Source: an uncultured Gemmatimonadaceae bacterium (GTDB lineage Bacteria > Gemmatimonadota > Gemmatimonadetes > Gemmatimonadales > Gemmatimonadaceae). Taken from it: a stretch of DNA of 64,000 nt. This document shows, one piece after another, positions 1 through 64,000 of this stretch. The stretch covers positions 128,001-192,000 of the forward strand of contig CAVXGK010000001.1 in NCBI GenBank assembly GCA_963761305.1, read 5' to 3'. Made by a program: the position numbers and the translations under genes. A model generated the notes under the pieces. It did not search any database. It saw nothing but the letters and a program-made list of their open reading frames with translations, and was not told the DNA's origin. Numbering within the stretch: position 1 is the stretch's first letter; each line of letters starts with the position of its first letter.

Positions 1-971
1 GTCGCGCGCGGCGAATGGCAAGCAAAACCGGCATTTCGGAAGGCAGCCACCGCCGCGTCCCGGCGTCCCTTGAAGGCGGCAACGTTTGCCGGCACAAAGG
101 TTTCATAGCTTTCCAGCGCCGCCACCCCCGCCGCCTGCACCGCCATGAATTGGCCAGTGTCGGTGAAGGACTTGATCCGCGTCAGGGACGAGGCGATCTC
201 GGCGCGCGCGACCGCCCAGCCGCAGCGCCAGCCCGTCATGTTGTACGTCTTGGACAGCGAGTGGAACTCGATGGCCACGTCGCGCGCCCCCTCGATCTCG
301 AAGATGCTCGGCGGCACGTAGCCGTCGAACGCGAGCTCGGAGTACGCGTTGTCGTAGACGAGCAGAATGCCGAATTCGCGGCACCGCTCGACGACGCGCG
401 TCAGGTAGTCCTTGGGCGCGATCGCCGCGGTCGGGTTGTTCGGATAATTCAAATAGAGAATGCTCGCTCGGCGCAGCGTGTCGTGCGGAATCTCGTCCAG
501 ATCGACGAGAAAGTTCGTGCGCGGCCGGAGCGCGTAGCGATATACCTCGCCGCCGGCCAAGAGCGCGCCGCCCTGGTAGGCGTTGTAGCCGGGTTCGGGC
601 ACGATCGCGACCCGTCCCGGCTCGACGTACGCCAACGCGAGGTGAGCGATGCCTTCCTTCGAACCGATGAGCGGCACGATCTCGTTGAACGCGTCGAACT
701 CGGCGTCGAACCGCTTTCGCATCCAGGCGGCGATCGTCTCGCGAAACGACACCAGACCGAGGCCGAAGCCGTAGCGGTGCATCGCCGGCTGGTGGGCCGC
801 CTTGGTGATCGCCTCGATGGCCTTGGGCGGCGGCGCGAGGTCCGCGTCGCCGGCACCCAGATCGATCACGTCGACGCCCCGCGCGGCGAGCTCCCGCTTC
901 TTCTGCGGGATCGTCGCCAGCGGATACTCGGGCAGCGTGTCGAAACGGGCAGCCAATCGCGGCAAGAGCAC
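1..971 (-). CDS. PLP-dependent class I/II aminotransferase, LL-diaminopimelate aminotransferase-like (runs off the window's left edge)
   Basis: My own translation of the minus strand gives VIDLGAGD, LIGSKEGIAH, LYLNYPNNPT, YDNAYSE and EFHSLSKTYNMTGWRCG (PLP Lys). GTG at 971 or TTG at 965 abuts the stop of the FAH gene. Confidence 0.85.
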   Translation of the reverse strand, partial: MLLPRLAARFDTLPEYPLATIPQKKRELAARGVDVIDLGAGDADLAPPPKAIEAITKAAHQPAMHRYGFGLGLVSFRETIAAWMRKRFDAEFDAFNEIVPLIGSKEGIAHLALAYVEPGRVAIVPEPGYNAYQGGALLAGGEVYRYALRPRTNFLVDLDEIPHDTLRRASILYLNYPNNPTAAIAPKDYLTRVVERCREFGILLVYDNAYSELAFDGYVPPSIFEIEGARDVAIEFHSLSKTYNMTGWRCGWAVARAEIASSLTRIKSFTDTGQFMAVQAAGVAALESYETFVPANVAAFKGRRDAAVAAFRNAGFACHSPRA

Positions 972-1606
972 TAAGCGTCCACCTTTACAGGGTTCGTCAC
1001 ACGAGAGAGCCCGACGATCTCTACTTCTACCTCGTCCCCCGGCGAGAGTTTCCCCACTCCGGCGGGTGTGCCCGTCAGGACCAAGTCGCCGGGCTCGAGC
1101 GTCATCACCTGAGAGACGTAGGCGAGCACGTCGGGAATCGGGAATACCATGTCCGATGCGTTCGCTCGTTGACGCTCCACGCCGTTCACCCGCGTAACGA
1201 CCGTCAGGCTGGACAAATCGGCAGGCGGGGGAACGAGTTCGCCGGTCGGGCAGAACGTATCGAAACCCTTGGCACGGGTCCATTGCGAGTCCGAGCGTTG
1301 CAGATCGCGAGCCGTAACGTCATTGACGGCAACGATACCGGCAATCGCGCCACGCGCCTCTGTGCTGGTTACACGCCGCAGCGTGCGGCCGATGGTGACG
1401 CCGATCTCTCCCTCGAACTCCACCTGCGCCGATTGCGGCGGCAGCACGATCGCGTCACCGCTCCCGATGACACTGCTCGGCGGCTTGAGAAAAATTAGCG
1501 GCTCTTTGGGAACGTCGTTCCCGAGCTCCTTCGCGTGATCGACGTAGTTGCGCCCGACGCAGACGATCTTGCCGGGACGGTCGGCGCGTGAGGTTGGTGC
1601 GGTCAT
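971..1606 (-). CDS. Fumarylacetoacetate hydrolase family protein
   Basis: KIVCVGRNYVDHAKE, IFLKPPSS, FEGEIGV, NDVTARDLQ, WTRAKGFDTFCP, LTGTPAGVG. Confidence 0.95.
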   Translation of the reverse strand: MTAPTSRADRPGKIVCVGRNYVDHAKELGNDVPKEPLIFLKPPSSVIGSGDAIVLPPQSAQVEFEGEIGVTIGRTLRRVTSTEARGAIAGIVAVNDVTARDLQRSDSQWTRAKGFDTFCPTGELVPPPADLSSLTVVTRVNGVERQRANASDMVFPIPDVLAYVSQVMTLEPGDLVLTGTPAGVGKLSPGDEVEVEIVGLSRVTNPVKVDA

Positions 1607-1607
1607 G

Positions 1608-4193
1608 TCAGGTTGAACGGAATGGGGCGTTGGCGGCGCGAGCGCCGCGTGAAGTGACGGCGCGACTCGTCGCGCGCGTGGGAGGCGGACTTGAATAGAA
1701 CCGCCGAATGGCCGGCAGCAACTCCGCCCACGAGCCGACCAGGCGCTCCGCGGGCGGCAAACCCTCGATCAACGCGCGACCGTACCCCTTGGTGACGACG
1801 CGCGGATCAGCGATGACGACGACGCCGCGATCCGTGCCGCTCCGAATCAGACGGCCGAATCCCTGTTTGAGACGCAGCGCGGCGTGCGGCAGCATGTACT
1901 CGACGAACGGATCGCCGCCGCGCTCAGAAATCGCCTCGCAATTCGCCGCGGTGATCGGCTCGGTGGGCACGCGGAAAGGCAGCTTGGCGATGAGCAGCGC
2001 GCGCAGCGCGTCGCCCGGAACGTCCACGCCTTCCCAGAACGACGACGTGCCGAGGAGAATCGCGCCACCGGAATCGCGAAATCGTCCGAGCAGCGAGTCG
2101 CGCGTGTCGTCGCCGTGAACCAGCACAGGCCAGCGTTTCTCTGCACCCCGAACGCGCAACTCGGACGCCATGGCGCGCACGTCACGATGGCTCGTGAACA
2201 GCACGAACATGCCGCCGTCGCTCGCGTCGGCGAGATCGTGCGTGATGCGGGCCACCGACGAGAAGTGGCCGGGCGCGTTCACGTTCGGCGGCGGCACGTC
2301 GCGCGCGATGGCGAGGATGGCCTGATCGCGATACTTGAACGGCGACGGATAGATGCCCGTGCGAGGCTCGAGCTCCGGATCGTCGAGACCGAGTCGCGAC
2401 GTGAGGAAGTCGAAGCGCCCGTCGGTGGCGAGCGTCGCGCTGGTGACGACGGTCGTCGTCGCGCGACGGAAGAGATCTTCGCGCAGGATCGGCGCGAGGT
2501 TGAGCGGCACGGTCGACACGCTCGCGGCGCGATCGCGTCCGCGCGATTCGATCCAGCGAATCGACGGATCGTCGTCCACCGGCGGATCCAGCGCGCGACG
2601 CAGCCCGTCGCCACCGGACTGCAGCCGGCGCGTGACGGCGCGAATCTCGTTGATGAGCGTCATCACGGTTTCGTCCGGCCGCTGCGCGCTCTCGAGGCGC
2701 TCGCGCACCAGGTCGAGCCCGTCGGCTAGCACGTTGATCTGGCCGACCGTGTCCTCGAGCGCGACGCGCAGGCCCGAGCGCCACACCGGATGCTCGCCGA
2801 AGTCAGTGGTCAAGCGCAGCACAGACTCGCCGCTCGAGGCAAGAAACGTCTCGAGGAGATCGAACAGCGTTCCGCTCTTGTCGCGCACCGACTCGAGCGC
2901 GGGCCTGAGGCGCGTCAGCACCAGATCGAAGCTCGCCGTGCTCAGCAGGTCGTTGGATTTGGCGAGGCGCGCCATGAGCGCGGCGAGCAATCCCTTGCCG
3001 CGGCGGTCGAGCCGGCCGAAGAGTCGCTGCAACGAGCGCCGCGACACCGTGGCGCCGAGGTGATTCGCGGCCGCCTCCTCGAGGTGATGCCCTTCGTCGA
3101 TCACCAGGCGGTTGTAGGCCGGCAGTACCGCCGACTCGCCCCAGTTGCCCGACACGCGCCGAACCGCGAGATCCGACAACAGCAGGTGATGATTCACCAC
3201 GATCACGTCGGCCTGCGCGGCTTCGCGGCGCGCCTTGAACAGAAAGCACTTCTCGTACGCCGGGCATCGCGCGCGCTGGCAGAGATCCGGCTCGGCCGCT
3301 ACCTCGTCCCACACCTCGGAGCGCGGCGAGATGGTGAGATCGCTCAACGATCCGTCGCGGGTGCGCTCGGACCATTCGCGGATTGTCTCGAGCTCCTGAC
3401 CGAGTCCTTCGTCGAACAGCGAATTGCCGGACGCGCGGGCTTGGTCGAGGCGAACCAGGCAGAGGTAGTTGCGCCAGCCTTTGAGCAGCGCGAACCGCAC
3501 CTTCTGGTCGCTCAGCGCGCGCTCGAGAAACGGCAGATCCTTGCCGACCAACTGCTCCTGCAAGTTGATCGTGTTCGTCGAAACGACCGTGCGCTCGCCG
3601 TTGGCCGCCGCCCATCGCAACGCCGGCACGAGGTAGCCGAGCGATTTGCCGACGCCGGTGCCGGCTTCGAGCAGTCCGACGCCGCCGTCGTTGTACAGCT
3701 TGGCGATTTCCGCCGCCATCGCGCGCTGGCTCGGCCGGTCTTCGTAACGCGGCAGCTCGCCGGCGATGGGGCCGCCCGGCCCCAAGTCGTCGTCCACCGA
3801 CGCCGAGGTCAGCGGGTGCAGCTCGGCGGCCCGCGGCACTTCGACGACGACGTACAGCTCCGACGCGTCGTTGTCGGTGATCGCGAAGCCGATGCCGTCG
3901 TCGTGCATCCGCGCGGCGACGTCGAGGTCGGGACGCGATGGGTCGAGATTTCCCGACGGATGGTTGTGGATCAACATCTGTCCGCGCTGCGCGAAGCCCG
4001 GCAGTGCTAGCACGCAGCTGGAATCGCCGCGTGCGACAGTCTTCACCGTGTTGACAATGCCGACGTCGTCCAGCGTTCCGACGAAGCACACTTCGCGTCC
4101 GCCGGCCAGCCGAATCGCCGCGCGAATGGCAACGGCCGCGGTCGGGCTGAGTCGAGTCGCCGGATCCGCGGCCGTGTGGGCGGGGGGGGGCAT
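1608..4193 (-). CDS. DinG/YoaA-family Fe-S helicase with N-terminal JAB (RadC-like) domain
   Basis: N-terminal REVCF...IHNHPSGNLDPSRPD; Q-motif YEDRPSQ; Walker A EAGTGVGKS; Cys cluster NYLC...LCQRARCPAYEKC; IDEGHH; FWEGVD; LKQGFGRLIRS. Confidence 0.92.
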   Translation of the reverse strand: MPPPAHTAADPATRLSPTAAVAIRAAIRLAGGREVCFVGTLDDVGIVNTVKTVARGDSSCVLALPGFAQRGQMLIHNHPSGNLDPSRPDLDVAARMHDDGIGFAITDNDASELYVVVEVPRAAELHPLTSASVDDDLGPGGPIAGELPRYEDRPSQRAMAAEIAKLYNDGGVGLLEAGTGVGKSLGYLVPALRWAAANGERTVVSTNTINLQEQLVGKDLPFLERALSDQKVRFALLKGWRNYLCLVRLDQARASGNSLFDEGLGQELETIREWSERTRDGSLSDLTISPRSEVWDEVAAEPDLCQRARCPAYEKCFLFKARREAAQADVIVVNHHLLLSDLAVRRVSGNWGESAVLPAYNRLVIDEGHHLEEAAANHLGATVSRRSLQRLFGRLDRRGKGLLAALMARLAKSNDLLSTASFDLVLTRLRPALESVRDKSGTLFDLLETFLASSGESVLRLTTDFGEHPVWRSGLRVALEDTVGQINVLADGLDLVRERLESAQRPDETVMTLINEIRAVTRRLQSGGDGLRRALDPPVDDDPSIRWIESRGRDRAASVSTVPLNLAPILREDLFRRATTTVVTSATLATDGRFDFLTSRLGLDDPELEPRTGIYPSPFKYRDQAILAIARDVPPPNVNAPGHFSSVARITHDLADASDGGMFVLFTSHRDVRAMASELRVRGAEKRWPVLVHGDDTRDSLLGRFRDSGGAILLGTSSFWEGVDVPGDALRALLIAKLPFRVPTEPITAANCEAISERGGDPFVEYMLPHAALRLKQGFGRLIRSGTDRGVVVIADPRVVTKGYGRALIEGLPPAERLVGSWAELLPAIRRFYSSPPPTRATSRAVTSRGARAANAPFRST

Positions 4194-4208
4194 GGCCCGA
4201 AATGTAGC

Positions 4209-5477
4209 CTACGTCTTGAGCGGCTTCTTCTTGGCGGCCGGAAACAAAACGTTGTTCAGAATGAGCCGGTAGCCCGGGGAATTCTTGTGCAACGACAAGT
4301 CGGTCGGGGAATCGCCAATCGCGTGGCTGGGCGCTTCCGGATCGTGGCCGCCGTAGTAGGTCCAGGTCCCCTTGCCGTAGTCGCCGTGGATGTACTTCAC
4401 CCAGGGTGCGCCTTCTTCGTCGGCCAGGATCGTGACGCCGGGCTTGAGGACGGATTTGTTGAAACTCGTGGTTACGCCAAAGAAGTCGTTGATCACGCCC
4501 CGGTGGTCCTGCACGAGCATCGAGTTCACCGGGTCGATCTTCGCCGAGAAGTTGAACAGGGTGAAGGTGCCGATGGGCTGGCGCCGGCCGGGCACGTTGA
4601 CCTGGTGCCCGTCAATGTCGCTCATCGAGTTCACGAACGGCGACATCTCGAGGTGCGCGTCCTTGAACGCGAACGTGCGTTTCCAGTCCATCTTCTTGTC
4701 GGCGTCCGGGTCCATCGGCGTGCCGTCGATGAACGCCTGCGCGATGTCGACGTGCTGTGAGGCAAGGGCCAGCTCGAGCGTCTCTGTCGCGCCGCACATC
4801 GCGAACAGGAATCCGCCGCGATCCACGAACTCGCGGATATGCTCGGCGACGTCCTTCTTGAGCGCCGGAATGTTCGCGAACCCGAGGCGTTTGGCGGCCG
4901 CGGTGTTCTTCTGCATCAGATCGATGAACCACGGAAAGTCGCGGTACGTGAGGTAGAACTTGTTGAGCTGGCCCGTGAAATCCTCGTGGTGCAGGTGCAG
5001 CCAGTCGTACTTCGTCAGGTCGCCGCGCTCGACTTCGTCGTCGTAGATCGGCGTGTAGTCGATGCCGGCGTACTTGAGGGCGAGCGTGACCGCGTCGTCC
5101 CACGGCGTCGCGTCGGGCGGCGTGTAGACGGCGATCTTGGGCGCTTTCTCGAGCGGCACCGATTCCATGTTTGCCGACGCGATCTGCGAGCGGATCTGCC
5201 CGAGCTTGGCGTCGTCGATCGATTCGATGGTGATGCCGGCGAGTCCCGCCTGCCGCCTGAGCTCGGGCGTGTCGCCAAGAAGAAACGACCCACCGCGATA
5301 GTTGAGCAGCCACTCCGCGCTCACGCCGGCTTTGATGGCGTTGTACGTGAGGCCGTATGCCTTGAGATGGTCCTGTTGTGCGTCGTCCATCGGCACGAGC
5401 AGTCGCTGCGCGGCCGCCGCCGACAGCGCGGCGAACGTGAGCGCCGTGACGAACGCGAGGTGTTTCAAAACTCTCAT
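4209..5477 (-). CDS. Conserved secreted protein, class I glutamine-amidotransferase-like fold suspected
   Basis: ATG at 5477 overlaps the upstream stop (ATGA). Signal peptide MRVLKHLAFVTALTFAALSAAAAQ; motifs LLVPMD..Q.DHLKAYG, PWDDAVTLAL, WLHLHHEDFTGQ, GGFLFAMCGATE. Confidence 0.75.
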   Translation of the reverse strand: MRVLKHLAFVTALTFAALSAAAAQRLLVPMDDAQQDHLKAYGLTYNAIKAGVSAEWLLNYRGGSFLLGDTPELRRQAGLAGITIESIDDAKLGQIRSQIASANMESVPLEKAPKIAVYTPPDATPWDDAVTLALKYAGIDYTPIYDDEVERGDLTKYDWLHLHHEDFTGQLNKFYLTYRDFPWFIDLMQKNTAAAKRLGFANIPALKKDVAEHIREFVDRGGFLFAMCGATETLELALASQHVDIAQAFIDGTPMDPDADKKMDWKRTFAFKDAHLEMSPFVNSMSDIDGHQVNVPGRRQPIGTFTLFNFSAKIDPVNSMLVQDHRGVINDFFGVTTSFNKSVLKPGVTILADEEGAPWVKYIHGDYGKGTWTYYGGHDPEAPSHAIGDSPTDLSLHKNSPGYRLILNNVLFPAAKKKPLKT

Positions 5478-7201
5478 CGGTCTATTGAAGCAGGAGGGGG
5501 AGCGGGGCTCTTGATCAATTCCAGTTCGCGCCGCGCCTGGGGCACCAGCGAGCTGCCAGGATACGTCAGAATCAGGTGCTCGAGGTGGCTGGTGGCCGCG
5601 GTCGTGTCGCCCTTGCGGCGCAAGAGCCGCGCCCACTCGAGCTCGACTTGTGGCGCTTCGGGCGAGTCCTTGTCTTGTTCGAGCACGCGCGTCCAGAGCG
5701 CGACGGCCTGGTCCTCGTTTCCCATCGCGAGGTCGAGCTGCGCCGCGGTGGTGAGCAACAACGACCGCACGACGGGCGTGGAGTCGGCCGCGGCGGCGAA
5801 TTGCTCGGCGGCGCCGGCGCTGTCGCCTTTGGCCAACGCCAGGAACGCGTGCCCCACCGCCGGGGCGCTGTCCACGTGCAGGCGCGCGACCAAGCCGAGC
5901 GCCAGCGCGAGCTCCGGCGAGCTTTCCGTGCCGCCGCGCAACAGTCCGCGCGCGGCTTTCAAATTTCCATCGTAGAGCGCGAGCCATCCGGCGGCGTCGC
6001 TCGAATCGCCCTCTACGCCGGTGGCGGCGAGCGCGGCGCGTGCCTTGACCATGTCGCCGGTGCGCACCCAACCCCACGCGATCGTGCGCGTGAGGGAGTT
6101 CTTGGCGCCCGGCGTGAGAAATTTGTCATACGCGTCGACGAGCTGCTGCGCTTCGACCGGCCGCCCAACGGCCGCCAACGCCTTGACGCGCACCGGCAGG
6201 TACTCGCGCGCGGCCAGCGCCGAATCGTCGCCCGCATCGGTGAGCGGTGCGAGACGCAGAGCGGCGGCGGGATCGCCGGCGTTGAGCGCCGCGGCGGCCG
6301 CGCGGACCGAGAGCGACGTCGTTCGCTTCCAGCGAAGCGCGGACTCGAGCGCTTCGCGGGCGAGCGTCCATCGGTCCTCGGCTTCCGCGCGGTCGGCGAA
6401 GTCGGACCAGGCCGCGGCCGACGTGCTGTCGGGCGGCAGACCCTTGAGCGCGTTCCATCCGTCGGCGAGCGATCCCCACGTTCCCTCGAGGTCGGCGAGC
6501 GCACGCCTGGCGGCGACGTCGATCGGCAGCGCGAGGAAGATGTCGCGAATCTGGTCGCGCGCCGACGACGGGGCCGGCGCGAGCGCGTACGACGCCGCTT
6601 GCGAGAGATAGTCGGCCGTCGAGAGCGCGTCGCGCCACGCGTGCGCCGACTCGATCCACTGCCCTTGCGCGGCCCGCGCCTGCGCGATCTCCAGCGACAG
6701 ATCCTTCGACGAGCCGAGCGCCGCCGTCGCGCGAGCGATCACGCTGTCGGCAGCGAGCGCCCGATTGTGCTGCAACAGCAGTTTGGCGTACTCGCGATAT
6801 GGCGCCGAGTTCGTCGGCTCGTCGCGAATCCATTTGTCGAACGCTTTGCGCAGATCGGCCTCGCGGCCGGTCGCGTCGAGCGTGCGCAGTTGGACGACGC
6901 GGTACATCTCTTCTTTGGGGTTTGATGCTATGAGTGAGTCGAGCGGCGCGACCAGCGAATCCGTCCACCCGAGCTCGGCGTACACGCGCTCGAGGCCGAG
7001 CAGCGCATTCACCCCGGCGGGCGTGCGCAGCACCGAACGGAAGAGCGGCGCCGCCTCTTTGTACTTGCCCGCCGCCTCGAGATCCATCGCGCGATAGAAC
7101 GCCATGGTGTCCGCGGCCTGCGCGACGAGCGGGGTGTGCCAGGCGAACAGAGGGTGCAGCGCCAGCGCGATCAACGCGGCCCTACGGCGGATTCCCCGCA
7201 T
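5474..7201 (-). CDS. Secreted tetratricopeptide-repeat (TPR) protein
   Basis: Signal peptide from ATG 7201; Ala/Leu-rich helical repeats; C-terminal TPR HLEHLILTYPGSSLVPQARREL. Confidence 0.8.
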   Translation of the reverse strand: MRGIRRRAALIALALHPLFAWHTPLVAQAADTMAFYRAMDLEAAGKYKEAAPLFRSVLRTPAGVNALLGLERVYAELGWTDSLVAPLDSLIASNPKEEMYRVVQLRTLDATGREADLRKAFDKWIRDEPTNSAPYREYAKLLLQHNRALAADSVIARATAALGSSKDLSLEIAQARAAQGQWIESAHAWRDALSTADYLSQAASYALAPAPSSARDQIRDIFLALPIDVAARRALADLEGTWGSLADGWNALKGLPPDSTSAAAWSDFADRAEAEDRWTLAREALESALRWKRTTSLSVRAAAAALNAGDPAAALRLAPLTDAGDDSALAAREYLPVRVKALAAVGRPVEAQQLVDAYDKFLTPGAKNSLTRTIAWGWVRTGDMVKARAALAATGVEGDSSDAAGWLALYDGNLKAARGLLRGGTESSPELALALGLVARLHVDSAPAVGHAFLALAKGDSAGAAEQFAAAADSTPVVRSLLLTTAAQLDLAMGNEDQAVALWTRVLEQDKDSPEAPQVELEWARLLRRKGDTTAATSHLEHLILTYPGSSLVPQARRELELIKSPAPPPASIDR

Positions 7202-10200
7202 TGATTCGCTTGAAGTATTCCAGAATGGCGCGACGCTCATCGGCGGTGAGGCCGCGCAGCTCGTCCCACGTGGGTTCGTGGAACTTCACCGCCGCCTTCC
7301 CGTTCGCGTTCGTGTTGTCCGGTTGGAATTCGTTTCCGCCCTTGGCCGACGTCGCCTGACGCTTGCCGGTGTCCTCGCGATCTTCTTTCTCGAGCGAGCG
7401 GCCGGCGTCGAGCAAACGGCGGAACAACTGCTGTTGCCGCGCGACCGTCGTCGCGTCGAGGCGACCGCCTTCGAGCGCGTCGGCGAGCTGTTTCGCTTCC
7501 TTGGCCAACTGCGCCGCGCGATCGCCGCCGACGGATTCACCCAACTCGTCGAGTTGTTGCGCGACTTGCCGCTGCTCTCGGGCCAGCGCGCGCGACGTCG
7601 CCTGATTGCCCGCGGACATCGGCTGGCCGACTCCGGGCAACAAGCCCTGCGCCTGCGCGTTGATCGAACCCTGCTTCTTCGCCATGTCCTGCAACTGCTG
7701 CATCATTTCAGCGAAGCCGGTGGCGGAGCTCGACGAATTCGCTTTCTCGCGGTCGCGCGCCAGTGACGCCGCGGCGCGATTGAGCGCGTCGGACGCGTCG
7801 CCCAATGCACTCGCCGCCTGCTGGCTGCCGCGCGCGTCGGCCGTGGACTGAAGCGCCTCCGAGACTTTCTGCTGCGCTTCGGAGACCGAGCGCTCGGAGC
7901 GGCCGGAGAGGAGCGACGTCTTCTGCCCTTCCTGCTGGAGGCGCTGCGCGGCGTTGTCGAGGCCCTGCTTCACGGCGCTCTGCGCGCCGCGCAGATCTTC
8001 CGGCTTCGACTGGCCACTGCGCGCTTGCTGCTCGAGCGTCTGTTCCTGCCGAGCCATCTGCAGCATGTCCTGAATCGACTGATCGAGCGCGTTGGTGAGC
8101 TCGGACTTCCACTCGCCGACTTGTGCGTCGCGCGCCTGTTTCATCGCGTCGGCAGCGCGCTCCATTTGAGAGGCGGCTTCCTGCGCGTTCTGCGACATGG
8201 CGCCGCTCTTTTGTCCGTTCTGCTGGCCGTTTTGCTGGCCATTCTGTTGGCCGTTTTGCTGACCATTCTGGCCACTCTGCGGCTGGCCGCTCGATCCCGT
8301 CTGCTGTTGCTGCTGGCCGCTCGATCCGGTCTGCTGTTGTTGCTGCCCGTTCGATCCTGTCTGCTGCTGCTGCGACGTGCGCGCCGAGTCCTTCTGGGCT
8401 TGCGTTTGCTGGGCCTGCGCCTGCTGCGCTTGCGAATTCTTGTCGCCTGATTGGCGCTGGTCGCCCGCCGCCTGCCGCATCGCGTCTTGTGACGCGTCGG
8501 CGTGCTGCTTGGCTTCCTTCGCGCCGTTGGCGCCGGCGTCGGCCTTGGCGTTGTCGAGTCGGTCCTGAAGCTTCTTCACCTCGTCGGAGAATCGCTGCGA
8601 GCGGTCGGCGAGGTCCCGGGCTTCATCCTTCTGCTTCTGCGCCTCGCTCGGCTTGGCGTTCGACGAATCGGCGAGCTGCTTGTCTTTTTGCGCGATGTCC
8701 TTGGCTTCGTCCTTGAGCGTCTCCATCGAGCCTTCGAGGGCGGCGCGCTTGAGCATCTCGGCGCTCTTCTCGAGCTGCTCGCGAAGCTTCTGCTGCATCG
8801 CCTGGAGATCCTTGAGCGACTGCTGCGCCTGCTCGCGCGACAACTGCTGCGTCGCGTTGTCGAGCTTTTGCATCTGCGCGAGCAGCTCGGGCGTGAGCGC
8901 GTCACGCAACATCGCCTGAGCTTCCTGCAGCTGACGTTGCAACGCGCTGTCCAGCGCGCCTGCCTGCTTCAACTGCTGCTCGAGCGACGCGGCTGTCTGC
9001 TGAAGATTCTTGACCTGGTCGGTGAGCTCGCGCTGATCCTTGGCGACGGCCTTGGCCTTCTCCGCCGCCTCGTACGTCATGTTGCCCTGCTTGCCGTTCG
9101 CGCCGCTCGGCGGCGGTGCGTCGGCCGGCGGGCGCGATCGATCCCGCGCCGCGTCGCTCGTGCGCTCTTGAATCGACTTCTCGGCCTGGGCCGCGGCGCG
9201 CACCTGGCTCACCGCGGAATCCATCGCATCGCGCGCGATGGCGCGACGTTCTTCGAGCGTGGGAATCTTGAGCAGCAGCTCGCGGCTCTCACCGCGCTGT
9301 GCCCACGGCGAATTGTCCGTGGCGACGAACTTCACGTGGAGCGCATCGCCCGGATGCAAATGCAGCGGCGCGAGGTCGAGCGTCGTGCTGCCGTTCCACA
9401 CCGTGCCCGCCGACTCGGCGGCGCGCTCCAACGTCGGCGCTTTCTGGCCGACCCACGAGCTGGCCCAACTCATGATCTCGACGAGGGCGAGTCCGTGGTC
9501 GTCCGTCGCCGTCGCGCGAAGCGTGATGCGATCGTCGCCGGCGACGAGCGTGTCGGTGGCCGGCGCCACGAGATCCACGCGAGGCGCCGAATCGGGCACG
9601 ACCTCGAGCTCGACCGGCGTCGGCACGTCGGCGATCGGGCCAGCGGCCCCCATCGCCATCCACGTGTATCGCCCCGTGTGACGCGCCGAGAAGCGGCCGG
9701 CGAACATGCGATCGTTGGCGTTGAGGTCCACCGTGTCGCCCGACGCGGCGAGACGCACCGAACGCAGCGCCGCCGACGCGCGCCCCGAGACATCGATGAT
9801 CGTTCCGACCGGCACCTTGGCCGGCTCGCCGACGGGCAGTCCTTCAGCCGGTCGCGCGAGGTACGACGGATACGTCGCGCGCATCGACACGGCGCCGACG
9901 AACGGACGGTCGGTGACGTGCACGACGCCAGTGTCGCTCGACACGCGGCCGTCGTTGGCGACGACGCTGAGGTCGCCGCGCAGCGGACCGACTTCGGTCG
10001 TCGCGACGCCTGTGCGCGGATCGACGGTGAGCGTCTGCGTGCGCCAGGCTTCGCCCGGCACGCGCTGCGCGAGCGACACCGTGGTGCGTCGCGCGGCGCT
10101 GACACGAATGCGAACCGTCTCACCGCGGAGCACATCGGGCGGAAGATTCTCGAAGGCGATCTTGGGCAGCAGCGTGCCGTTCCACGCGCTCACCGGATTC

Positions 10201-10715
10201 AAAATCGCCAGCATGCCGTCGTTGAAGTTCGGTACCGCGAAGGCCAACGCGACGGCCGCCATCGTCGCCGCGCCGGTCGCTTGCGCCGCGCCGCGTCGCA
10301 CGAGGCGTCGTTCACCGACGGCGAGCTTGCCGGCGTGGGAGCCGAGTCGTTCGCTCAGCGCCGACGCGGCCTTTCGTCCGAGCGCGCCGGAGTTCGCGAC
10401 TTCGATCACGCCGCGTAGCGAGCCGGCGCGAAGCAACTGCTCGCGTTCGATCGCCGCGGCGACGCTCTGTCGCGTCGCCTTGCGGTCGAGGCGGGCGATC
10501 GTCCACGCGACGACGGCCACGTCGGCGATCAATACGACCAACCAGATCACGAACGGCGTTCCACGCGGAAGCGCGATCCATCGCGCGCTGCCGAGCGCCG
10601 ACGCGCCGACGGCGAGCAACACGCACGTCGCGCCGACAGCGAGGGCTGCGCCGGCCAGGACGTAGAGCCGTCGCAGCCGTGCCCGCTCGCGATCGACGAG
10701 CTCGACGACGGTCAC
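7182..10715 (-). CDS. DUF4175-like membrane-anchored protein (TM segments, Ig-like domains, long Gln-rich coiled coil)
   Basis: GTG 10715 overlaps the DUF4159 stop; N-terminal TM helices; YPSYL, VVPDSAPRV, ATDDHGL, PGDALHVKFVATDN; C-terminal ILEYFKRIN. Confidence 0.8.
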   Translation of the reverse strand: MTVVELVDRERARLRRLYVLAGAALAVGATCVLLAVGASALGSARWIALPRGTPFVIWLVVLIADVAVVAWTIARLDRKATRQSVAAAIEREQLLRAGSLRGVIEVANSGALGRKAASALSERLGSHAGKLAVGERRLVRRGAAQATGAATMAAVALAFAVPNFNDGMLAILNPVSAWNGTLLPKIAFENLPPDVLRGETVRIRVSAARRTTVSLAQRVPGEAWRTQTLTVDPRTGVATTEVGPLRGDLSVVANDGRVSSDTGVVHVTDRPFVGAVSMRATYPSYLARPAEGLPVGEPAKVPVGTIIDVSGRASAALRSVRLAASGDTVDLNANDRMFAGRFSARHTGRYTWMAMGAAGPIADVPTPVELEVVPDSAPRVDLVAPATDTLVAGDDRITLRATATDDHGLALVEIMSWASSWVGQKAPTLERAAESAGTVWNGSTTLDLAPLHLHPGDALHVKFVATDNSPWAQRGESRELLLKIPTLEERRAIARDAMDSAVSQVRAAAQAEKSIQERTSDAARDRSRPPADAPPPSGANGKQGNMTYEAAEKAKAVAKDQRELTDQVKNLQQTAASLEQQLKQAGALDSALQRQLQEAQAMLRDALTPELLAQMQKLDNATQQLSREQAQQSLKDLQAMQQKLREQLEKSAEMLKRAALEGSMETLKDEAKDIAQKDKQLADSSNAKPSEAQKQKDEARDLADRSQRFSDEVKKLQDRLDNAKADAGANGAKEAKQHADASQDAMRQAAGDQRQSGDKNSQAQQAQAQQTQAQKDSARTSQQQQTGSNGQQQQQTGSSGQQQQQTGSSGQPQSGQNGQQNGQQNGQQNGQQNGQKSGAMSQNAQEAASQMERAADAMKQARDAQVGEWKSELTNALDQSIQDMLQMARQEQTLEQQARSGQSKPEDLRGAQSAVKQGLDNAAQRLQQEGQKTSLLSGRSERSVSEAQQKVSEALQSTADARGSQQAASALGDASDALNRAAASLARDREKANSSSSATGFAEMMQQLQDMAKKQGSINAQAQGLLPGVGQPMSAGNQATSRALAREQRQVAQQLDELGESVGGDRAAQLAKEAKQLADALEGGRLDATTVARQQQLFRRLLDAGRSLEKEDREDTGKRQATSAKGGNEFQPDNTNANGKAAVKFHEPTWDELRGLTADERRAILEYFKRINAGNPP
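8200..8432 (-). repeat. Coding low-complexity tandem repeats: about 3x QQQQQTGS(N/S)G and about 5x (Q)QNG
   Basis: 30-nt units (ctgctgttgctgctggccgctcgatccggt-like) and 12-nt units (ctgctggccgtt-like) inside the DUF4175-like ORF. Confidence 0.9.
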
Positions 10716-11401
10716 GGCGTAGGCCGGCTGGTGACGGCGTACACGAACAGGTTCACGCCCATGCGCAGTGCGGCCTCGTGCAGTTCCGGCGGATCGTGAT
10801 AGACCTCGGGATCTTCCCATCCGTTCCCGAGATCGCTGGAGAAGCTGTAATACACCGCGAGCCGGTCACCAAGGAAGATGCCGAACCCGCGCGCGGGGAG
10901 CCCGTCGTGCTCGTGAATCTTGGGGATCCCCTTCGGAAAATCATAGACGATGTGGTAGATCGGATGCGTCAGCGGAACGTCCACCAGCGGGCGGTCGGGA
11001 AAGACCCGCTTGATCTCGCGGCGGAAGCTTTCATCCAATCCATAGTTGTCGTCGACGTGGAGGAAGCCGCCCTTCGCGAGGTAGTCGCGCAGGCGCACGA
11101 TCTCGGCGTCGCTGAAGTGGATGTTGCCGTGCCCCGTGACGTGGATGAACGGATAGTCCCAGAGCTTGTCGTCCATCAGCGTGACGCGCGCTTCGGTCTT
11201 GTCCACCTGGAGCGACGTGCGCTGGCGGATGGCCGCGAGCAGGTTGGGCAGACTCGATGGGTTCGCGTACCAGTCGCCGCCGCCGTCGTACTGCAGCCGG
11301 GCGATGGTGAGCGTGGGCGGCGCCGTGCGCGCGCCTCCGGCCAACGGCAAGAGAGCCGCGAGCGCCACCGTGCGAAATCGACGCAACGTGCCGAAAGTCA
11401 T
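10712..11401 (-). CDS. DUF4159 domain protein (secreted)
   Basis: IARLQYDGGGDWY, YPFIHVTGHG, LRDYLAKGGFLHVDDNYG, HPIYH, DLGNGWED, ALRMGVN. Confidence 0.9.
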   Translation of the reverse strand: MTFGTLRRFRTVALAALLPLAGGARTAPPTLTIARLQYDGGGDWYANPSSLPNLLAAIRQRTSLQVDKTEARVTLMDDKLWDYPFIHVTGHGNIHFSDAEIVRLRDYLAKGGFLHVDDNYGLDESFRREIKRVFPDRPLVDVPLTHPIYHIVYDFPKGIPKIHEHDGLPARGFGIFLGDRLAVYYSFSSDLGNGWEDPEVYHDPPELHEAALRMGVNLFVYAVTSRPTP

Positions 11402-12246
11402 TCGCTTGTCTCTTTTTCCTCACGAGCGAGACGATACGCGACGCGCTTCGATACACCCAGCTCCGCGGCGACACGCGCCGACGCATCGCGGGCACTCAGT
11501 CCGGCAGCGCGGAGCGACCGCACTCTCGCCGCCACATCCTCCTCGCTGGCCGCGCGCTCTTCCGCTCCGCCGACGACGAGCACCACTTCCCCGCGCACAG
11601 GGCGTTCCTGATAGTACGCGCGGAGCTCGGTCACCGTTCCTCTCCGGATGTTCTCGAATTGTTTGGTCATTTCGCGGGCCACGACGGCGGGCCGGGGCCC
11701 GCCACCCAGCCCCTCGAGCTCGGCAAGCGTATCCACAAGCCGGTTTGGAGATTCGTACACCACAACCGTGTGTGGAGACGAAGAAATCTCGTCGAGCGCG
11801 GCGCGACGGTCGCGGCCAGTTCGCGGCACGAAGCCGAGGAACAGAAACCGCTCGGCGTCGAGACCCGACGCGACGAGCGCCGCGAGAGCCGCCGACGGGC
11901 CGGGAACGGGGACGACGACGATGCCCGCGTCGATCGCCGCGCGCACGAGCCGCGCGCCGGGATCGGACACGAGCGGCGTGCCGGCGTCGGACACGAGCGC
12001 GAGCGACTCGCCGGCGAGCAGCCGCTCGACCAATCGTGGGGTCGTCTTCGCCTCGTTGTGCTCGTGGTACGACGCCATCGGCGTATGGATGTCGTAACGG
12101 TCGAGCAGATGACGCGAATGCCGCGTGTCTTCGGCGAGCACGAGGGCCACCGACTTGAGCACGTCGACCGCGCGAAAAGAAAAATCCCCCATGTTGCCGA
12201 TGGGGGTGCTGACGACGTACAGGGCGCCCGGCTCCGTTGGAGTCAC
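11398..12246 (-). CDS. rsmI: 16S rRNA (cytidine1402-2'-O)-methyltransferase
   Basis: LYVVSTPIGN, AEDTRHS, ALVSDAGTPLVSDPG, VPGPSA, YESPNRL, REMTKQFE. Confidence 0.95.
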   Translation of the reverse strand: MTPTEPGALYVVSTPIGNMGDFSFRAVDVLKSVALVLAEDTRHSRHLLDRYDIHTPMASYHEHNEAKTTPRLVERLLAGESLALVSDAGTPLVSDPGARLVRAAIDAGIVVVPVPGPSAALAALVASGLDAERFLFLGFVPRTGRDRRAALDEISSSPHTVVVYESPNRLVDTLAELEGLGGGPRPAVVAREMTKQFENIRRGTVTELRAYYQERPVRGEVVLVVGGAEERAASEEDVAARVRSLRAAGLSARDASARVAAELGVSKRVAYRLAREEKETSE

Positions 12247-13218
12247 ACGACCTTCCAGGGCATCTGATCGAACAACCCGGCCGACTGAAAGATGTGCCGG
12301 CGCTCGTAGGTCAGCTCGCGGAACAAGCCCTCGGGCGGCGCGTCGTCCGCGCCCTTGGCCGTCCACAGCACTTCACGAATCCACGCCGCGATGCCCGACG
12401 TGAGCGCCGGCGTGTCGGCAACGGGATCGCTCGCCGCGCGCTCGGTCACGGAGAATGACTTCGAGGACCGGATGGCTCGCGGCGAGCATCACGCGCGCGC
12501 GTTCGGCGAGCTGCGGCGCGTCCTCGTGTCCGCCCTCGGCGATGCGCTTGACCAGCGTGCAGACGAGATCGCGATACGCCTGGACGAGCGCATGCGGCGC
12601 CTGCACCGGCAGCGGCGCCGGCAGCGGCCACCGCGTAACGCGCAGATCGCCGACGCGCCCCTCTCGGCTGAAGAGCTTCGCCACGCGGTCGATCACCGTG
12701 CCGAGCGCGGCGTTCGTGAGAAACGCCTTGGCGATGCTGCCGTTCTTGAGCACGAGATAGTTCACGTGATCGTTGGCGACGATCTCGATGAACCCGTCGA
12801 AGGTCGTGGAGGCGAGATAGGGAAACAGGACCTTCGCGTCGGCGGCGTTCATTCCCGTCGGCCACGGCTCCGGCGCCGTCGTCTCGGCGGCGAAAATGCA
12901 CGCCAGCTCGTCCGGCGACGCTTCGTGAAAGCAGCACTCGCCGTACTCGGGCTCGTGCGGAACCTTCTCGAGCGCGCTGGCGATGGCGATGGCGCGGGAG
13001 CCGCGCGGGTCGCGCACGCTCGCGTTGGCGACCTCGCCGTTCAACAAATAGAAGAGAACGAGCTCGTCGAGCAGCGACACGGCGACGTACCCGGAGATCC
13101 GGGCCGCGCGGTCACGCTTGGCGTCGGTGAGCAGATTGCGGAGGTGGACGTAGGCAAGCCGCGTTCGCGCGAGCAGAACGCGGCTGTGCGGAAACTGAAG
13201 GGCTGCGGGCGTCGGCAT
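12243..13218 (-). CDS. Hypothetical protein with two PATAN/DUF4388-like repeats; one frameshift near 12460
   Basis: ATG 13218 (MPTPAALQFP). The frame runs to HPVL, and protein-like sequence continues in the +1 frame (KSFSVTERAASDPVAD...WKVV*), ending with a GTGA overlap onto rsmI. Confidence 0.65.
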
Positions 13219-13238
13219 TGGCGCGCGCGGCCCCGTTC

Positions 13239-13568
13239 TTACGCCGCTGAGTGTTGGAGCAGCTTGGCCTCGATGAATTCGCGGCGCACGGCGCCGATGA
13301 TCTGATCGACGACCTTCCCTTCCTTGAAGAACAGTAGCGTCGGAATCGACCGCACGTTGAATCGCGCGCTCGTTCTGACGTTGGCGTCGGTATCGAGCTT
13401 GGTGACCTTCACCTTGCCCTCGTACTCGGTCGCGAGCTGGTCGAGGATCGGCGCGATCATGCGGCACGGGCCGCACCACGTGGCCCAGAAGTCGACGATG
13501 GCCAAGCCACTGTGCTTCTCGACCTCGGCCTCGAACGTGGCGTCGGTAACGTGCATGACGTTCGACAT
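13239..13568 (-). CDS. trxA: Thioredoxin
   Basis: VDFWATWCGPCRMIAP, RSIPTLLFFKEG; GAGGA SD before ATG 13568. Confidence 0.97.
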   Translation of the reverse strand: MSNVMHVTDATFEAEVEKHSGLAIVDFWATWCGPCRMIAPILDQLATEYEGKVKVTKLDTDANVRTSARFNVRSIPTLLFFKEGKVVDQIIGAVRREFIEAKLLQHSAA

Positions 13569-13674
13569 GGGATTCCTCAAAAATGATTCGCTCGGGCGCC
13601 CGGATGCTGCGCCGGAGATGGTTGGGCGGGCGAAAACTGACGCGTCCTCGATCCGCTGCCTATAGCTTAATCAC

Positions 13675-14100
13675 ATGGAAAAGGCTCCGAACAGCGCGAA
13701 CGCACGCGGCGGCGCTGTGATCGCGCACATCGGCATCGCCGTTCGCGGCCTCGACGCGAGCGTCTCGTTCTACCGCGACGTGTTGGGCATGCCCGAAGTC
13801 CCGCTCGCCGATTCCGACGGCGCCAACATCGTCGGCTTCGCGGCCGGCGAATCGCTCGTCGAGCTGCTGGAGCCGGCGGCCGATGACTCGCCGATCGGAA
13901 AATTCGTCGCCAAGCGCGGCAGCGGATTGCATCACGTCTGCTTCGCCGTGCCCGATCTCGATGGCGCGCTCGCGCGCTGCCGGGAGTTCGGCGTCCGCCT
14001 CATCGACGAGACGCCGCGCATGGGCGCCGAGGGCAAGCGCATCGCCTTCCTGCACCCGTCATCCACGTCCGGGGTGCTGGTCGAGCTGACCGAGCGTTGA
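13675..14100 (+). CDS. mce: Methylmalonyl-CoA epimerase (VOC family)
   Basis: HIGIAV, VELLEP, GLHHVCFAV, GAEGKRIAFLHP, GVLVELTE. Confidence 0.9.
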   Translation: MEKAPNSANARGGAVIAHIGIAVRGLDASVSFYRDVLGMPEVPLADSDGANIVGFAAGESLVELLEPAADDSPIGKFVAKRGSGLHHVCFAVPDLDGALARCREFGVRLIDETPRMGAEGKRIAFLHPSSTSGVLVELTER

Positions 14101-14132
14101 CCGGCGCCGCCAGGCGCCGGGTCGCCGGCGCA

Positions 14133-14616
14133 TCACGCGACGCAGATCGAGTGCAGCGGCTGCAGGTCCACGGACTGCACGAACCAGCGATGGTCGGGTC
14201 CGGGCACGACGGTCAGGTGGGTGGTGTTCTGCGAGTTCGTGATACACGACGTTCACCACCATGTCGCGCGTGCCACTCTCGCTCGGCGCCTCGCCGAGCA
14301 CGTCGTACCGATCGTGCTTGAGACACTTGAGCATGATCAGCTCACGCTTCTCGAGCTCCTCGCGCGGGATGGCGTTGCGCGTCGGTCCGTTCGCTGATCC
14401 CCACCACAGGGACAGCGACTGAATGCTCTGAACCTTCGCCGCGGCCATGAAGCCGCGCACGGCGCTCGTCGCGTCGGCGCCGCCCGGCGCGCCGGTTGGG
14501 GCGCTGGTTGCGGCGCTGGCTGGAGCGCTGGCCATCAGCCCCGGAGCAGGTGTCGGAGCCGACGCGCATGCAGCGAGCGCCACGAACGCGAAACCCATCG
14601 TGATTACTTTCTTCAC
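14133..14616 (-). CDS. Hypothetical lipoprotein; frameshift near 14232
   Basis: GTG 14616, lipobox LAAC. After VVYHEL the coherent C-terminus (QNTTHLTVVPGPDHRWFVQSVDLQPLHSICVA*) lies in the +1 frame. Confidence 0.65.
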
Positions 14617-14658
14617 ACGAACCCCCTGTGACCAAAGACCAGCGACCCGTTTCCTGAG

Positions 14659-15384
14659 ATGCATCAGCGTCTCTACATCAACGTCGACCACATCGCGACG
14701 CTGCGCCAAGCGCGTCGCTCGATCTTTCCGGACCCCGTCGAGGGCGCCGTGGCGTGCGAGCTCGCCGGCGCCGACGGCATCACCGCCCACCTCCGCGAGG
14801 ACCGCCGTCACATTCAGGACGACGACGTGCACCGTCTCGCCACAACCGTCACCACGGTGTTCAACCTGGAGATGGCGTGCACCGACGAGATGCTCGCCAT
14901 CGCCGAGCGGCTCCGGCCGCACCAGGTGACGCTCGTCCCTGAGCGCCGCGAGGAAATCACGACGGAAGGTGGTCTCGACGTCCGCCGGGAGAAGGACCGA
15001 ATCGCCGCCGGCGTGGCGCGGTTGAACGCCGCCGGCATTCGCACGAGTCTGTTCATCGCCCCGGACCGCGAGACCGTGGACGCGTCGCGTGCCGCCGGCG
15101 CGGCGGCCATCGAGCTGCACACCGGCGCCTATTCCCATCGCGCGGACGACCCCGCGAAACTGCACGCGCTCCGTGACGCCTCGGCTCACGGGGCGTCGAT
15201 TGGGTTGGCAGTGCATGCAGGACACGGATTGACGACGGCGAATGTGCGGCCCGTCGCAGCGATTCCGGAGATCGAAGAGCTGAATATCGGTCACTGGGTC
15301 ATCAGCCGTGCCATCTTCACCGGTTTGGCGGAAGCGGTTCGTGAGCTGCGCGCGGCGATGGACTCCGCTCGAGCACCTTTCTAG
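14659..15384 (+). CDS. pdxJ: Pyridoxine 5'-phosphate synthase
   Basis: NVDHIATLRQAR, GITAHLREDRRHI, TTEGGLD, IELHTG, VHAGHGL, ELNIGH. Confidence 0.97.
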   Translation: MHQRLYINVDHIATLRQARRSIFPDPVEGAVACELAGADGITAHLREDRRHIQDDDVHRLATTVTTVFNLEMACTDEMLAIAERLRPHQVTLVPERREEITTEGGLDVRREKDRIAAGVARLNAAGIRTSLFIAPDRETVDASRAAGAAAIELHTGAYSHRADDPAKLHALRDASAHGASIGLAVHAGHGLTTANVRPVAAIPEIEELNIGHWVISRAIFTGLAEAVRELRAAMDSARAPF

Positions 15385-15429
15385 CTTGCTGGCGCTCGGG
15401 CGAAGGCAATCGGATCACTCGGAGGACGG

Positions 15430-16968
15430 ATGACCGCACCTGCGGGTTTTCTCGAGTTTTTCATCCTGGAAGCGAGCGAATACGTCGAGCAGCTCGACGG
15501 TCTTCTGCTCGGCGCCGGCGCGTCCGGCCCGGACAGCGCCGCGTTCCAGCGAACGGCGCGCGCGCTCCGCGGTACGGCGACGATGGCGCGTCTCGCGCCT
15601 TTCGCCGAAGTCGCGGCGGCGCTGGAGCGAGTTGGCCGTGTGCTGCAGGAGGGCGCGCTGCGCTGGGAGCCGGCGCTCCGCGGTGCTCTCGTCGCGGCGG
15701 TCGACGACCTGAAGGTCCTGCTGCACGCGGTGCGCGCCTGGTCCCCGAGCGAAGACTCGCGTGCCCGCGCTCGCGCGGCGGAGCTGTCGAAATTCCTGCC
15801 GGGAGCGGCCAGCCCGGCGCCGGCACCCGCCGCCACGGCGACGGCCGCGCCCTTCCTCGCCGGCGAGGCGGCCAACATCGCGGCTGGGCTCGAGCTGCTC
15901 ACGACCCGCCCGGGCGACATCACGACGGCGGCGAACGTCCTCAAACGCGTCCGGGCGCTGCGTGGCGTCGCCGGCGTGGCGAGCGTCGCGTCGCTGGCCG
16001 ACGCGCTCGAAGCGACGGAGGACGCGGCGCGCGGACTCGAAACCGGCAACGAAGGCATGACGCCCCAAGCACGCGCGCTGCTGGAAGCTTCGGCGGCGCA
16101 CCTGCGAACGCTGTCCGCCGTGATGCGCGGTGGCGGCGACGTGAACGGCCCCGGTCCCACACGCGACGCCTTCAACACGGCGCTCGAGGCGTGGAATTCG
16201 AGCACGAGCGAGCGCGAGCGCGTCGTTCCGATCGCGCAGCTGTTCTACGGTGACAGCGAAGGCTTGGTCGAGACGGCGGCCGCGCCGCCCACGTCGGCGG
16301 CCGAACGATTCCGGCTCGAGCTGGTGAGTCAGGGCGAGCATCTGCGCGAGGTCGTCGCGTCGGCGCGCCAGGCGAGAGATTCGACGTCCATCTCGCGCGC
16401 CCAGCGCGACCTTCGGCGCGCGATGCGCGCGCTGCAAGCCGCCGCCGAGAGCTTCGGGGAGAGCGACGTCGCGACGCTCATCGCGCAGCGGATGGACTCG
16501 TTGAGCCACCTCGATCCACGCTCGTTCCAGATCGACGCGCACGTGTTGGACGACCTGAATTCCGTCGCCGCGGCGCTCACCGATGCCACCGCGCCCAGCA
16601 TGGATCTGCGGACGCGGCTGCGGGCGATCGCCGCGAAGACGGCCGCGCGCATGCCGACGCCTCCGCGTCCCGCGCCAACCCCCGCTCGGCCCGTCGAGCC
16701 GGCGCGCATGCGCACACCGGCCCGGATTGCCGCGCTGCTCGACTCGAGCATCCTGGCAATCGAGTCGTTGAGCGGGCAGCCGCTCGCCCGCGCCGTGGAG
16801 ATTCCTGAAGACGCGCTGGTGCCGATCGACTCGCTGCTCTACCGCGGACGCGCCGCGCTCGACCGCGCGCTCGAGATTCGCGACGAGCTCAAGCGATCGG
16901 GCAAGCCGGCCGACAAGTCGTCCCTCGACGAGCTGTTCGAGCTGATCGACCTCGCGCGCTCGGAGTAG
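15430..16968 (+). CDS. Protein with three tandem Hpt-like domains lacking the phospho-His
   Basis: GGAGG SD; FLEFFILEASEYVEQLD resembles the start of CheA P1; three RAL[RQ][GA] motifs where Hpt has H[ST][IL]KG. Confidence 0.75.
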   Translation: MTAPAGFLEFFILEASEYVEQLDGLLLGAGASGPDSAAFQRTARALRGTATMARLAPFAEVAAALERVGRVLQEGALRWEPALRGALVAAVDDLKVLLHAVRAWSPSEDSRARARAAELSKFLPGAASPAPAPAATATAAPFLAGEAANIAAGLELLTTRPGDITTAANVLKRVRALRGVAGVASVASLADALEATEDAARGLETGNEGMTPQARALLEASAAHLRTLSAVMRGGGDVNGPGPTRDAFNTALEAWNSSTSERERVVPIAQLFYGDSEGLVETAAAPPTSAAERFRLELVSQGEHLREVVASARQARDSTSISRAQRDLRRAMRALQAAAESFGESDVATLIAQRMDSLSHLDPRSFQIDAHVLDDLNSVAAALTDATAPSMDLRTRLRAIAAKTAARMPTPPRPAPTPARPVEPARMRTPARIAALLDSSILAIESLSGQPLARAVEIPEDALVPIDSLLYRGRAALDRALEIRDELKRSGKPADKSSLDELFELIDLARSE

Positions 16969-16973
16969 CCCGA

Positions 16974-17989
16974 ATGAAGTTCGGCTGGCGCGGCGCACTG
17001 GGAATCCTCGTCAGCGTCGCGTTTCTCTACTTCGCGTTCCGCAACCTGGACTGGTCGCGCGCGCGAGAGATGGCGCGCCACGCGGACTACGGACTGTTGA
17101 TCCTCAGCGCGGCGGTCGCCACCTGCATGTTTCCGCTGCGCGCGCGACGGTGGCGAACGATTCTCGATCCGGTTGCGCCGAAACTGCCGTTCGGCCCACT
17201 CTGGCGGTCCACCGCCATCGGCGTGATGGTGACGAACGTGATCCCGCTGCGTGCCGGCGAGCTCGCGCGGCCGCTCGCGCTCACGCGGCAGGTGCCGTCG
17301 GTGAGCTTTTCCACGGCGCTCGCCTCCGTTGCCGTGGACCGCGTGTTCGACGGGATCGTGGTCATGGTGCTCCTCGCCGTGGGAGTGGCGATCGCGCACT
17401 TCCCGACCAGTACGACGATCGCCGGCTACTCGCTCGCCCACGCGGCGGGATTCGTCGTGCTCGGCGCGCTCGCGTTGCTCGTCGCCTTTTACATCCTCGT
17501 CTTCTTTCCGAAAACGCTCATTCGAGCGTTCGAGCTCGTCGCGCGACGCGTCTCGCCGACGATCGAACGGCGCGGCGCCGAGATGCTGGCGCGCTTCTCC
17601 GAAGGGACTGAGCGTCCTCACGCACGCCGGGACATTTCATCGCCGTGTTCGGATGGACGCTCGCGCACTGGCTCGTCCAACCGCTCGCCTTCTGGCTCGC
17701 GTTCCGCGCCGTCGGCGTGAACGTGCCGCTCGCCGCCACGCTCATCGTGCAGGGCGTGATCGTGATTCTCGTGGCGCTGCCGTCGGCACCTGGGTTCTTC
17801 GGCGCGTTCGAAGCCGGCGCCGCGATCGGCCTTTCACTCTACGGCGTGGGCCAGTCGGAGGCCGCGACGTGGGCGCTCCTCTTCCACATCGCGTCGTACA
17901 TTCCGATCACGCTGATCGGCGGGTACTACGCGCTGCAACTCGGGTTCTCGCTCGGCGACATGCGCGCGCCGCCGTCCGACTCGACTTGA
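16974..17989 (+). CDS. Lysylphosphatidylglycerol synthase TM-region (UPF0104/flippase-like) membrane protein; two +1 frameshifts near 17605 and 17629
   Basis: LRARRWRTIL, NVIPLRAGELARP, VDRVFDG, LPSAPGFFGAFE. One extra G in each of gaaGGGactg and gccGGGacat joins three frames. Confidence 0.85.
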
Positions 17990-18871
17990 CCGCCACCGCG
18001 CGCGTCGCCGCGCAGGCCAAGGTCAATCTCTTTCTCGACGTCGGCGCGCGGGACGCGACCGGCTATCACGCGCTCGAGACCGCGTTTCTGCGCATCGATC
18101 TCGCCGACGACGTCACGGTGCGTGAAGCGCCGGGCCGAACGCTCGACGTGAGCGGCCCCGCGCTCCCCGCCGCCGGCCTGGGCCCAACAGAAGAAGAACC
18201 TCGCGTATCGCGCCGCCGCGGCGTACAGCGAGGCGGCCGGATGGCCCTCCGGGTTCGCGATCGAGCTGATCAAGCGAATTCCGGCCGGCGCGGGGCTCGG
18301 CGGCGGCAGTGCCGACGCGGGTGCGGTCCTTCGCGCCCTCGACGCGCTGTCGCCCCGCCCACTGGGCCCGCGACTCGTTGAGCTCGCGGCTACGCTCGGC
18401 GCCGACGTGCCGTTCATGACGATCGAGGATCCGATGGCGCTGGCATTCGGACGTGGCGACCGGCTCAAGCCCGTGCCCGCGCTCGAGCCACGCGTCATCG
18501 TTCTCGCCGTGCCGCCGTTCGCCATCGGGACGGCAGACGCCTACGCGTGGCTCGACGCGGATCGCGCGGCACAGCCTGACGCGAGGCGGCCGCGCACGGC
18601 TGAGCCTTTGGCGACCTGGGACGACGCGGCCGCGGCGGCGCGCAACGACTTCGCGGCGGTGGTCGCTCGTCGTCATCCCGAGATCGGCGCCATGCGCGAG
18701 GGTTTTCGCGCGGCCGGAGCGGCGATTGCACTGCTCGCCGGCTCGGGATCCACGGTTTTCGGCATTTTCGGCGCGGCGCCGGCCGTCTCTTCGATGAAGG
18801 TCGGCGACAACGTTCGCATGATCAGCACGTGGACGAGCGATCGAGTTGAACGGGTGACCGTGGAACAGTAG
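17986..18871 (+). CDS. ispE: 4-(cytidine 5'-diphospho)-2-C-methyl-D-erythritol kinase; +1 frameshift near 18192
   Basis: AQAKVNLFL, GYHALET, then in the next frame KNLAYRAA, KRIPAGAGLGGGSADA, LGADVPF, LAGSGSTVFG. Confidence 0.92.
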
Positions 18872-18885
18872 CTTTAAAGGCTCGC

Positions 18886-18956
18886 TGCCCCCTCGTCCAA
18901 TGGCAGGACATCGGACTTTGGATCCGAGAATGGTGGTTCGAATCCACCGGGGGCAA
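18886..18956 (+). tRNA. tRNA-Gln (anticodon UUG), CCA not encoded
   Basis: Acceptor stem TGCCCCC/GGGGGCA; D-arm GTCC-AATGGCA-GGAC; anticodon arm TCGGA-CTTTGGA-TCCGA; T-arm GGTGG-TTCGAAT-CCACC. Usual ispE-tRNA-Gln-prs context. Confidence 0.97.
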
Positions 18957-19065
18957 TGACGCGAGCTCTGCGGCAAGGAAATGGATGCGCTCCGCGTCCG
19001 CCTCCGCATAAGCTTTCCGCGAACCCGCTCGTCCGATGCTCACCGCCCAAGCCCCCGCGCCGCGC

Positions 19066-20019
19066 ATGGATGGATTAGCCGTACCGAGCCACGGCCTCAA
19101 GCTGCTCGCCGGGACGGCCAATCGGCCGCTCGCCGAGGAGATCGCGCGCAACCTGGGCGTCGATCTCTGTCGCGTGAACCTCGGCCGGTTCGCCGACGGC
19201 GAGATCTCCGTCCGCATCGACGAAAACGTGCGCGGCAACGACGTCTTCATTTTCCAGCCGACGAATCCGCCGGCCGAGAACGTGATGGAGCTGCTGCTGC
19301 TGATCGACGCGGCGCGACGCGCGTCGGCGGCGCGCATCACGTGCGTCATGCCGTACTACGGCTACGCTCGACAGGATCGAAAGGACCAGCCCCGCGTGCC
19401 GATCGGCGCCAAGCTGATGGCGAACATGATCCAGGCGGCCGGCGTCGACCGTGTGCTCGGCGTCGATTTCCACCAGCACCAGTTGCAGGGCTTCTTCGAC
19501 GTGCCGGTGGATCACCTGTACGCCATGCCCGTGTTCACGGCGCACTATCGCAAGATGCAGCTCAACGAGCCGGTGGTCGTCGCCCCGGACGTAGGCTCGG
19601 CGAAGATGGCGCGCGGTTTCGCGAAGCGCCTGAACGCCACGCTGGCCATCATCGACAAGCGGCGGCCGCAGCCGAACGTGTCCGAGGTCGTGAACGTGGT
19701 CGGCGACGTGGAAGGACACGATTGCATCCTCGTCGACGACATGATCGACACCGCCGGGACCGTGAGCGAGGCGGCGCGGGCTCTGCGCAATCTCGGTGCG
19801 AAAGACATCTATATTTGTGCGACGCACGCGCTGCTCTCCGGACCGGCGCGCGCGCGTCTCAACGACGCGCCGATCAAGGAAGTCGCGGTCACGGACACGA
19901 TCGCGATCCCCGAAGAGCGACGGCCCAACAAGCTGTTCGTGCTGTCGGTCGGCGAGCTGCTCTCCAAGGCGATTCGGTTCACGCACGCGGAGCAGTCGGT
20001 CAGTTCTTTGTTCGATTAG
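19066..20019 (+). CDS. prs: Ribose-phosphate pyrophosphokinase
   Basis: FADGEI, MPYYGYARQDRK, VAPDVG, IIDKRR, LVDDMIDTAGT, ATHALLS. Start could alternatively be 19036. Confidence 0.97.
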   Translation: MDGLAVPSHGLKLLAGTANRPLAEEIARNLGVDLCRVNLGRFADGEISVRIDENVRGNDVFIFQPTNPPAENVMELLLLIDAARRASAARITCVMPYYGYARQDRKDQPRVPIGAKLMANMIQAAGVDRVLGVDFHQHQLQGFFDVPVDHLYAMPVFTAHYRKMQLNEPVVVAPDVGSAKMARGFAKRLNATLAIIDKRRPQPNVSEVVNVVGDVEGHDCILVDDMIDTAGTVSEAARALRNLGAKDIYICATHALLSGPARARLNDAPIKEVAVTDTIAIPEERRPNKLFVLSVGELLSKAIRFTHAEQSVSSLFD

Positions 20020-20061
20020 AGACGTCTGACGTCAGAAATCTGACATCAGACGTCGGATTTC
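20020..20061. repeat. Six 7-bp tandem units (nGAnnTC) forming a 16-bp inverted repeat
   Basis: AGACGTC TGACGTC AGAAATC TGACATC AGACGTC GGATTTC; arms 20021-20036 and 20039-20054 with one mismatch. Confidence 0.85.
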
Positions 20062-20087
20062 TCAGGCGGTTTGAAAGACTGTAGGAA

Positions 20088-20147
20088 CTCGCACCTGTCT
20101 CATGGTAGGGAGGACGCAGCCTCCCGAGAGTAGACGGACGGCGCGAG
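20088..20147 (+). promoter_or_regulatory. Putative L25 ribosomal-protein leader (5S rRNA loop E mimic)
   Basis: ATGGTAG(20102-08), stem GGGAGG/CCTCCC and CGAGAGTAG(20125-33), closed by GTC(T)/(A)GAC and CTCGC/GCGAG, ending 40 nt upstream of rplY. Confidence 0.75.
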
Positions 20148-20187
20148 CGGGCTGCGATGGGTCGACGTTCAGACGGAATTCACTGAA

Positions 20188-20853
20188 ATGGCAACAGCAT
20201 CTTTGAAGGCAACGGTACGAAGCGGCGCCGGAACGGGTGACGCCCGCAAGCTCCGGCAGGCCGGCACGATCCCGGCGATCATCTACGGCCACGGGCGCGA
20301 CCCGCAGAGCCTGTCGCTCGAAGGACGAGAAGTCGAGAAGCTCCTCAGCACGATCTCGGCGGCCAGCACCGTCATCGAGCTCGCGGTCGACGGCACCACG
20401 GCCCGCACGCTGATCCGCGAGGTCCAGCGCCACCCGGTGCGGCGCAACATCATGCACATCGACTTCCAGCAGCTGGTGGCCGGCGAGAAGGTCACGGTGA
20501 GCGTCCGCATTCGCTTCACCGGCACGGCCGACGGCGTTCGCAACTCCGGCGGCATCCTCGCCGAGACGATGCATGAAATCTCCGTTCGCTGCGATCCGTC
20601 GCTGATCCCGGAGTACGTCGAGGTCGACGTCACGCCGCTCACGATCGGGCACAGCATCCACGTGCGCGATCTCAAGCTCCCCGAGGGAGTGCAGGTGCTC
20701 GACGAGCCGAGCGCAACGGTGTGCGTCTGCACCGTGCCTGCCGCGGCGATCGAGGAGGCCAAGCCGGCCGAAGGCGCCGAGCCCACAGCGGCGGCCGAGC
20801 CCGAGCTCATCCGAAAGGTGAAGCCCGAGGACGAGGAAGAAGAAGCCAAGTAA
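20188..20853 (+). CDS. rplY: 50S ribosomal protein bL25/general stress protein Ctc
   Basis: ARKLRQAGTIPAIIYGHG, LIREVQRHPV, MHIDF, G..DGVRNSGG, IGHSIHVRDL; acidic tail. Confidence 0.96.
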   Translation: MATASLKATVRSGAGTGDARKLRQAGTIPAIIYGHGRDPQSLSLEGREVEKLLSTISAASTVIELAVDGTTARTLIREVQRHPVRRNIMHIDFQQLVAGEKVTVSVRIRFTGTADGVRNSGGILAETMHEISVRCDPSLIPEYVEVDVTPLTIGHSIHVRDLKLPEGVQVLDEPSATVCVCTVPAAAIEEAKPAEGAEPTAAAEPELIRKVKPEDEEEEAK

Positions 20854-20936
20854 TTGGCGTCGTGCTGCGATTTCTCTTCAGGCGCGGACGCTCGGCCACA
20901 CCGGCCGTCGAGTCCGCGCCGCGCGACGACGAAGCC

Positions 20937-21527
20937 ATGAAAGTCATTGTCGGGCTCGGAAACCCCGGAAAGGAATACGAGCGCACGCGACACAACGTCG
21001 GCTGGTGGGTCGTCGACCACCTCGCCGACGTTTGGCGTTTCGACGCGTGGAAGCGCGACGGCGAAGCGCGCGTCACGAGCGGGTTGGTGGGGCGAACCCG
21101 CGTGCGCCTCGTGAAGCCGCACACGTACATGAACCTGAGCGGATCCGTGCTGCGGCCCTATCTCCGCCGTCCGGCGTGGTCGGCCGCGGCTGACCTGATG
21201 ATCGTCGTCGACGAAGTCGCGCTGGCGCTGGGACGCTATCGCTTTCGCGCCAACGGAAGCGCCGGCGGCCACAACGGATTGAAGAGCATCGAGGCCGCCG
21301 TCGGGTCGCAGGACTATCCACGTCTCCGCATTGGCATCGCTCCCGAGGATCCGCGCCGCCGCGGCACTTTGAGCGACTTCGTGCTCGACGACTTCGGCAA
21401 GCACGAAGCCGACGCCGTGCTGGCGTTGATGCCGACGCTCACGTCGGCTCTGGAGCTCTGGATCTCGAGCGGCATCACTCCCGTCATGAATCGCTTCACC
21501 GGAGCGGCCACGGCCGCCGATGAATAA
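20937..21527 (+). CDS. pth: Peptidyl-tRNA hydrolase
   Basis: IVGLGNPGKEYERTRHNVG, KPHTYMNLSG, GSAGGHNGLKSI, RLRIGI. Confidence 0.97.
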   Translation: MKVIVGLGNPGKEYERTRHNVGWWVVDHLADVWRFDAWKRDGEARVTSGLVGRTRVRLVKPHTYMNLSGSVLRPYLRRPAWSAAADLMIVVDEVALALGRYRFRANGSAGGHNGLKSIEAAVGSQDYPRLRIGIAPEDPRRRGTLSDFVLDDFGKHEADAVLALMPTLTSALELWISSGITPVMNRFTGAATAADE

Positions 21528-21533
21528 ACCAGA

Positions 21534-22640
21534 ATGCTGAGACTTGGAATCGTCGGGCTGCCCAACGTCGGCAAATCCACCCTGTTCAACGCGCTGACGT
21601 CGGCCGGGGTGCTGGCCGCGAACTATCCGTTCGCCACCAAGGACCCGAACGTCGGACGCGTGAACGTCCCCGATCCGCGGCTCGACGTGCTGGCCGGCAT
21701 CGTGCGCCCCGAGCGCGTCGTGCCGGCGGTCGTCGAATTCGTCGACATCGCGGGTCTCGTCAAGGGCGCGTCGCAGGGCGAAGGGCTCGGCAACCAATTT
21801 CTCGCCAACATCCGCGAGACCGACGCCGTCGTGCACGTGGTGCGCGCGTTCGACGACGACGACGTGCTGCACGTGATGGGCGCCGTCGACCCGGTGCGCG
21901 ATCGCGAGGTAATCGAGTTCGAGCTCGCCCTGGCCGACCTGTCGATCGTGGAGAAGCGGCTCGACCGCGTGCGCCGCGCGGCCAAGACGGGTGACAAGGA
22001 AGCGCTGGCGGAATTGGGAGCGCTCGAGGCCGCGCACGCCGAGCTCAAAGAAGGCCGCGCCCTGTGGCACGCGCGACTCGCCGACGCACATCGTCGCACG
22101 CTGGCGCCGCTCTCGCTGCTCACGCTCAAGCCCGTCCTCTACGCGGCGAACGTGACCGACGCCGAGCTCTCGGGCGCGGAACACGAGGGCGCGCACATTG
22201 CGAAACTGCGTCGCGCCATCTCCGACAGTGGAGAGCCGGCCGAAGTCGTTCCCTTCTCCGCCAAGATCGAAGCGGAGCTGGCCGATCTCCCCGAGGAGGA
22301 CCGCCAGGCGTTTCTCGAATCGCTCGGCCTGGAGTCGGCCGGGCTCGATCGCCTGATCCGCGCCGGATACCACCTGCTGGGCCTCCAGACGTACTTCACC
22401 GCGGGCGAGCAGGAAGCCCGCGCCTGGACGATTCACCGCGGCGACACGGCGCCCGTCGCGGCCGGCGTCATTCACACAGATTTCGAGCGCGGCTTCATCC
22501 GCGCCGAGACGGTGGGCTACGACGAGTTCGTGGCGAACGACGGGTGGAAGGGCGCGCGCGAGAAGGGCGTTGTCAGGTCGGAAGGCAAGGAATACGTCGT
22601 CAAGGACGGGGACGTGATGCTTTTCCGCTTCAACGTTTAG
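21534..22640 (+). CDS. ychF: Redox-regulated ATPase YchF
   Basis: GIVGLPNVGKSTLFNALT, ANYPFAT, VDIAGLVKGAS.GEGLGN, IHTDFERGFIRAE. Confidence 0.97.
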   Translation: MLRLGIVGLPNVGKSTLFNALTSAGVLAANYPFATKDPNVGRVNVPDPRLDVLAGIVRPERVVPAVVEFVDIAGLVKGASQGEGLGNQFLANIRETDAVVHVVRAFDDDDVLHVMGAVDPVRDREVIEFELALADLSIVEKRLDRVRRAAKTGDKEALAELGALEAAHAELKEGRALWHARLADAHRRTLAPLSLLTLKPVLYAANVTDAELSGAEHEGAHIAKLRRAISDSGEPAEVVPFSAKIEAELADLPEEDRQAFLESLGLESAGLDRLIRAGYHLLGLQTYFTAGEQEARAWTIHRGDTAPVAAGVIHTDFERGFIRAETVGYDEFVANDGWKGAREKGVVRSEGKEYVVKDGDVMLFRFNV

Positions 22641-22834
22641 AAACGCCAAAACGTCGGTTAACATCGCCGTTTGGCCGGTTAGATTGCCGCTTTCCCCCCG
22701 AATGCAGTCCGAAGATCGCCGACTTTGATCGGCCGGTCCGGCACACATTCGCACACCTGGTACGTCATTCGACGTATGGGCGGTGGCATCGTGAGATCGT
22801 AGCGTCGCGTTGACCTCAAGCCTGAGGAATCGCC

Positions 22835-23254
22835 ATGCGCCACTTTCGCGTCGTGCTGCTGCTCTTCACCGCCGCATGCAATTCAGACGCGTTCGGGGTC
22901 ACGCATCCGGCTGACGCCGGGGGCGCTTGGAACCTGCGGACGATCGGTGGGCAGCCGTTGCCCGTGACCATCCAACTGCTCACCGCTGAGGACTCGCTTG
23001 TCGTTCTGAGATCAGTCCTGACGCTTTACGCTGACGGCTCCTACTCCGAGATTGCCTCGGGTCGACTCGTGTCCTCTGGAGCGCCCGACACCGTCAGGGA
23101 CGGCGGAACGTGGGAAAGCGGCCTCAATGAGACTGACGTCATTTTCCTCACGACGATTTATGGCCCGTCCGCGAGGCTTGGCTGAGTCTCCGACGACTCT
23201 TTGTCGACCTGGGGCAACCCATGGGTCGGGTCGACACTGGTCTACCGCCGTTGA
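22835..23254 (+). pseudogene. Small lipoprotein interrupted by an in-frame TGA at 23183 (116 aa to the first stop, 139 codons with read-through)
   Basis: GAGGA SD, lipobox TAAC, WNLRTIGGQPLP, LTLYADGSY, DGGTW. The same frame continues VSDDSLSTWGNPWVGSTLVYRR* after the TGA. Confidence 0.55.
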
Positions 23255-23514
23255 ACGTTCTCGAGCGAGGGCCAATCGCGCCCCGAAAAGCGAGCCCAAT
23301 CGGAACACGCCAGGCACAGCCGAAACGCAAGAGACGGCCTGACAAGGCGTTAGAAAAGTGTCACGCGCCCCCCGCTTCAACGTCTGAATCGTCACAACAA
23401 GCGGACAGATCCCTACAAGGGGCCGTTGAACCCATTTTCGGGCACAAGCGTAGTATTTGCAGAGGCATTAAGCGGCGATCTCTGCCGCTGGCCTCTCCTC
23501 CTACTGAGAACGCT

Positions 23515-24501
23515 GTGATCCTTCCCGGTCTTGGGCTTGTCGTTCGTGGCGCCATGCTGGTGCTCGGCATCGCGGCGGTGTTTCCCGCCGGCGCCGGGGA
23601 CATGCGCTCGCACCCCAACCCGGCCGCGAACTACGACGAGGCCGTCGCGCGTGCGAGACAGATCATCGCGGCCGACTCGGCCGTCGCCGCGCCTGGGGGC
23701 GAGTCGATTCTCCTCGTGCACGGGGCGAAGACGCCGCGCGCCGTCGTGCTGCTGCATGGGTTCACCGATTCACCCCATCAATTCGCCGCGCTCGCCGACT
23801 CTCTCTACGCGCTCGGCGACAACGTCTTCGTTCCGCGACTGCCGCATCACGCGGAGCGCGGCCGCGACGCGCGCGAGTTGTCCCGACTCTCGGCTGCGGA
23901 TTTGTGCCGGACCGGCGACGCGTCGGTAGACGTGGCGGCCGGACTCGGGGACTCGGTGATCGTGGCGGGACTGAGTGTCGGTGGAACGATCGCCGCCTGG
24001 GTTGCCGAACATCGGCCGGAGGTCACGCGGGCGGTCGTCATCGCGCCGCCGTTCGAGGTGACGCACCTCCCGGCCGTCCTCGAAAAGTCGGTCGTGAACT
24101 TGAGCTCGCACGTGCCGAACGTGACGCGCCGCGAGCCCGCCGACTCCGGGCGTCCCGATCGAGATCCGGGCTACACGACGCACGCGCTCGCGCAGGTGCT
24201 CAAGCTCGGCATGGTGGTGCGCCGGGACGCGAGCCGCGACGTGCCGTCGCGCGCCGAGGTGCTGTTCCTCGTGAACGCGAACGACGGCACGGTGAAGACG
24301 GCGCCCGTGCTGGACCTCGCTCGCCTGTGGAACGACCGCGGGGTTGCGGTTTCGGTATTCGAGTTCCCTGATTCCCTGCGCCTCGCCCACAACGTCCTCG
24401 ACCCCATCAAGCAGCGTTCCGACGCCGATGCGGTGTACCCCACGCTCGAAGCCCTCGCCCATGGACAAAGTCCGCCGGCCTGGCTCCGAGCGCGTTTCTA
24501 G
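23515..24501 (+). CDS. Alpha/beta hydrolase (carboxylesterase/lipase-like)
   Basis: VLLHGFTDSP oxyanion motif, GLSVGG nucleophile elbow, NDGTV (Asp), LAHNV (His). Start approximate. Confidence 0.88.
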   Translation: MILPGLGLVVRGAMLVLGIAAVFPAGAGDMRSHPNPAANYDEAVARARQIIAADSAVAAPGGESILLVHGAKTPRAVVLLHGFTDSPHQFAALADSLYALGDNVFVPRLPHHAERGRDARELSRLSAADLCRTGDASVDVAAGLGDSVIVAGLSVGGTIAAWVAEHRPEVTRAVVIAPPFEVTHLPAVLEKSVVNLSSHVPNVTRREPADSGRPDRDPGYTTHALAQVLKLGMVVRRDASRDVPSRAEVLFLVNANDGTVKTAPVLDLARLWNDRGVAVSVFEFPDSLRLAHNVLDPIKQRSDADAVYPTLEALAHGQSPPAWLRARF

Positions 24502-24529
24502 GCGTTTCTAGCCGTTGGCGGACGGTCGT

Positions 24530-24922
24530 CTAGCGAATGACGACGTTGCTCTGCGCGAGCACCGCGCCGACCGTGAACACGACACTCTGTCCCGGACCGA
24601 CGGCGACCGACCCGGTCGAGGCGCGGCCGGTGCCGCCGATCGGCACCGCGATCAGGCTAAAGTCGCGCGACCCGATCGCCCCATCGAGCAGGAAGTGACG
24701 GCTGCCGTTCCCGGTGACCGTCCCGAGCCGCGTGGAAATCCCGTCGACGATCGAGAAGACGTCCACGTCGAGAAAGTTTTGGTTTCTGACGTCCAGCCCA
24801 ACGTCGCTCGCGGGTACGACGTCGCCTCCAGCCGTAGCGGCGTAGCCACTGCTTCCGCAGGCCGAGACGCCCGCCGCGGCTCCAACGGCGAGCACGACGG
24901 CTATGATTCTCAGGTTCTTCAT
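24530..24922 (-). CDS. Small hypothetical lipoprotein
   Basis: GGAGG SD; MKNLRIIAVVLAVGAAAGVSAC lipobox; beta-rich mature region (VRNQNFLDVDVF, RLGTVTGNGS). Confidence 0.75.
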   Translation of the reverse strand: MKNLRIIAVVLAVGAAAGVSACGSSGYAATAGGDVVPASDVGLDVRNQNFLDVDVFSIVDGISTRLGTVTGNGSRHFLLDGAIGSRDFSLIAVPIGGTGRASTGSVAVGPGQSVVFTVGAVLAQSNVVIR

Positions 24923-24985
24923 AAATGTCCTCCGCATTTATTTAGCAAGCGGGGCGCTAAGAACGCCCCGGAGGCATAGAGAAGG

Positions 24986-25000
24986 GCATCTGTGGTGCCA
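24986..25000 (-). promoter_or_regulatory. Putative sigma-54 (-24/-12) promoter of the lipoprotein gene
   Basis: Minus strand reads TGGCAC-CACAG-ATGC, with exact GG-N10-GC spacing, about 63 nt upstream of the ATG. Confidence 0.65.
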
Positions 25001-25068
25001 GGGGACCACTTGACTTGCGGGAACCCTGGATGCGAGGCCGCTTGCGTCAAACACACGATGCGGCTGAC

Positions 25069-25097
25069 TTGAGATAATTCGTTGCGCCGATTATGAT
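25069..25097 (+). promoter_or_regulatory. Sigma-70-type promoter of the rpsF operon
   Basis: TTGAGA-N17-TATGAT, about 100 nt upstream of rpsF. Confidence 0.75.
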
Positions 25098-25118
25098 TAG
25101 CGAGCTGGGCGCACATCG

Positions 25119-25198
25119 CGCGCAGCCACAAACGTTCCCCTCCCCTCGCTCCGGCAACCAGCGAGAGGCGGTCAGACCAAAGGGAGGATTGCCTGCGC
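25119..25198 (+). promoter_or_regulatory. Putative S6:S18 ribosomal-protein leader
   Basis: CCTCCC(25139-44) pairs with the SD GGGAGG(25182-87); inner stem CTCGCT/AGCGAG; 3' GGCGGTCAGACCAAAGGGAGG resembles known rpsF leaders. Confidence 0.65.
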
Positions 25199-25567
25199 AT
25201 GACGCGCCATTACGAGGCGGTGTACGTCTTCGACTCGACCCTCGAAGACGCCGCGATCACCGAGAAGCTCGGTCGACTGCATGGACTGCTCGGCAACCCG
25301 GGCGACCTGCAAGTGAATCACTGGGGCCGGCGACAGCTCGCCTACCCGATCGGCCGGCGCGAGTCCGGCTACTACGCCGTCGCGAGATTTACGATCGACG
25401 CGACGACGCTTCCCGAATACGAACGCGCGATCAAGCTCGACGACGGCATCGTCCGTCACCTGATCACGCTCTTCGAGAACGAGCTCGGCGCTCCGCCGAT
25501 GTCGGAAGAGGAGATCGCCGCCGCCAACCGTCGTCGCGAGTCGGACGACGACGACGACGAGGAATAG
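25199..25567 (+). CDS. rpsF: 30S ribosomal protein bS6
   Basis: HYEAVYVF, HWGRRQLAYPI, GYY, IVRHL. Confidence 0.96.
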   Translation: MTRHYEAVYVFDSTLEDAAITEKLGRLHGLLGNPGDLQVNHWGRRQLAYPIGRRESGYYAVARFTIDATTLPEYERAIKLDDGIVRHLITLFENELGAPPMSEEEIAAANRRRESDDDDDEE

Positions 25568-25570
25568 ACA

Positions 25571-25792
25571 ATGCGACGACCCCAGAAAGCGTGTCCCTTC
25601 TGCGAGACGCGCGTCCGCTACATCGACTACAAGGACGACCGCACGCTCGGCCGCTTCATCACCGACCACGGAAAGATTCTTCCGAGCCGGCTGAGCGGCA
25701 CGTGCTCGCGCCACCAGCGCCAGCTCTCCACGGCGATCAAGCGCGCGCGCTACCTCGCGATCATCCCGTATACGCGGGGCCTGCAGCCGTAG
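25571..25792 (+). CDS. rpsR: 30S ribosomal protein bS18 (Zn-binding C+ form)
   Basis: [35 protein letters not shown]. Confidence 0.97.
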
Positions 25793-25796
25793 TCCG

Positions 25797-26915
25797 ATGA
25801 CCGATCCGGCGTCGCACACGACCACGATCGAGCCACCGCCACCGCCGCCGGCCGACAGCACGGCGGTGGCGCCGCAGCCTGCGCCGTCGGAGCGAGGCTG
25901 GGGCAAGCTCTTTCTCGCCCTGGCCGCGTTCGTGTTCGTTCCGCTCCTGCCGCAGGTGCGCGCCATCCTGCCGATCGAACAGACGATGTTGCTGTTCGTG
26001 CCGGCGGTCGCCGCGTGCGCGCTCGTTGGATGGTGGGCGGGAGGCCGCGCGTTTTTCGCGATCGCGTGGGTCGCGATCGCGGTGTTGATCACGGTTCAAC
26101 CGCCGGGAATCGCCGGGCCGTTCTACAATCTGGCGCGCGGCTGGAGTCTGCTCCTCGCCGGAGCGTTTGGGCTCGTGTGCCTGCTGTCCACCGACCGGCC
26201 GTTTTTCACGCGCGCGATGGCGGCGCTGGTGATGACGCTCGGATTGGGGATCGTGATGAGCTTGATCGGTCCGGTCACGATGTCGCGCACGGCGACCGTG
26301 ATGTCCGGCGAGTTCACGCGCCGGAACGGCGACACGATGGCGTCGTTCACGTCGGTCATCCAAACGCATCCGCAGGAGTGGCGGCAGTTGGTCGACAAGA
26401 TGCCGGCGCTCGCCGAGCTGCCGTCGGACGCCGAGAAGGGGTTGGCGTCGCTCTCCGACTTGGGGCGCACGATCTTCCCGTCGCTGCTCGCGCTCGAATC
26501 GCTCGCCGCTCTCGCGCTGGCGTGGGCGACGTATCACCGTCTCAGCCGCGCGCGACTCGGCGCGCCGCTCGGCGCGCTGCGCGAATTTCGGTTCAACGAC
26601 CAACTGGTGTGGGGGCTGATCGTCGGGCTGGTGACGGTGCTCGTGCCGAGTCTCTCCGGCATGCGCGATTTCGGCGCGAACCTGCTCGTCTTTTTCGGAA
26701 CGTTGTACGCGGTGCGCGGGCTCGGCGTCCTCAACTGGTTCATGGCGCCGGGAACGCTCGGAGTCGCGATGGTCATCGGCGGGGTGCTGCTGTTCGCCCC
26801 CGTGCTTCAGGTGTTTGCCGCACTCGCCTTCATCATGCTCGCCGTCGCGGCGATCGCGCTGGGCCTCGGTGATACATGGGCCGATTGGCGCGGGCGCGCC
26901 CGGCCGACTGCATAA
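25797..26915 (+). CDS. DUF2232/YybS-family membrane protein
   Basis: Many TM helices, FRFNDQLVW and LGLGDTWADWR; usual position between rpsR and rplI. Confidence 0.8.
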   Translation: MTDPASHTTTIEPPPPPPADSTAVAPQPAPSERGWGKLFLALAAFVFVPLLPQVRAILPIEQTMLLFVPAVAACALVGWWAGGRAFFAIAWVAIAVLITVQPPGIAGPFYNLARGWSLLLAGAFGLVCLLSTDRPFFTRAMAALVMTLGLGIVMSLIGPVTMSRTATVMSGEFTRRNGDTMASFTSVIQTHPQEWRQLVDKMPALAELPSDAEKGLASLSDLGRTIFPSLLALESLAALALAWATYHRLSRARLGAPLGALREFRFNDQLVWGLIVGLVTVLVPSLSGMRDFGANLLVFFGTLYAVRGLGVLNWFMAPGTLGVAMVIGGVLLFAPVLQVFAALAFIMLAVAAIALGLGDTWADWRGRARPTA

Positions 26916-26954
26916 CGTCGTCTCTCAATTCAGCACTTCGATCGGAGCTCAGTC

Positions 26955-27398
26955 ATGGAAATCATCCTTCGCCAGGCTGTCGAGAACCTCGGCAAAACGG
27001 GCGACGTCGTGAACGTGAAACCCGGTTACGCCCGCAACTATCTACTCCCGCACGGTCTCGCCTACGAAGCGACGCCCGGCAACCTCAAGCGCATCCAGCA
27101 GGAGCGTGACCGCCTCGAGGCCGCCGAGAGCGACCGCCGCGGCGTGGCACAGGGATTGGCGGAGAAGCTCGAGCAGGTATCGCTCACCTTCTCGGCGCGC
27201 GTGGGCGAGGAGGGCAAGTTGTTCGGCTCCGTGACGTCGACCGACATCGCGGCCCAGCTCGAGGCCCAGGGCTACCACATCGAGAAGCGCCAAATCGACC
27301 TGCACGAGCCGATCAAGGCGCTCGGGGTCTATCGGGTGCCGATTCGCCTGCACGCCGACGTCAAGCCGGAAGTCCGGGTCTGGGTCATTAAGCAGTAA
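26955..27398 (+). CDS. rplI: 50S ribosomal protein bL9
   Basis: LGKTGDVVNVKPGYARNYLLP, GKLFGSVT, PIKALG. Confidence 0.98.
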   Translation: MEIILRQAVENLGKTGDVVNVKPGYARNYLLPHGLAYEATPGNLKRIQQERDRLEAAESDRRGVAQGLAEKLEQVSLTFSARVGEEGKLFGSVTSTDIAAQLEAQGYHIEKRQIDLHEPIKALGVYRVPIRLHADVKPEVRVWVIKQ

Positions 27399-27402
27399 GT
27401 CG

Positions 27403-27597
27403 GGTGGACCGGTAGACCGGTGGACCGGTGGGCCGGAACACGACGCGTTGAGGCGAACGGCGTGGCACGTTGCCACGCCGTTCGCGTTCAGATGATCGAA
27501 CTCGTTCTACCCTTCTCGAGAACGGCCGTTATCCTACCAATGGCAGGGGTGTCGGGGGTCTACCTGTCTACCCGTCCACCCGTCCACCCGTCCACCC
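27403..27597. repeat. Inverted pair of 8-bp tandem arrays: (GGTGGACC)x4 at 27403-34 and (GTCCACCC)x5 at 27558-97
   Basis: Read directly from the sequence. The arrays are near reverse complements and enclose a perfect 15-bp hairpin. Confidence 0.9.
27453..27485 (+). terminator. Strong hairpin downstream of rplI (terminator or processing site)
   Basis: GCGAACGGCGTGGCA-cgt-TGCCACGCCGTTCGC; the U-tract is weak. Confidence 0.6.
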
Positions 27598-27623
27598 GAA
27601 AACGGAGCGTCGACCGGACCTTC

Positions 27624-27995
27624 ATGCCAGTAACTTCGTCAACCCTTGGCTCGCTCGCGGCAGCGCAGCGCGCGGCGCAGATCGCCATCGACAGCAAAGC
27701 GCGGGATGTAGTTCTTCTGGATTTACGCGGCCTCACCGACATGACGGATTTCTTTTTGATCGCGAGCGGAACCTCGGACACGCACGTGCGGTCTCTCGGT
27801 GAGCACCTGATGGCGGGGCTGAAGAAGGAGGGCTGGCCGGCCCATCACGTCGAAGGATTGGAGAAGGGACGGTGGGTGCTGCTGGACTTCGTCGACATCG
27901 TGGCGCACGTGTTCCATCCGACGTTGCGAAACTTCTATCAACTCGAGCGCTTGTGGGCCGACGCCGAGCAAATTCCGCTGGAGACGGGCGCCTAG
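27624..27995 (+). CDS. rsfS: Ribosome silencing factor
   Basis: KARDVVLLDL, DFFLIASGTSDTHV, WVLLDFVDIVAHVF, RNFYQLERLW. Confidence 0.96.
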   Translation: MPVTSSTLGSLAAAQRAAQIAIDSKARDVVLLDLRGLTDMTDFFLIASGTSDTHVRSLGEHLMAGLKKEGWPAHHVEGLEKGRWVLLDFVDIVAHVFHPTLRNFYQLERLWADAEQIPLETGA

Positions 27996-28018
27996 CGCGC
28001 ACCGTTGGTGATGGCACG

Positions 28019-31000
28019 ATGGCGCGCCGGATCCTGGCGGGGCTCGGCCTCGCACTAGGCGCACTAGGCGCGCTGTGCGGCGCCGCCGGCGCGGCGCACG
28101 CCCAGAACTACTTCGGCCAGAATCAAGTCCAGTACGACAACTTCAAGTGGCTGGTTCTGGATACCGAACACTTCCAGATCTACTACTACCCCGAGGAGCG
28201 CCAGGCGACGTGGGACGCCGCGCGCATGGCGGAGCGCGCGTACGCGCGCTTGTCGCGCGTGCTGGATCATCAGTTCCGCGAGAAGAAGCCCATCATGCTC
28301 TTCTCGTCGCGCGCCGACTTCGGGCAGAACAACGTCACCGGCGATCTCGGCGAAGGCACCGGCGGCGTCACCGAAGCGACACGGCACCGCATGCTGGTGA
28401 ACTTCACCGGCGACTATCGCAGCTTCGAGCACGTCCTCACGCACGAGATGGTGCACGCCTTCCAGTACGACATCTTCGCGCACGGCAAGGCGGGCAACGG
28501 GCTCGAGTCGCTGTCTCAGGTGTCGCCGCCGGCCTGGTTCATGGAGGGCATGGCGGAGTATTTGTCGCTGGGCCCCAACAGCACGATCACCAACGTGTGG
28601 ATGCGCGACGCGTCGCTCTTCGGCAAGCTGCCGACGATCAAGGAAATGAGCGACGACCCGGACAAGTATTTCCCGTATCGCTTCGGCCAGTCGCTGTGGG
28701 CCTTCGTCGGCCAGAAGTTCGGCGACGAGACGATCGGTCAGATCATGAACTCCGTGCCGACGGTCGGCATCGAGCGCGCGTTCATCCGCGAGCTCGGCGT
28801 GAACCTCGACGATCTCGGCGACCAGTGGCGCGAAGACGTCCAGACGCGAATGCTCCCGTCGATCGGCGTGACCGACCGGCCGCGAAAATTCGCGACGGCG
28901 TTGCTCAACAAGAAAATGAGCGACGGCGACATCTTCCTCGCGCCGACCCTGTCGCCCGACGGCCACACGATCGCGTTCCTCTCGAACGGCAAGGTGCGGC
29001 GCGGCGAGGTGTTCATCGACCTGTGGCTGGGCGACGCCGAAACAGGCAAGCGCACGGCGCATCTCATCCGCAGCGAGTACGACCCGAACTTCGAGGAGCT
29101 GCGATTCCTCTACTCGCAGTGCGCGTTCTCGCCCGACGGGCAGCAACTGGCGTTCACCGCGCAACGGCGCGGCAAGGACGTCCTCTACGTGCTGGACATC
29201 CGATCGCGAAAGACGCGCCGGTTCAACCTCGCGCTCGAATCGGTGGCCGGGCCCACCTGGTCGCCGGACGGATCGCGGATCGCGTTCAGCGGCGGGACCG
29301 GCGGTATCACGGATCTCTACGTGGTCAACCGCGACGGCACGGGATTCCGACGGCTCACCAACGACCGGTTCGGCGATTTTCAGCCGCAGTGGTCGCCCGA
29401 CGGCCGCACCATCGCGTTCGCGACCGATCGCGATTCGGCGAGCTTCGCGCTGCTGCGGTTCAATCCCTGGCGCATCGCGCTGCTCGACGTCGCATCCGGC
29501 GCGATCAGCGTCGTGCCGGGGCAAGCCGGGTTGAACCTCAATCCACAGTGGGCGCCCGACGGACGGTCGATCGCGTACGTCTCCGATCGGAACGGGACGC
29601 CGAACATCTTCCTCTACGACCTCGACGCCCGCCTGCATTACCAACTGACGAGCGTCACCGGGGCGGTACAGGCCGTGACGGAGTTCAGTCCGGCGATCAC
29701 GTGGGCGCGTGAGGCCGACCGGCTCGCGTTCACCTATTTCGAGAACGGCGAGTACACGGTGTGGTCGGTCGCCAACCCGCGCGGGCTGCGAAAGGCGCCG
29801 TATCGCGATCTGCAGCAACTCGCGTTCGCGAATGCCTCACAGGCGTCGATCGCGCCGCCGACGACGCCCGACGACAGCCTCACGCGCTCGGTATCGCTCG
29901 TCGCGCTGCTCGATTCCTCGGAGCTCGGGCTGCCGGATACGACGCGCTTCCACGTCGCGCCCTACCGCGTGCGGCTCACGCCCGACTTCTCGGCGCGGCC
30001 GACGATCGCCTACTCGCCCGATGCTGTCGGCGGCCGCACTGTGTTCGGCGGCACGACGCTCGTGATGAGCGACATGCTCGGCAACAATCATTTGGCGGTG
30101 GCAGGAGAGATCAACGGCCGCATTCGCGAAGCCGCCGCGCTGCTGGGCTACACGAACCTCGGCCATCGCTGGCAGTTCACGACGGCGCTGTCGCAGCAGC
30201 CGTACTACTTCCTGTCGGCCGACTCGCTCGCCAACACGCTCGATCCGGACGTCGCCAAGGAAAACCAGCAGATCACGACCTACGTCGCGCGCCAGGCGTT
30301 CGCCGTCACGGCGTACCCGCTCGATCGGTTCACGCGCATCGAGTTCGGCGCCGGGTTCAACAACATCGACCGCACGCGCGACTTCATCACGCGGCAGGTC
30401 ACCGACGGCGTCGTCGCCGGCGGCTACTCGATGGACAGCACGCACCGCGACCCGTCGCTCAACTACATCGACGGCCAGGTGGCGCTCGTCTCGGACAACA
30501 CGCTGTTCGGCTACACCGGCCCGGTGATGGGACGGCGTTTCCGTCTCCAGGTGAGTCCCGTGACCGGCGCGTACCACTGGGTCGAGTATCTCGCCGACTA
30601 TCGCCGCTACGATCCGGTCATCTTCAACTATCTCACGCTGGCGACGCGCGCCTACGCCGACCTGTCGGTTGGAAAAGACGAAACAGCGTTTGAGAAATAC
30701 ATCGCCCGGCCGGACTTCGTGCGCGGGTACGACCGCAACAGCACCTTCTACCTCTCCTGCCCCGTCGTTGGCGCGAACCCGACCAACTGCAGCGCCGTCC
30801 AGCTGCTCGGCAGCCGAGTCGCGGTGGCGAACGCGGAGCTCCGGTTCCCGCTCATTCGGCGGCTCGAGTTGGGGTTCCTCCCTGGCGCGCTCCCGCCCCT
30901 CGATGGACTTTTCTTCTACGACGCCGGTCTCGCATGGTCGCACGGCCAATCAGTTTCGCTTTCGCAGCCGGCAGGCTACGATGTGAGCAAGGATCGGATT

Positions 31001-31135
31001 CCGCTCCGCAGCTACGGGTTCGGCCTGCGACTCAACCTGTTCAACTACGCCATTCTGCGGTGGGACTACGCGATTCCAGTGAATCAGGAAGGACACAAAG
31101 GGCTCTGGACGTGGTCACTGTGGCCGAGCTTCTGA
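28019..31135 (+). CDS. Outer-membrane protein: gluzincin peptidase domain + PD40/TolB-like propeller + Omp85-type barrel
   Basis: Signal peptide, FGQNQVQY, THEMVH...WFMEGMAEY, repeated P.WSPDG..IAF, VRGYD, NAELRFP, SYGFGLR, C-terminal Phe. Confidence 0.85.
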   Translation: MARRILAGLGLALGALGALCGAAGAAHAQNYFGQNQVQYDNFKWLVLDTEHFQIYYYPEERQATWDAARMAERAYARLSRVLDHQFREKKPIMLFSSRADFGQNNVTGDLGEGTGGVTEATRHRMLVNFTGDYRSFEHVLTHEMVHAFQYDIFAHGKAGNGLESLSQVSPPAWFMEGMAEYLSLGPNSTITNVWMRDASLFGKLPTIKEMSDDPDKYFPYRFGQSLWAFVGQKFGDETIGQIMNSVPTVGIERAFIRELGVNLDDLGDQWREDVQTRMLPSIGVTDRPRKFATALLNKKMSDGDIFLAPTLSPDGHTIAFLSNGKVRRGEVFIDLWLGDAETGKRTAHLIRSEYDPNFEELRFLYSQCAFSPDGQQLAFTAQRRGKDVLYVLDIRSRKTRRFNLALESVAGPTWSPDGSRIAFSGGTGGITDLYVVNRDGTGFRRLTNDRFGDFQPQWSPDGRTIAFATDRDSASFALLRFNPWRIALLDVASGAISVVPGQAGLNLNPQWAPDGRSIAYVSDRNGTPNIFLYDLDARLHYQLTSVTGAVQAVTEFSPAITWAREADRLAFTYFENGEYTVWSVANPRGLRKAPYRDLQQLAFANASQASIAPPTTPDDSLTRSVSLVALLDSSELGLPDTTRFHVAPYRVRLTPDFSARPTIAYSPDAVGGRTVFGGTTLVMSDMLGNNHLAVAGEINGRIREAAALLGYTNLGHRWQFTTALSQQPYYFLSADSLANTLDPDVAKENQQITTYVARQAFAVTAYPLDRFTRIEFGAGFNNIDRTRDFITRQVTDGVVAGGYSMDSTHRDPSLNYIDGQVALVSDNTLFGYTGPVMGRRFRLQVSPVTGAYHWVEYLADYRRYDPVIFNYLTLATRAYADLSVGKDETAFEKYIARPDFVRGYDRNSTFYLSCPVVGANPTNCSAVQLLGSRVAVANAELRFPLIRRLELGFLPGALPPLDGLFFYDAGLAWSHGQSVSLSQPAGYDVSKDRIPLRSYGFGLRLNLFNYAILRWDYAIPVNQEGHKGLWTWSLWPSF

Positions 31136-31181
31136 CGGCCCCGCACGTTCCACGCGCGCTCACTCCGCCTCCACGGCGGAC

Positions 31182-32510
31182 ATGACGGCGTCGGCGACAG
31201 AGCGCGGATTCGACTGGGAAGCCGCCGGGCGGGGTCTCGGCGAGTCGCTCAACCTCCACCACTCGATCGTGGTCGTCGGCCACGACGCGGAGCACGCCGG
31301 CCAGATCGCGCTCGGGATCGGGCTCGCGCAGTCGGCGCATCGTCGCGTGTCGATCGGCGACCTGTTCGCCGACTCGCCGCCGCTCAAGCGGCTCGTCGTC
31401 GACGACGACGCGCACGGACTCATCGAGGCCATCTCGTACGGGATCTCGCTGTCGCGCGTCGCGCGCGCGGTGTCCGGGTCGTCGCGGCTGTTCGTGATGC
31501 CGAGCGGCGCCGAGCCGCCCGACTACGAGGAGCTGTTCTCGAGCCCGCGGTGGGCCCGCGTCGCCGAGGAATTCCGCAAGGCCGACGCGCTGCTAATTCT
31601 TGTTGCACCGGCGACGGCGCGCGGGATCGCCGAGCTCGTGGCGTCGACCGACGGCGTGGTGGTCGTCGGAGACGCAATGCCGGAGGGCGTGCCCGCGTCG
31701 TCCGTCGTGGCGCTGCTGCGCGAAACGAAACCGGCCGCGCCAGCCGCGCCTCGGGAGCAGCGGGCGCCGCGTCTCGCGCCCGTCTCGCGGCGATCGTTCC
31801 GCGTCACGTCGATGCCCGGCCTGGCGTTGGTCGCGCTGATCGTGGTGCTCGTGGGATGGCTGGCCTACCGCCCACTCGCCGGCGGTCCGGCACGGCTCGG
31901 GCCCAAACCGGACACCGTGAATCGTCGCGCGATCCCTGCGCCGATCGCCGTGCAGCCCGCGAATGCCCCGGCCGACGGCGTGGACACGGCCGCCATCGAT
32001 ACGCCGTTCCTCGTGTTGAATCCGGCCGACTCCGCGGCGGCCGCCGCGTGGAGCGTCGAATTGATATCTGCAAATACGCAATCCGGCGCTATTTTAAAGC
32101 TGCAACAAGACGGCAAGAATGTCCCCACGGAAACCTTCTCGCCGGCGAAGGTGCAGGGTGCGACCTGGTACAAGGTGATCAGCGGCGCGTACGACGGGCG
32201 GACGACAGCCGATTCGCTCCTTCGCGCACTGCGGCAACGCAAGGTCCTTGACCGGTCGAGCGGCACCGTCGTGCGACTGCCGTTTGCGTTCTTGATCGAT
32301 TCGGGTTTACCACCGGCCGCCGTTCCTGGAATGGTCTCGATGTGGGGGTTCAGGGGGCAGCCGGCGTACGCGCTCAAACAGGAAAACGGCTCGGCGTGGC
32401 TGCTGGTGGGCGCGTACGAGTCGGTGAGCCAGTCCGCGTTGGCCGTGTCCTCACTTCGCGCGTCGGGAATCAAGCCGCTCCTCGTCTACCGAAAAGGGAG
32501 ATCCTTCTAG
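31182..32510 (+). CDS. Bitopic membrane protein: degenerate MinD/CpsD-like N-domain, one TM helix, SPOR-like C-domain
   Basis: RVSIGDLFADSPPL, LFVMPSG, TM GLALVALIVVLVGWLAY, WSVEL...WYKVISGAY...ADSL. Confidence 0.6.
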   Translation: MTASATERGFDWEAAGRGLGESLNLHHSIVVVGHDAEHAGQIALGIGLAQSAHRRVSIGDLFADSPPLKRLVVDDDAHGLIEAISYGISLSRVARAVSGSSRLFVMPSGAEPPDYEELFSSPRWARVAEEFRKADALLILVAPATARGIAELVASTDGVVVVGDAMPEGVPASSVVALLRETKPAAPAAPREQRAPRLAPVSRRSFRVTSMPGLALVALIVVLVGWLAYRPLAGGPARLGPKPDTVNRRAIPAPIAVQPANAPADGVDTAAIDTPFLVLNPADSAAAAAWSVELISANTQSGAILKLQQDGKNVPTETFSPAKVQGATWYKVISGAYDGRTTADSLLRALRQRKVLDRSSGTVVRLPFAFLIDSGLPPAAVPGMVSMWGFRGQPAYALKQENGSAWLLVGAYESVSQSALAVSSLRASGIKPLLVYRKGRSF

Positions 32511-35500
32511 TGCGACTCACCAAACTCGAGTTGCAGGGCTTCAAGTCGTTCGCCGACACGACCGAGATGCAGTTCGATACCGGTGTGACGGCGATCGTCG
32601 GGCCGAACGGGTGCGGCAAGTCGAACGTGTCGGACGCGGTACGGTGGGTGCTCGGTGAACAGCGCGCGCGATTGCTGCGCGGCGCGAAGATGGAAGAAGT
32701 CATCTTTCAGGGATCGACGGCGCGGCGCGCGGTCAACGTCGCCGAGGTCTCGCTCCACTTCTCGAACGAGGACGGCACGCTGCCGGTCGCGTTCCAGGAA
32801 GTGGTGATCACGCGGCGCCTCTCGCGATCGGGCGAGAGTGACTACTTCCTCAATCGCACCCCCTGCCGTCTTCGCGACATCTCGGATCTGCTGCGCGGCA
32901 CGGGCCTGGGCGCCGACACCGGCGTCGTCATCGAGAGCAAGATGATCGACGCGCTCTTGTCCGATCGCCCGGACGATCGCCGCGAGCTGTTCGAAGAAGC
33001 GGCGGGCGTCGGGCTCTATCGCGACCGCCGCCGGACCGCCGAGCGCCGGCTCGAGGAGACGACCGTCGACCTGCAGCGGCTCGACGACTTGATCAACGAA
33101 GTCCAGAGCCAGGTCCGTTCGCTCGCCCGCCAACGACGCCGCGCCGAGCGGCACTCGGAGCTGAACGCCCGCCGTTTCACGGTGGAGCTGGCGTTGGCCA
33201 AACGCGAAATGGAAGCGTGGCACGACGAGTTGGCGCGCCTGAGTGAGAGCGTCCAGTCGCTGCGCGCGGGCGCACCCGACGCCGACGCCGCCGTCGAGGC
33301 GGCGGAACAAGCGCGCGACGCGGCGCACGGCAATCGTTCCGCGACCGAGGCGCAGCGCACCGAGCTGCTCCGCCTCGTGTCCAGCCAGCGCGAGCAGGTC
33401 CTCCAGATTCGCGCCGAGATGAAGGTCGCCGAAGAACGGCAGCGCAATTCTCTGGCGCGTCGCCAGCGCGCCGAGACGGAGGCGACCGAAGGCGCCGTGC
33501 ACGGCACTCGGCTCACGTCCGACATCGAGTCGGCGGCGTCGGAGCGCACGCGTCACGAGGAAGTGCTCACCGCCGCGCGCCAAACGCTGTCCGAGCGCCA
33601 ACAGCGCGAGGACGAAGCGCGGCAGTTGGTCGCCCGCAGCCGCGCGACGCTCGAGGACGTCGAGCGCGCGCACCGCGAGCTGCAGGATCGCTCGCGACGT
33701 GTGGACATCGACCGCGAACGCGCGCGGCAGGAAAGCGAAGAGCTCGTGCAGCGCCTCGAGCAATTGTCGGAGGAGCGCTCGCAGCTCGCCGACACGCTGT
33801 CCGGCGTGGCCCGTGAGATCGAAGACGCGTCGGTGGTGCTCGAGGGCGCGCGACGCAACGCCGCCGATGCGGTGACGACGCTGGAGGGCGCGCGCGCCAA
33901 CGATCGCGACGCCCGCCAGCGCGAAGGCGAGGCCCGCGCGGACTTGTTCCGCGCCGACGAGACGCACACGTCCATCCAGGGACGCGTCAACGCGCTCGAC
34001 TCGCTCGAGCGCGAGCGCGTGGGACTGGCGCCGGCGACGGCCCGTCTCCTCCGCGAACGCGAGCGATTCGGCGAAGCGGCGGTGCTCGGCCCGCTGAGCG
34101 ATTTCATCAACGCCGACGAGCCGTCCGCGCTACTGGTCGAGCGCTTCCTCGGCGCCACGGTGCACGCGGTCGTCGTGCGCGACATGGCCGTCGCCGAAGC
34201 CGTGCGCGCGTGGCACGCCACGGCGAACCCGGGTCCGTTGCTCCTCCTTCCGCTCGACGCGATCCCCGACGCGCTCGTCGCCGACGAGCGGCCCGACGCG
34301 CTCTCGCATCGCGTCGATTCCTCGGGTCCCGTGCGCGCGTGGGTGCGCGGACTGCTGGGCCACGCGAGGCCGGTCGACGACGGGGCCGCATTCATCGACA
34401 TGCGCGGAGCCGTGTGGCTCCCCGGATTGGTCGGCGGTCCGGGACCGCTGCGACGCCGCGCCGAGCTCTTCGCGCTGCGCGCCGAGCTCACCGTCACGGA
34501 GAAGGCTCGCGCCGCCGCGATTGTCGCCGCCGACGCGACGCGCGCCGCCGCGCAGGAGTCGGAGAAGGCCGCGATCGAAGCGTCGGCCGCGCTCGAAGCG
34601 GCACAGGTGGAGGCGCGTCGCGCCGCCGAACATCACGGAGAGCTCGAGCGTCGCCGTCAGCGAATCGAACGCGAAGTCGGCGACGCCGACGCGCTGGCGA
34701 TTCGCCTCACGCAGCGACGCGACCAGCTCACCGATCAAGCAGCGCGCTTGGACGCCGAGGCGCTCGCCGTGTCGCGCACGGTGCTCGAGTCGGGCGAGTC
34801 GGGGACGCGGGCGCGCGACGCGCTCGCCGCCGCCGAACACGCGTACGAAGAGAGCCGCGAAGCGCGCACCGCGGCGCAGATCGACGTCGGTCAATGCCAG
34901 GCGCGGCTTCAGGTCGCGCACGACCGAGAACACCGGCTCACGGAAGAACAGCGCACGGCGGCCAGTCGTCTCGCCGCGTTGCGCGCCGAGCTGTCCGAGC
35001 TGGCGCAGTCCGACGCCCATCTCGCCGAACAAATGGCGACGTGGCAGCTCGACCTCGAGACGCGCGACGCGACCCTCGCCGACGGCGAGCGGCGGCTGGT
35101 GCTGGCCGAAGACGGCGTGCACGCGGCCGACGAGGCGCTCACGACGGCGGAACACGCCCTCGACGACGCTCGCCGGCGCGCGCAGACGCACCACGACGAG
35201 ATGCATCAGGCCGAGCTGCGGCACACGGAGCTCGGCGGCCGTCGGACGGCGATTCGCGAGCGGCTCGAGGCCGAGTGGCGTCGTCCGCTCGACGACATGC
35301 TGAACGAGGTCCAACCGCTGGAGACCGACGACGAGACGCTCCGCGCCGAAGCCGAGTCGCTGCGGCAGGAGATCGAGAAGCTGGGACCGGTCAACGTGCT
35401 GGCGATCGAAGAGCATGACGAAACGGTCAAGCGGCAGGACTTCCTCACCAGCCAGCGCACCGATCTCTCCGACGCGAAGGCGGCGCTGCAACAGGCCATT

Positions 35501-36043
35501 CGCGAGATCGACGTGACCGCGCGCGATCTGTTCCTCACCACGTTCGCCGCGGTGCGCGACAACTTCCGGCAGATCTTCATGTCGCTGTTCGGCGGCGGCG
35601 AGTGCGATCTGCGTCTCGAGAATCCGGACGCGCCGCTCGACTGCGACATCGAAATCCACGCGTCGCCGCGCGGCAAGCGCACGCAGCGCATCCACCTGCT
35701 GTCGAGCGGCGAGCGCGCGCTCGTCGCGCTGTCGCTGCTCTTCGGCATCTTCCTCACCAAGCCGAGTCCGTTCTGTCTCCTCGACGAAGTGGACGCGCCG
35801 CTCGACGACGCCAACGTCGGGCGGTTCGTGAAGATGCTCACGCAGTTCAAGTCGCGCACGCAGTTCATCGTCATCACGCACAACCCGCGCACCACGACCG
35901 AAGCCGCCGACGCCGTGTATGGCGTGACGATGCAGGAACCGGGCGTCTCGTCGCTGGTCAGCGTCCGCATGCGCGGCGCGACGTCGGTCGACGAAGTCCT
36001 GGCCCCGCGACCCGCCGACGGCGCCGTGGCCGCGCAGGTGTGA
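32510..36043 (+). CDS. smc: Chromosome segregation protein SMC
   Basis: GFKSFAD, IVGPNGCGKSN, coiled coils with a hinge, LGPVNVLA, LLSSGE, FCLLDEVDAPLD, IVITH. Confidence 0.97.
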   Translation: MRLTKLELQGFKSFADTTEMQFDTGVTAIVGPNGCGKSNVSDAVRWVLGEQRARLLRGAKMEEVIFQGSTARRAVNVAEVSLHFSNEDGTLPVAFQEVVITRRLSRSGESDYFLNRTPCRLRDISDLLRGTGLGADTGVVIESKMIDALLSDRPDDRRELFEEAAGVGLYRDRRRTAERRLEETTVDLQRLDDLINEVQSQVRSLARQRRRAERHSELNARRFTVELALAKREMEAWHDELARLSESVQSLRAGAPDADAAVEAAEQARDAAHGNRSATEAQRTELLRLVSSQREQVLQIRAEMKVAEERQRNSLARRQRAETEATEGAVHGTRLTSDIESAASERTRHEEVLTAARQTLSERQQREDEARQLVARSRATLEDVERAHRELQDRSRRVDIDRERARQESEELVQRLEQLSEERSQLADTLSGVAREIEDASVVLEGARRNAADAVTTLEGARANDRDARQREGEARADLFRADETHTSIQGRVNALDSLERERVGLAPATARLLRERERFGEAAVLGPLSDFINADEPSALLVERFLGATVHAVVVRDMAVAEAVRAWHATANPGPLLLLPLDAIPDALVADERPDALSHRVDSSGPVRAWVRGLLGHARPVDDGAAFIDMRGAVWLPGLVGGPGPLRRRAELFALRAELTVTEKARAAAIVAADATRAAAQESEKAAIEASAALEAAQVEARRAAEHHGELERRRQRIEREVGDADALAIRLTQRRDQLTDQAARLDAEALAVSRTVLESGESGTRARDALAAAEHAYEESREARTAAQIDVGQCQARLQVAHDREHRLTEEQRTAASRLAALRAELSELAQSDAHLAEQMATWQLDLETRDATLADGERRLVLAEDGVHAADEALTTAEHALDDARRRAQTHHDEMHQAELRHTELGGRRTAIRERLEAEWRRPLDDMLNEVQPLETDDETLRAEAESLRQEIEKLGPVNVLAIEEHDETVKRQDFLTSQRTDLSDAKAALQQAIREIDVTARDLFLTTFAAVRDNFRQIFMSLFGGGECDLRLENPDAPLDCDIEIHASPRGKRTQRIHLLSSGERALVALSLLFGIFLTKPSPFCLLDEVDAPLDDANVGRFVKMLTQFKSRTQFIVITHNPRTTTEAADAVYGVTMQEPGVSSLVSVRMRGATSVDEVLAPRPADGAVAAQV

Positions 36044-36067
36044 CCGACTGCGCGTGATGGACGCGGC

Positions 36068-37096
36068 ATGATGGCACGGCGCCGCTACGCGGCGTTCGCG
36101 CTGGTCGTCGGATTGATGGCGGGCGTGACGAGTCGCGGCATTGCGCAAGCGGTGTCGGTGTCGATCGCCGTCTTCAACGACAGCATCTCGCCGGCACCGC
36201 AGATCCTCGTGCAGGGCACGCCCGGCCCGCCGTCGCTCGGACCCTACAGTATCACGCTCGAGGTCGCGCTCGAGCCGCTGTTCCGTGCGCCGATCGCCGT
36301 CCGCTCGTCGTCGGACCTCAGCGCGTCGTTTCAGGTCGACTCACTGTTGCCCGAGCACGCCATCGTCTTCTTCCGCGGGCGCATCTTCGACCGGCTCGGC
36401 AACGTCCAGCAGCAGGTCGTTTCGTTTCCCGTCCGCAGTTGGCTCAGGCTGATCAGTCCGACGCGGAGCGTGAACGACGTGCTCTTCACGCGCCAACCCA
36501 CCTTCTCGTGGAGCAGCCCGCCGGTCACGCTGCCGCCGGGACCGTGGACCTACCTGATCACCATCACCAACACGGCCAACCTCGAGGCCAGACAATTCAC
36601 GGTGAACGACACGACGTTCGTGCCCCCGACGCCGCTCGAGGCGTGCACGTCGTACCGCTGGAGCGTGCACGCGCAGATGGTGAACGGCCCCGCCGCGGAC
36701 CAGACGACGGCCGGCAGCCCCGGGACGTTCGTCATCCAGACGTCGGAGTGTCCGACGGCGACATTCTTCTATCAGAATTTTCCAAATCCGTTCGGCCACG
36801 GCCTTCAGGCGAACACGTGTTTCTGGTTCGACCTTGCGCATCGATCCAACGTGTCGCTCACCATCTACGACCTGCGCGGCCGGCGCGTGCGCGCGATCGT
36901 GCCCGGCCTCCTGCCGGCGCAGCTCGATTCCGGAGCGTACGGGCGGCAGAGCGGCACCGAAGGGGGATGCGACACCCGCCTCCAATGGGACGCCCGCGAT
37001 GCGAACGGCCGGCCCGTGCCGCCGGGCGCGTACATCGCCGTCTTCACGGCCGACGGCCTCCGGTCGACGATCAAGATTCTGTACCGGGGCCAGTGA
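36068..37096 (+). CDS. Secreted protein with C-terminal FlgD-Ig/T9SS-CTD-like domain
   Basis: Signal peptide, Fn3-like region, QNFPNPF, VSLTIYDLRGRRVR, WDARDANGRPVPPGAY. Confidence 0.75.
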   Translation: MMARRRYAAFALVVGLMAGVTSRGIAQAVSVSIAVFNDSISPAPQILVQGTPGPPSLGPYSITLEVALEPLFRAPIAVRSSSDLSASFQVDSLLPEHAIVFFRGRIFDRLGNVQQQVVSFPVRSWLRLISPTRSVNDVLFTRQPTFSWSSPPVTLPPGPWTYLITITNTANLEARQFTVNDTTFVPPTPLEACTSYRWSVHAQMVNGPAADQTTAGSPGTFVIQTSECPTATFFYQNFPNPFGHGLQANTCFWFDLAHRSNVSLTIYDLRGRRVRAIVPGLLPAQLDSGAYGRQSGTEGGCDTRLQWDARDANGRPVPPGAYIAVFTADGLRSTIKILYRGQ

Positions 37097-37097
37097 G

Positions 37098-37865
37098 GTG
37101 CGATTCACCACGCTCGGCACCGGAACCATCTCGCTGTCGCCGGCGCGCAGTTGCGCGGGTTATCTGCTCGAGACGCCCGACGTGCGGCTCCTCGTCGACT
37201 GCGGGTCCGGAATCACTCGGCGACTCGCCGAGCTCGGTGCGTCGTGGCAGACGATCACGCACGTCGCGATCACGCACTTTCACATCGACCATCACGGCGA
37301 CCTGCCGTCGCTGATCTTCGCCTGGAAGTACGGCTTTCTGCCGCCGCGCTCCGCGCCGGTGGACATCATCGGACCGGTGGGAACGGCCGACCTGTTCGCG
37401 CGGCTCGCCGCGGCGTACGGCGACTGGGTGACGGCGCCGGGCTTCCCGCTCACCATTCGAGAGATCGGCGCGGCGGACACGTTCTCGCTCCCCGGCGGCC
37501 TGCGCCTGACGTGCCATCCCGTTCCGCACACGCCGGAGAGCGTGGCATATTCCATGGAGCGCGGGGGGCGGCGGATCGTCTACACGGGCGACACCGGACC
37601 GTCGGAAGCGCTTGGAGTGTGGGCCCGAGGGTGCGATCTGCTCGTCTGTGAATGCTCGTTGCCGACGGGCATGAACATCCCCGAGCATCTCACGCCGGAG
37701 CAATGCGGCGAGCTCGCCGCCGTGGCGGCGCCAAAGCACCTGGCGCTGACGCATTTTTACCCGCCCGTCGAGCAGGTCGACGTTCGCGCGCTCGTCGGCG
37801 CGCGCTTCGCCGGTCCGGTCACGCTCGCGCGCGACGGGTGGTACTTCGACTTCGAGGACGCGTAA
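37098..37865 (+). CDS. MBL-fold hydrolase, ribonuclease Z/BN family
   Basis: [43 protein letters not shown]. Confidence 0.88.
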
Positions 37866-38908
37866 TGCTGGTCGTGATGCAGAACCACGCGACGCAGGAT
37901 CAGATCGACCGCGTCGTCAAAACGATCGAGGAGATGGGCTATGCCGCTCGGCCGATGCCGGGCGAGACGCGCATCGCCATCGGACTCGTCGGCAACGACG
38001 GACGCGTCGACAGCTCGCGCGTCGAGGCGCTGCCGGGCGTCGCCGAGATCATTCACGTCAGCAAGCCCTACAAGCAGGTCTCGCGCGAATGGCGCGAGGA
38101 AAACACGCTCGTCACGATCGCGCCCGGCGTCACGTTCGGCGGCAACGACGTGCAGATCATCGCCGGGCCGTGCTCCGTCGAATCCGAGGAACAGATCATC
38201 GCCGCGGCGCATGCAGTGCGCGCGGCCGGCGCCACGGCGCTGCGAGGCGGCGCGTTCAAGCCGCGCAGCTCCCCGTATGCGTTTCAGGGACTCGGCAAAA
38301 AAGGCCTCGAGCTGCTCGCGCTCGCGCGCCGCGAGACCGGGTTGCCGGTCGTGACCGAAGCGCTCGACGAGGAGGGAGCGCACCTCGTGGCCGAGTACGG
38401 AGATTGCATTCAGATCGGTGCGCGGAACATGCAGAACTATTCCCTGCTCCGCGCCGTCGGGCGCATCAACAAACCCGTGCTGCTCAAGCGAGGCATGGCG
38501 GCGACGATCACCGAATTGCTCATGAGTGCTGAGTACATCCTGGCCGAAGGCAACGGTCAGGTGATTCTCTGCGAGCGCGGCATTCGGAGCTTCGATACGA
38601 TGACGCGAAATCTCTTCGACCTCACGGCCGTTCCGCTCGTCCAGCGGCTGTCGCATTTGCCGATGATCGCGGATCCCAGCCACGGAACCGGATTGCGCGA
38701 CAAGGTGATCCCCATGGCGCGCGCGGCGGTAGCGGCCGGTGCCGACGGTGTGATCGTCGAGGTGCATCCGACGCCCGATCGCGCGTTGTCCGACGGCGCG
38801 CAATCGCTGTATCCAGAGCAGTTTGCGCGTTTGGTGACCGAGCTCCGCGCCATCAGCGCGGCCATCGGCCGGGCGGTGGCGGGAACGCCCGTCACGGCGG
38901 ACGTGTAG
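37865..38908 (+). CDS. aroF: 3-deoxy-7-phosphoheptulonate synthase (class I-beta, N-terminal regulatory domain)
   Basis: [58 protein letters not shown]. Confidence 0.96.
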
Positions 38909-38916
38909 GAATCTTC

Positions 38917-39585
38917 ATGCGAATCCCACTCGCCGCAGTAGTCGCCATCGCCCTCGCGGGCGTCACCAGCGCGGCGCGCGCGCAGTCGGTCGACGCAACG
39001 ATCGACCGAGCCGCGGCCGCGTGGTCCAAGATCAAGACCGTGCGCGGCACGTTCGAGCAAACGGTCGCGAACCAGCTCACCGGCTCGACGGCCACGTCGC
39101 GCGGTGAATACGCGCAAGACCGGCCGAATTTGTTGTCGATCCGATTCACGCAGCCGGCGTCCGACGCGATCGTCTCCGACGGCAAGATCGTGTGGGTGTA
39201 CCTCCCGAGCTCGGCGCCGGGACAGGTGATCAAGCGATCGGCGACGGATCGCAGTCAGACGCCGATCGATCTCACCGGCACGTTCCTCGACGCGCCGCGC
39301 ACGAAGTACGACATCAGCGCGGCGGCGGGAAAGACGGTGGACGGACACGCGGCGCACGGGCTGGCGCTCGTGCCGAAGACCGGCGTGAGCGCGCCGTTCA
39401 CCAAGGCGACCGTCTGGGTCGACGACGACGACGCGTACATTCGCGAATTCGACGTGACCGAATCGAGCGGTGTCTCGCGGCACGTGCATCTCACCACGAT
39501 CGCGCCGAACGTACAGCTGCCGAAGACGTTGTTCGAGTTTTCGGTGCCCGCCGGCGCGAAGGTCATCGACCAGACCAAGCCGTAG
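38917..39585 (+). CDS. lolA: Outer-membrane lipoprotein carrier protein LolA
   Basis: Signal peptide, GTFEQT, RP motif (DRPN), [22 protein letters not shown]. Confidence 0.85.
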
Positions 39586-39614
39586 AGCGGTGGACCCGTG
39601 GACCGCGCTAGCGG

Positions 39615-40277
39615 CTACGGCGTCGTCGTAAACTCGTCGGGCCACCGTTCGGCAAGCGCGCCGATCACGCGTGCGAACACCTCGCGCTCCGTTCCTCGAG
39701 CGTCGAGTGAGACGATCGGGCCGCACTCGGGGTGATGGCGCTGCCATGCGGCCGATGAGAATTCATCGAATGCTCGCGCGACTCGCTCGTGAAAAGCGAC
39801 GGCGGCGCGCTCCATCCGGTCGTGTCCGCCGCGATCCAGCGCGCGGGCGAGGCCGTCTTCCACGGGCAGCGTCAACAACAGCGTGAAATCGGGCACGAGC
39901 CCGCCGGTCGCAATCGCGTTCGCGGTACGTAGCTCGTCCTCGGGAATGCCGCGCCCACGCCCTTGATAGGCGTACGTCGAGAGAAAGAATCGATCGAGGA
40001 GCACGATCGAGCCGCAGTCGAGCGCCGGCTGAATCGCCCGCTCGACGAGCTCCGCGCGCGACGCCATGAACAGCAGCGCTTCCGCGCGCGGCGTGATGTC
40101 CGAGGCGGGGTCGAGCAGCACGCGACGGATCTCGTCGCCGACGCCCGTGCCGCCCGGCTCACGCATCGTGAGCATGTCGCGGCCGCGCGCGCCCAGCCAA
40201 TCGGCGAGACGCTTGAGTTGCGTGCTCTTGCCCGCGCCCTCCGCCCCCTCGAAAACGATGAGCAGGCCGCGCGGCAT
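39615..40277 (-). CDS. tmk: Thymidylate kinase
   Basis: [39 protein letters not shown]. Confidence 0.96.
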
Positions 40278-40281
40278 GGCG

Positions 40282-40635
40282 TCAGCTGAGCGTGATGATC
40301 GGGCTCGCCGCGCCCTTCTCGAGACCGTCCAGAATCCAATCGTTCACGCGCGCCATCGTCTTGTCGAAATTCTCCTGCGCGACGAGCAGACGCTGATACG
40401 TCTGGCGTCCCTGGATCTGGCCAAGCAGCGTGTCGAGCTCCTTCTCCATCGCCTCCGTCGGGCGCTCGCCGCGCGCCAGCATGCGCTGCGCGTCCACCCG
40501 CAGTTGCTCCATCTTCTGGAGCAGCACGACGGTGTCCTTGTCCTCGTTGAGCGCGTCGCCGGCGCGCTTCACTTCCTTATACTCGTTGCTCTGCCCGATC
40601 AACCGGCCGAGGTCCTTGGCTTTGTCTTCGATCAT
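40282..40635 (-). CDS. YlbF/YmcA-family helical protein
   Basis: MIEDKAKDLGRLIGQSNEY...LLVAQENF..MARVN..I pattern; GAGG SD. Confidence 0.75.
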   Translation of the reverse strand: MIEDKAKDLGRLIGQSNEYKEVKRAGDALNEDKDTVVLLQKMEQLRVDAQRMLARGERPTEAMEKELDTLLGQIQGRQTYQRLLVAQENFDKTMARVNDWILDGLEKGAASPIITLS

Positions 40636-40664
40636 CGGTCCCTCGGAGGGGTGGGGGTCGGAGG

Positions 40665-41549
40665 TTAGTCGATTCGCCGCGCGAGCACGAATCGCTCGCG
40701 ACCGGCGAGATCCAGTTCTACTCGAACGTCGTGGAATCGCCGCTCGTTGGCGACGAGCTCGGCGGCGAGCGACGCGCGCCGCGCGTCGACTTCGACGGCG
40801 AACAAGCCATCCGGCTCGAGCACCGCCGCCGCCTGGCGCACAAGCCGCGCCGTGGTGGACAACCCGTCGGCGCCGCTGAACAATGCCGCCGCCGGTTCCC
40901 AGCTTCGTACGCTCGCCGGCAGCGACTCCGCGTCGCCGAGCGCGATGTAGGGCGGATTCGACACGACCACGCGGCAGCGCACGTCGAGCAACGGCGCGAG
41001 TAACGAGCCGTGCACAAGATCGATATGAGCGCGCAGTGACGCGCGGGCCGCGGCTACGTTCTTGCGCGCCACCGCGAGTGCGTCGAGCGAGATGTCGGTC
41101 CCGTAGACGCGCGAGAGACGCGACTCGGTGGCGAGCGCGAGCGCGATGCATCCGGAGCCGGTGCCCGCGTCGATCGCCACGCCGCCGCGCTCGTCGCCGA
41201 GCTCCTCGAGCACGAGATCCACGAGGTGTTCGGTCTCCGGACGCGGAATGAGCACGCGCTCGTCGACGTCCAGCGTGAGGTGCCTGAAGTTCGCCCGGCC
41301 GACGGCGTAGGCGAACGGTGCGCCCTGTGCGCGCCGTTCGACGGCGAGCTTGGCCCGGGCGCGAATCTCGTCGTTCACTTCGACGTGGCCGTTGGTGAGC
41401 GACCAGAACCGCGGCACGTCGAACAGCGCCGCGACGATTTCGCGCGATTCCGACACGGGCTCGGCGATCCCGCACTCGTCGAGGACTCGCGCGAGCTCGT
41501 CGGCGAGCCGCGCCACCGTGCGCGCCTTGGTGAGCCCGTCGGTGGTCAC
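40665..41549 (-). CDS. prmC: Release factor glutamine methyltransferase
   Basis: [26 protein letters not shown]; directly downstream of prfA. Confidence 0.96.
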
Positions 41550-42628
41550 GCGTGATTTCCGTCGCCGTCGCCGCCGAGCTGTTCTTCGACGTCGGCCAGC
41601 TTGAGTGCTTCGATCACCGGCGCGATCTCGCCGTCCATGAATCGCTGCAGATCGTGCGTCGTCCACCCGATGCGGTGGTCGGTCACGCGGCTCTGCGGAA
41701 AGTTGTACGTCCGAATCTTGGCCGAGCGGTCGCCGGTGCCGACTTGCGTGCGGCGCATGCGAGCGCGCTCGGCCTCCTGCTGCGCCACGCGCAGATCGAG
41801 CAACCGCGCGCGCAGCACTTCCATCGCCTTGAGCTTGTTCTGTAGCTGCGACTTTTGGTCCTGCTGGCTGACTACGAGGCCGCTCGGCAGATGGGTGATG
41901 CGGACCGCCGAGTCCGTCGTGTTCACGCTCTGGCCGCCGGGGCCGGACGCTCGGAAGACGTCGATGCGGATGTCCTTGTCTTCGATCTTGACGTCCACTT
42001 CCTCGGCTTCGGGCAGCACCGCGACGGTCGCCGCCGAGGTGTGAATGCGTCCCTGGTTTTCGGTCGCCGGAACGCGCTGCACGCGGTGCACGCCGGACTC
42101 CCGCCGCATCGAGCCGTAGGGCGAGTCCCCAGACACCTTGAATACGACTTCTTTGGTGCCGCCGAGCGTGCCGTCGGAGAGCGACATGACCTCGAGCTTC
42201 CAGCCGTGTCTCTCGCAGAAGCGCGTGTACATGCGATAGAGGTCGGCGGCGAAGAGCGCGGCCTCGTCGCCGCCCGTGCCGGCGCGGATTTCGACGATCG
42301 CGTTGCGGTCGTCGAGCGGGTCGCGCGGGAGGAGCTCGCGGGTGAGCGATGTCTCGAGGTCGGCGATGATCGGCTCGAGGCGCCCGATTTCCGCCCGCGC
42401 CTCGGCGGCGAGCTCGGGGTCGTCGAACGAAACGAGCTCGCGCGCCTGCGCGAGCTCGTTTTCGGCGCGTTCGAACCGCGCGCCCATCTCGACGATCGGT
42501 GTCAGCCGCCGATGTTCACGCCCCAGCTCGGCAAACTGGCTGGGGTTCAGCGCTCCCGGGTTGGCGAGCGCATTCTCGACCTCTTTCGCGCGGGCGAGAG
42601 CGGCCGCCAACCGATCGCGGAGGGCCAG
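41546..42628 (-). CDS. prfA: Peptide chain release factor 1
   Basis: [19 protein letters not shown] (PxT motif), GPGGQ, RTYNFPQ. Start is CTG 42628 or TTG 42610. Confidence 0.96.
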
Positions 42629-42640
42629 ACGAACCGAGCC

Positions 42641-42847
42641 TCAGGTCGACTGTTTCGCGAACTTCTGTCGGAAGCGCTCGACGCGTCCGGCCGTGTCGAC
42701 GAGACGCTGCTTGCCCGTGAAAAACGGGTGGCACTGCGAGCAGACGTCGGTATGAATTTCGGCCTGCGTGGATCGCGTGAGAAACGTGTTGCCGCAGGCA
42801 CACTTGACGGTGGCCGTGGCGTATTCAGGATGGATATCGGATTTCAT
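42641..42847 (-). CDS. rpmE: 50S ribosomal protein bL31 (Zn-binding type A)
   Basis: [30 protein letters not shown]. Confidence 0.98.
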
Positions 42848-42990
42848 GATACGTCTCGTTCAGTGGAACCTCGATGGCGCCGAAGCGCGGAGCACGGACG
42901 TGCCCGGCAACCTTCGACCGCGAGCAGTTCCGGTATGTCGTAGCCTGATAAATATAAATAAACCAAGGCGTTGCGGGAACCGGCAAAGTA

Positions 42991-43084
42991 GCGCCCTTTG
43001 GCGTTGCGCCGTTGGGCGTCGCGCCGTTTGGGCGTCGCGCCGTTTGGGCGTCGCGCCCTTTGGCCGTCCCGCCGTTTGGCGGTT
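42991..43084. repeat. Six tandem 15-16-bp palindromic units (GCGCCGTTTGGGCGTC)
   Basis: Read directly from the rpmE/Crp divergent intergenic region; no spacers between units. Confidence 0.9.
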
Positions 43085-43143
43085 TGGAAGTTCGCCCCAT
43101 CCGTACTAACTTCGCCAGAATACCCATTTCTTCCCACGCGAAC

Positions 43144-43824
43144 GTGACCACCACGACCGTAGACTTTCTCGCAACCGTCCAGCTGTTCAACGGGCTCGAT
43201 CGGGCCGAACTCCAGCGGTTCGCCGACCTGACCCGCGAGCGGTTCTATCCGCGCGGCAGCGTGATCCTGTTCGAGAACGACCCGGGCGACTCGTTGTTCG
43301 TCGTGCGCCAGGGACGCGTGAAGGTCGTGCTCATCGGCGAAGACGGGCGTGAAGTGATCCTCGGCGTGCTGGGCGTGGGTGAACATTTCGGCGAGCTGTC
43401 GCTGATCGACGACCGCCCGCGGTCGGCGCACGTGATCGCGATGGACGACGCCCATCTGCTCGTATTGCGGCGCGAGGATTTTCGAAAGCGGGTCGATTCG
43501 TCACCTGCCGTCGCGTGGGCGCTCCTCAGCGAGCTCTCACGCCGGTTGCGCCGCGCCGACGAGAAGATCGGCGGACTCGTGCTGCTGGACGTGCCCGGGC
43601 GCATCGCCCGGCTGCTGCTCGATCTCGCCGAAGAGATGGGGAGCGACACGATCGACAAGCCGTTGACACATCAGACGATCGCGCAGATGATCGGCGCGAG
43701 CCGCGAGACCGTGTCCCGCGCCATGAAGGATTTCCAGGACGCGAACTGGGTGACCGTCGAACACCGCCGCATCACACTGGCGGACCGCCCGGCGCTCGAG
43801 GCTCGCGCACAGGCCAAACTCTAG
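43144..43824 (+). CDS. Crp/Fnr-family transcriptional regulator (cNMP-binding)
   Basis: GRVKV, FGELSLID..PRSA, LTHQTIAQMIGASRETVSR HTH. Confidence 0.95.
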   Translation: MTTTTVDFLATVQLFNGLDRAELQRFADLTRERFYPRGSVILFENDPGDSLFVVRQGRVKVVLIGEDGREVILGVLGVGEHFGELSLIDDRPRSAHVIAMDDAHLLVLRREDFRKRVDSSPAVAWALLSELSRRLRRADEKIGGLVLLDVPGRIARLLLDLAEEMGSDTIDKPLTHQTIAQMIGASRETVSRAMKDFQDANWVTVEHRRITLADRPALEARAQAKL

Positions 43825-43854
43825 CCCCGCTCGCCCGAACGGAGTCGAGCGCCC

Positions 43855-44727
43855 ATGTCGCTGCGTTTGCGGTTCTGGGGCACGCGGGGGTCGGTTCCGA
43901 CGCCAGGACCGCACACCGTGCGCTACGGCGGGAATACGCCGTGCGTCGAAGTCCGTACTTCGACGAACGCCCTCGTCATCCTCGACGCCGGCACCGGCAT
44001 CCGCGAGCTCGGGCAGTCGCTCCTCGACGGCGCGAACGGTTCGCCGATCACCGCCGACATCTTTCTCACGCACGCGCACTGGGATCACATCCAGGGTATT
44101 CCGTTTTTCGCGCCGATCTTCGAGCGCGGCAACCAGTTCACGTTCTGGGGCGCGACCACGCTGCGCGCCAACGTCGGCCGCGTCGTGCGCGACCAGATGT
44201 CGCCGGTGGTGTTTCCGGTGACGTTCGATTCCCTGCTGGCGCGCGTCGAGTTCGCCGAGCTCACCGACGGTCCGCACGTCGGCGACGGGTACTCGATCTC
44301 CGCGTTCGTGCTGCATCACCCGGGCGGCGCGCTGGCGTACCGCGTGACCGACACGTCTCCGGGCGGCAAGTCGTTCGTGCACGTATCGGACAACGAGCTC
44401 GCCCCCCACGCGAGCTACGGCGAAGATCCCGGATGGCGCGACCGACTCGTCGCGTTCGTCCGCGGCGCGACGACGCTGGTGCACGACGCGAGCTACACGC
44501 CGGACGAGTACGAGCACCATCGCGGCTGGGGGCATTCGACGTACGACGACGCCGTGCAGTTGGCGCTCGACAGTGGCGTCGAGGAGCTGGTGCTGTTTCA
44601 TCACAAGCCGGAACGTGACGACGACGATCTGGACGTTCGCTTGGGCGAATGTCGCGCGACGGTGGCGCGGCGCGGTGCGTCGCTCCGCGTGACCGCGTCG
44701 GCCGAAGGAATGACGCTCGCGGTGTAG
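43855..44727 (+). CDS. MBL-fold metallo-hydrolase (phosphodiesterase-like)
   Basis: FWGTRGSVPTPG, YGGNTPC, LDAGTG, LTHAHWDHIQG, HHPGG, SDNE, WGHS, LFHHKP. Confidence 0.9.
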   Translation: MSLRLRFWGTRGSVPTPGPHTVRYGGNTPCVEVRTSTNALVILDAGTGIRELGQSLLDGANGSPITADIFLTHAHWDHIQGIPFFAPIFERGNQFTFWGATTLRANVGRVVRDQMSPVVFPVTFDSLLARVEFAELTDGPHVGDGYSISAFVLHHPGGALAYRVTDTSPGGKSFVHVSDNELAPHASYGEDPGWRDRLVAFVRGATTLVHDASYTPDEYEHHRGWGHSTYDDAVQLALDSGVEELVLFHHKPERDDDDLDVRLGECRATVARRGASLRVTASAEGMTLAV

Positions 44728-44728
44728 C

Positions 44729-45436
44729 GTGCGCTTCGCGCCGCTGGGCGACCGCGCCGTCATGATCACGCTCGGCGCGACGATCGACGAAACCACGCAC
44801 CGTCTGGTTCGCAGCGCGTCGGCGCGGATCGATCGCAACCCGCCGGCCGGATTCGTCGACCAGGTGCCGGCGTTCACGAGCATCGCCGTGCACTACGATC
44901 CGGTCGTCGCCGCGCACGGCGCGCGAACGTCGCCGTATGCGCGCGTCGTCGACGAGCTCACGGCGGCGCTCGACGGGCTCACCGCGGAACAGCTTCCGCC
45001 GGCGAGGGTCGTCGAGATTCCCGTGTGCTACGGCGGCACGTTCGGCCCCGACCTCGACGACGTCGCGCAAGCGCACGAGATCGCGAGCGACGAAGTGGTG
45101 CGGCTGCACACCGGCGGCAACTACCTCGTCTACATGGTCGGTTTCATGCCGGGCTTCGCGTACCTCGGCGGATTGCCGACGACGCTCGCCACGCCGCGGC
45201 GCAAGACGCCGCGCACCGTCGTACCGGCGGGGACCGTCGGCATCGGCGGCAGCCAGACCGGCGTCTACCCGCTCGACTCACCCGGCGGGTGGAACCTGAT
45301 CGGCAAGACGCCGCTCGCCGTCTTTGACATCGCGCGGCCGGAGCCCGCGCTTCTGGCGACTGGCGACCGCGTGCGCTTTCGCGCGATCACCGAAGCACAG
45401 TTTCGAAATTGGTCTCCAGACCCAACACCGTCGTGA
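44729..45436 (+). CDS. pxpB: 5-oxoprolinase subunit B
   Basis: PLGDRA, IPVCYGG.FGPDL, GFMPGFAYL, GTVGIGG.QTGVYP..SPGGWNLIG. Confidence 0.93.
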   Translation: MRFAPLGDRAVMITLGATIDETTHRLVRSASARIDRNPPAGFVDQVPAFTSIAVHYDPVVAAHGARTSPYARVVDELTAALDGLTAEQLPPARVVEIPVCYGGTFGPDLDDVAQAHEIASDEVVRLHTGGNYLVYMVGFMPGFAYLGGLPTTLATPRRKTPRTVVPAGTVGIGGSQTGVYPLDSPGGWNLIGKTPLAVFDIARPEPALLATGDRVRFRAITEAQFRNWSPDPTPS

Positions 45437-46443
45437 GCGCCCGCGTCGTGAGCGGCGGGCTCCAGACGACTGTCCAGGATCTCGGGAGACCGCGAACGCA
45501 GCGCCACGCCGTGCCAGTGTGTGGCGCGATGGACACGATGGCGCTCCGCATCGCGAACCTGCTGGTGGGAAACGACGAGGGCGCCGCCGCGCTCGAAACG
45601 ACGTTGATCGGGCCCGCGCTCGAGTTCGACGCGCCGACGCTGATCTCGATCGCCGGCGCCGATCTCAGCGCGACCATCGACTCGGTGCCGATCGGCAGGT
45701 GGCGTGCGGCGCTCGCCCCGGCCGGATCGACGCTTCGATTCGGGCGCCCCGAGGCGGGATGTCGCGCGTACGTCGCGATCGGCGGCGGCATCGACGTGCC
45801 CGCCGTGTTCGACAGCCGTTCGACGTATCTGCGCGCGTCGTTCGGCGGCGTCGACGGCCGCGCGCTGCGCGATGGCGACGAGCTTCATTTCGGCGCGCCG
45901 TCGCCGCTGTCGCGACACATCGCCGATTCGCTGCACGTCGAAGGCGGCGTGCCGGCCGTGGCACACTGGTTCGCGGGCGTCACGCTGCGTCCCGCCTACA
46001 CGACCGAGCCGATCGTTCGCCTGATTCCCGGCGCCCACACCGACGCACTCGACGCCGTGTCGCGCACGGCGTTGTTTAGCGACCGATTTCGCGTGTCGGC
46101 AAGCTCGGATCGCATGGGCTATCGCATCGAGGGTCCGCAGCTGCAGTTGCACGAGCGAATCGAGATCCTCTCCGAAGGCGTGACGTTCGGCACGGTGCAA
46201 CTTCCGCCCGGCGGCGCGCCGATCATCCTCATGGCCGACGGGCAGACAACGGGCGGTTATCCGCGCATTGGCGAAGTCGCGTCGGTCGACTTGCCGCTCA
46301 TCGCGCAGCTCAAGCCGGGCGACCACGTGCGATTCACGCAGGTCTCGCTCGACGACGCGCAGGAGCTGTACCTTGAGCGCGAGAACGAGCTGACCCAGAT
46401 GAAGGTCGGGTTGGCGTTTCGCTTTTCACGGAGCGGGCGATGA
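45433..46443 (+). CDS. pxpC: 5-oxoprolinase subunit C
   Basis: TTVQDLGR, GAMD, ANLLVGN, SDRMGYR, GTVQLP, ADGQTTGGYP. Confidence 0.93.
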   Translation: MSARVVSGGLQTTVQDLGRPRTQRHAVPVCGAMDTMALRIANLLVGNDEGAAALETTLIGPALEFDAPTLISIAGADLSATIDSVPIGRWRAALAPAGSTLRFGRPEAGCRAYVAIGGGIDVPAVFDSRSTYLRASFGGVDGRALRDGDELHFGAPSPLSRHIADSLHVEGGVPAVAHWFAGVTLRPAYTTEPIVRLIPGAHTDALDAVSRTALFSDRFRVSASSDRMGYRIEGPQLQLHERIEILSEGVTFGTVQLPPGGAPIILMADGQTTGGYPRIGEVASVDLPLIAQLKPGDHVRFTQVSLDDAQELYLERENELTQMKVGLAFRFSRSGR

Positions 46444-47219
46444 CGCTGCAGGTCGATCTGAACTGCGACATGGGCGAGAGCTTCGGCGCGTACACCATCG
46501 GGGCCGACGACGCCGTGTTTCCGTTCATCACGTCGGCGAACGTCGCCTGCGGCTACCACGGCGGCGACCCGTCGGTGATGCGCGCGACCATCGCGCACGC
46601 CAAGGAGCGCGGCGTCGCCGTCGGTGCGCACCCGGGCTTTCAGGATCTCATCGGCTTCGGCCGCCGCCCGATGGACGTCACGCCCTCGGAGGCGTACGAC
46701 CTCGTCGTGTATCAAGTCGGCGCGCTGATGGGCTTCGCCCGCGCCGCGCAGATCGAGTTGCAGCACGTGAAGGCGCACGGCGCGCTGTACAACATGGCGG
46801 CGGTGAATCGCGACCTCGCGTCGGCGATCGCGCGCGCGACGGCCGACGTCGACCGCGGCCTCGTGTTGTTCGGTCTTCCCGGCAGCCACCTGGTGAGCGA
46901 AGGCGAGAAGGCGGGCCTCCGCACGGCGTCGGAGGCGTTCGCCGATCGCAACTACATGCCCGACGGTTCGCTCGTGTCGCGACGTCGCCCGGACGCGCAC
47001 GTCCACGACGCGGACGAAGCCGTGCGCCGGGCGATTCGAATGGTCAAGGAAGGTCGCGTGCGCGCGGCGGACGGAACCGACGTGGCACTCCGCGCCGACA
47101 CGATCTGCATTCACGGCGACGGGCCGCATGCGGCGGAATTCGCGCGCCGGTTGCGGTCGGACTTCGAGGCCGAAGGGATCGCCGTTCGCCCGCCGGGGCG
47201 CACACTGAGGAACGGGTGA
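46440..47219 (+). CDS. pxpA: 5-oxoprolinase subunit A (LamB/YcsF)
   Basis: DLNCDMGESFG, SANVACGYHGGDP, GAHPG, HVKAHGALYN, EAFADR, TICIHGD. Confidence 0.95.
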   Translation: MTLQVDLNCDMGESFGAYTIGADDAVFPFITSANVACGYHGGDPSVMRATIAHAKERGVAVGAHPGFQDLIGFGRRPMDVTPSEAYDLVVYQVGALMGFARAAQIELQHVKAHGALYNMAAVNRDLASAIARATADVDRGLVLFGLPGSHLVSEGEKAGLRTASEAFADRNYMPDGSLVSRRRPDAHVHDADEAVRRAIRMVKEGRVRAADGTDVALRADTICIHGDGPHAAEFARRLRSDFEAEGIAVRPPGRTLRNG

Positions 47220-47333
47220 GGAGGCGGAGTGCGGTGACGTGGTTATGAGTGAGGAGGCGGAGTCCGGTGATCTCCGCACACCGCCCCCGCTCTCGTCCCA
47301 GGTCTCCGCACACCGTCTCCGTACTCCTCTCAC
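47216..47333. repeat. Nested direct/inverted repeats between convergent genes
   Basis: GTGAGGAGGCGGAGT(G/C)CGGTGA x2 (47216, 47249) and TCTCCGCACACCG x2 (47271, 47303). Confidence 0.8.
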
Positions 47334-48337
47334 TAGAAGCGAAACTCCTTCCCTTCGTCGGCCGCCTTGTAAATCGCTTCCACGATCTTGTGGAGCACGA
47401 CCTGATCCGTCGGCGGGTCGAACGCCGTCTCACCGGCCACCACCGCAACGAAGTGCGCCAGCTCGGCGCGATACGATTGAATGAACGCGTTCTCGCGGCT
47501 CGCCGCACCGCTCGGCGACACATCCGTCGCGCGGCCGTTGAGCTCTTTCACCACACGCAGCGGGGCGAGCCGCGCGCTGCCGCGCGTGCCGAGTACCTCG
47601 AACCACCAGCGTTCCTCGTCGCCCACGTACGCCGACGAGACATCGAACAGGAAAGCGACGCCCGGCGCGCACTCGAGCTGCGCCAACAGCGCGTCTTCGA
47701 CCGTCGTCGCGCCTCGCGCGCGATCCATGTGCGCGGTGACGCGCACCGGATCCGGGTAATCGGCCAGCCATAGCGCGAGATCGAGCAGCGGCACGCCGTG
47801 CTCGAGGAACGCACCGCCGCCCGCTTCGGCCCGGCGAAACCGCCAGCCATCGGCCGGTCGCTTGCCGCGAAACGCTCCCGCGCGAACGCCGACGATCCGT
47901 CCAAGCTCACCGCCTTGGATGAATCGCGCGAGCGTCTGCACGTCGGTGCGATAGCGATGGTTGTTCGCGACCGCCACGACGCGCTGCGCGCGCGATGCCG
48001 CCACGAGAATTCGTTCGACGCCGCGCGAGTGGAGCGCCAGCGGACGTTCGCACAGCACGTGCTTCCCCGAGGCGAGCGCGCTCAGCGTGTGCGGCTCGTG
48101 CAAGTGGTTGGGCGTCGCGATGACGACCGCGTCGAGCGCGTCTTGCTCGAGCAGATCCTCGATGTCCGTATAGACGTCGGGCACGCCGAAGCGATCGGCC
48201 AGCGCGCGCGCCTTGGGGCGATCGTTGTCGCAGAGCGCGACCAGCTGCGCGCCGCGCATTTTCGCGAGTACGGGCAGGTGCGCGAGCTGGGCGATCGCGC
48301 CCGCGCCGACGACGCCGATTCGAACAGGCTCTTTCAT
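47333..48337 (-). CDS. Gfo/Idh/MocA-family oxidoreductase
   Basis: IGVVGAGAIA, DAVVIATPNHLH, GKHVLCERP, GGGAFLEHGV. Confidence 0.92.
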   Translation of the reverse strand: MKEPVRIGVVGAGAIAQLAHLPVLAKMRGAQLVALCDNDRPKARALADRFGVPDVYTDIEDLLEQDALDAVVIATPNHLHEPHTLSALASGKHVLCERPLALHSRGVERILVAASRAQRVVAVANNHRYRTDVQTLARFIQGGELGRIVGVRAGAFRGKRPADGWRFRRAEAGGGAFLEHGVPLLDLALWLADYPDPVRVTAHMDRARGATTVEDALLAQLECAPGVAFLFDVSSAYVGDEERWWFEVLGTRGSARLAPLRVVKELNGRATDVSPSGAASRENAFIQSYRAELAHFVAVVAGETAFDPPTDQVVLHKIVEAIYKAADEGKEFRF

Positions 48338-48354
48338 CGTGCCTCGTGTGGCCG

Positions 48355-49029
48355 CTACATGCCGCGGATGCGACCAAAGTAATAGGTCGCACCGGCGCGA
48401 GCCTGGACCGACCGCAGCCCTCCCACGAGATCGGCGCGCACGCTGCCTTCGATGCCGACCGATCGCGTGAAGCGCAAGGCAAGTCCGGCGACCCCGTACA
48501 CGCCGAACGAGATGTCGTCGAGCGATCGCTCGATGAAGGTGCCCTTGATCAGCTTGCCCTCGGCGTTGATCACGTGCGCCGCGCCGCCGGCTCCGAGGAA
48601 TGGCTTGAGGATCCCCACGCTTCCCAGCACCGGCGTGTAGCGCGCGTCGCCGCCGAATGTCACGTCGAAGACATTGATGCGTGACGGAACGAGTCGCGCC
48701 GACGTGTCGCTGAGACTCTTGTCGAGCGAGTCGACGAACGTCTGCACTACCTGGTCGCGAAAACGCGATTGCCAGTAGCTGACCGAAAACGAGATGCGCC
48801 ACCGCTGGCCGATCGGACCATAGTCGGCTTGCGTGGAGAACAGCGTCGCGGGCAGCACCGCCTCCGGCAAGATGCGGCCGACCGACGCTCCGAGCGAGAT
48901 GATTTGCAGGCGATCGAGGCTGATCAGCGAGCCGCTGGGCTGGGCGCGCGCCGCTCGCGGAGCCGCGAACAGCGCCACGCCCAACGCGGCGCTCCACCCG
49001 ACGCGCAGCGCGGCGCAGGCGAGGCGAAC
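48355..49029 (-). CDS. Outer-membrane beta-barrel protein (start uncertain)
   Basis: Signal-like segment ending ARAQ, amphipathic strands, KPFLGAG, C-terminal AGATYYF. Confidence 0.65.
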   Translation of the reverse strand, partial: VRLACAALRVGWSAALGVALFAAPRAARAQPSGSLISLDRLQIISLGASVGRILPEAVLPATLFSTQADYGPIGQRWRISFSVSYWQSRFRDQVVQTFVDSLDKSLSDTSARLVPSRINVFDVTFGGDARYTPVLGSVGILKPFLGAGGAAHVINAEGKLIKGTFIERSLDDISFGVYGVAGLALRFTRSVGIEGSVRADLVGGLRSVQARAGATYYFGRIRGM

Positions 49030-49030
49030 G

Positions 49031-50269
49031 CTACGGCGCGGAGCCGATCGTCGTGCCGGGATAATACGCTTCGAGAATCGCGCGGAAGTCCTGGCCCGCA
49101 CGCGCGCGGCCGATTGCGCCCCACTGACACATCCCGACTCCATGCCCATAGCCCATCCCGTGGAGTGTGAGACGCGCGAGCGAGCCGTCGGGCGCCGGCG
49201 CCGTTGCGACGGAAAAATAGGTGCTCTCGAGAATCTCGCTACCGGGCTTGCGCAGCACGAACCGAATGTCGTTGCCGCGCAGCGTGAAGTTGCCGCGATC
49301 GGTGGTGATGGTGAGCGTGCCGACGCGCCCCGACGGCGTGTGCGACGCGACCGTCACCGCGGTTACGACGCCCGGCCGCTTGCCCGGCACGTTGGCATAG
49401 TTGGCGAGATAGGCCGCCACGGCGGCGTTCAGCATCGCGGCGTCGAACGTGTGCGTCCATGCGAACCTCGGCGCCCCGTCACAATAGAAGCGCTCGGTTC
49501 CCGGAATGCGATCGCTCACCGGGCGGAGATACGGCTCGTCGCCCGTGCGCCACACCTCCGACGCCGCCGCCGTGGACCCGCCGCAGGCCGAATGGTACGG
49601 CGCGTTCACGACGCGCCCGGCGTACGTGAGCACGAGCCACCGCGTCGACTCCACAGCTTGCGACCCGACGCCCGTCTCGGCCGCAACGCCGCCGTAGATC
49701 TGATCGAGCACGCCGCCCGTGACGTCGAACGACCGCCCGGGCGCCAGATGGATGTACGCGTAGCTCCGCGCAGTCACCGCCTGCGCCTGGACGGCGGCGG
49801 AATCGGCCGGCGGACGGTCGCCCATCTCGAGCGGCACCACGCCGCGCACGTAGTCCTCGATTGAGAGCGAGTTGATCTCGACGAGTCCGGTGTCGGAACC
49901 GGCGAACGTCAGCTCGCCGCGATAGGGCGACCCATTCAGCGAAAGCAGCGCGGTTCCGATCGCTTGGGCGCGGATCGCGCGCTCCGACCACACGGTGGGG
50001 ACACCGTCCGGCCGAACGGCGCGCACCCGTGTGCCGTCGTGTTCGATGCGCCAGCCGGCACCCGGCGCGCTGCGCGCCATCAGGCTTCCGCCGTCGGTGA
50101 GCAGGTTGAATCCGGACGGCGACGACAGCCTCGCCGTCGGCGTGTTTCCCGATAGGAGAACGCGAATGAGCGTCTCCGACCGTTGATGGACCGGTGGCGG
50201 CGCATCGCGGCCGGCGCCCCCGAACGACAGCGCGACGACGGCGGCCGCGATCGCCGGCCGAACGTTCAT
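49031..50269 (-). CDS. SpoIID/LytB-domain lytic transglycosylase-like protein
   Basis: [57 protein letters not shown]. Confidence 0.93.
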
Positions 50270-51540
50270 GCCACGGCGGCCATGGCGCCGTCGAGGCGGT
50301 CGAGCGTGTCATCCACGACGGCGTCGGTGTGCGCGGACGACATGAACGCCGCTTCGAACGCCGACGGCGCGAGATAGACGCCGCGCTCCAGCGCCTCGTG
50401 AAAAAAGCGCCGGAATCGTTCGACGTCCGACGTCTTGGCGTCGGCGAACGAACGCACAGGCTCCTCGCGAAAGAAGAACCCCCACATCGACCCCGCGTTG
50501 TCCGCGGTGAACGGAACGCCGTGGCGCGCCGCGCTGGCGCGCAAACCGAGCACCAAGCGCTCGGTGCAGCGCGCGATCTCGTCGTGTACGTCTTCGGTGA
50601 GAAGTCCGAGCGTCGCGATGCCGGCCGCCATCGCGACCGGATTGCCCGACAACGTCCCGGCCTGATAGACAGGACCGTCCGGCGCGATCTGCCGCATGAG
50701 ATCCCGACGGCCGCCGTACGCGGCCACTGGAAATCCGCCGCCGATCACCTTGCCGAGCGTGGTGAGATCGGCGGTGATCCCGAATCGTTCGCGCGCGCCG
50801 CCCGGCGCGATTCGAAAACCCGTCATCACTTCGTCGAAGACGAGCAACGCGCCGTGCGCGTCAGCGAGCGCGCGCAGTCCAGGCAGAAACGCCGGATCGG
50901 GCGGAATGAACCCGGCGTTTCCCACCACCGGCTCGACGACGATCGCCGCCACCGAGTGATGCGCGAGGAGCGCCTCGACCGCCGGGAGGTCGTTGAACGG
51001 CGCGACGATCGTGAGCGACGCCAACGCCTCGGGCACTCCGGGCGAATTGGGAAGGCCAAGCGTCGCCACGCCCGAGCCGGCGCGCACGAGAAACGAGTCG
51101 GCGTGCCCGTGATAGCAGCCGTCGAACTTGAGAATCACGTCGCGCCCCGTCGCCGCGCGAGCGAGCCGAATGGCGCTCATCGTCGCCTCGGTCCCGCTCG
51201 ACACGAAGCGCAGCATCTCGACGTTCGGCATTCGGTGCGTCACCAACTCGGCCAGCTCGACCTCCACTTCCGTCGGGATGCCGAAGCTCGTGCCGCGTTT
51301 CATCACTCGGCTCACCGCATCGAGCACCAACGGCGGCGCGTGGCCGAGCACCAGCGGGCCCCAGGACAACACGTAGTCGATGTACTCCTTGCCGTCGACG
51401 TCCCAGATGCGCGCCCCTTCGCCGCGCTCGACGACGAACGGTTCGCCGCCCACGCCGCGGAACGCGCGGACCGGCGAACTGACACCGCCGGGAAACAGTT
51501 CGCGCGCCCGCTTCAGGATGCCGCGCGAGCCGCCGCTCAC
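50266..51540 (-). CDS. hemL: Glutamate-1-semialdehyde 2,1-aminomutase
   Basis: [62 protein letters not shown]. Confidence 0.97.
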
Positions 51541-52931
51541 CGCCCGTAGCTTCCGATCGAGCCGAGCGTAGGGAGCGCCCGCACGCGTCGCGCGCGAGCC
51601 GGCGGCGCCGACACGACGCTCACGAGCGACGCCGCGAAATCGACGTCGTCGACCACTTCGTTCAGCTCGACGTCGACGAACGAGCCCGGCGCGACCTTCT
51701 TGGCACCCGAGAGTCGCGTGACGCCGTCAATGTCGTCGGCCTGCCACACGACGCGCGCCTGCACCTCGTCGTCCTCCACGCGGTCCACGATCGCGCGCAC
51801 GGTGCCCCCGGCGCCGATTCGCTGCTCGTACCGATCGGCGGTGATCAGACGCTGCATTTCGTTCAGCCGCTCGAGGCGTTCGCGTTTCACCGACTCCGGG
51901 ACGTCGTCGTCCATCGCCGCGGCGCGCGTTCCCTCTTGGGCCGAATACGTGAATGCGCCGACGCGGTCGAACTGCATTTCCTCGAGGAACTCGAGCAGCG
52001 TCTCGTAGTCTTCTTCCGTTTCTCCCGGAAAGCCGACGATGCACGTCGTGCGGATCGCGATGTCCGGCACGGTGGCGCGAATCGCCGCGACGCGCGCGCG
52101 CACCGTGCGCTGCCGCTCGGGTCGTCGCATGCGCGCCAGCACCGCGTCCGACCCGTGTTGGATCGGCATGTCGAGGTACGGCACGATGCGCGATTCAGTC
52201 GCCATCAGCTCCAGCACCGCCGGCGTGAGACCGGCCGAGTACACGTAGAGCATGCGGATCCACGGAATCGACGTCTCGCGCACCAACGCCGTGAGCACGT
52301 CGGCCAGGCCGAGCTTCTTGTCGCGCAGGTCGCGGCCATAATGCGCGAGATCCTGGGCGACGAGGTTGATCTCGCGCGCGCCCTGCGCCTCGAGCAGCTG
52401 CGCCTCGCGCACGATGTCGTCGAGTGCGAACGAGCGATGCTTGCCACGCATCAACGGAATCGCGCAGAACGCGCACCCGTGGTCGCACCCTTCGCTGATC
52501 TTGAGATAGCGAACGTGCGGGAGCCCGGTCACGAACTGGCGGACGCCCGGGTGTGGAACGGGCACGTCGTCCGGAGCAAGGAGGCCGCGCTCCTCGAGCT
52601 CGGGGATCAACCGGTCCATCTCCGCCGCGCCGAGAAAGAGATCGACTTCGGGGAGCGCGGCGAGCAGTTCGTCCTTGTGGCGTTGCACCATGCAGCCGAC
52701 GCCGACGACCGCCTTACACGATCCGTGTTCCTTGAGTCGCCCCGCTTCGACCATCGCGTCGATGGACTCTTTTTTCGCCGCGTCGATGAAGCCGCAGGTG
52801 TTCACCAGCACGACGTCGGCCTCGTCGAGATCGCGCGTGTAGGTCGCGCCGTGGTCGGCGAGCTGCGCGGCGTAGCGCTCGCTGTCGACGGTGTTCTTGT
52901 CGCACCCGAGCGTGATGATGCCAACCTTCAC
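51537..52931 (-). CDS. rimO: Ribosomal protein S12 methylthiotransferase
   Basis: [36 protein letters not shown] (radical SAM), C-terminal TRAM-like domain. Confidence 0.95.
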
Positions 52932-53038
52932 GGGGCGCGGCGACGGGTAAACGGAGCGGTTTGGACGGGGCGGGCGGCAACGGGCATGGGCGTAAAGTTA
53001 GCCGTGGTGGGGGGATCGCGGCCGAGCTTGCGCGATTC

Positions 53039-53057
53039 TACTTTGCGTTGTAAAGTA
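53039..53057. promoter_or_regulatory. Palindromic operator-like site overlapping a -10 box
   Basis: TACTTT-GCGTTGT-AAAGTA; the right arm overlaps TAAAGT, which lies 7 nt before ATG 53064. Confidence 0.55.
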
Positions 53058-53063
53058 CTCCGC

Positions 53064-54716
53064 ATGAACAGTGCACTTTATGGCGAACCAAGCGAACCAT
53101 CGGATCGGGCCGTTCGCCGCCCCTCCATGACCGCGCCCGGCAGCCCGCGCGCGCTCACACCGGGTGTCGCCCGTCGCGTGCTGACCACCGCCGTCCTGCT
53201 CGGCTTCGCCGGCGACGCACTGCTCGGCGACCCGCCGGTCGGATTTGCCTTCGGCTGCTGGGTCGCGTTCGTCGCCATCAATACAGTCGCCCTCGCGTCG
53301 CAGGCCGACCGCCGCCCCAGCCTCGAATCCAGAATCTGGCTTGCCGCGGCGGTCGTGTTCGCCTTCGGCCTCGCCCTCCGCGACGCCGGAATGATTCAGG
53401 CGCTCGACGTGCTCGCGGCCCTCGGCGCGCTCGTGCTCGCCGCCGTGTGCATTCGCGATCCTCGCCTGGGCGTGCGCGCGACGCGGATCCGCGAGACGAT
53501 CCAAGCCGCGCTCAGAGTCGGCGTGGGGATGGCCGTGGGTGCCCTGCCGCTCGCTTTCCGCGAGGTCAAAACCGATTCGCTCGGCAAATCCGCTGCGCCT
53601 CGGATCGTCGCATGGGCGAAGACCGTGGCGCTCGTTCTCGTCACCGTGGTGCTCTTCGGCGCCCTCCTTCGGAGCGCCGATCCGGTGTTCGCGAGCATCG
53701 CACGGCTGCCGTCGCTCGACCTCTCCGATGCGTTCCGCCACGTGTTCATCGCCGGGCTCTTCGCCTGGCCGCTCGCCGGTGCCGCACGAGCCGCGCTGCG
53801 CGAGCATCCCGCGACCGACGACGACTTCCTCCCCGTTCCTTCAGTCGGCGCGATCGACGGCAAGGCCGTGTTGATCGTCCTCAACCTGCTCTTCGCCGCG
53901 TTCGTCGCCACCCAGTTCGTCGCCCTCGTCGGCGGCGAGTCGTTCGTGCGACGCACGGCCGGCCTCACATTGGCCGACTACGCGCGGCACGGGTTCTTCC
54001 AGATTCTCTTCGTCGCGGCGCTGGTCGTGCCGGTGCTGATCTTGACGCGCAACGCCGTCGCGGCGGGATCATCCTCCGCGCGATGGCACACGCGGCTGTC
54101 CGTGCCGATCATCGCGCTGATCGTGGGAATGATCGTCGCCGCGGTGTGGCGATTCGCGATCTACGTGCGCTTCTTCGGCTGGACGACCGAGCGCCTGTAC
54201 CCGCTGGTGTTCATGGGATGGTTGGCGGTCGTTCTCGTCTGGCTCGCGCTCACGGTACTCCGCGGATGGCCGCGTCCGTTCTTCATCGGCGCCGCCGCGA
54301 CGGGGCTCGCAACGCTCGCCGCGGTCAACGTCGCCAACATCGACGGCCGGATCGCGCGGGCGAACGTCGCGCGGGCGAACGTCGCGTTCGCCGACACCGA
54401 TCGCGGAGCGACGGAGCTCGACGTCGTCTACCTCGCCGGCATGAGCGCGGCGGCCGTACCGACGGCCGTCGAGGCGATCCTCGATCCGCGCCACTCGACG
54501 TTGCCGGCCAATCAGCGCTGTCTGGCGGCGACGCGTCTCCTCGACCGCTGGGGATCCACCTCGTCAGAGCGGAAGCGACGCAACACCTCGGGCGCGTGGC
54601 GCTTCTGGAATGCCGACGTCTCGCCGGCGCTACTCACCGTGGCCGCCAACGAGGCGCAACTGGCGGCGATCCGTACGGCGACCTGCCCGCCGCCGAAGAC
54701 GACGCCTCAGCGATAG
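53064..54716 (+). CDS. DUF4153 (DUF4173) multi-pass membrane protein
   Basis: LFGALLRSADPVF, LTLADYARHGFFQ, YVRFFGWTTERL, NIDGRIARANV, DVVYL..MSA.AVP. Confidence 0.85.
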   Translation: MNSALYGEPSEPSDRAVRRPSMTAPGSPRALTPGVARRVLTTAVLLGFAGDALLGDPPVGFAFGCWVAFVAINTVALASQADRRPSLESRIWLAAAVVFAFGLALRDAGMIQALDVLAALGALVLAAVCIRDPRLGVRATRIRETIQAALRVGVGMAVGALPLAFREVKTDSLGKSAAPRIVAWAKTVALVLVTVVLFGALLRSADPVFASIARLPSLDLSDAFRHVFIAGLFAWPLAGAARAALREHPATDDDFLPVPSVGAIDGKAVLIVLNLLFAAFVATQFVALVGGESFVRRTAGLTLADYARHGFFQILFVAALVVPVLILTRNAVAAGSSSARWHTRLSVPIIALIVGMIVAAVWRFAIYVRFFGWTTERLYPLVFMGWLAVVLVWLALTVLRGWPRPFFIGAAATGLATLAAVNVANIDGRIARANVARANVAFADTDRGATELDVVYLAGMSAAAVPTAVEAILDPRHSTLPANQRCLAATRLLDRWGSTSSERKRRNTSGAWRFWNADVSPALLTVAANEAQLAAIRTATCPPPKTTPQR

Positions 54717-55207
54717 TTGCCGAACTTGAGCTCGACGCCGAAGTCCTTGGAGCGGAGCAACGCCATGGCGGTTTGCAGCTCGTCCTTCGACGGCGACGTG
54801 ACGCGCACCTGATCGCCCTGGATCGAGGCCTGGACCTTCTTGAGCTTCGCGTCCTTGATCGCGCCGGCGACTTTCTTCGCCGTTTCACCGTCGAGCGCGG
54901 TCTTGAGCTTGATCTCGCGACGCACCGTGTCGCCGCCAGCCGGCTTCACTTCGCCGACATCGAGATTCTTCACCGGCACGCCGCGCTTGACGAGCTTGGT
55001 CTGCACGATGTCGAACAGCGCGCGCATCTGAAAGTCGCTGTCGGCCACCAGCTCGAGCATCGCCTCGGCGCGCTTGAACTCGATCGCCGCCTTGGAGCCT
55101 TTGAAGTCGTAGCGCTGCGCGACTTCCTTTTGGGCCTGGTTGACGGCGTTGTCGACTTCCTGGAGATCGACGCCGGTTGTGACGTCGAACGATGATGATT
55201 GGGGCAT
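54707..55207 (-). CDS. yajQ: YajQ-family cyclic-di-GMP/nucleotide-binding protein
   Basis: SFDV, EVDNAVNQA.KE..RYDFKGS, VQASIQGDQVRV, FGNYR. Confidence 0.95.
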   Translation of the reverse strand: MPQSSSFDVTTGVDLQEVDNAVNQAQKEVAQRYDFKGSKAAIEFKRAEAMLELVADSDFQMRALFDIVQTKLVKRGVPVKNLDVGEVKPAGGDTVRREIKLKTALDGETAKKVAGAIKDAKLKKVQASIQGDQVRVTSPSKDELQTAMALLRSKDFGVELKFGNYR

Positions 55208-55219
55208 ATCGTTCGAAGC

Positions 55220-56677
55220 CTACGGCGCGCCGTCCGCCGAGACCAGTCGCCCGCCGAAAATGATCTGCCTGGCGCCGCGCACGGCGAATGGAACCGGACC
55301 GGCGAAGGGCGTGCGCGCCGCAACGACGCCCCCCCCCGTCTCGCGCAGCTGCTCACCGAGCAGTGCGTCGCCGAGGGTCGTGGTGGGCTGGTTGGCGAGG
55401 ATCGTTCGGCGCGTCAGGTAGCCGAGGCTGAACGCGGCGGCGTCCGATTTCGTCACCGACTGTGCGGAGCCGCAGCCGTAGCCACCCATGATGGTCGTCC
55501 ACGCGCACGTGTGGTGAAAGCCCAACGCGTGCAGCAGCTCGTGCTTCATCAGGCTGCGACTCGCCAGCGCGGAGTTCACCGTCACCCGCGTCTTCGCGGC
55601 GAGCATGTTGAGGTTGCTGTCCCAGATCCAGTTGGTGTATCCGGCGAACCCCGAGAGTGTGCTGTCGACCCACACAAGCACCGCCTTCGACGAAAAACCG
55701 TTCACGTCCGGAGTCGCCAGCGACGACAGGGTGGCGGGCACGAACAGCTGTCGCCCCACTTCGGTCTGCATCTCACCGATGATGGTCCACAGGGCCGTCG
55801 AGTCGGCGGCGCTGATCGGCGACGTCGTCGCACCCGTGTTGAACGCCAGCCGCACCGGCAGATCGGCGTCGTTCCAGAGAATCACCGACGATTTCCAGAT
55901 CTGCGGGAAGAAGCTGTTGCAGTTGGCGTTGGTGTCGTCGGTACACACGCGCTGAAAGGCCTGCACGAGGCTCACGTCCACCGACGACGACGGATACGCC
56001 GGCGTCGAGAAGACGGACGTCTTCGGCACGAGCATCGGCCGCAGCGCGCCGGCGACGACGCGCGTCGACGGCGCCACGCCAAGGATCGGATGGAAGTGAC
56101 GCGTACCGCTGGCCACGTCCACCACCACTTTCATCGAATCGGTGGAACCGAACGTGAGCGGTGCGCCGAGCGAAAACGCGCCGTTGCCGTCGAGCGGCGA
56201 CACGAAGTCTTGAGCGTTCGCCCCCGCGCCGCTCTCCACGCCGGCGACGAGACCAGCGACCGAACCGCCGTCGACGGGGACCACGCGGCCCGTGATCGTC
56301 GTCGGCGCGGCGACCGTCGCTTGGGTCGCCCCGGACGCGTCGCCGGCGGTCGCCTTGATCGTCGTCACGCCGGCGCGCACGCCGGTCACGACGCCGTTCG
56401 CATTCACCGTGGCGATCGTCGCGTCGGACGATTGAAACGCCGGCGCGGGTCCGCTCGCCTGAGCGCCCGCCGAGTCCACTACATGGGCGGCGATCTGCGC
56501 CGAGCCCCCGACCGCGACGAGCATCGGCGAGGGCGTGACGACGACGTGATTCGCGCCGGTGTTTCCTTGCGTGGAGCGTGTGTCCGTCGTCGAGCCGCCG
56601 CAGGCGGCGAGTCCCGCGACCAGCGCCGCGCAGGCAGCGCGGCGCGCTTCTCTACCCGAGGTAGGACTCCAACGCAC
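55220..56677 (-). CDS. Lipoprotein with Big_2 Ig-like domain and metzincin zinc-peptidase motif
   Basis: Lipobox LAAC; SSDATIATVNANGVVTGV.AG.TTI.A; HELLHALGFHH followed by the Met-turn TIMGG. Confidence 0.8.
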   Translation of the reverse strand: MRWSPTSGREARRAACAALVAGLAACGGSTTDTRSTQGNTGANHVVVTPSPMLVAVGGSAQIAAHVVDSAGAQASGPAPAFQSSDATIATVNANGVVTGVRAGVTTIKATAGDASGATQATVAAPTTITGRVVPVDGGSVAGLVAGVESGAGANAQDFVSPLDGNGAFSLGAPLTFGSTDSMKVVVDVASGTRHFHPILGVAPSTRVVAGALRPMLVPKTSVFSTPAYPSSSVDVSLVQAFQRVCTDDTNANCNSFFPQIWKSSVILWNDADLPVRLAFNTGATTSPISAADSTALWTIIGEMQTEVGRQLFVPATLSSLATPDVNGFSSKAVLVWVDSTLSGFAGYTNWIWDSNLNMLAAKTRVTVNSALASRSLMKHELLHALGFHHTCAWTTIMGGYGCGSAQSVTKSDAAAFSLGYLTRRTILANQPTTTLGDALLGEQLRETGGGVVAARTPFAGPVPFAVRGARQIIFGGRLVSADGAP

Positions 56678-57509
56678 GCGCGCGGCTCACGTGTCGCAGA
56701 CGCGACAGCGCTTTCTCCTTGATCTGCCGCACGCGCTCGCGCGTGATGCCGAGGAGCGCGCCGATCTCTTCGAGCGTCATCGGCTCGCTGCCATCGAGAC
56801 CGAAGTAGAGACGCAGGATCTTCGACTCGCGCTCCTTCAGATGCGACAGCGCTTCCTCGATCGACTCGGTGAGCGCCTTTTCGAACGTCTGTTCGTCGGG
56901 CGTCGGGTTGAGCGTGTCGGGGAGATAGTCGAGCAGCTTGTTGTCTTCACCGGGCGTGAGCGGCGCATCGAGCGAGAGGTGCGTCTGCGAGATCGCCATC
57001 GTCTTGGCGACCTCTTCCTCGGTGATGTCCATGCCGTGCGCGATCTCTTCGTGCGTCGGATCGCGGCCCAGCTCCTGAAGCAGCGCGTTGGCGCGCTTGC
57101 CGATGCGGTGCAGCGTGCCGGCGCGGTTCAACGGCACGCGCACGATGCGCGACTGTTCGGCCAGCGCCTGGAGGATCGCCTGCCGGATCCACCATACCGC
57201 ATACGAGATGAACTTGATGCCCTTCGTCTCGTCGAATTTGTGCGCCGCCCGAATCAGCCCGAGGTTGCCCTCGTTGATCAGATCGGACAGCGACACGCCC
57301 TGATTCTGATATTTCTTGGCGACCGACACGACGAAACGCAGGTTGGATCGAACGAGCTTGTCGAGCGACTCCTGGCTGCCGTCGCGAATGCTCTGCGCAA
57401 GCCGCACTTCCTCATCGCGATTGATCAGCGGATAGACGCTGATGTCGCGAAGATATTGGTCGAGCGAGCCTTCCTCGTACGACGATTTCTTGTGGCCGGT
57501 AGCAGGCAT
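56652..57509 (-). CDS. RNA polymerase sigma factor, RpoD/SigA family, lacking region 1.1
   Basis: SLDQYLRDI, NLRFVVSVAKKY, DLINEGNLGL, KFISYAVWWIRQAI, TLEEIG...ITRERVRQI; 285 aa. Confidence 0.93.
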   Translation of the reverse strand: MPATGHKKSSYEEGSLDQYLRDISVYPLINRDEEVRLAQSIRDGSQESLDKLVRSNLRFVVSVAKKYQNQGVSLSDLINEGNLGLIRAAHKFDETKGIKFISYAVWWIRQAILQALAEQSRIVRVPLNRAGTLHRIGKRANALLQELGRDPTHEEIAHGMDITEEEVAKTMAISQTHLSLDAPLTPGEDNKLLDYLPDTLNPTPDEQTFEKALTESIEEALSHLKERESKILRLYFGLDGSEPMTLEEIGALLGITRERVRQIKEKALSRLRHVSRARALESYLG

Positions 57510-57525
57510 GCGTTGTCGAGGCAAT

Positions 57526-58368
57526 CTATCGGATCCGCTCACCGAGCCGCGACCAGCGGATGCGCGTGAGCCAAGCCAAGCTGTGTTCGGAGGAGTCGGG
57601 CGCATAACTGTAGTAAATCACAAACGGTCGGCCCTTGATCAGCGAGTCCGCGACCCAGCCCCAGTACCGGCTGTCGAACGAGTTGTCTCGGTTGTCGCCG
57701 AGCGCCAGGTAGTTCCCTTTTGGGACGACCAACGGACCCCAATTGTTTCGCGACGGGTGATATGCCACGCCCGCAGCCGCGGCCGTTTTCACAAGGTAAT
57801 CGCGCTGCCAGCGAAAGTCCTCGGCCGAAGGGTCCATATCCGGCTCGGTGTGTTCCACATAGTGCTCGACGAGCGCCGTGCCGTTGCGAATAAGTGTTCC
57901 ATCTCGCATCTCCACGGTGTCGCCCGGCACACCTTCGAGCCGCTTCACGAAATACTTCGTGGGATCCTCGGGATACTCGAACACGATCACGTCGCCGCGC
58001 TGCGGATCCCGGATACGGGGCAGGCGCTTGTGCGTGAACGGCACCTCGGCGCCGTAGACCAGCTTGTTCACGAGCAGGAAATCGCCGATCTGCAGCGTGT
58101 TCTCCATGCTCCCGCTCGGGATCTTGAACGCTTCGACGAAGAACGTTCTGATCACGACGAACAGCATCACCGATACGAGGAAGATCTTCGCCCACTCGCC
58201 GAGGAAGTCCACGCCGGAGCGCTTGCGGTTCACGTCGCGCAACGCGTCGGACTTCTGCTGCTCGGAAATCGAGCGCGGTGTGGCGGACGCAGCCATTCCA
58301 CCCATCGGATCCCCGGCGGGTTGAGGGTCTGGCTCGTTCTGCGACGACGACTGCTCGTTGACACTCAT
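57526..58368 (-). CDS. lepB: Signal peptidase I
   Basis: TM helix, IPSGSMENTL (Ser), FVKRL (Lys), LGDNRDNSFDSRYWG. Confidence 0.95.
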   Translation of the reverse strand: MSVNEQSSSQNEPDPQPAGDPMGGMAASATPRSISEQQKSDALRDVNRKRSGVDFLGEWAKIFLVSVMLFVVIRTFFVEAFKIPSGSMENTLQIGDFLLVNKLVYGAEVPFTHKRLPRIRDPQRGDVIVFEYPEDPTKYFVKRLEGVPGDTVEMRDGTLIRNGTALVEHYVEHTEPDMDPSAEDFRWQRDYLVKTAAAAGVAYHPSRNNWGPLVVPKGNYLALGDNRDNSFDSRYWGWVADSLIKGRPFVIYYSYAPDSSEHSLAWLTRIRWSRLGERIR

Positions 58369-58448
58369 CCAATGCTCACTGCACTCGCTGCCGGGGTGCG
58401 GGTGTGAGATAACGCCCAACAACGGACTCGGCTAGGGCGCCCGGTCGA

Positions 58449-59948
58449 TCAGTCCGGCGTTCCGAGATAGTTGTCGATCTGCGCACGTTGCAACGCACCC
58501 GAGAAATCCAGATAACCGACCTTTGTTTCCGAGAAGAACTCGTACACTTCCCATCCGCCTTCGCGGTGGCCATTCCCCGTTTGTTTTACGCCGCCGAAGG
58601 GGAGATGTGCCTCGGCCCCGATCGTCGGCGCGTTGATGTACGTGATTCCCGTATCCAGCTCGTTCATCGCGCGCATCGCGACGTTCACGTCTCGCGTGTA
58701 CACGGACGACGACAAGCCGTACCGGACGTCATTGTTGACCGTGAACGCCTCGTCGGGCGTGCGAACGCGAATCACCGAGAGGACCGGTCCAAAAATTTCC
58801 TCTTGCTCGAGACGCATGCCGGCGCGCACTCGGGCGAAGATCGTCGGCTCGAAAAAGTAGCCGTGATCGAGGCCTGATCCGGTCGCGCGGCGACCGCCGC
58901 ACAACAAGTCGGCGCCTTCCTTCTGGCCGATGTCGATGTACCGCTCGACCTTGGCGACCGAATCCTGATTGATGAGCGGACCGATGTCGGTGCCGTTCTT
59001 TCGCCCGTCGCCGAGCTTGAGCTCGCGCGCGCGATGGACGAGCGTGCTCACGAACTCGTCGTGAATTCCGTCCTGCACGATGAGCCGGCTCGTCGCCGTG
59101 CAGCGCTGTCCGGTGGTGCCGAACGCACCCCAGAGCACGCCGTCGAGCGCGAGATCGGTGTCGGCGTCGTCGAGCACGATCATCGCGTTCTTGCCGCCCA
59201 TCTCGAGCGACAACCGCTTGTGCATGCGGCCGCAGACTTCGCCCACGACTCGGCCCGTGTCGGTCGATCCGGTGAACGAGATGACCGGGATCGACGGATG
59301 ATTAACGATCGCCGCGCCCGCCGCTTCGCCCACGCCGTGGACGAGCTGGATGACTTCGGGCGGCAGTCCCGCCTCGAGCAGGACCTCGACGAACACGTGG
59401 CCCGTGTGCGGGACGTCTTCGGCGGGCTTGAAGATGCACGCGTTTCCGCAGACGAGCGCCGGAAACATCTTCCACGTCGGAATGGCGAGCGGAAAGTTGA
59501 ACGGCGTCACGATGCCCGCGATGCCGATCGGACGGCGGAAGCTCATCGCCCATTTGTTCCGCAGTTCGCTGGGCACGGTGCGACCGAACAGGCGGCGTCC
59601 TTCGCTCGCCGCGTAGTACGCGGTGTCGATGCCTTCCTGCACGTCGCCCCGCGTTTCGGCGAGCGGCTTCCCCATCTCGCGGGTCATCAGGTCGGCGATG
59701 TCGTCTTTCCGCGCGGTGAGCAAGTCGCCGACGCGTCGCAGGATGTCGCCGCGGGCCGGCGCGGGCGTGCGGCGCCACAGCTCGAAGCCACGCTGTGCCG
59801 ACGCGACCGCCGCCTCCACGTCCGCGGCGCCCGACATCGGGAAACGCCCGATCGTGTCGCGCGCGTCGGCCGGATTCTGATTCGCGAAATACTCACCGCT
59901 CAACGGCGGCGCCCACTTGCCGCCGATGAAGTTGTCGAACGTTTTCAT
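58449..59948 (-). CDS. Aldehyde dehydrogenase family protein
   Basis: TPFNFP, FKPAE, SFTGST, LEMGGKN, GQRCTA, EEIFGP, YGLSS, PFGGVKQTG. Confidence 0.95.
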   Translation of the reverse strand: MKTFDNFIGGKWAPPLSGEYFANQNPADARDTIGRFPMSGAADVEAAVASAQRGFELWRRTPAPARGDILRRVGDLLTARKDDIADLMTREMGKPLAETRGDVQEGIDTAYYAASEGRRLFGRTVPSELRNKWAMSFRRPIGIAGIVTPFNFPLAIPTWKMFPALVCGNACIFKPAEDVPHTGHVFVEVLLEAGLPPEVIQLVHGVGEAAGAAIVNHPSIPVISFTGSTDTGRVVGEVCGRMHKRLSLEMGGKNAMIVLDDADTDLALDGVLWGAFGTTGQRCTATSRLIVQDGIHDEFVSTLVHRARELKLGDGRKNGTDIGPLINQDSVAKVERYIDIGQKEGADLLCGGRRATGSGLDHGYFFEPTIFARVRAGMRLEQEEIFGPVLSVIRVRTPDEAFTVNNDVRYGLSSSVYTRDVNVAMRAMNELDTGITYINAPTIGAEAHLPFGGVKQTGNGHREGGWEVYEFFSETKVGYLDFSGALQRAQIDNYLGTPD

Positions 59949-60523
59949 GGTTTGGGAGTTGGAGCCGGAGGTTTTGCTGTGCCCGGAGGCGGTGTCGGGC
60001 TCGTTGGTGTGGGCGCAGGGCTCGGCGTCGCCGGAGGTCGCGCCGGCAAAGCGGCACAGGACCAGGCCGCGGGATGTTTGTCGGTCGGATACGCATAGCC
60101 GATGCGGGGCAGAATCTCCAGAGAGCCGAGGAGCACGCCCCATACCGTGATGGCGAGCGAGACGAGATGCGCGCGACTCGCCCGGTGACGCCACGTCCAG
60201 ATCGAAGCCCACACGCCGCCGGCCGTCATCACGCCGACCGCGCCGAGGTAGCCGATGAGCCCCAATCCACAGCGCGACGGATACGGCCAAAAGGCCATTG
60301 CCACGCCGACGGCGAGGGCCAGCGTGAGTCGCGCGAAAACGCCGAACGACGTCGTCTGTCGCGGCTCGGGTGATGCCGCGGGCGCCGCGCCGCGCCCGCT
60401 CCGCGCTGCCGCCTTCACTTGTTTCTCGGGCGCGACCGGCATGAGCGCCTCGTCCGGGAGCGACGACAACTGCTTGTCGATCTTGGCGAGCTCTTTTTCC
60501 CAGTCGCGGTCGGGGGGGGCCAT
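59945..60523 (-). CDS. Hypothetical membrane protein
   Basis: MAPPDRDWEKELAKID, three TM helices, EILPRIGYA; overlaps both neighbouring genes. Confidence 0.7.
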   Translation of the reverse strand: MAPPDRDWEKELAKIDKQLSSLPDEALMPVAPEKQVKAAARSGRGAAPAASPEPRQTTSFGVFARLTLALAVGVAMAFWPYPSRCGLGLIGYLGAVGVMTAGGVWASIWTWRHRASRAHLVSLAITVWGVLLGSLEILPRIGYAYPTDKHPAAWSCAALPARPPATPSPAPTPTSPTPPPGTAKPPAPTPKP

Positions 60524-61899
60524 CAGGTCACGCTCTCCCGAGTGAGGCCGTAGCGCTCGATCTTCTTGTACAAGTTCGAGCGCGGCATGTCGAGCCCGCG
60601 CGCCGTCTCGGACACGTTCCAGTCGTATTCGCGAAGCTTGGCGAGGAGAAACGCCCGCTCGGCCGCGTGCTTGAAGTCCTCGAACGTCTTGCAATCGAGG
60701 AGCGAGCCCAGGCCCGTCTGATCGGTGTCGTGGCCCCCGCCGAGGCGACTGACGTCGTCGGCCGTCACGCGCGGGCCGGCGGAGAGAATGAGCAATCGCT
60801 CGATCGTGTTGCGCAGCTCGCGCACGTTCCCGGGCCAATCGAGCTTCGCCAGCCGCTCGACCGCGTCCGGCGCGACGGTTCGCGCGGCGACGCCCTCGCG
60901 CTTCGTGAGCACGTTCACGAAATGCGCGACGAGCAGCGGAATGTCCTCTCGCCGCTCGCGCAGCGGCGGCACGTGGATCGGAACCACGTTCAAGCGATAG
61001 AACAGATCTTCGCGAAACCGCTGTTCGGCGATTTCGGCTTCGAGATTCTTGTTCGTCGCGGCGAGCACGCGGACGTCGACCTCGACCTGTTTTGCGCCGC
61101 CGATCCGTGTCACGACGCCGTCCTGCAGCACGCGCAGCACCTTCGCCTGCGCGGCGAGACTCATGTCACCGACTTCGTCGAGAAAGAGCGTGCCGCCGTG
61201 CGCCTGCTCGAACTTGCCGGCGCGATCGGCCACCGCGCCGGTGAACGAGCCTTTCATGTGACCGAACAACTCGCTCTCGATCAACTCGCTCGGGATCGCC
61301 GCGCAGTTGACCTCGACGAACGGCTCCCCGGTGCGCGTCGATTGCGAGTGGATCGCCCGCGCGACGAGCTCCTTGCCCGTGCCGTTCTCGCCCGTGATCA
61401 GCACGCGCGCCGGCGTCTTCGCCACGCGGTCGATCTTGTCGATCACCAGGCGAATGCCGTAGGACCGTCCGACAATCTCGTACCGGGATTGAATGGTCTC
61501 GCGGAGCCGCGCGTTCTCCTCGTGGAGATCGAGGTGCTGGAGCGCGTTCCGCAGCGTGACGAGAATGCGGTCCGTGTCGAGCGGCTTCTCGAGGATGTCG
61601 TACGCCCCGAGCTGCGTCGCCTCGACCGCCGTCTGGATCGTCGCGTGTCCGCTGATCATGACCACGATCGCGCTCGGGTCGAGCTCCTTGATCTTCTTGA
61701 GCGCCTCGATGCCGTCGATGCCCGCCATCTTCACATCGAGGAACACAAGATCCGGACGCTGCTTTTGGTATTCGGCAAGCGCGTCGACCGCGTTGCCGAC
61801 AGCGCGGACCTCGTAGCCCTCGAACTCGAGCAACTGTCCCAGCGTCGCGCGAATCCCCTGCTCGTCGTCGACAATCAGGATGCGCCGGGCAATGCTCAT
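60523..61899 (-). CDS. Sigma-54-dependent response regulator (NtrC/NtrX family)
   Basis: Receiver ILIVDDE/LDVKM, GENGTGKE, ESELFGH, GSFTGA, LFLDEVGD, FREDLFYRL, WPGNVREL, Fis-type HTH. Confidence 0.95.
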   Translation of the reverse strand: MSIARRILIVDDEQGIRATLGQLLEFEGYEVRAVGNAVDALAEYQKQRPDLVFLDVKMAGIDGIEALKKIKELDPSAIVVMISGHATIQTAVEATQLGAYDILEKPLDTDRILVTLRNALQHLDLHEENARLRETIQSRYEIVGRSYGIRLVIDKIDRVAKTPARVLITGENGTGKELVARAIHSQSTRTGEPFVEVNCAAIPSELIESELFGHMKGSFTGAVADRAGKFEQAHGGTLFLDEVGDMSLAAQAKVLRVLQDGVVTRIGGAKQVEVDVRVLAATNKNLEAEIAEQRFREDLFYRLNVVPIHVPPLRERREDIPLLVAHFVNVLTKREGVAARTVAPDAVERLAKLDWPGNVRELRNTIERLLILSAGPRVTADDVSRLGGGHDTDQTGLGSLLDCKTFEDFKHAAERAFLLAKLREYDWNVSETARGLDMPRSNLYKKIERYGLTRESVT

Positions 61900-62546
61900 C
61901 GCACCGTCTTGTACAAGGTGATCTTCCCGTTGGCCACTCGAATGTCACCTATGTAGCGGGGAATCGGCAACGGGAGCGAGTTCGGGTCGGTGCCGGCGGG
62001 GGCCGGAACCGGTTCGAACCGGTCGATCAGCGTCGCGATCATGCCCTTCGGGATAGGCAGCCCGTGAATCCGCGCGTCGGACACGGCGAATTCGGCCATC
62101 CCCGGCTTCAACACGTCGAGCGTGCCCGTGAGCTCGACGCGCTCGCGGTCGTGCACGATCCCGACCGCCTCGGTGAACGCGCTGCCGAGGTTCTTGAGCG
62201 GAACGACGGCGCGCATCGACAGCTTGTCACCGGCGACGATCGCCTCGACGCTGTCGGCGGTGGTCGGCAGGCGCTTTGCTACCTGCCGATAGATGTACGA
62301 CGCGACGGCCGCCGGCGACAACGTCTCGAATACCTGGCCGCGCGGATTGCTCAATCGATCGAGCGCGGCCGCCGCCGAGTCGGCGGCGGCGTCAGAGAGC
62401 TGCTGCCAGTGATCCGGCGGCGCGACGACGACCGGCTCGTTCTGATGTCGCAACACGTGCGGAAGCCACATGTCGCGCGTGAACCAGCCGCCCACTGCCA
62501 ACGCGACGAGCACGAACAAACAGCCGAGTCTCGCGATGCATCCCAT
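61896..62546 (-). CDS. Hypothetical membrane-anchored protein
   Basis: MGCIARLGCLFVLVALAVGGWF anchor; coupled to its operon neighbours. Confidence 0.7.
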   Translation of the reverse strand: MGCIARLGCLFVLVALAVGGWFTRDMWLPHVLRHQNEPVVVAPPDHWQQLSDAAADSAAAALDRLSNPRGQVFETLSPAAVASYIYRQVAKRLPTTADSVEAIVAGDKLSMRAVVPLKNLGSAFTEAVGIVHDRERVELTGTLDVLKPGMAEFAVSDARIHGLPIPKGMIATLIDRFEPVPAPAGTDPNSLPLPIPRYIGDIRVANGKITLYKTVR

Positions 62547-62547
62547 G

Positions 62548-63117
62548 TCAGTCGCTCCCCCTCCGAAGCGGTGCCGACGCAATGGTCGTGTACGTGGAAC
62601 CGCCCGGCCCCAGATCGCTGCGCATGAGATCGAGCGATCGCACAACGACGTCGGTGCTGAAGTCGACGCGCCGCGCCGCGCGAGACAGTGCGCGGGCGCG
62701 CTCCTCGGGCAACCGGTCCTTCACGCGGGCGAGCGTGAGATGCGGGCGAAAGGGGCGCCCCTCGACCTCGAAGCCAAGCGTCTCGCACGCAACCTCGACG
62801 TCGTGATGCAACAGCTCGAGCCGCGGATCCTGTTCCACGCCCATCCATACGACGCGGGCCCGCCGAAAGTTCGGGAACGCGCCCATTCCGGCGAGGCGCA
62901 TCGCGATCTCCCGGTGGCCGCCGGCCACCTTCGCCGTCGCCGCGCCGATCGCGTCGGCCGTCTCCGCCGGCTGGTCGTCGAGAAACTTGAGCGTGAGGTG
63001 CAGCCTCGACTCGTCGACCCACGAGATGTCGGGAGCGCTTTCGCGCATCGACGCCGTCGCAGCCACGATGTCGCGACGCACGTCGGGCGGCAGGTTAATC
63101 GCCAGAAACAACCGCAC
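62548..63117 (-). CDS. thpR: RNA 2',3'-cyclic phosphodiesterase (2H family)
   Basis: MRLFLAI, LHLTLKFL, GAFP..RRARVVW, FRPHLTLAR. Confidence 0.93.
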   Translation of the reverse strand: MRLFLAINLPPDVRRDIVAATASMRESAPDISWVDESRLHLTLKFLDDQPAETADAIGAATAKVAGGHREIAMRLAGMGAFPNFRRARVVWMGVEQDPRLELLHHDVEVACETLGFEVEGRPFRPHLTLARVKDRLPEERARALSRAARRVDFSTDVVVRSLDLMRSDLGPGGSTYTTIASAPLRRGSD

Positions 63118-63961
63118 TCGCCACGTCCCCCGCCCCGCTCGTGTTGCGCGCGACGGAGACCAGTTCGTTCAGTGAGCCCGAGCGGAATCCCCGCGGATCG
63201 ACCTCGACGCGCTCGTACCCGGCCTCGGCGAGCGCACGCTCGAGCACCGCGCGCCGTTCGCCTTCGCTCCACCGCGCCAATTCGGCCGGAGCGAGCTCGA
63301 CGCGCGCCAGATCGCCCAAGTGGCGCACTCGGAGGTCTCCCGTGATGCCGAGCTCGCGCAGCGCCGACTCGGCGCGCTCGACGCGCTTCAGTCGTCCGAC
63401 CGTGACGGGCGTTCCGTATGGGATTCGCGACGAAAGGCACGGCGACGACGGCTGGTCCGAGGTCGGCAAGCCGAGCGCTCGCGAACGGTCGCGAATCTCG
63501 GCTTTCGTGAAGCCGAACATCGCCAGCGGCGACACGACCCCTCGCTCGCGCGCCGCCTGCGCGCCGGGACGATGGCCGTGGAGATCGTCGGCGTTGGTTC
63601 CGTCGGCGACGATGTCGATTCCTCGCCCACGCGCGGCGGGAACGACGAGCGACCACAACTCCGTCTTGCAGAAATAGCAGCGGTTGGTTGGATTCGCGGC
63701 GTAGTTCAGGTCGTCGAGCTCCGCCGTGTCGATCTCCAGAACATCGAGTCCGATCACACGCGCCGTTTCGCGCGCCGCGATCCACTGGCTCTCCGGATAC
63801 GACGCGCTGCGCCCTGTGACGGCCAGCACGTTGGCCGCGCCAAGCGTGTCGACGGCGACCGCTGCGAGGTACGCCGAGTCGACGCCGCCACTGTAGCCGA
63901 TCGCGATCCGCGCGCCGTCGCACAGCCAATCGCGAAGCTGGGCCTCTTTGTCGGTCGCCAT
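63095..63961 (-). CDS. larE: ATP-dependent sacrificial sulfur transferase LarE family
   Basis: YSGGVDS PP-loop, NRCYFCK, DGTNADD..HRPG, PCLSSRIPYG, RVRH, GFRSGSLN. Confidence 0.92.
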   Translation of the reverse strand: MATDKEAQLRDWLCDGARIAIGYSGGVDSAYLAAVAVDTLGAANVLAVTGRSASYPESQWIAARETARVIGLDVLEIDTAELDDLNYAANPTNRCYFCKTELWSLVVPAARGRGIDIVADGTNADDLHGHRPGAQAARERGVVSPLAMFGFTKAEIRDRSRALGLPTSDQPSSPCLSSRIPYGTPVTVGRLKRVERAESALRELGITGDLRVRHLGDLARVELAPAELARWSEGERRAVLERALAEAGYERVEVDPRGFRSGSLNELVSVARNTSGAGDVASAVVSGD

Positions 63962-63975
63962 GCGGGAAACCTAAG

Positions 63976-64000
63976 GCGGACCGGTGGACCGGTGGACCGG
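63976..64000. repeat. 8-bp tandem repeat (GTGGACCG)n, truncated by the window end
   Basis: GCGGACCG GTGGACCG GTGGACCG; same unit as at 27403 and 39590. Confidence 0.85.

Follow-up and report, generated by a model that had tools for sequence, protein, structure and literature searches.

A structured RNA element located directly upstream of rplY in an uncultured member of the Gemmatimonadaceae carries the AUGGUA/GAGAGU core of 5S rRNA loop E and is a real r-leader that appears to be unpublished. In E. coli, loop E is the binding site of bL25 and this protein represses the translation of rplY (PMC4408793). The element described here probably works as a cis-acting leader through which a two-domain bL25 represses its own translation by rRNA mimicry, a reading derived from the comparison of related genomes. 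It lies immediately 5' of a ribosomal protein gene and has a conserved and covarying secondary structure, as expected of r-leaders; resemblance to the rRNA binding site, an optional criterion for this type of RNA, extends to six of seven loop E positions identical to those of the genome's own 5S.

The loop E copy in the prs-rplY spacer

The element occupies part of the 168-nt spacer between prs and rplY, in the gene order prs, rplY, pth, ychF. Its components and the surrounding genes in the window (the whole stretch of 64,000 nucleotides that was analysed) are given below; 5S positions (73-78, 98-103, 72/104, 80-96) follow the E. coli numbering of loop E.

19036..20019, + strand: prs, ribose-phosphate diphosphokinase, the upstream gene (TIGR01251, 388.5 bits)
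20088..20092, + strand: P1 5' strand of the lower arm, CTCGC, pairing with GCGAG at 20143-20147
20095..20100, + strand: P2 5' strand, which includes GTCT (20097-20100, + strand) and pairs with 20136-20141 (1x4 junction) or with 20132-20137 (register of the initial annotation)
20101..20107, + strand: mimic of the loop E 5' strand, C followed by AUGGUA, the hexamer being identical to the own 5S; C20101 stands in place of 5S G72 and ATGGTA (20102-20107) is the equivalent of 5S 73-78
20108..20113, + strand: P3 5' strand GGGAGG, the stand-in for 5S helix IV
20114..20120, + strand: apical loop ACGCAG (20114-20119) plus C20120, with GCAGC (20116-20120) as 5' strand of the putative pseudoknot
20120..20125, + strand: P3 3' strand CCTCCC, pairing with 20108-20113
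20126..20131, + strand: mimic of the loop E 3' strand, GAGAGU (5S 98-103), identical to the own 5S; the sequence reads GAGAGTA (20126-20132) and then GAC (20133-20135)
20132..20135, + strand: A-rich 3' bulge below loop E, a putative hinge
20136..20147, + strand: P2 and P1 3' strands of the lower arm
20150..20156, + strand: GGCUGCG, proposed 3' strand of the pseudoknot, with core GCUGC (20151-20155)
20157..20187, + strand: AU-richer spacer with a weak SD-like GGA (20175-20177), the probable landing region of 30S/bS1
20188..20853, + strand: rplY, two-domain bL25/Ctc of 221 aa (TIGR00731, 169.5 bits; cut-off 73.1)
20937-21527, + strand: pth (TIGR00447), 3' of rplY
21534-22640, + strand: ychF (TIGR00092), in the same downstream cluster as pth

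The rplY product is the presumed ligand and rplY itself the presumed regulated gene. Residues R11, R20, Y33, H90 and D92 of bL25 take part in RNA binding, and in an alignment these residues of the N-domain match those of a solved bL25. A scan for promoters and terminators found no sigma-70-like promoter and no terminator-like site on the + strand. Of seven RNA runs listed, four were searched, and in three of them contigs of relatives, at a small share, cover the element: two contigs in X1 extend as far as the beginning of rplY, and X2 and X6 have one contig apiece that joins the end of prs to the element. Since neither the strand, nor a start, nor a single transcript can be read from such contigs, they are no evidence of expression.

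Other sequence peculiarities occur nearby. Right after the prs stop, positions 20022-20053 form an imperfect palindrome of TCTGA-type units, and at the same site 3' of prs the relatives have other tandem or inverted short repeats with units of 7-8 nt, a family-wide habit of low-complexity intergenic sequence. Farther upstream, the ORFs between 16974 and 18871 appear split over frames, possibly by assembly frameshifts; judging from the translations, those at 16974-17720 and 17645-17989 are presumably lysylphosphatidylglycerol-synthase-like and that at about 17990-18871 ispE-like.

The initial annotation had recognized in this leader the two strands of 5S loop E flanking a substitute for helix IV, and its reading of the sequence was correct, with ATGGTA, GGGAGG, ACGCAG, CCTCCC and GAGAGTA in their places. 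The mimicry holds for the core, in which AUGGUA and GAGAGU are exact and six of the seven non-canonical pairs are kept, but not for G72·A104 and U80·G96. The single 5S gene detected in the genome reads GAUGGUA and GAGAGUA on its two strands, closed by a C-G pair, and has the U80·G96 wobble, whereas pair 80-96 is G-C in all 39 leaders that were located through the gene; position 72 is G in just 3 of 108 leaders, the pair 72/104 being G/A in 3 of 108, and the L25 site of seven pairs is not present in full. In the 5S complex an amino group of L25 is placed near U80, according to the available part of PMC1976436. Compared with loop E and helix IV of 5S rRNA (RF00001), the leader shares the AUGGUA/GAGAGU core, the canonical closing pair and a helix above it; it differs in being a cis-element of an mRNA, in the asymmetric bulge and variable stem that replace helix V, in the distance between strands (18 nt, versus 20 in 5S), in the loss of G72·A104 from most copies and in the change of U80·G96 to G-C.

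With strands 10-30 nt apart, AUGGUA/GAGAGU occurs four times in the genome (the leader, the 5S gene and two other places), and the number expected by chance is 0.74 genome-wide and about 1e-5 in one given 168-nt spacer, which argues against coincidence at this locus. It is also hardly credible that the match is a relic of a 5S gene, in view of a helix and loop unlike the own 5S helix IV and of changes that are compensatory, or that the AUG of AUGGUA initiates a regulatory uORF. This AUG is invariant and the ORF of the window overlaps the rplY start out of frame; however, besides the compensatory changes, ORF lengths among the 108 leaders scatter from 10 to 143 codons and the frames are mixed (18, 31 and 59), and the candidate uORF at 20102 was rejected on these grounds.

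Conservation and occurrence of the element

In a first search of 31 genomes rplY was found in 29, and the element in 17 of 17 from the window's genus and 0 of 12 from two other families. A family-wide search found rplY in 193 of the 201 searched. The 123 Gemmatimonadaceae rplY leaders examined belong to 57 genera and were sorted into class A (this element; 39 loci, 7 genera), class B (14 loci, 5 genera), class C (12 loci, 4 genera) and leaders with nothing recognised (58 loci, 41 genera), with no genus mixed between classes, in a non-random sample for which 40 regions were picked by genus after the first round. All 39 gene-anchored leaders from the seven carrier genera have the AUGGUA hexamer, so the motif is conserved in relatives, a point on which the initial annotation had let its proposal stand or fall. 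All 15 further genomes fetched by class A genus alone carry the element, and outside the family the core was seen in 0 of 47 readable leaders (three more regions were not orientable).

The tie to rplY suggested by this single locus proved general: a strict pattern run over 185,579 species genomes gave 103 matches, all of them preceding rplY, which was identified by tblastn in 102 cases and by direct reading in one. Among the 80 matches listed, 76 are from Gemmatimonadota, one from a Burkholderiales bin and three from genomes labelled only "bacterium". The Burkholderiales-bin contig (L215, 2.2 kb), which couples a class A leader with a Gemmatimonadaceae-type RplY, is probably mis-binned. A search of the genome with the class A model returned this locus alone, and the element is therefore single-copy; the same search in 71 further genomes found none, with 70 candidates scored per genome and no positive control. 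Four proteins were concatenated for a tree of 54 genomes, in which class A forms one clade (0.898; SH-aLRT 88, quick tree) that adjoins an element-free genus and class C, and class B stands apart and is not resolved as a single clade. Genomes marked as unpublished were not needed for any statement made here. In one genus of the same taxonomic class (G466, G471 and G481), the match covers only the N-terminal approximately 100 aa of RplY, apparently a short one-domain bL25, and two leaders of that genus (L279, L283) have no loop E copy.

The 142 loci gathered collapse to 108 distinct leaders; as 103 loci were retrieved with a pattern in which core and loop are fixed, invariance of these parts was judged on the 39 gene-anchored loci. 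P3 is paired in 100% of the sequences and shows two-sided changes at four of its six pairs: pair 1 occurs as G-U, G-C, A-U or C-G, pair 3 as G-C or A-U, pair 4 as A-U or C-G and pair 5 as G-C or A-U. The 6-bp helix, whose failure to covary the initial annotation had named as a refutation, is in this way conserved and covarying. In the 28 closest sequences, RNAalifold gives two-sided changes at three of six P3 pairs. For the whole structure, none of 500 shuffles reached the observed pairing or covariation score, figures that are inflated by kinship among the related genomes, and the paired fraction dropped to 31-56% in slid controls. The minimum free energy of the leader is ordinary (z = 0.01); folding of this kind cannot score the non-canonical pairs of loop E.

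Below loop E, two registers of P2 compete. The GTCT/AGAC pairing of the initial annotation is isoenergetic with its rival in the window (-23.8 vs -23.9 kcal/mol) and is possible in 8 of the genus's 18 loci; the rival register of the window leaves AGAC unpaired, and it is this other junction that the orthologues favour. An asymmetric junction, in which the 3' side exceeds the 5' side by 2-5 bases, was found in 99 of 108 leaders, compared with 14 for a near-symmetric junction and 14 for the mirror control. In constrained folds this 3' excess amounts to 2-5 nt in 85 of 107 and to exactly 3 nt in 56. The outer closure by CTCGC and GCGAG is indeed present (20088-20092/20143-20147), and the enclosing stem has a median of 12 bp in 107 carriers; the weaker TTTGAA/TTCAGA pairing that had been proposed to reach toward the RBS is not conserved, with both halves in 1 of 108 leaders. 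Enclosing pairs exceed the shuffled mean in 92 of 107 per-sequence folds, and it is on these folds that the lower stem rests, given that RNAalifold predicts P3 alone and no lower stem in the 28 close sequences. Duplex folding of the lower stem in short windows is weak (z below -1.64 in 37 of 108), a consequence of the side hairpin inserted in several genera. A variable, well-paired side hairpin of this sort is inserted into the lower arm, on its 5' strand, in g33-like leaders (L045, L094-L097 and about 40 scan loci), several of which have a -10-like hexamer, TATATT, just 5' that suggests an internal rplY promoter.

Proposed apical loop pairing and other classes of rplY leader

The element is longer than initially described and reaches 20156, the end of GGCTGCG, a conserved heptamer whose complement lies in the apical loop. 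GCAGC is found in all 39 gene-anchored leaders, with variation restricted to the C that precedes it (2 cases), and GCUGC, a strand that was not part of the search pattern, lies 18-23 nt past the core in 106 of 108 leaders, the remaining two retaining CUGCG. At least five Watson-Crick pairs can form between the loop and the downstream stretch in 108 of 108 leaders, as against 25 of 108 and 0 of 108 in control windows. The four central pairs are invariant, and covariation therefore neither supports nor refutes this pairing; when metagenomes were scanned for non-A bases at the A of the loop, the one match was unrelated and due to chance. The upper arm (six non-canonical and six canonical pairs) and the lower arm are equally long and are separated by the bulge, and arm lengths and bulge are conserved, as is the linker, of 3 nt in 63 of 107. 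The matched arms and the asymmetric hinge suggest that GCAGC/GCUGC is a fold-back pseudoknot, and this is the likely arrangement: the RNA would be bent at the A-rich bulge, with the loop reaching the base of the stem.

The same complementarity could instead belong to a two-state switch, in which GCAGC/GCUGC pairing excludes the loop E hairpin and bL25, by binding, shifts the balance. In the window's genus the duplex does extend to 7 bp, into P3 (-13.7 kcal/mol), and for 16 of 108 leaders a nested alternative is no more than 2 kcal/mol away, but the pairing is limited to 5 bp in most genera (75 of 108), the alternative fold is a median of 6.2 kcal/mol less stable and it leaves the RBS as accessible as before, with 8.5 vs 8.6 unpaired of 18 nt. 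As the conserved arm length, bulge and linker also fit a pseudoknot that coexists with the hairpin, the switch appears improbable.

A g49-like subgroup of class A (L055, L098-L100, L160, L208-L210, L239) has an inserted 5' hairpin whose loop pairs just after GCUGC. This second loop pairing, seen in nine sequences, is two-sided at 2 of 7 pairs.

Class B leaders (14 in genera g25, g34, g37, g41 and g72: L042, L046, L079, L083, L106-L109, L249, L251, L252, L255, L273, L274) are built as stem, GAGAGG-C, upper stem and loop, G-AGGGUA, stem, with the order of the loop-E-like strands reversed with respect to 5S; the own 5S was ordinary in the four class B genomes checked. The stems are 100% paired with two-sided changes. 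Four inner positions equal those of 5S (78·98, 77·99, 76·100 and 75·101) and two differ, with G·G at 74·102 and A·G at 73·103. Since the two isosteric submotifs that make up loop E are related by a rotation of 180 degrees (PMC2952876), G·G is a plausible substitute for U·G. In class B the loop at the hairpin tip pairs with CCGGA, a stretch beginning 19-24 nt before the AUG, beside the SD, and 2 of 7 of these pairs are two-sided in the 14 sequences, a small set in which the central CCGG is self-complementary. The existence of a second topology at the same gene indicates, in this comparison, that selection acts on the loop E core and on the pairing of the loop with a downstream strand. These statements use the 14 structured matches at rplY only; a loose class B pattern tried on 401 genomes was mostly noise (86 genomes; similar in a backward control) and was discarded. 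Several class B copies have a -10-like hexamer a few bases upstream, and one match to the permuted pattern outside the family (L024) lies within a low-complexity repeat.

E-loop submotifs recur in many RNAs, as reported in the available text of PMC2952876, and the loop E copy might thus be an architectural or metal-binding module of an RNA that senses a metabolite or another protein, or that stabilises a processed rplY mRNA. The loss of the outer pairs of the 5S site agrees with such a role, and the lack of variation in the loop and the pseudoknot strand suggests that more than base pairing is constrained. Against it stand twelve bases identical to 5S that always precede the gene of the loop E binding protein, the strand-swapped version at the same gene in other genera and the fact that no riboswitch family was significant; we regard this possibility as unlikely and favour recognition by bL25.

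Class C (12 loci in g32, g48, g53 and g74: L054, L058, L073, L077, L089, L111-L117) is a third conserved structured motif before rplY and possibly another bL25 leader. It consists of a basal stem, internal loops, GGG/CCC, a 3-nt bulge and CCGG-loop-CCGG, with no resemblance to loop E; the four genera cluster in a single clade near class A, and the four leaders scanned had no Rfam match. Genus-specific conserved stretches were also observed in rplY leaders with no class assigned: L051 and L110 (g45), L036 and L124 (g18), and L057, L119 and L120 (g52).

Proposed control of rplY and relation to known operators

Upstream of the class A element the gene is prs in 105 of 108 carriers. The core ends 51-64 nt before the AUG and the structure 27-38 nt before it (mode 32), so that it does not overlap the RBS, and no conserved pairing that sequesters the RBS was found among the leaders. 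The intervening spacer has an A+U content of 0.54, vs 0.32 for the window, and the SD duplex of the window amounts to -3.5 kcal/mol. A weak SD was considered as a mark of carriers, which is apparent in comparison with other families (-6.4 kcal/mol) and fails within the family, where the median is -4.1 in carriers and -3.8 kcal/mol in genera that lack the element.

Free bL25 in excess of 5S rRNA would very probably bind the loop E copy through its N-terminal domain. In the mechanism proposed, surplus bL25 would occupy the leader in this way; the leader would bend at the A-rich bulge and the apical loop would meet the stem base to give the pseudoknot; and binding would stabilise this compact fold, which ends about 32 nt before the AUG. 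Placed at the 5' edge of the AU-rich landing region with its weak SD, the bound fold may hinder loading of 30S/bS1 or, alternatively, trap a non-productive complex; in either case translation of rplY would fall.

The usual 30S footprint would not reach a structure that ends 27-38 nt before the AUG. This distance is a reason to consider that bL25 binds with another output, such as processing, decay, elongation into rplY-pth-ychF or stimulated translation, and pseudoknots are moreover high-affinity targets of bS1 in the available part of PMC10931766. The + strand offers no terminator-like site, the paired strand of class B abuts the SD and known r-leaders are repressive, and outputs of these kinds are accordingly quite improbable. 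Repression from a distance has a precedent in the mycobacterial S15 (rpsO) pseudoknot, which acts from upstream of the initiation site (PMC10931766). The pseudoknots of uS15 rpsO (E. coli and mycobacteria), the uS4 alpha operon and bL20 site 1 (PMC10931766) likewise control initiation and are bound by protein, that of mycobacterial rpsO also lying 5' of the initiation site; they differ from the present element in ligand and fold, here a predicted pairing of hairpin tip with hairpin base across arms of about 12 bp.

The known family of L25 leaders, RF03131 of Gammaproteobacteria, is likewise a structured RNA 5' of rplY, with bL25 as presumed ligand and translational feedback as presumed output. 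RF03131 occurs with short L25, whereas a two-domain bL25/Ctc of 221 aa, a loop E copy and a probable pseudoknot are found here; a weak, atypical SD is a mark of RF03131, and the SD of this leader, itself weak, is equally so in genera of the family that lack the element. The Rfam comparison called for by the initial annotation gave no family above its gathering score (cmscan of the region), all matches were far below gathering scores in the leaders of 15 relatives, and RF03131 had no match in the genome at E<=1, with an E. coli control over the cut-off. The element is thus probably an L25 autoregulatory operator in its working, yet not a member of RF03131.

The rplY leader of E. coli showed no band shift with isolated L25 (Aseev, Bylinkina and Boni, 2015, PMC4408793), and hairpin HII of this leader is unlike loop E and has been reported only with short one-domain L25, so far as the accessible text goes (PMC4408793; PMC10931766). 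The gammaproteobacterial leader is the only L25 leader in the available part of a survey, which has no mention there of a Gemmatimonad one (Eckert and Weinberg, 2020, PMC7247131); L25 does not appear in the main text of PMC11109978, whose supplement of 30 ribosomal leader candidates may bear on novelty; and the permuted RNAs covered in the available text of PMC10085705 include no leader. No published loop E mimic before rplY was found in the literature searched, in which subscription papers were mostly outside the scope.

Given that the only published L25 operator is unlike loop E, showed no band shift and was thought limited to short L25, the element bears on two points, namely the recognition of an mRNA by L25 through a copy of its rRNA contact and the self-regulation of long, Ctc-type proteins. 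The 5S-L25 complex has been solved at atomic resolution, and for this reason the natural variants (the lost G72·A104, the changed U80·G96 and the class B substitutions) map the minimal binding site. That two-domain bL25/Ctc is autoregulated by true loop E mimicry in two topologies, class A and the permuted class B, both acting through a fold-back pseudoknot toward the RBS, is put forward here tentatively. If true, the Gemmatimonadaceae would possess two r-leaders that are natural permutations of each other, and an operator of new architecture, in which binding of the protein to a helix is converted into repression by folding back. The element represents a new r-leader rather than a new class of biology, and the A/B pair illustrates that one presumed regulatory solution can be built twice, with its strands swapped.
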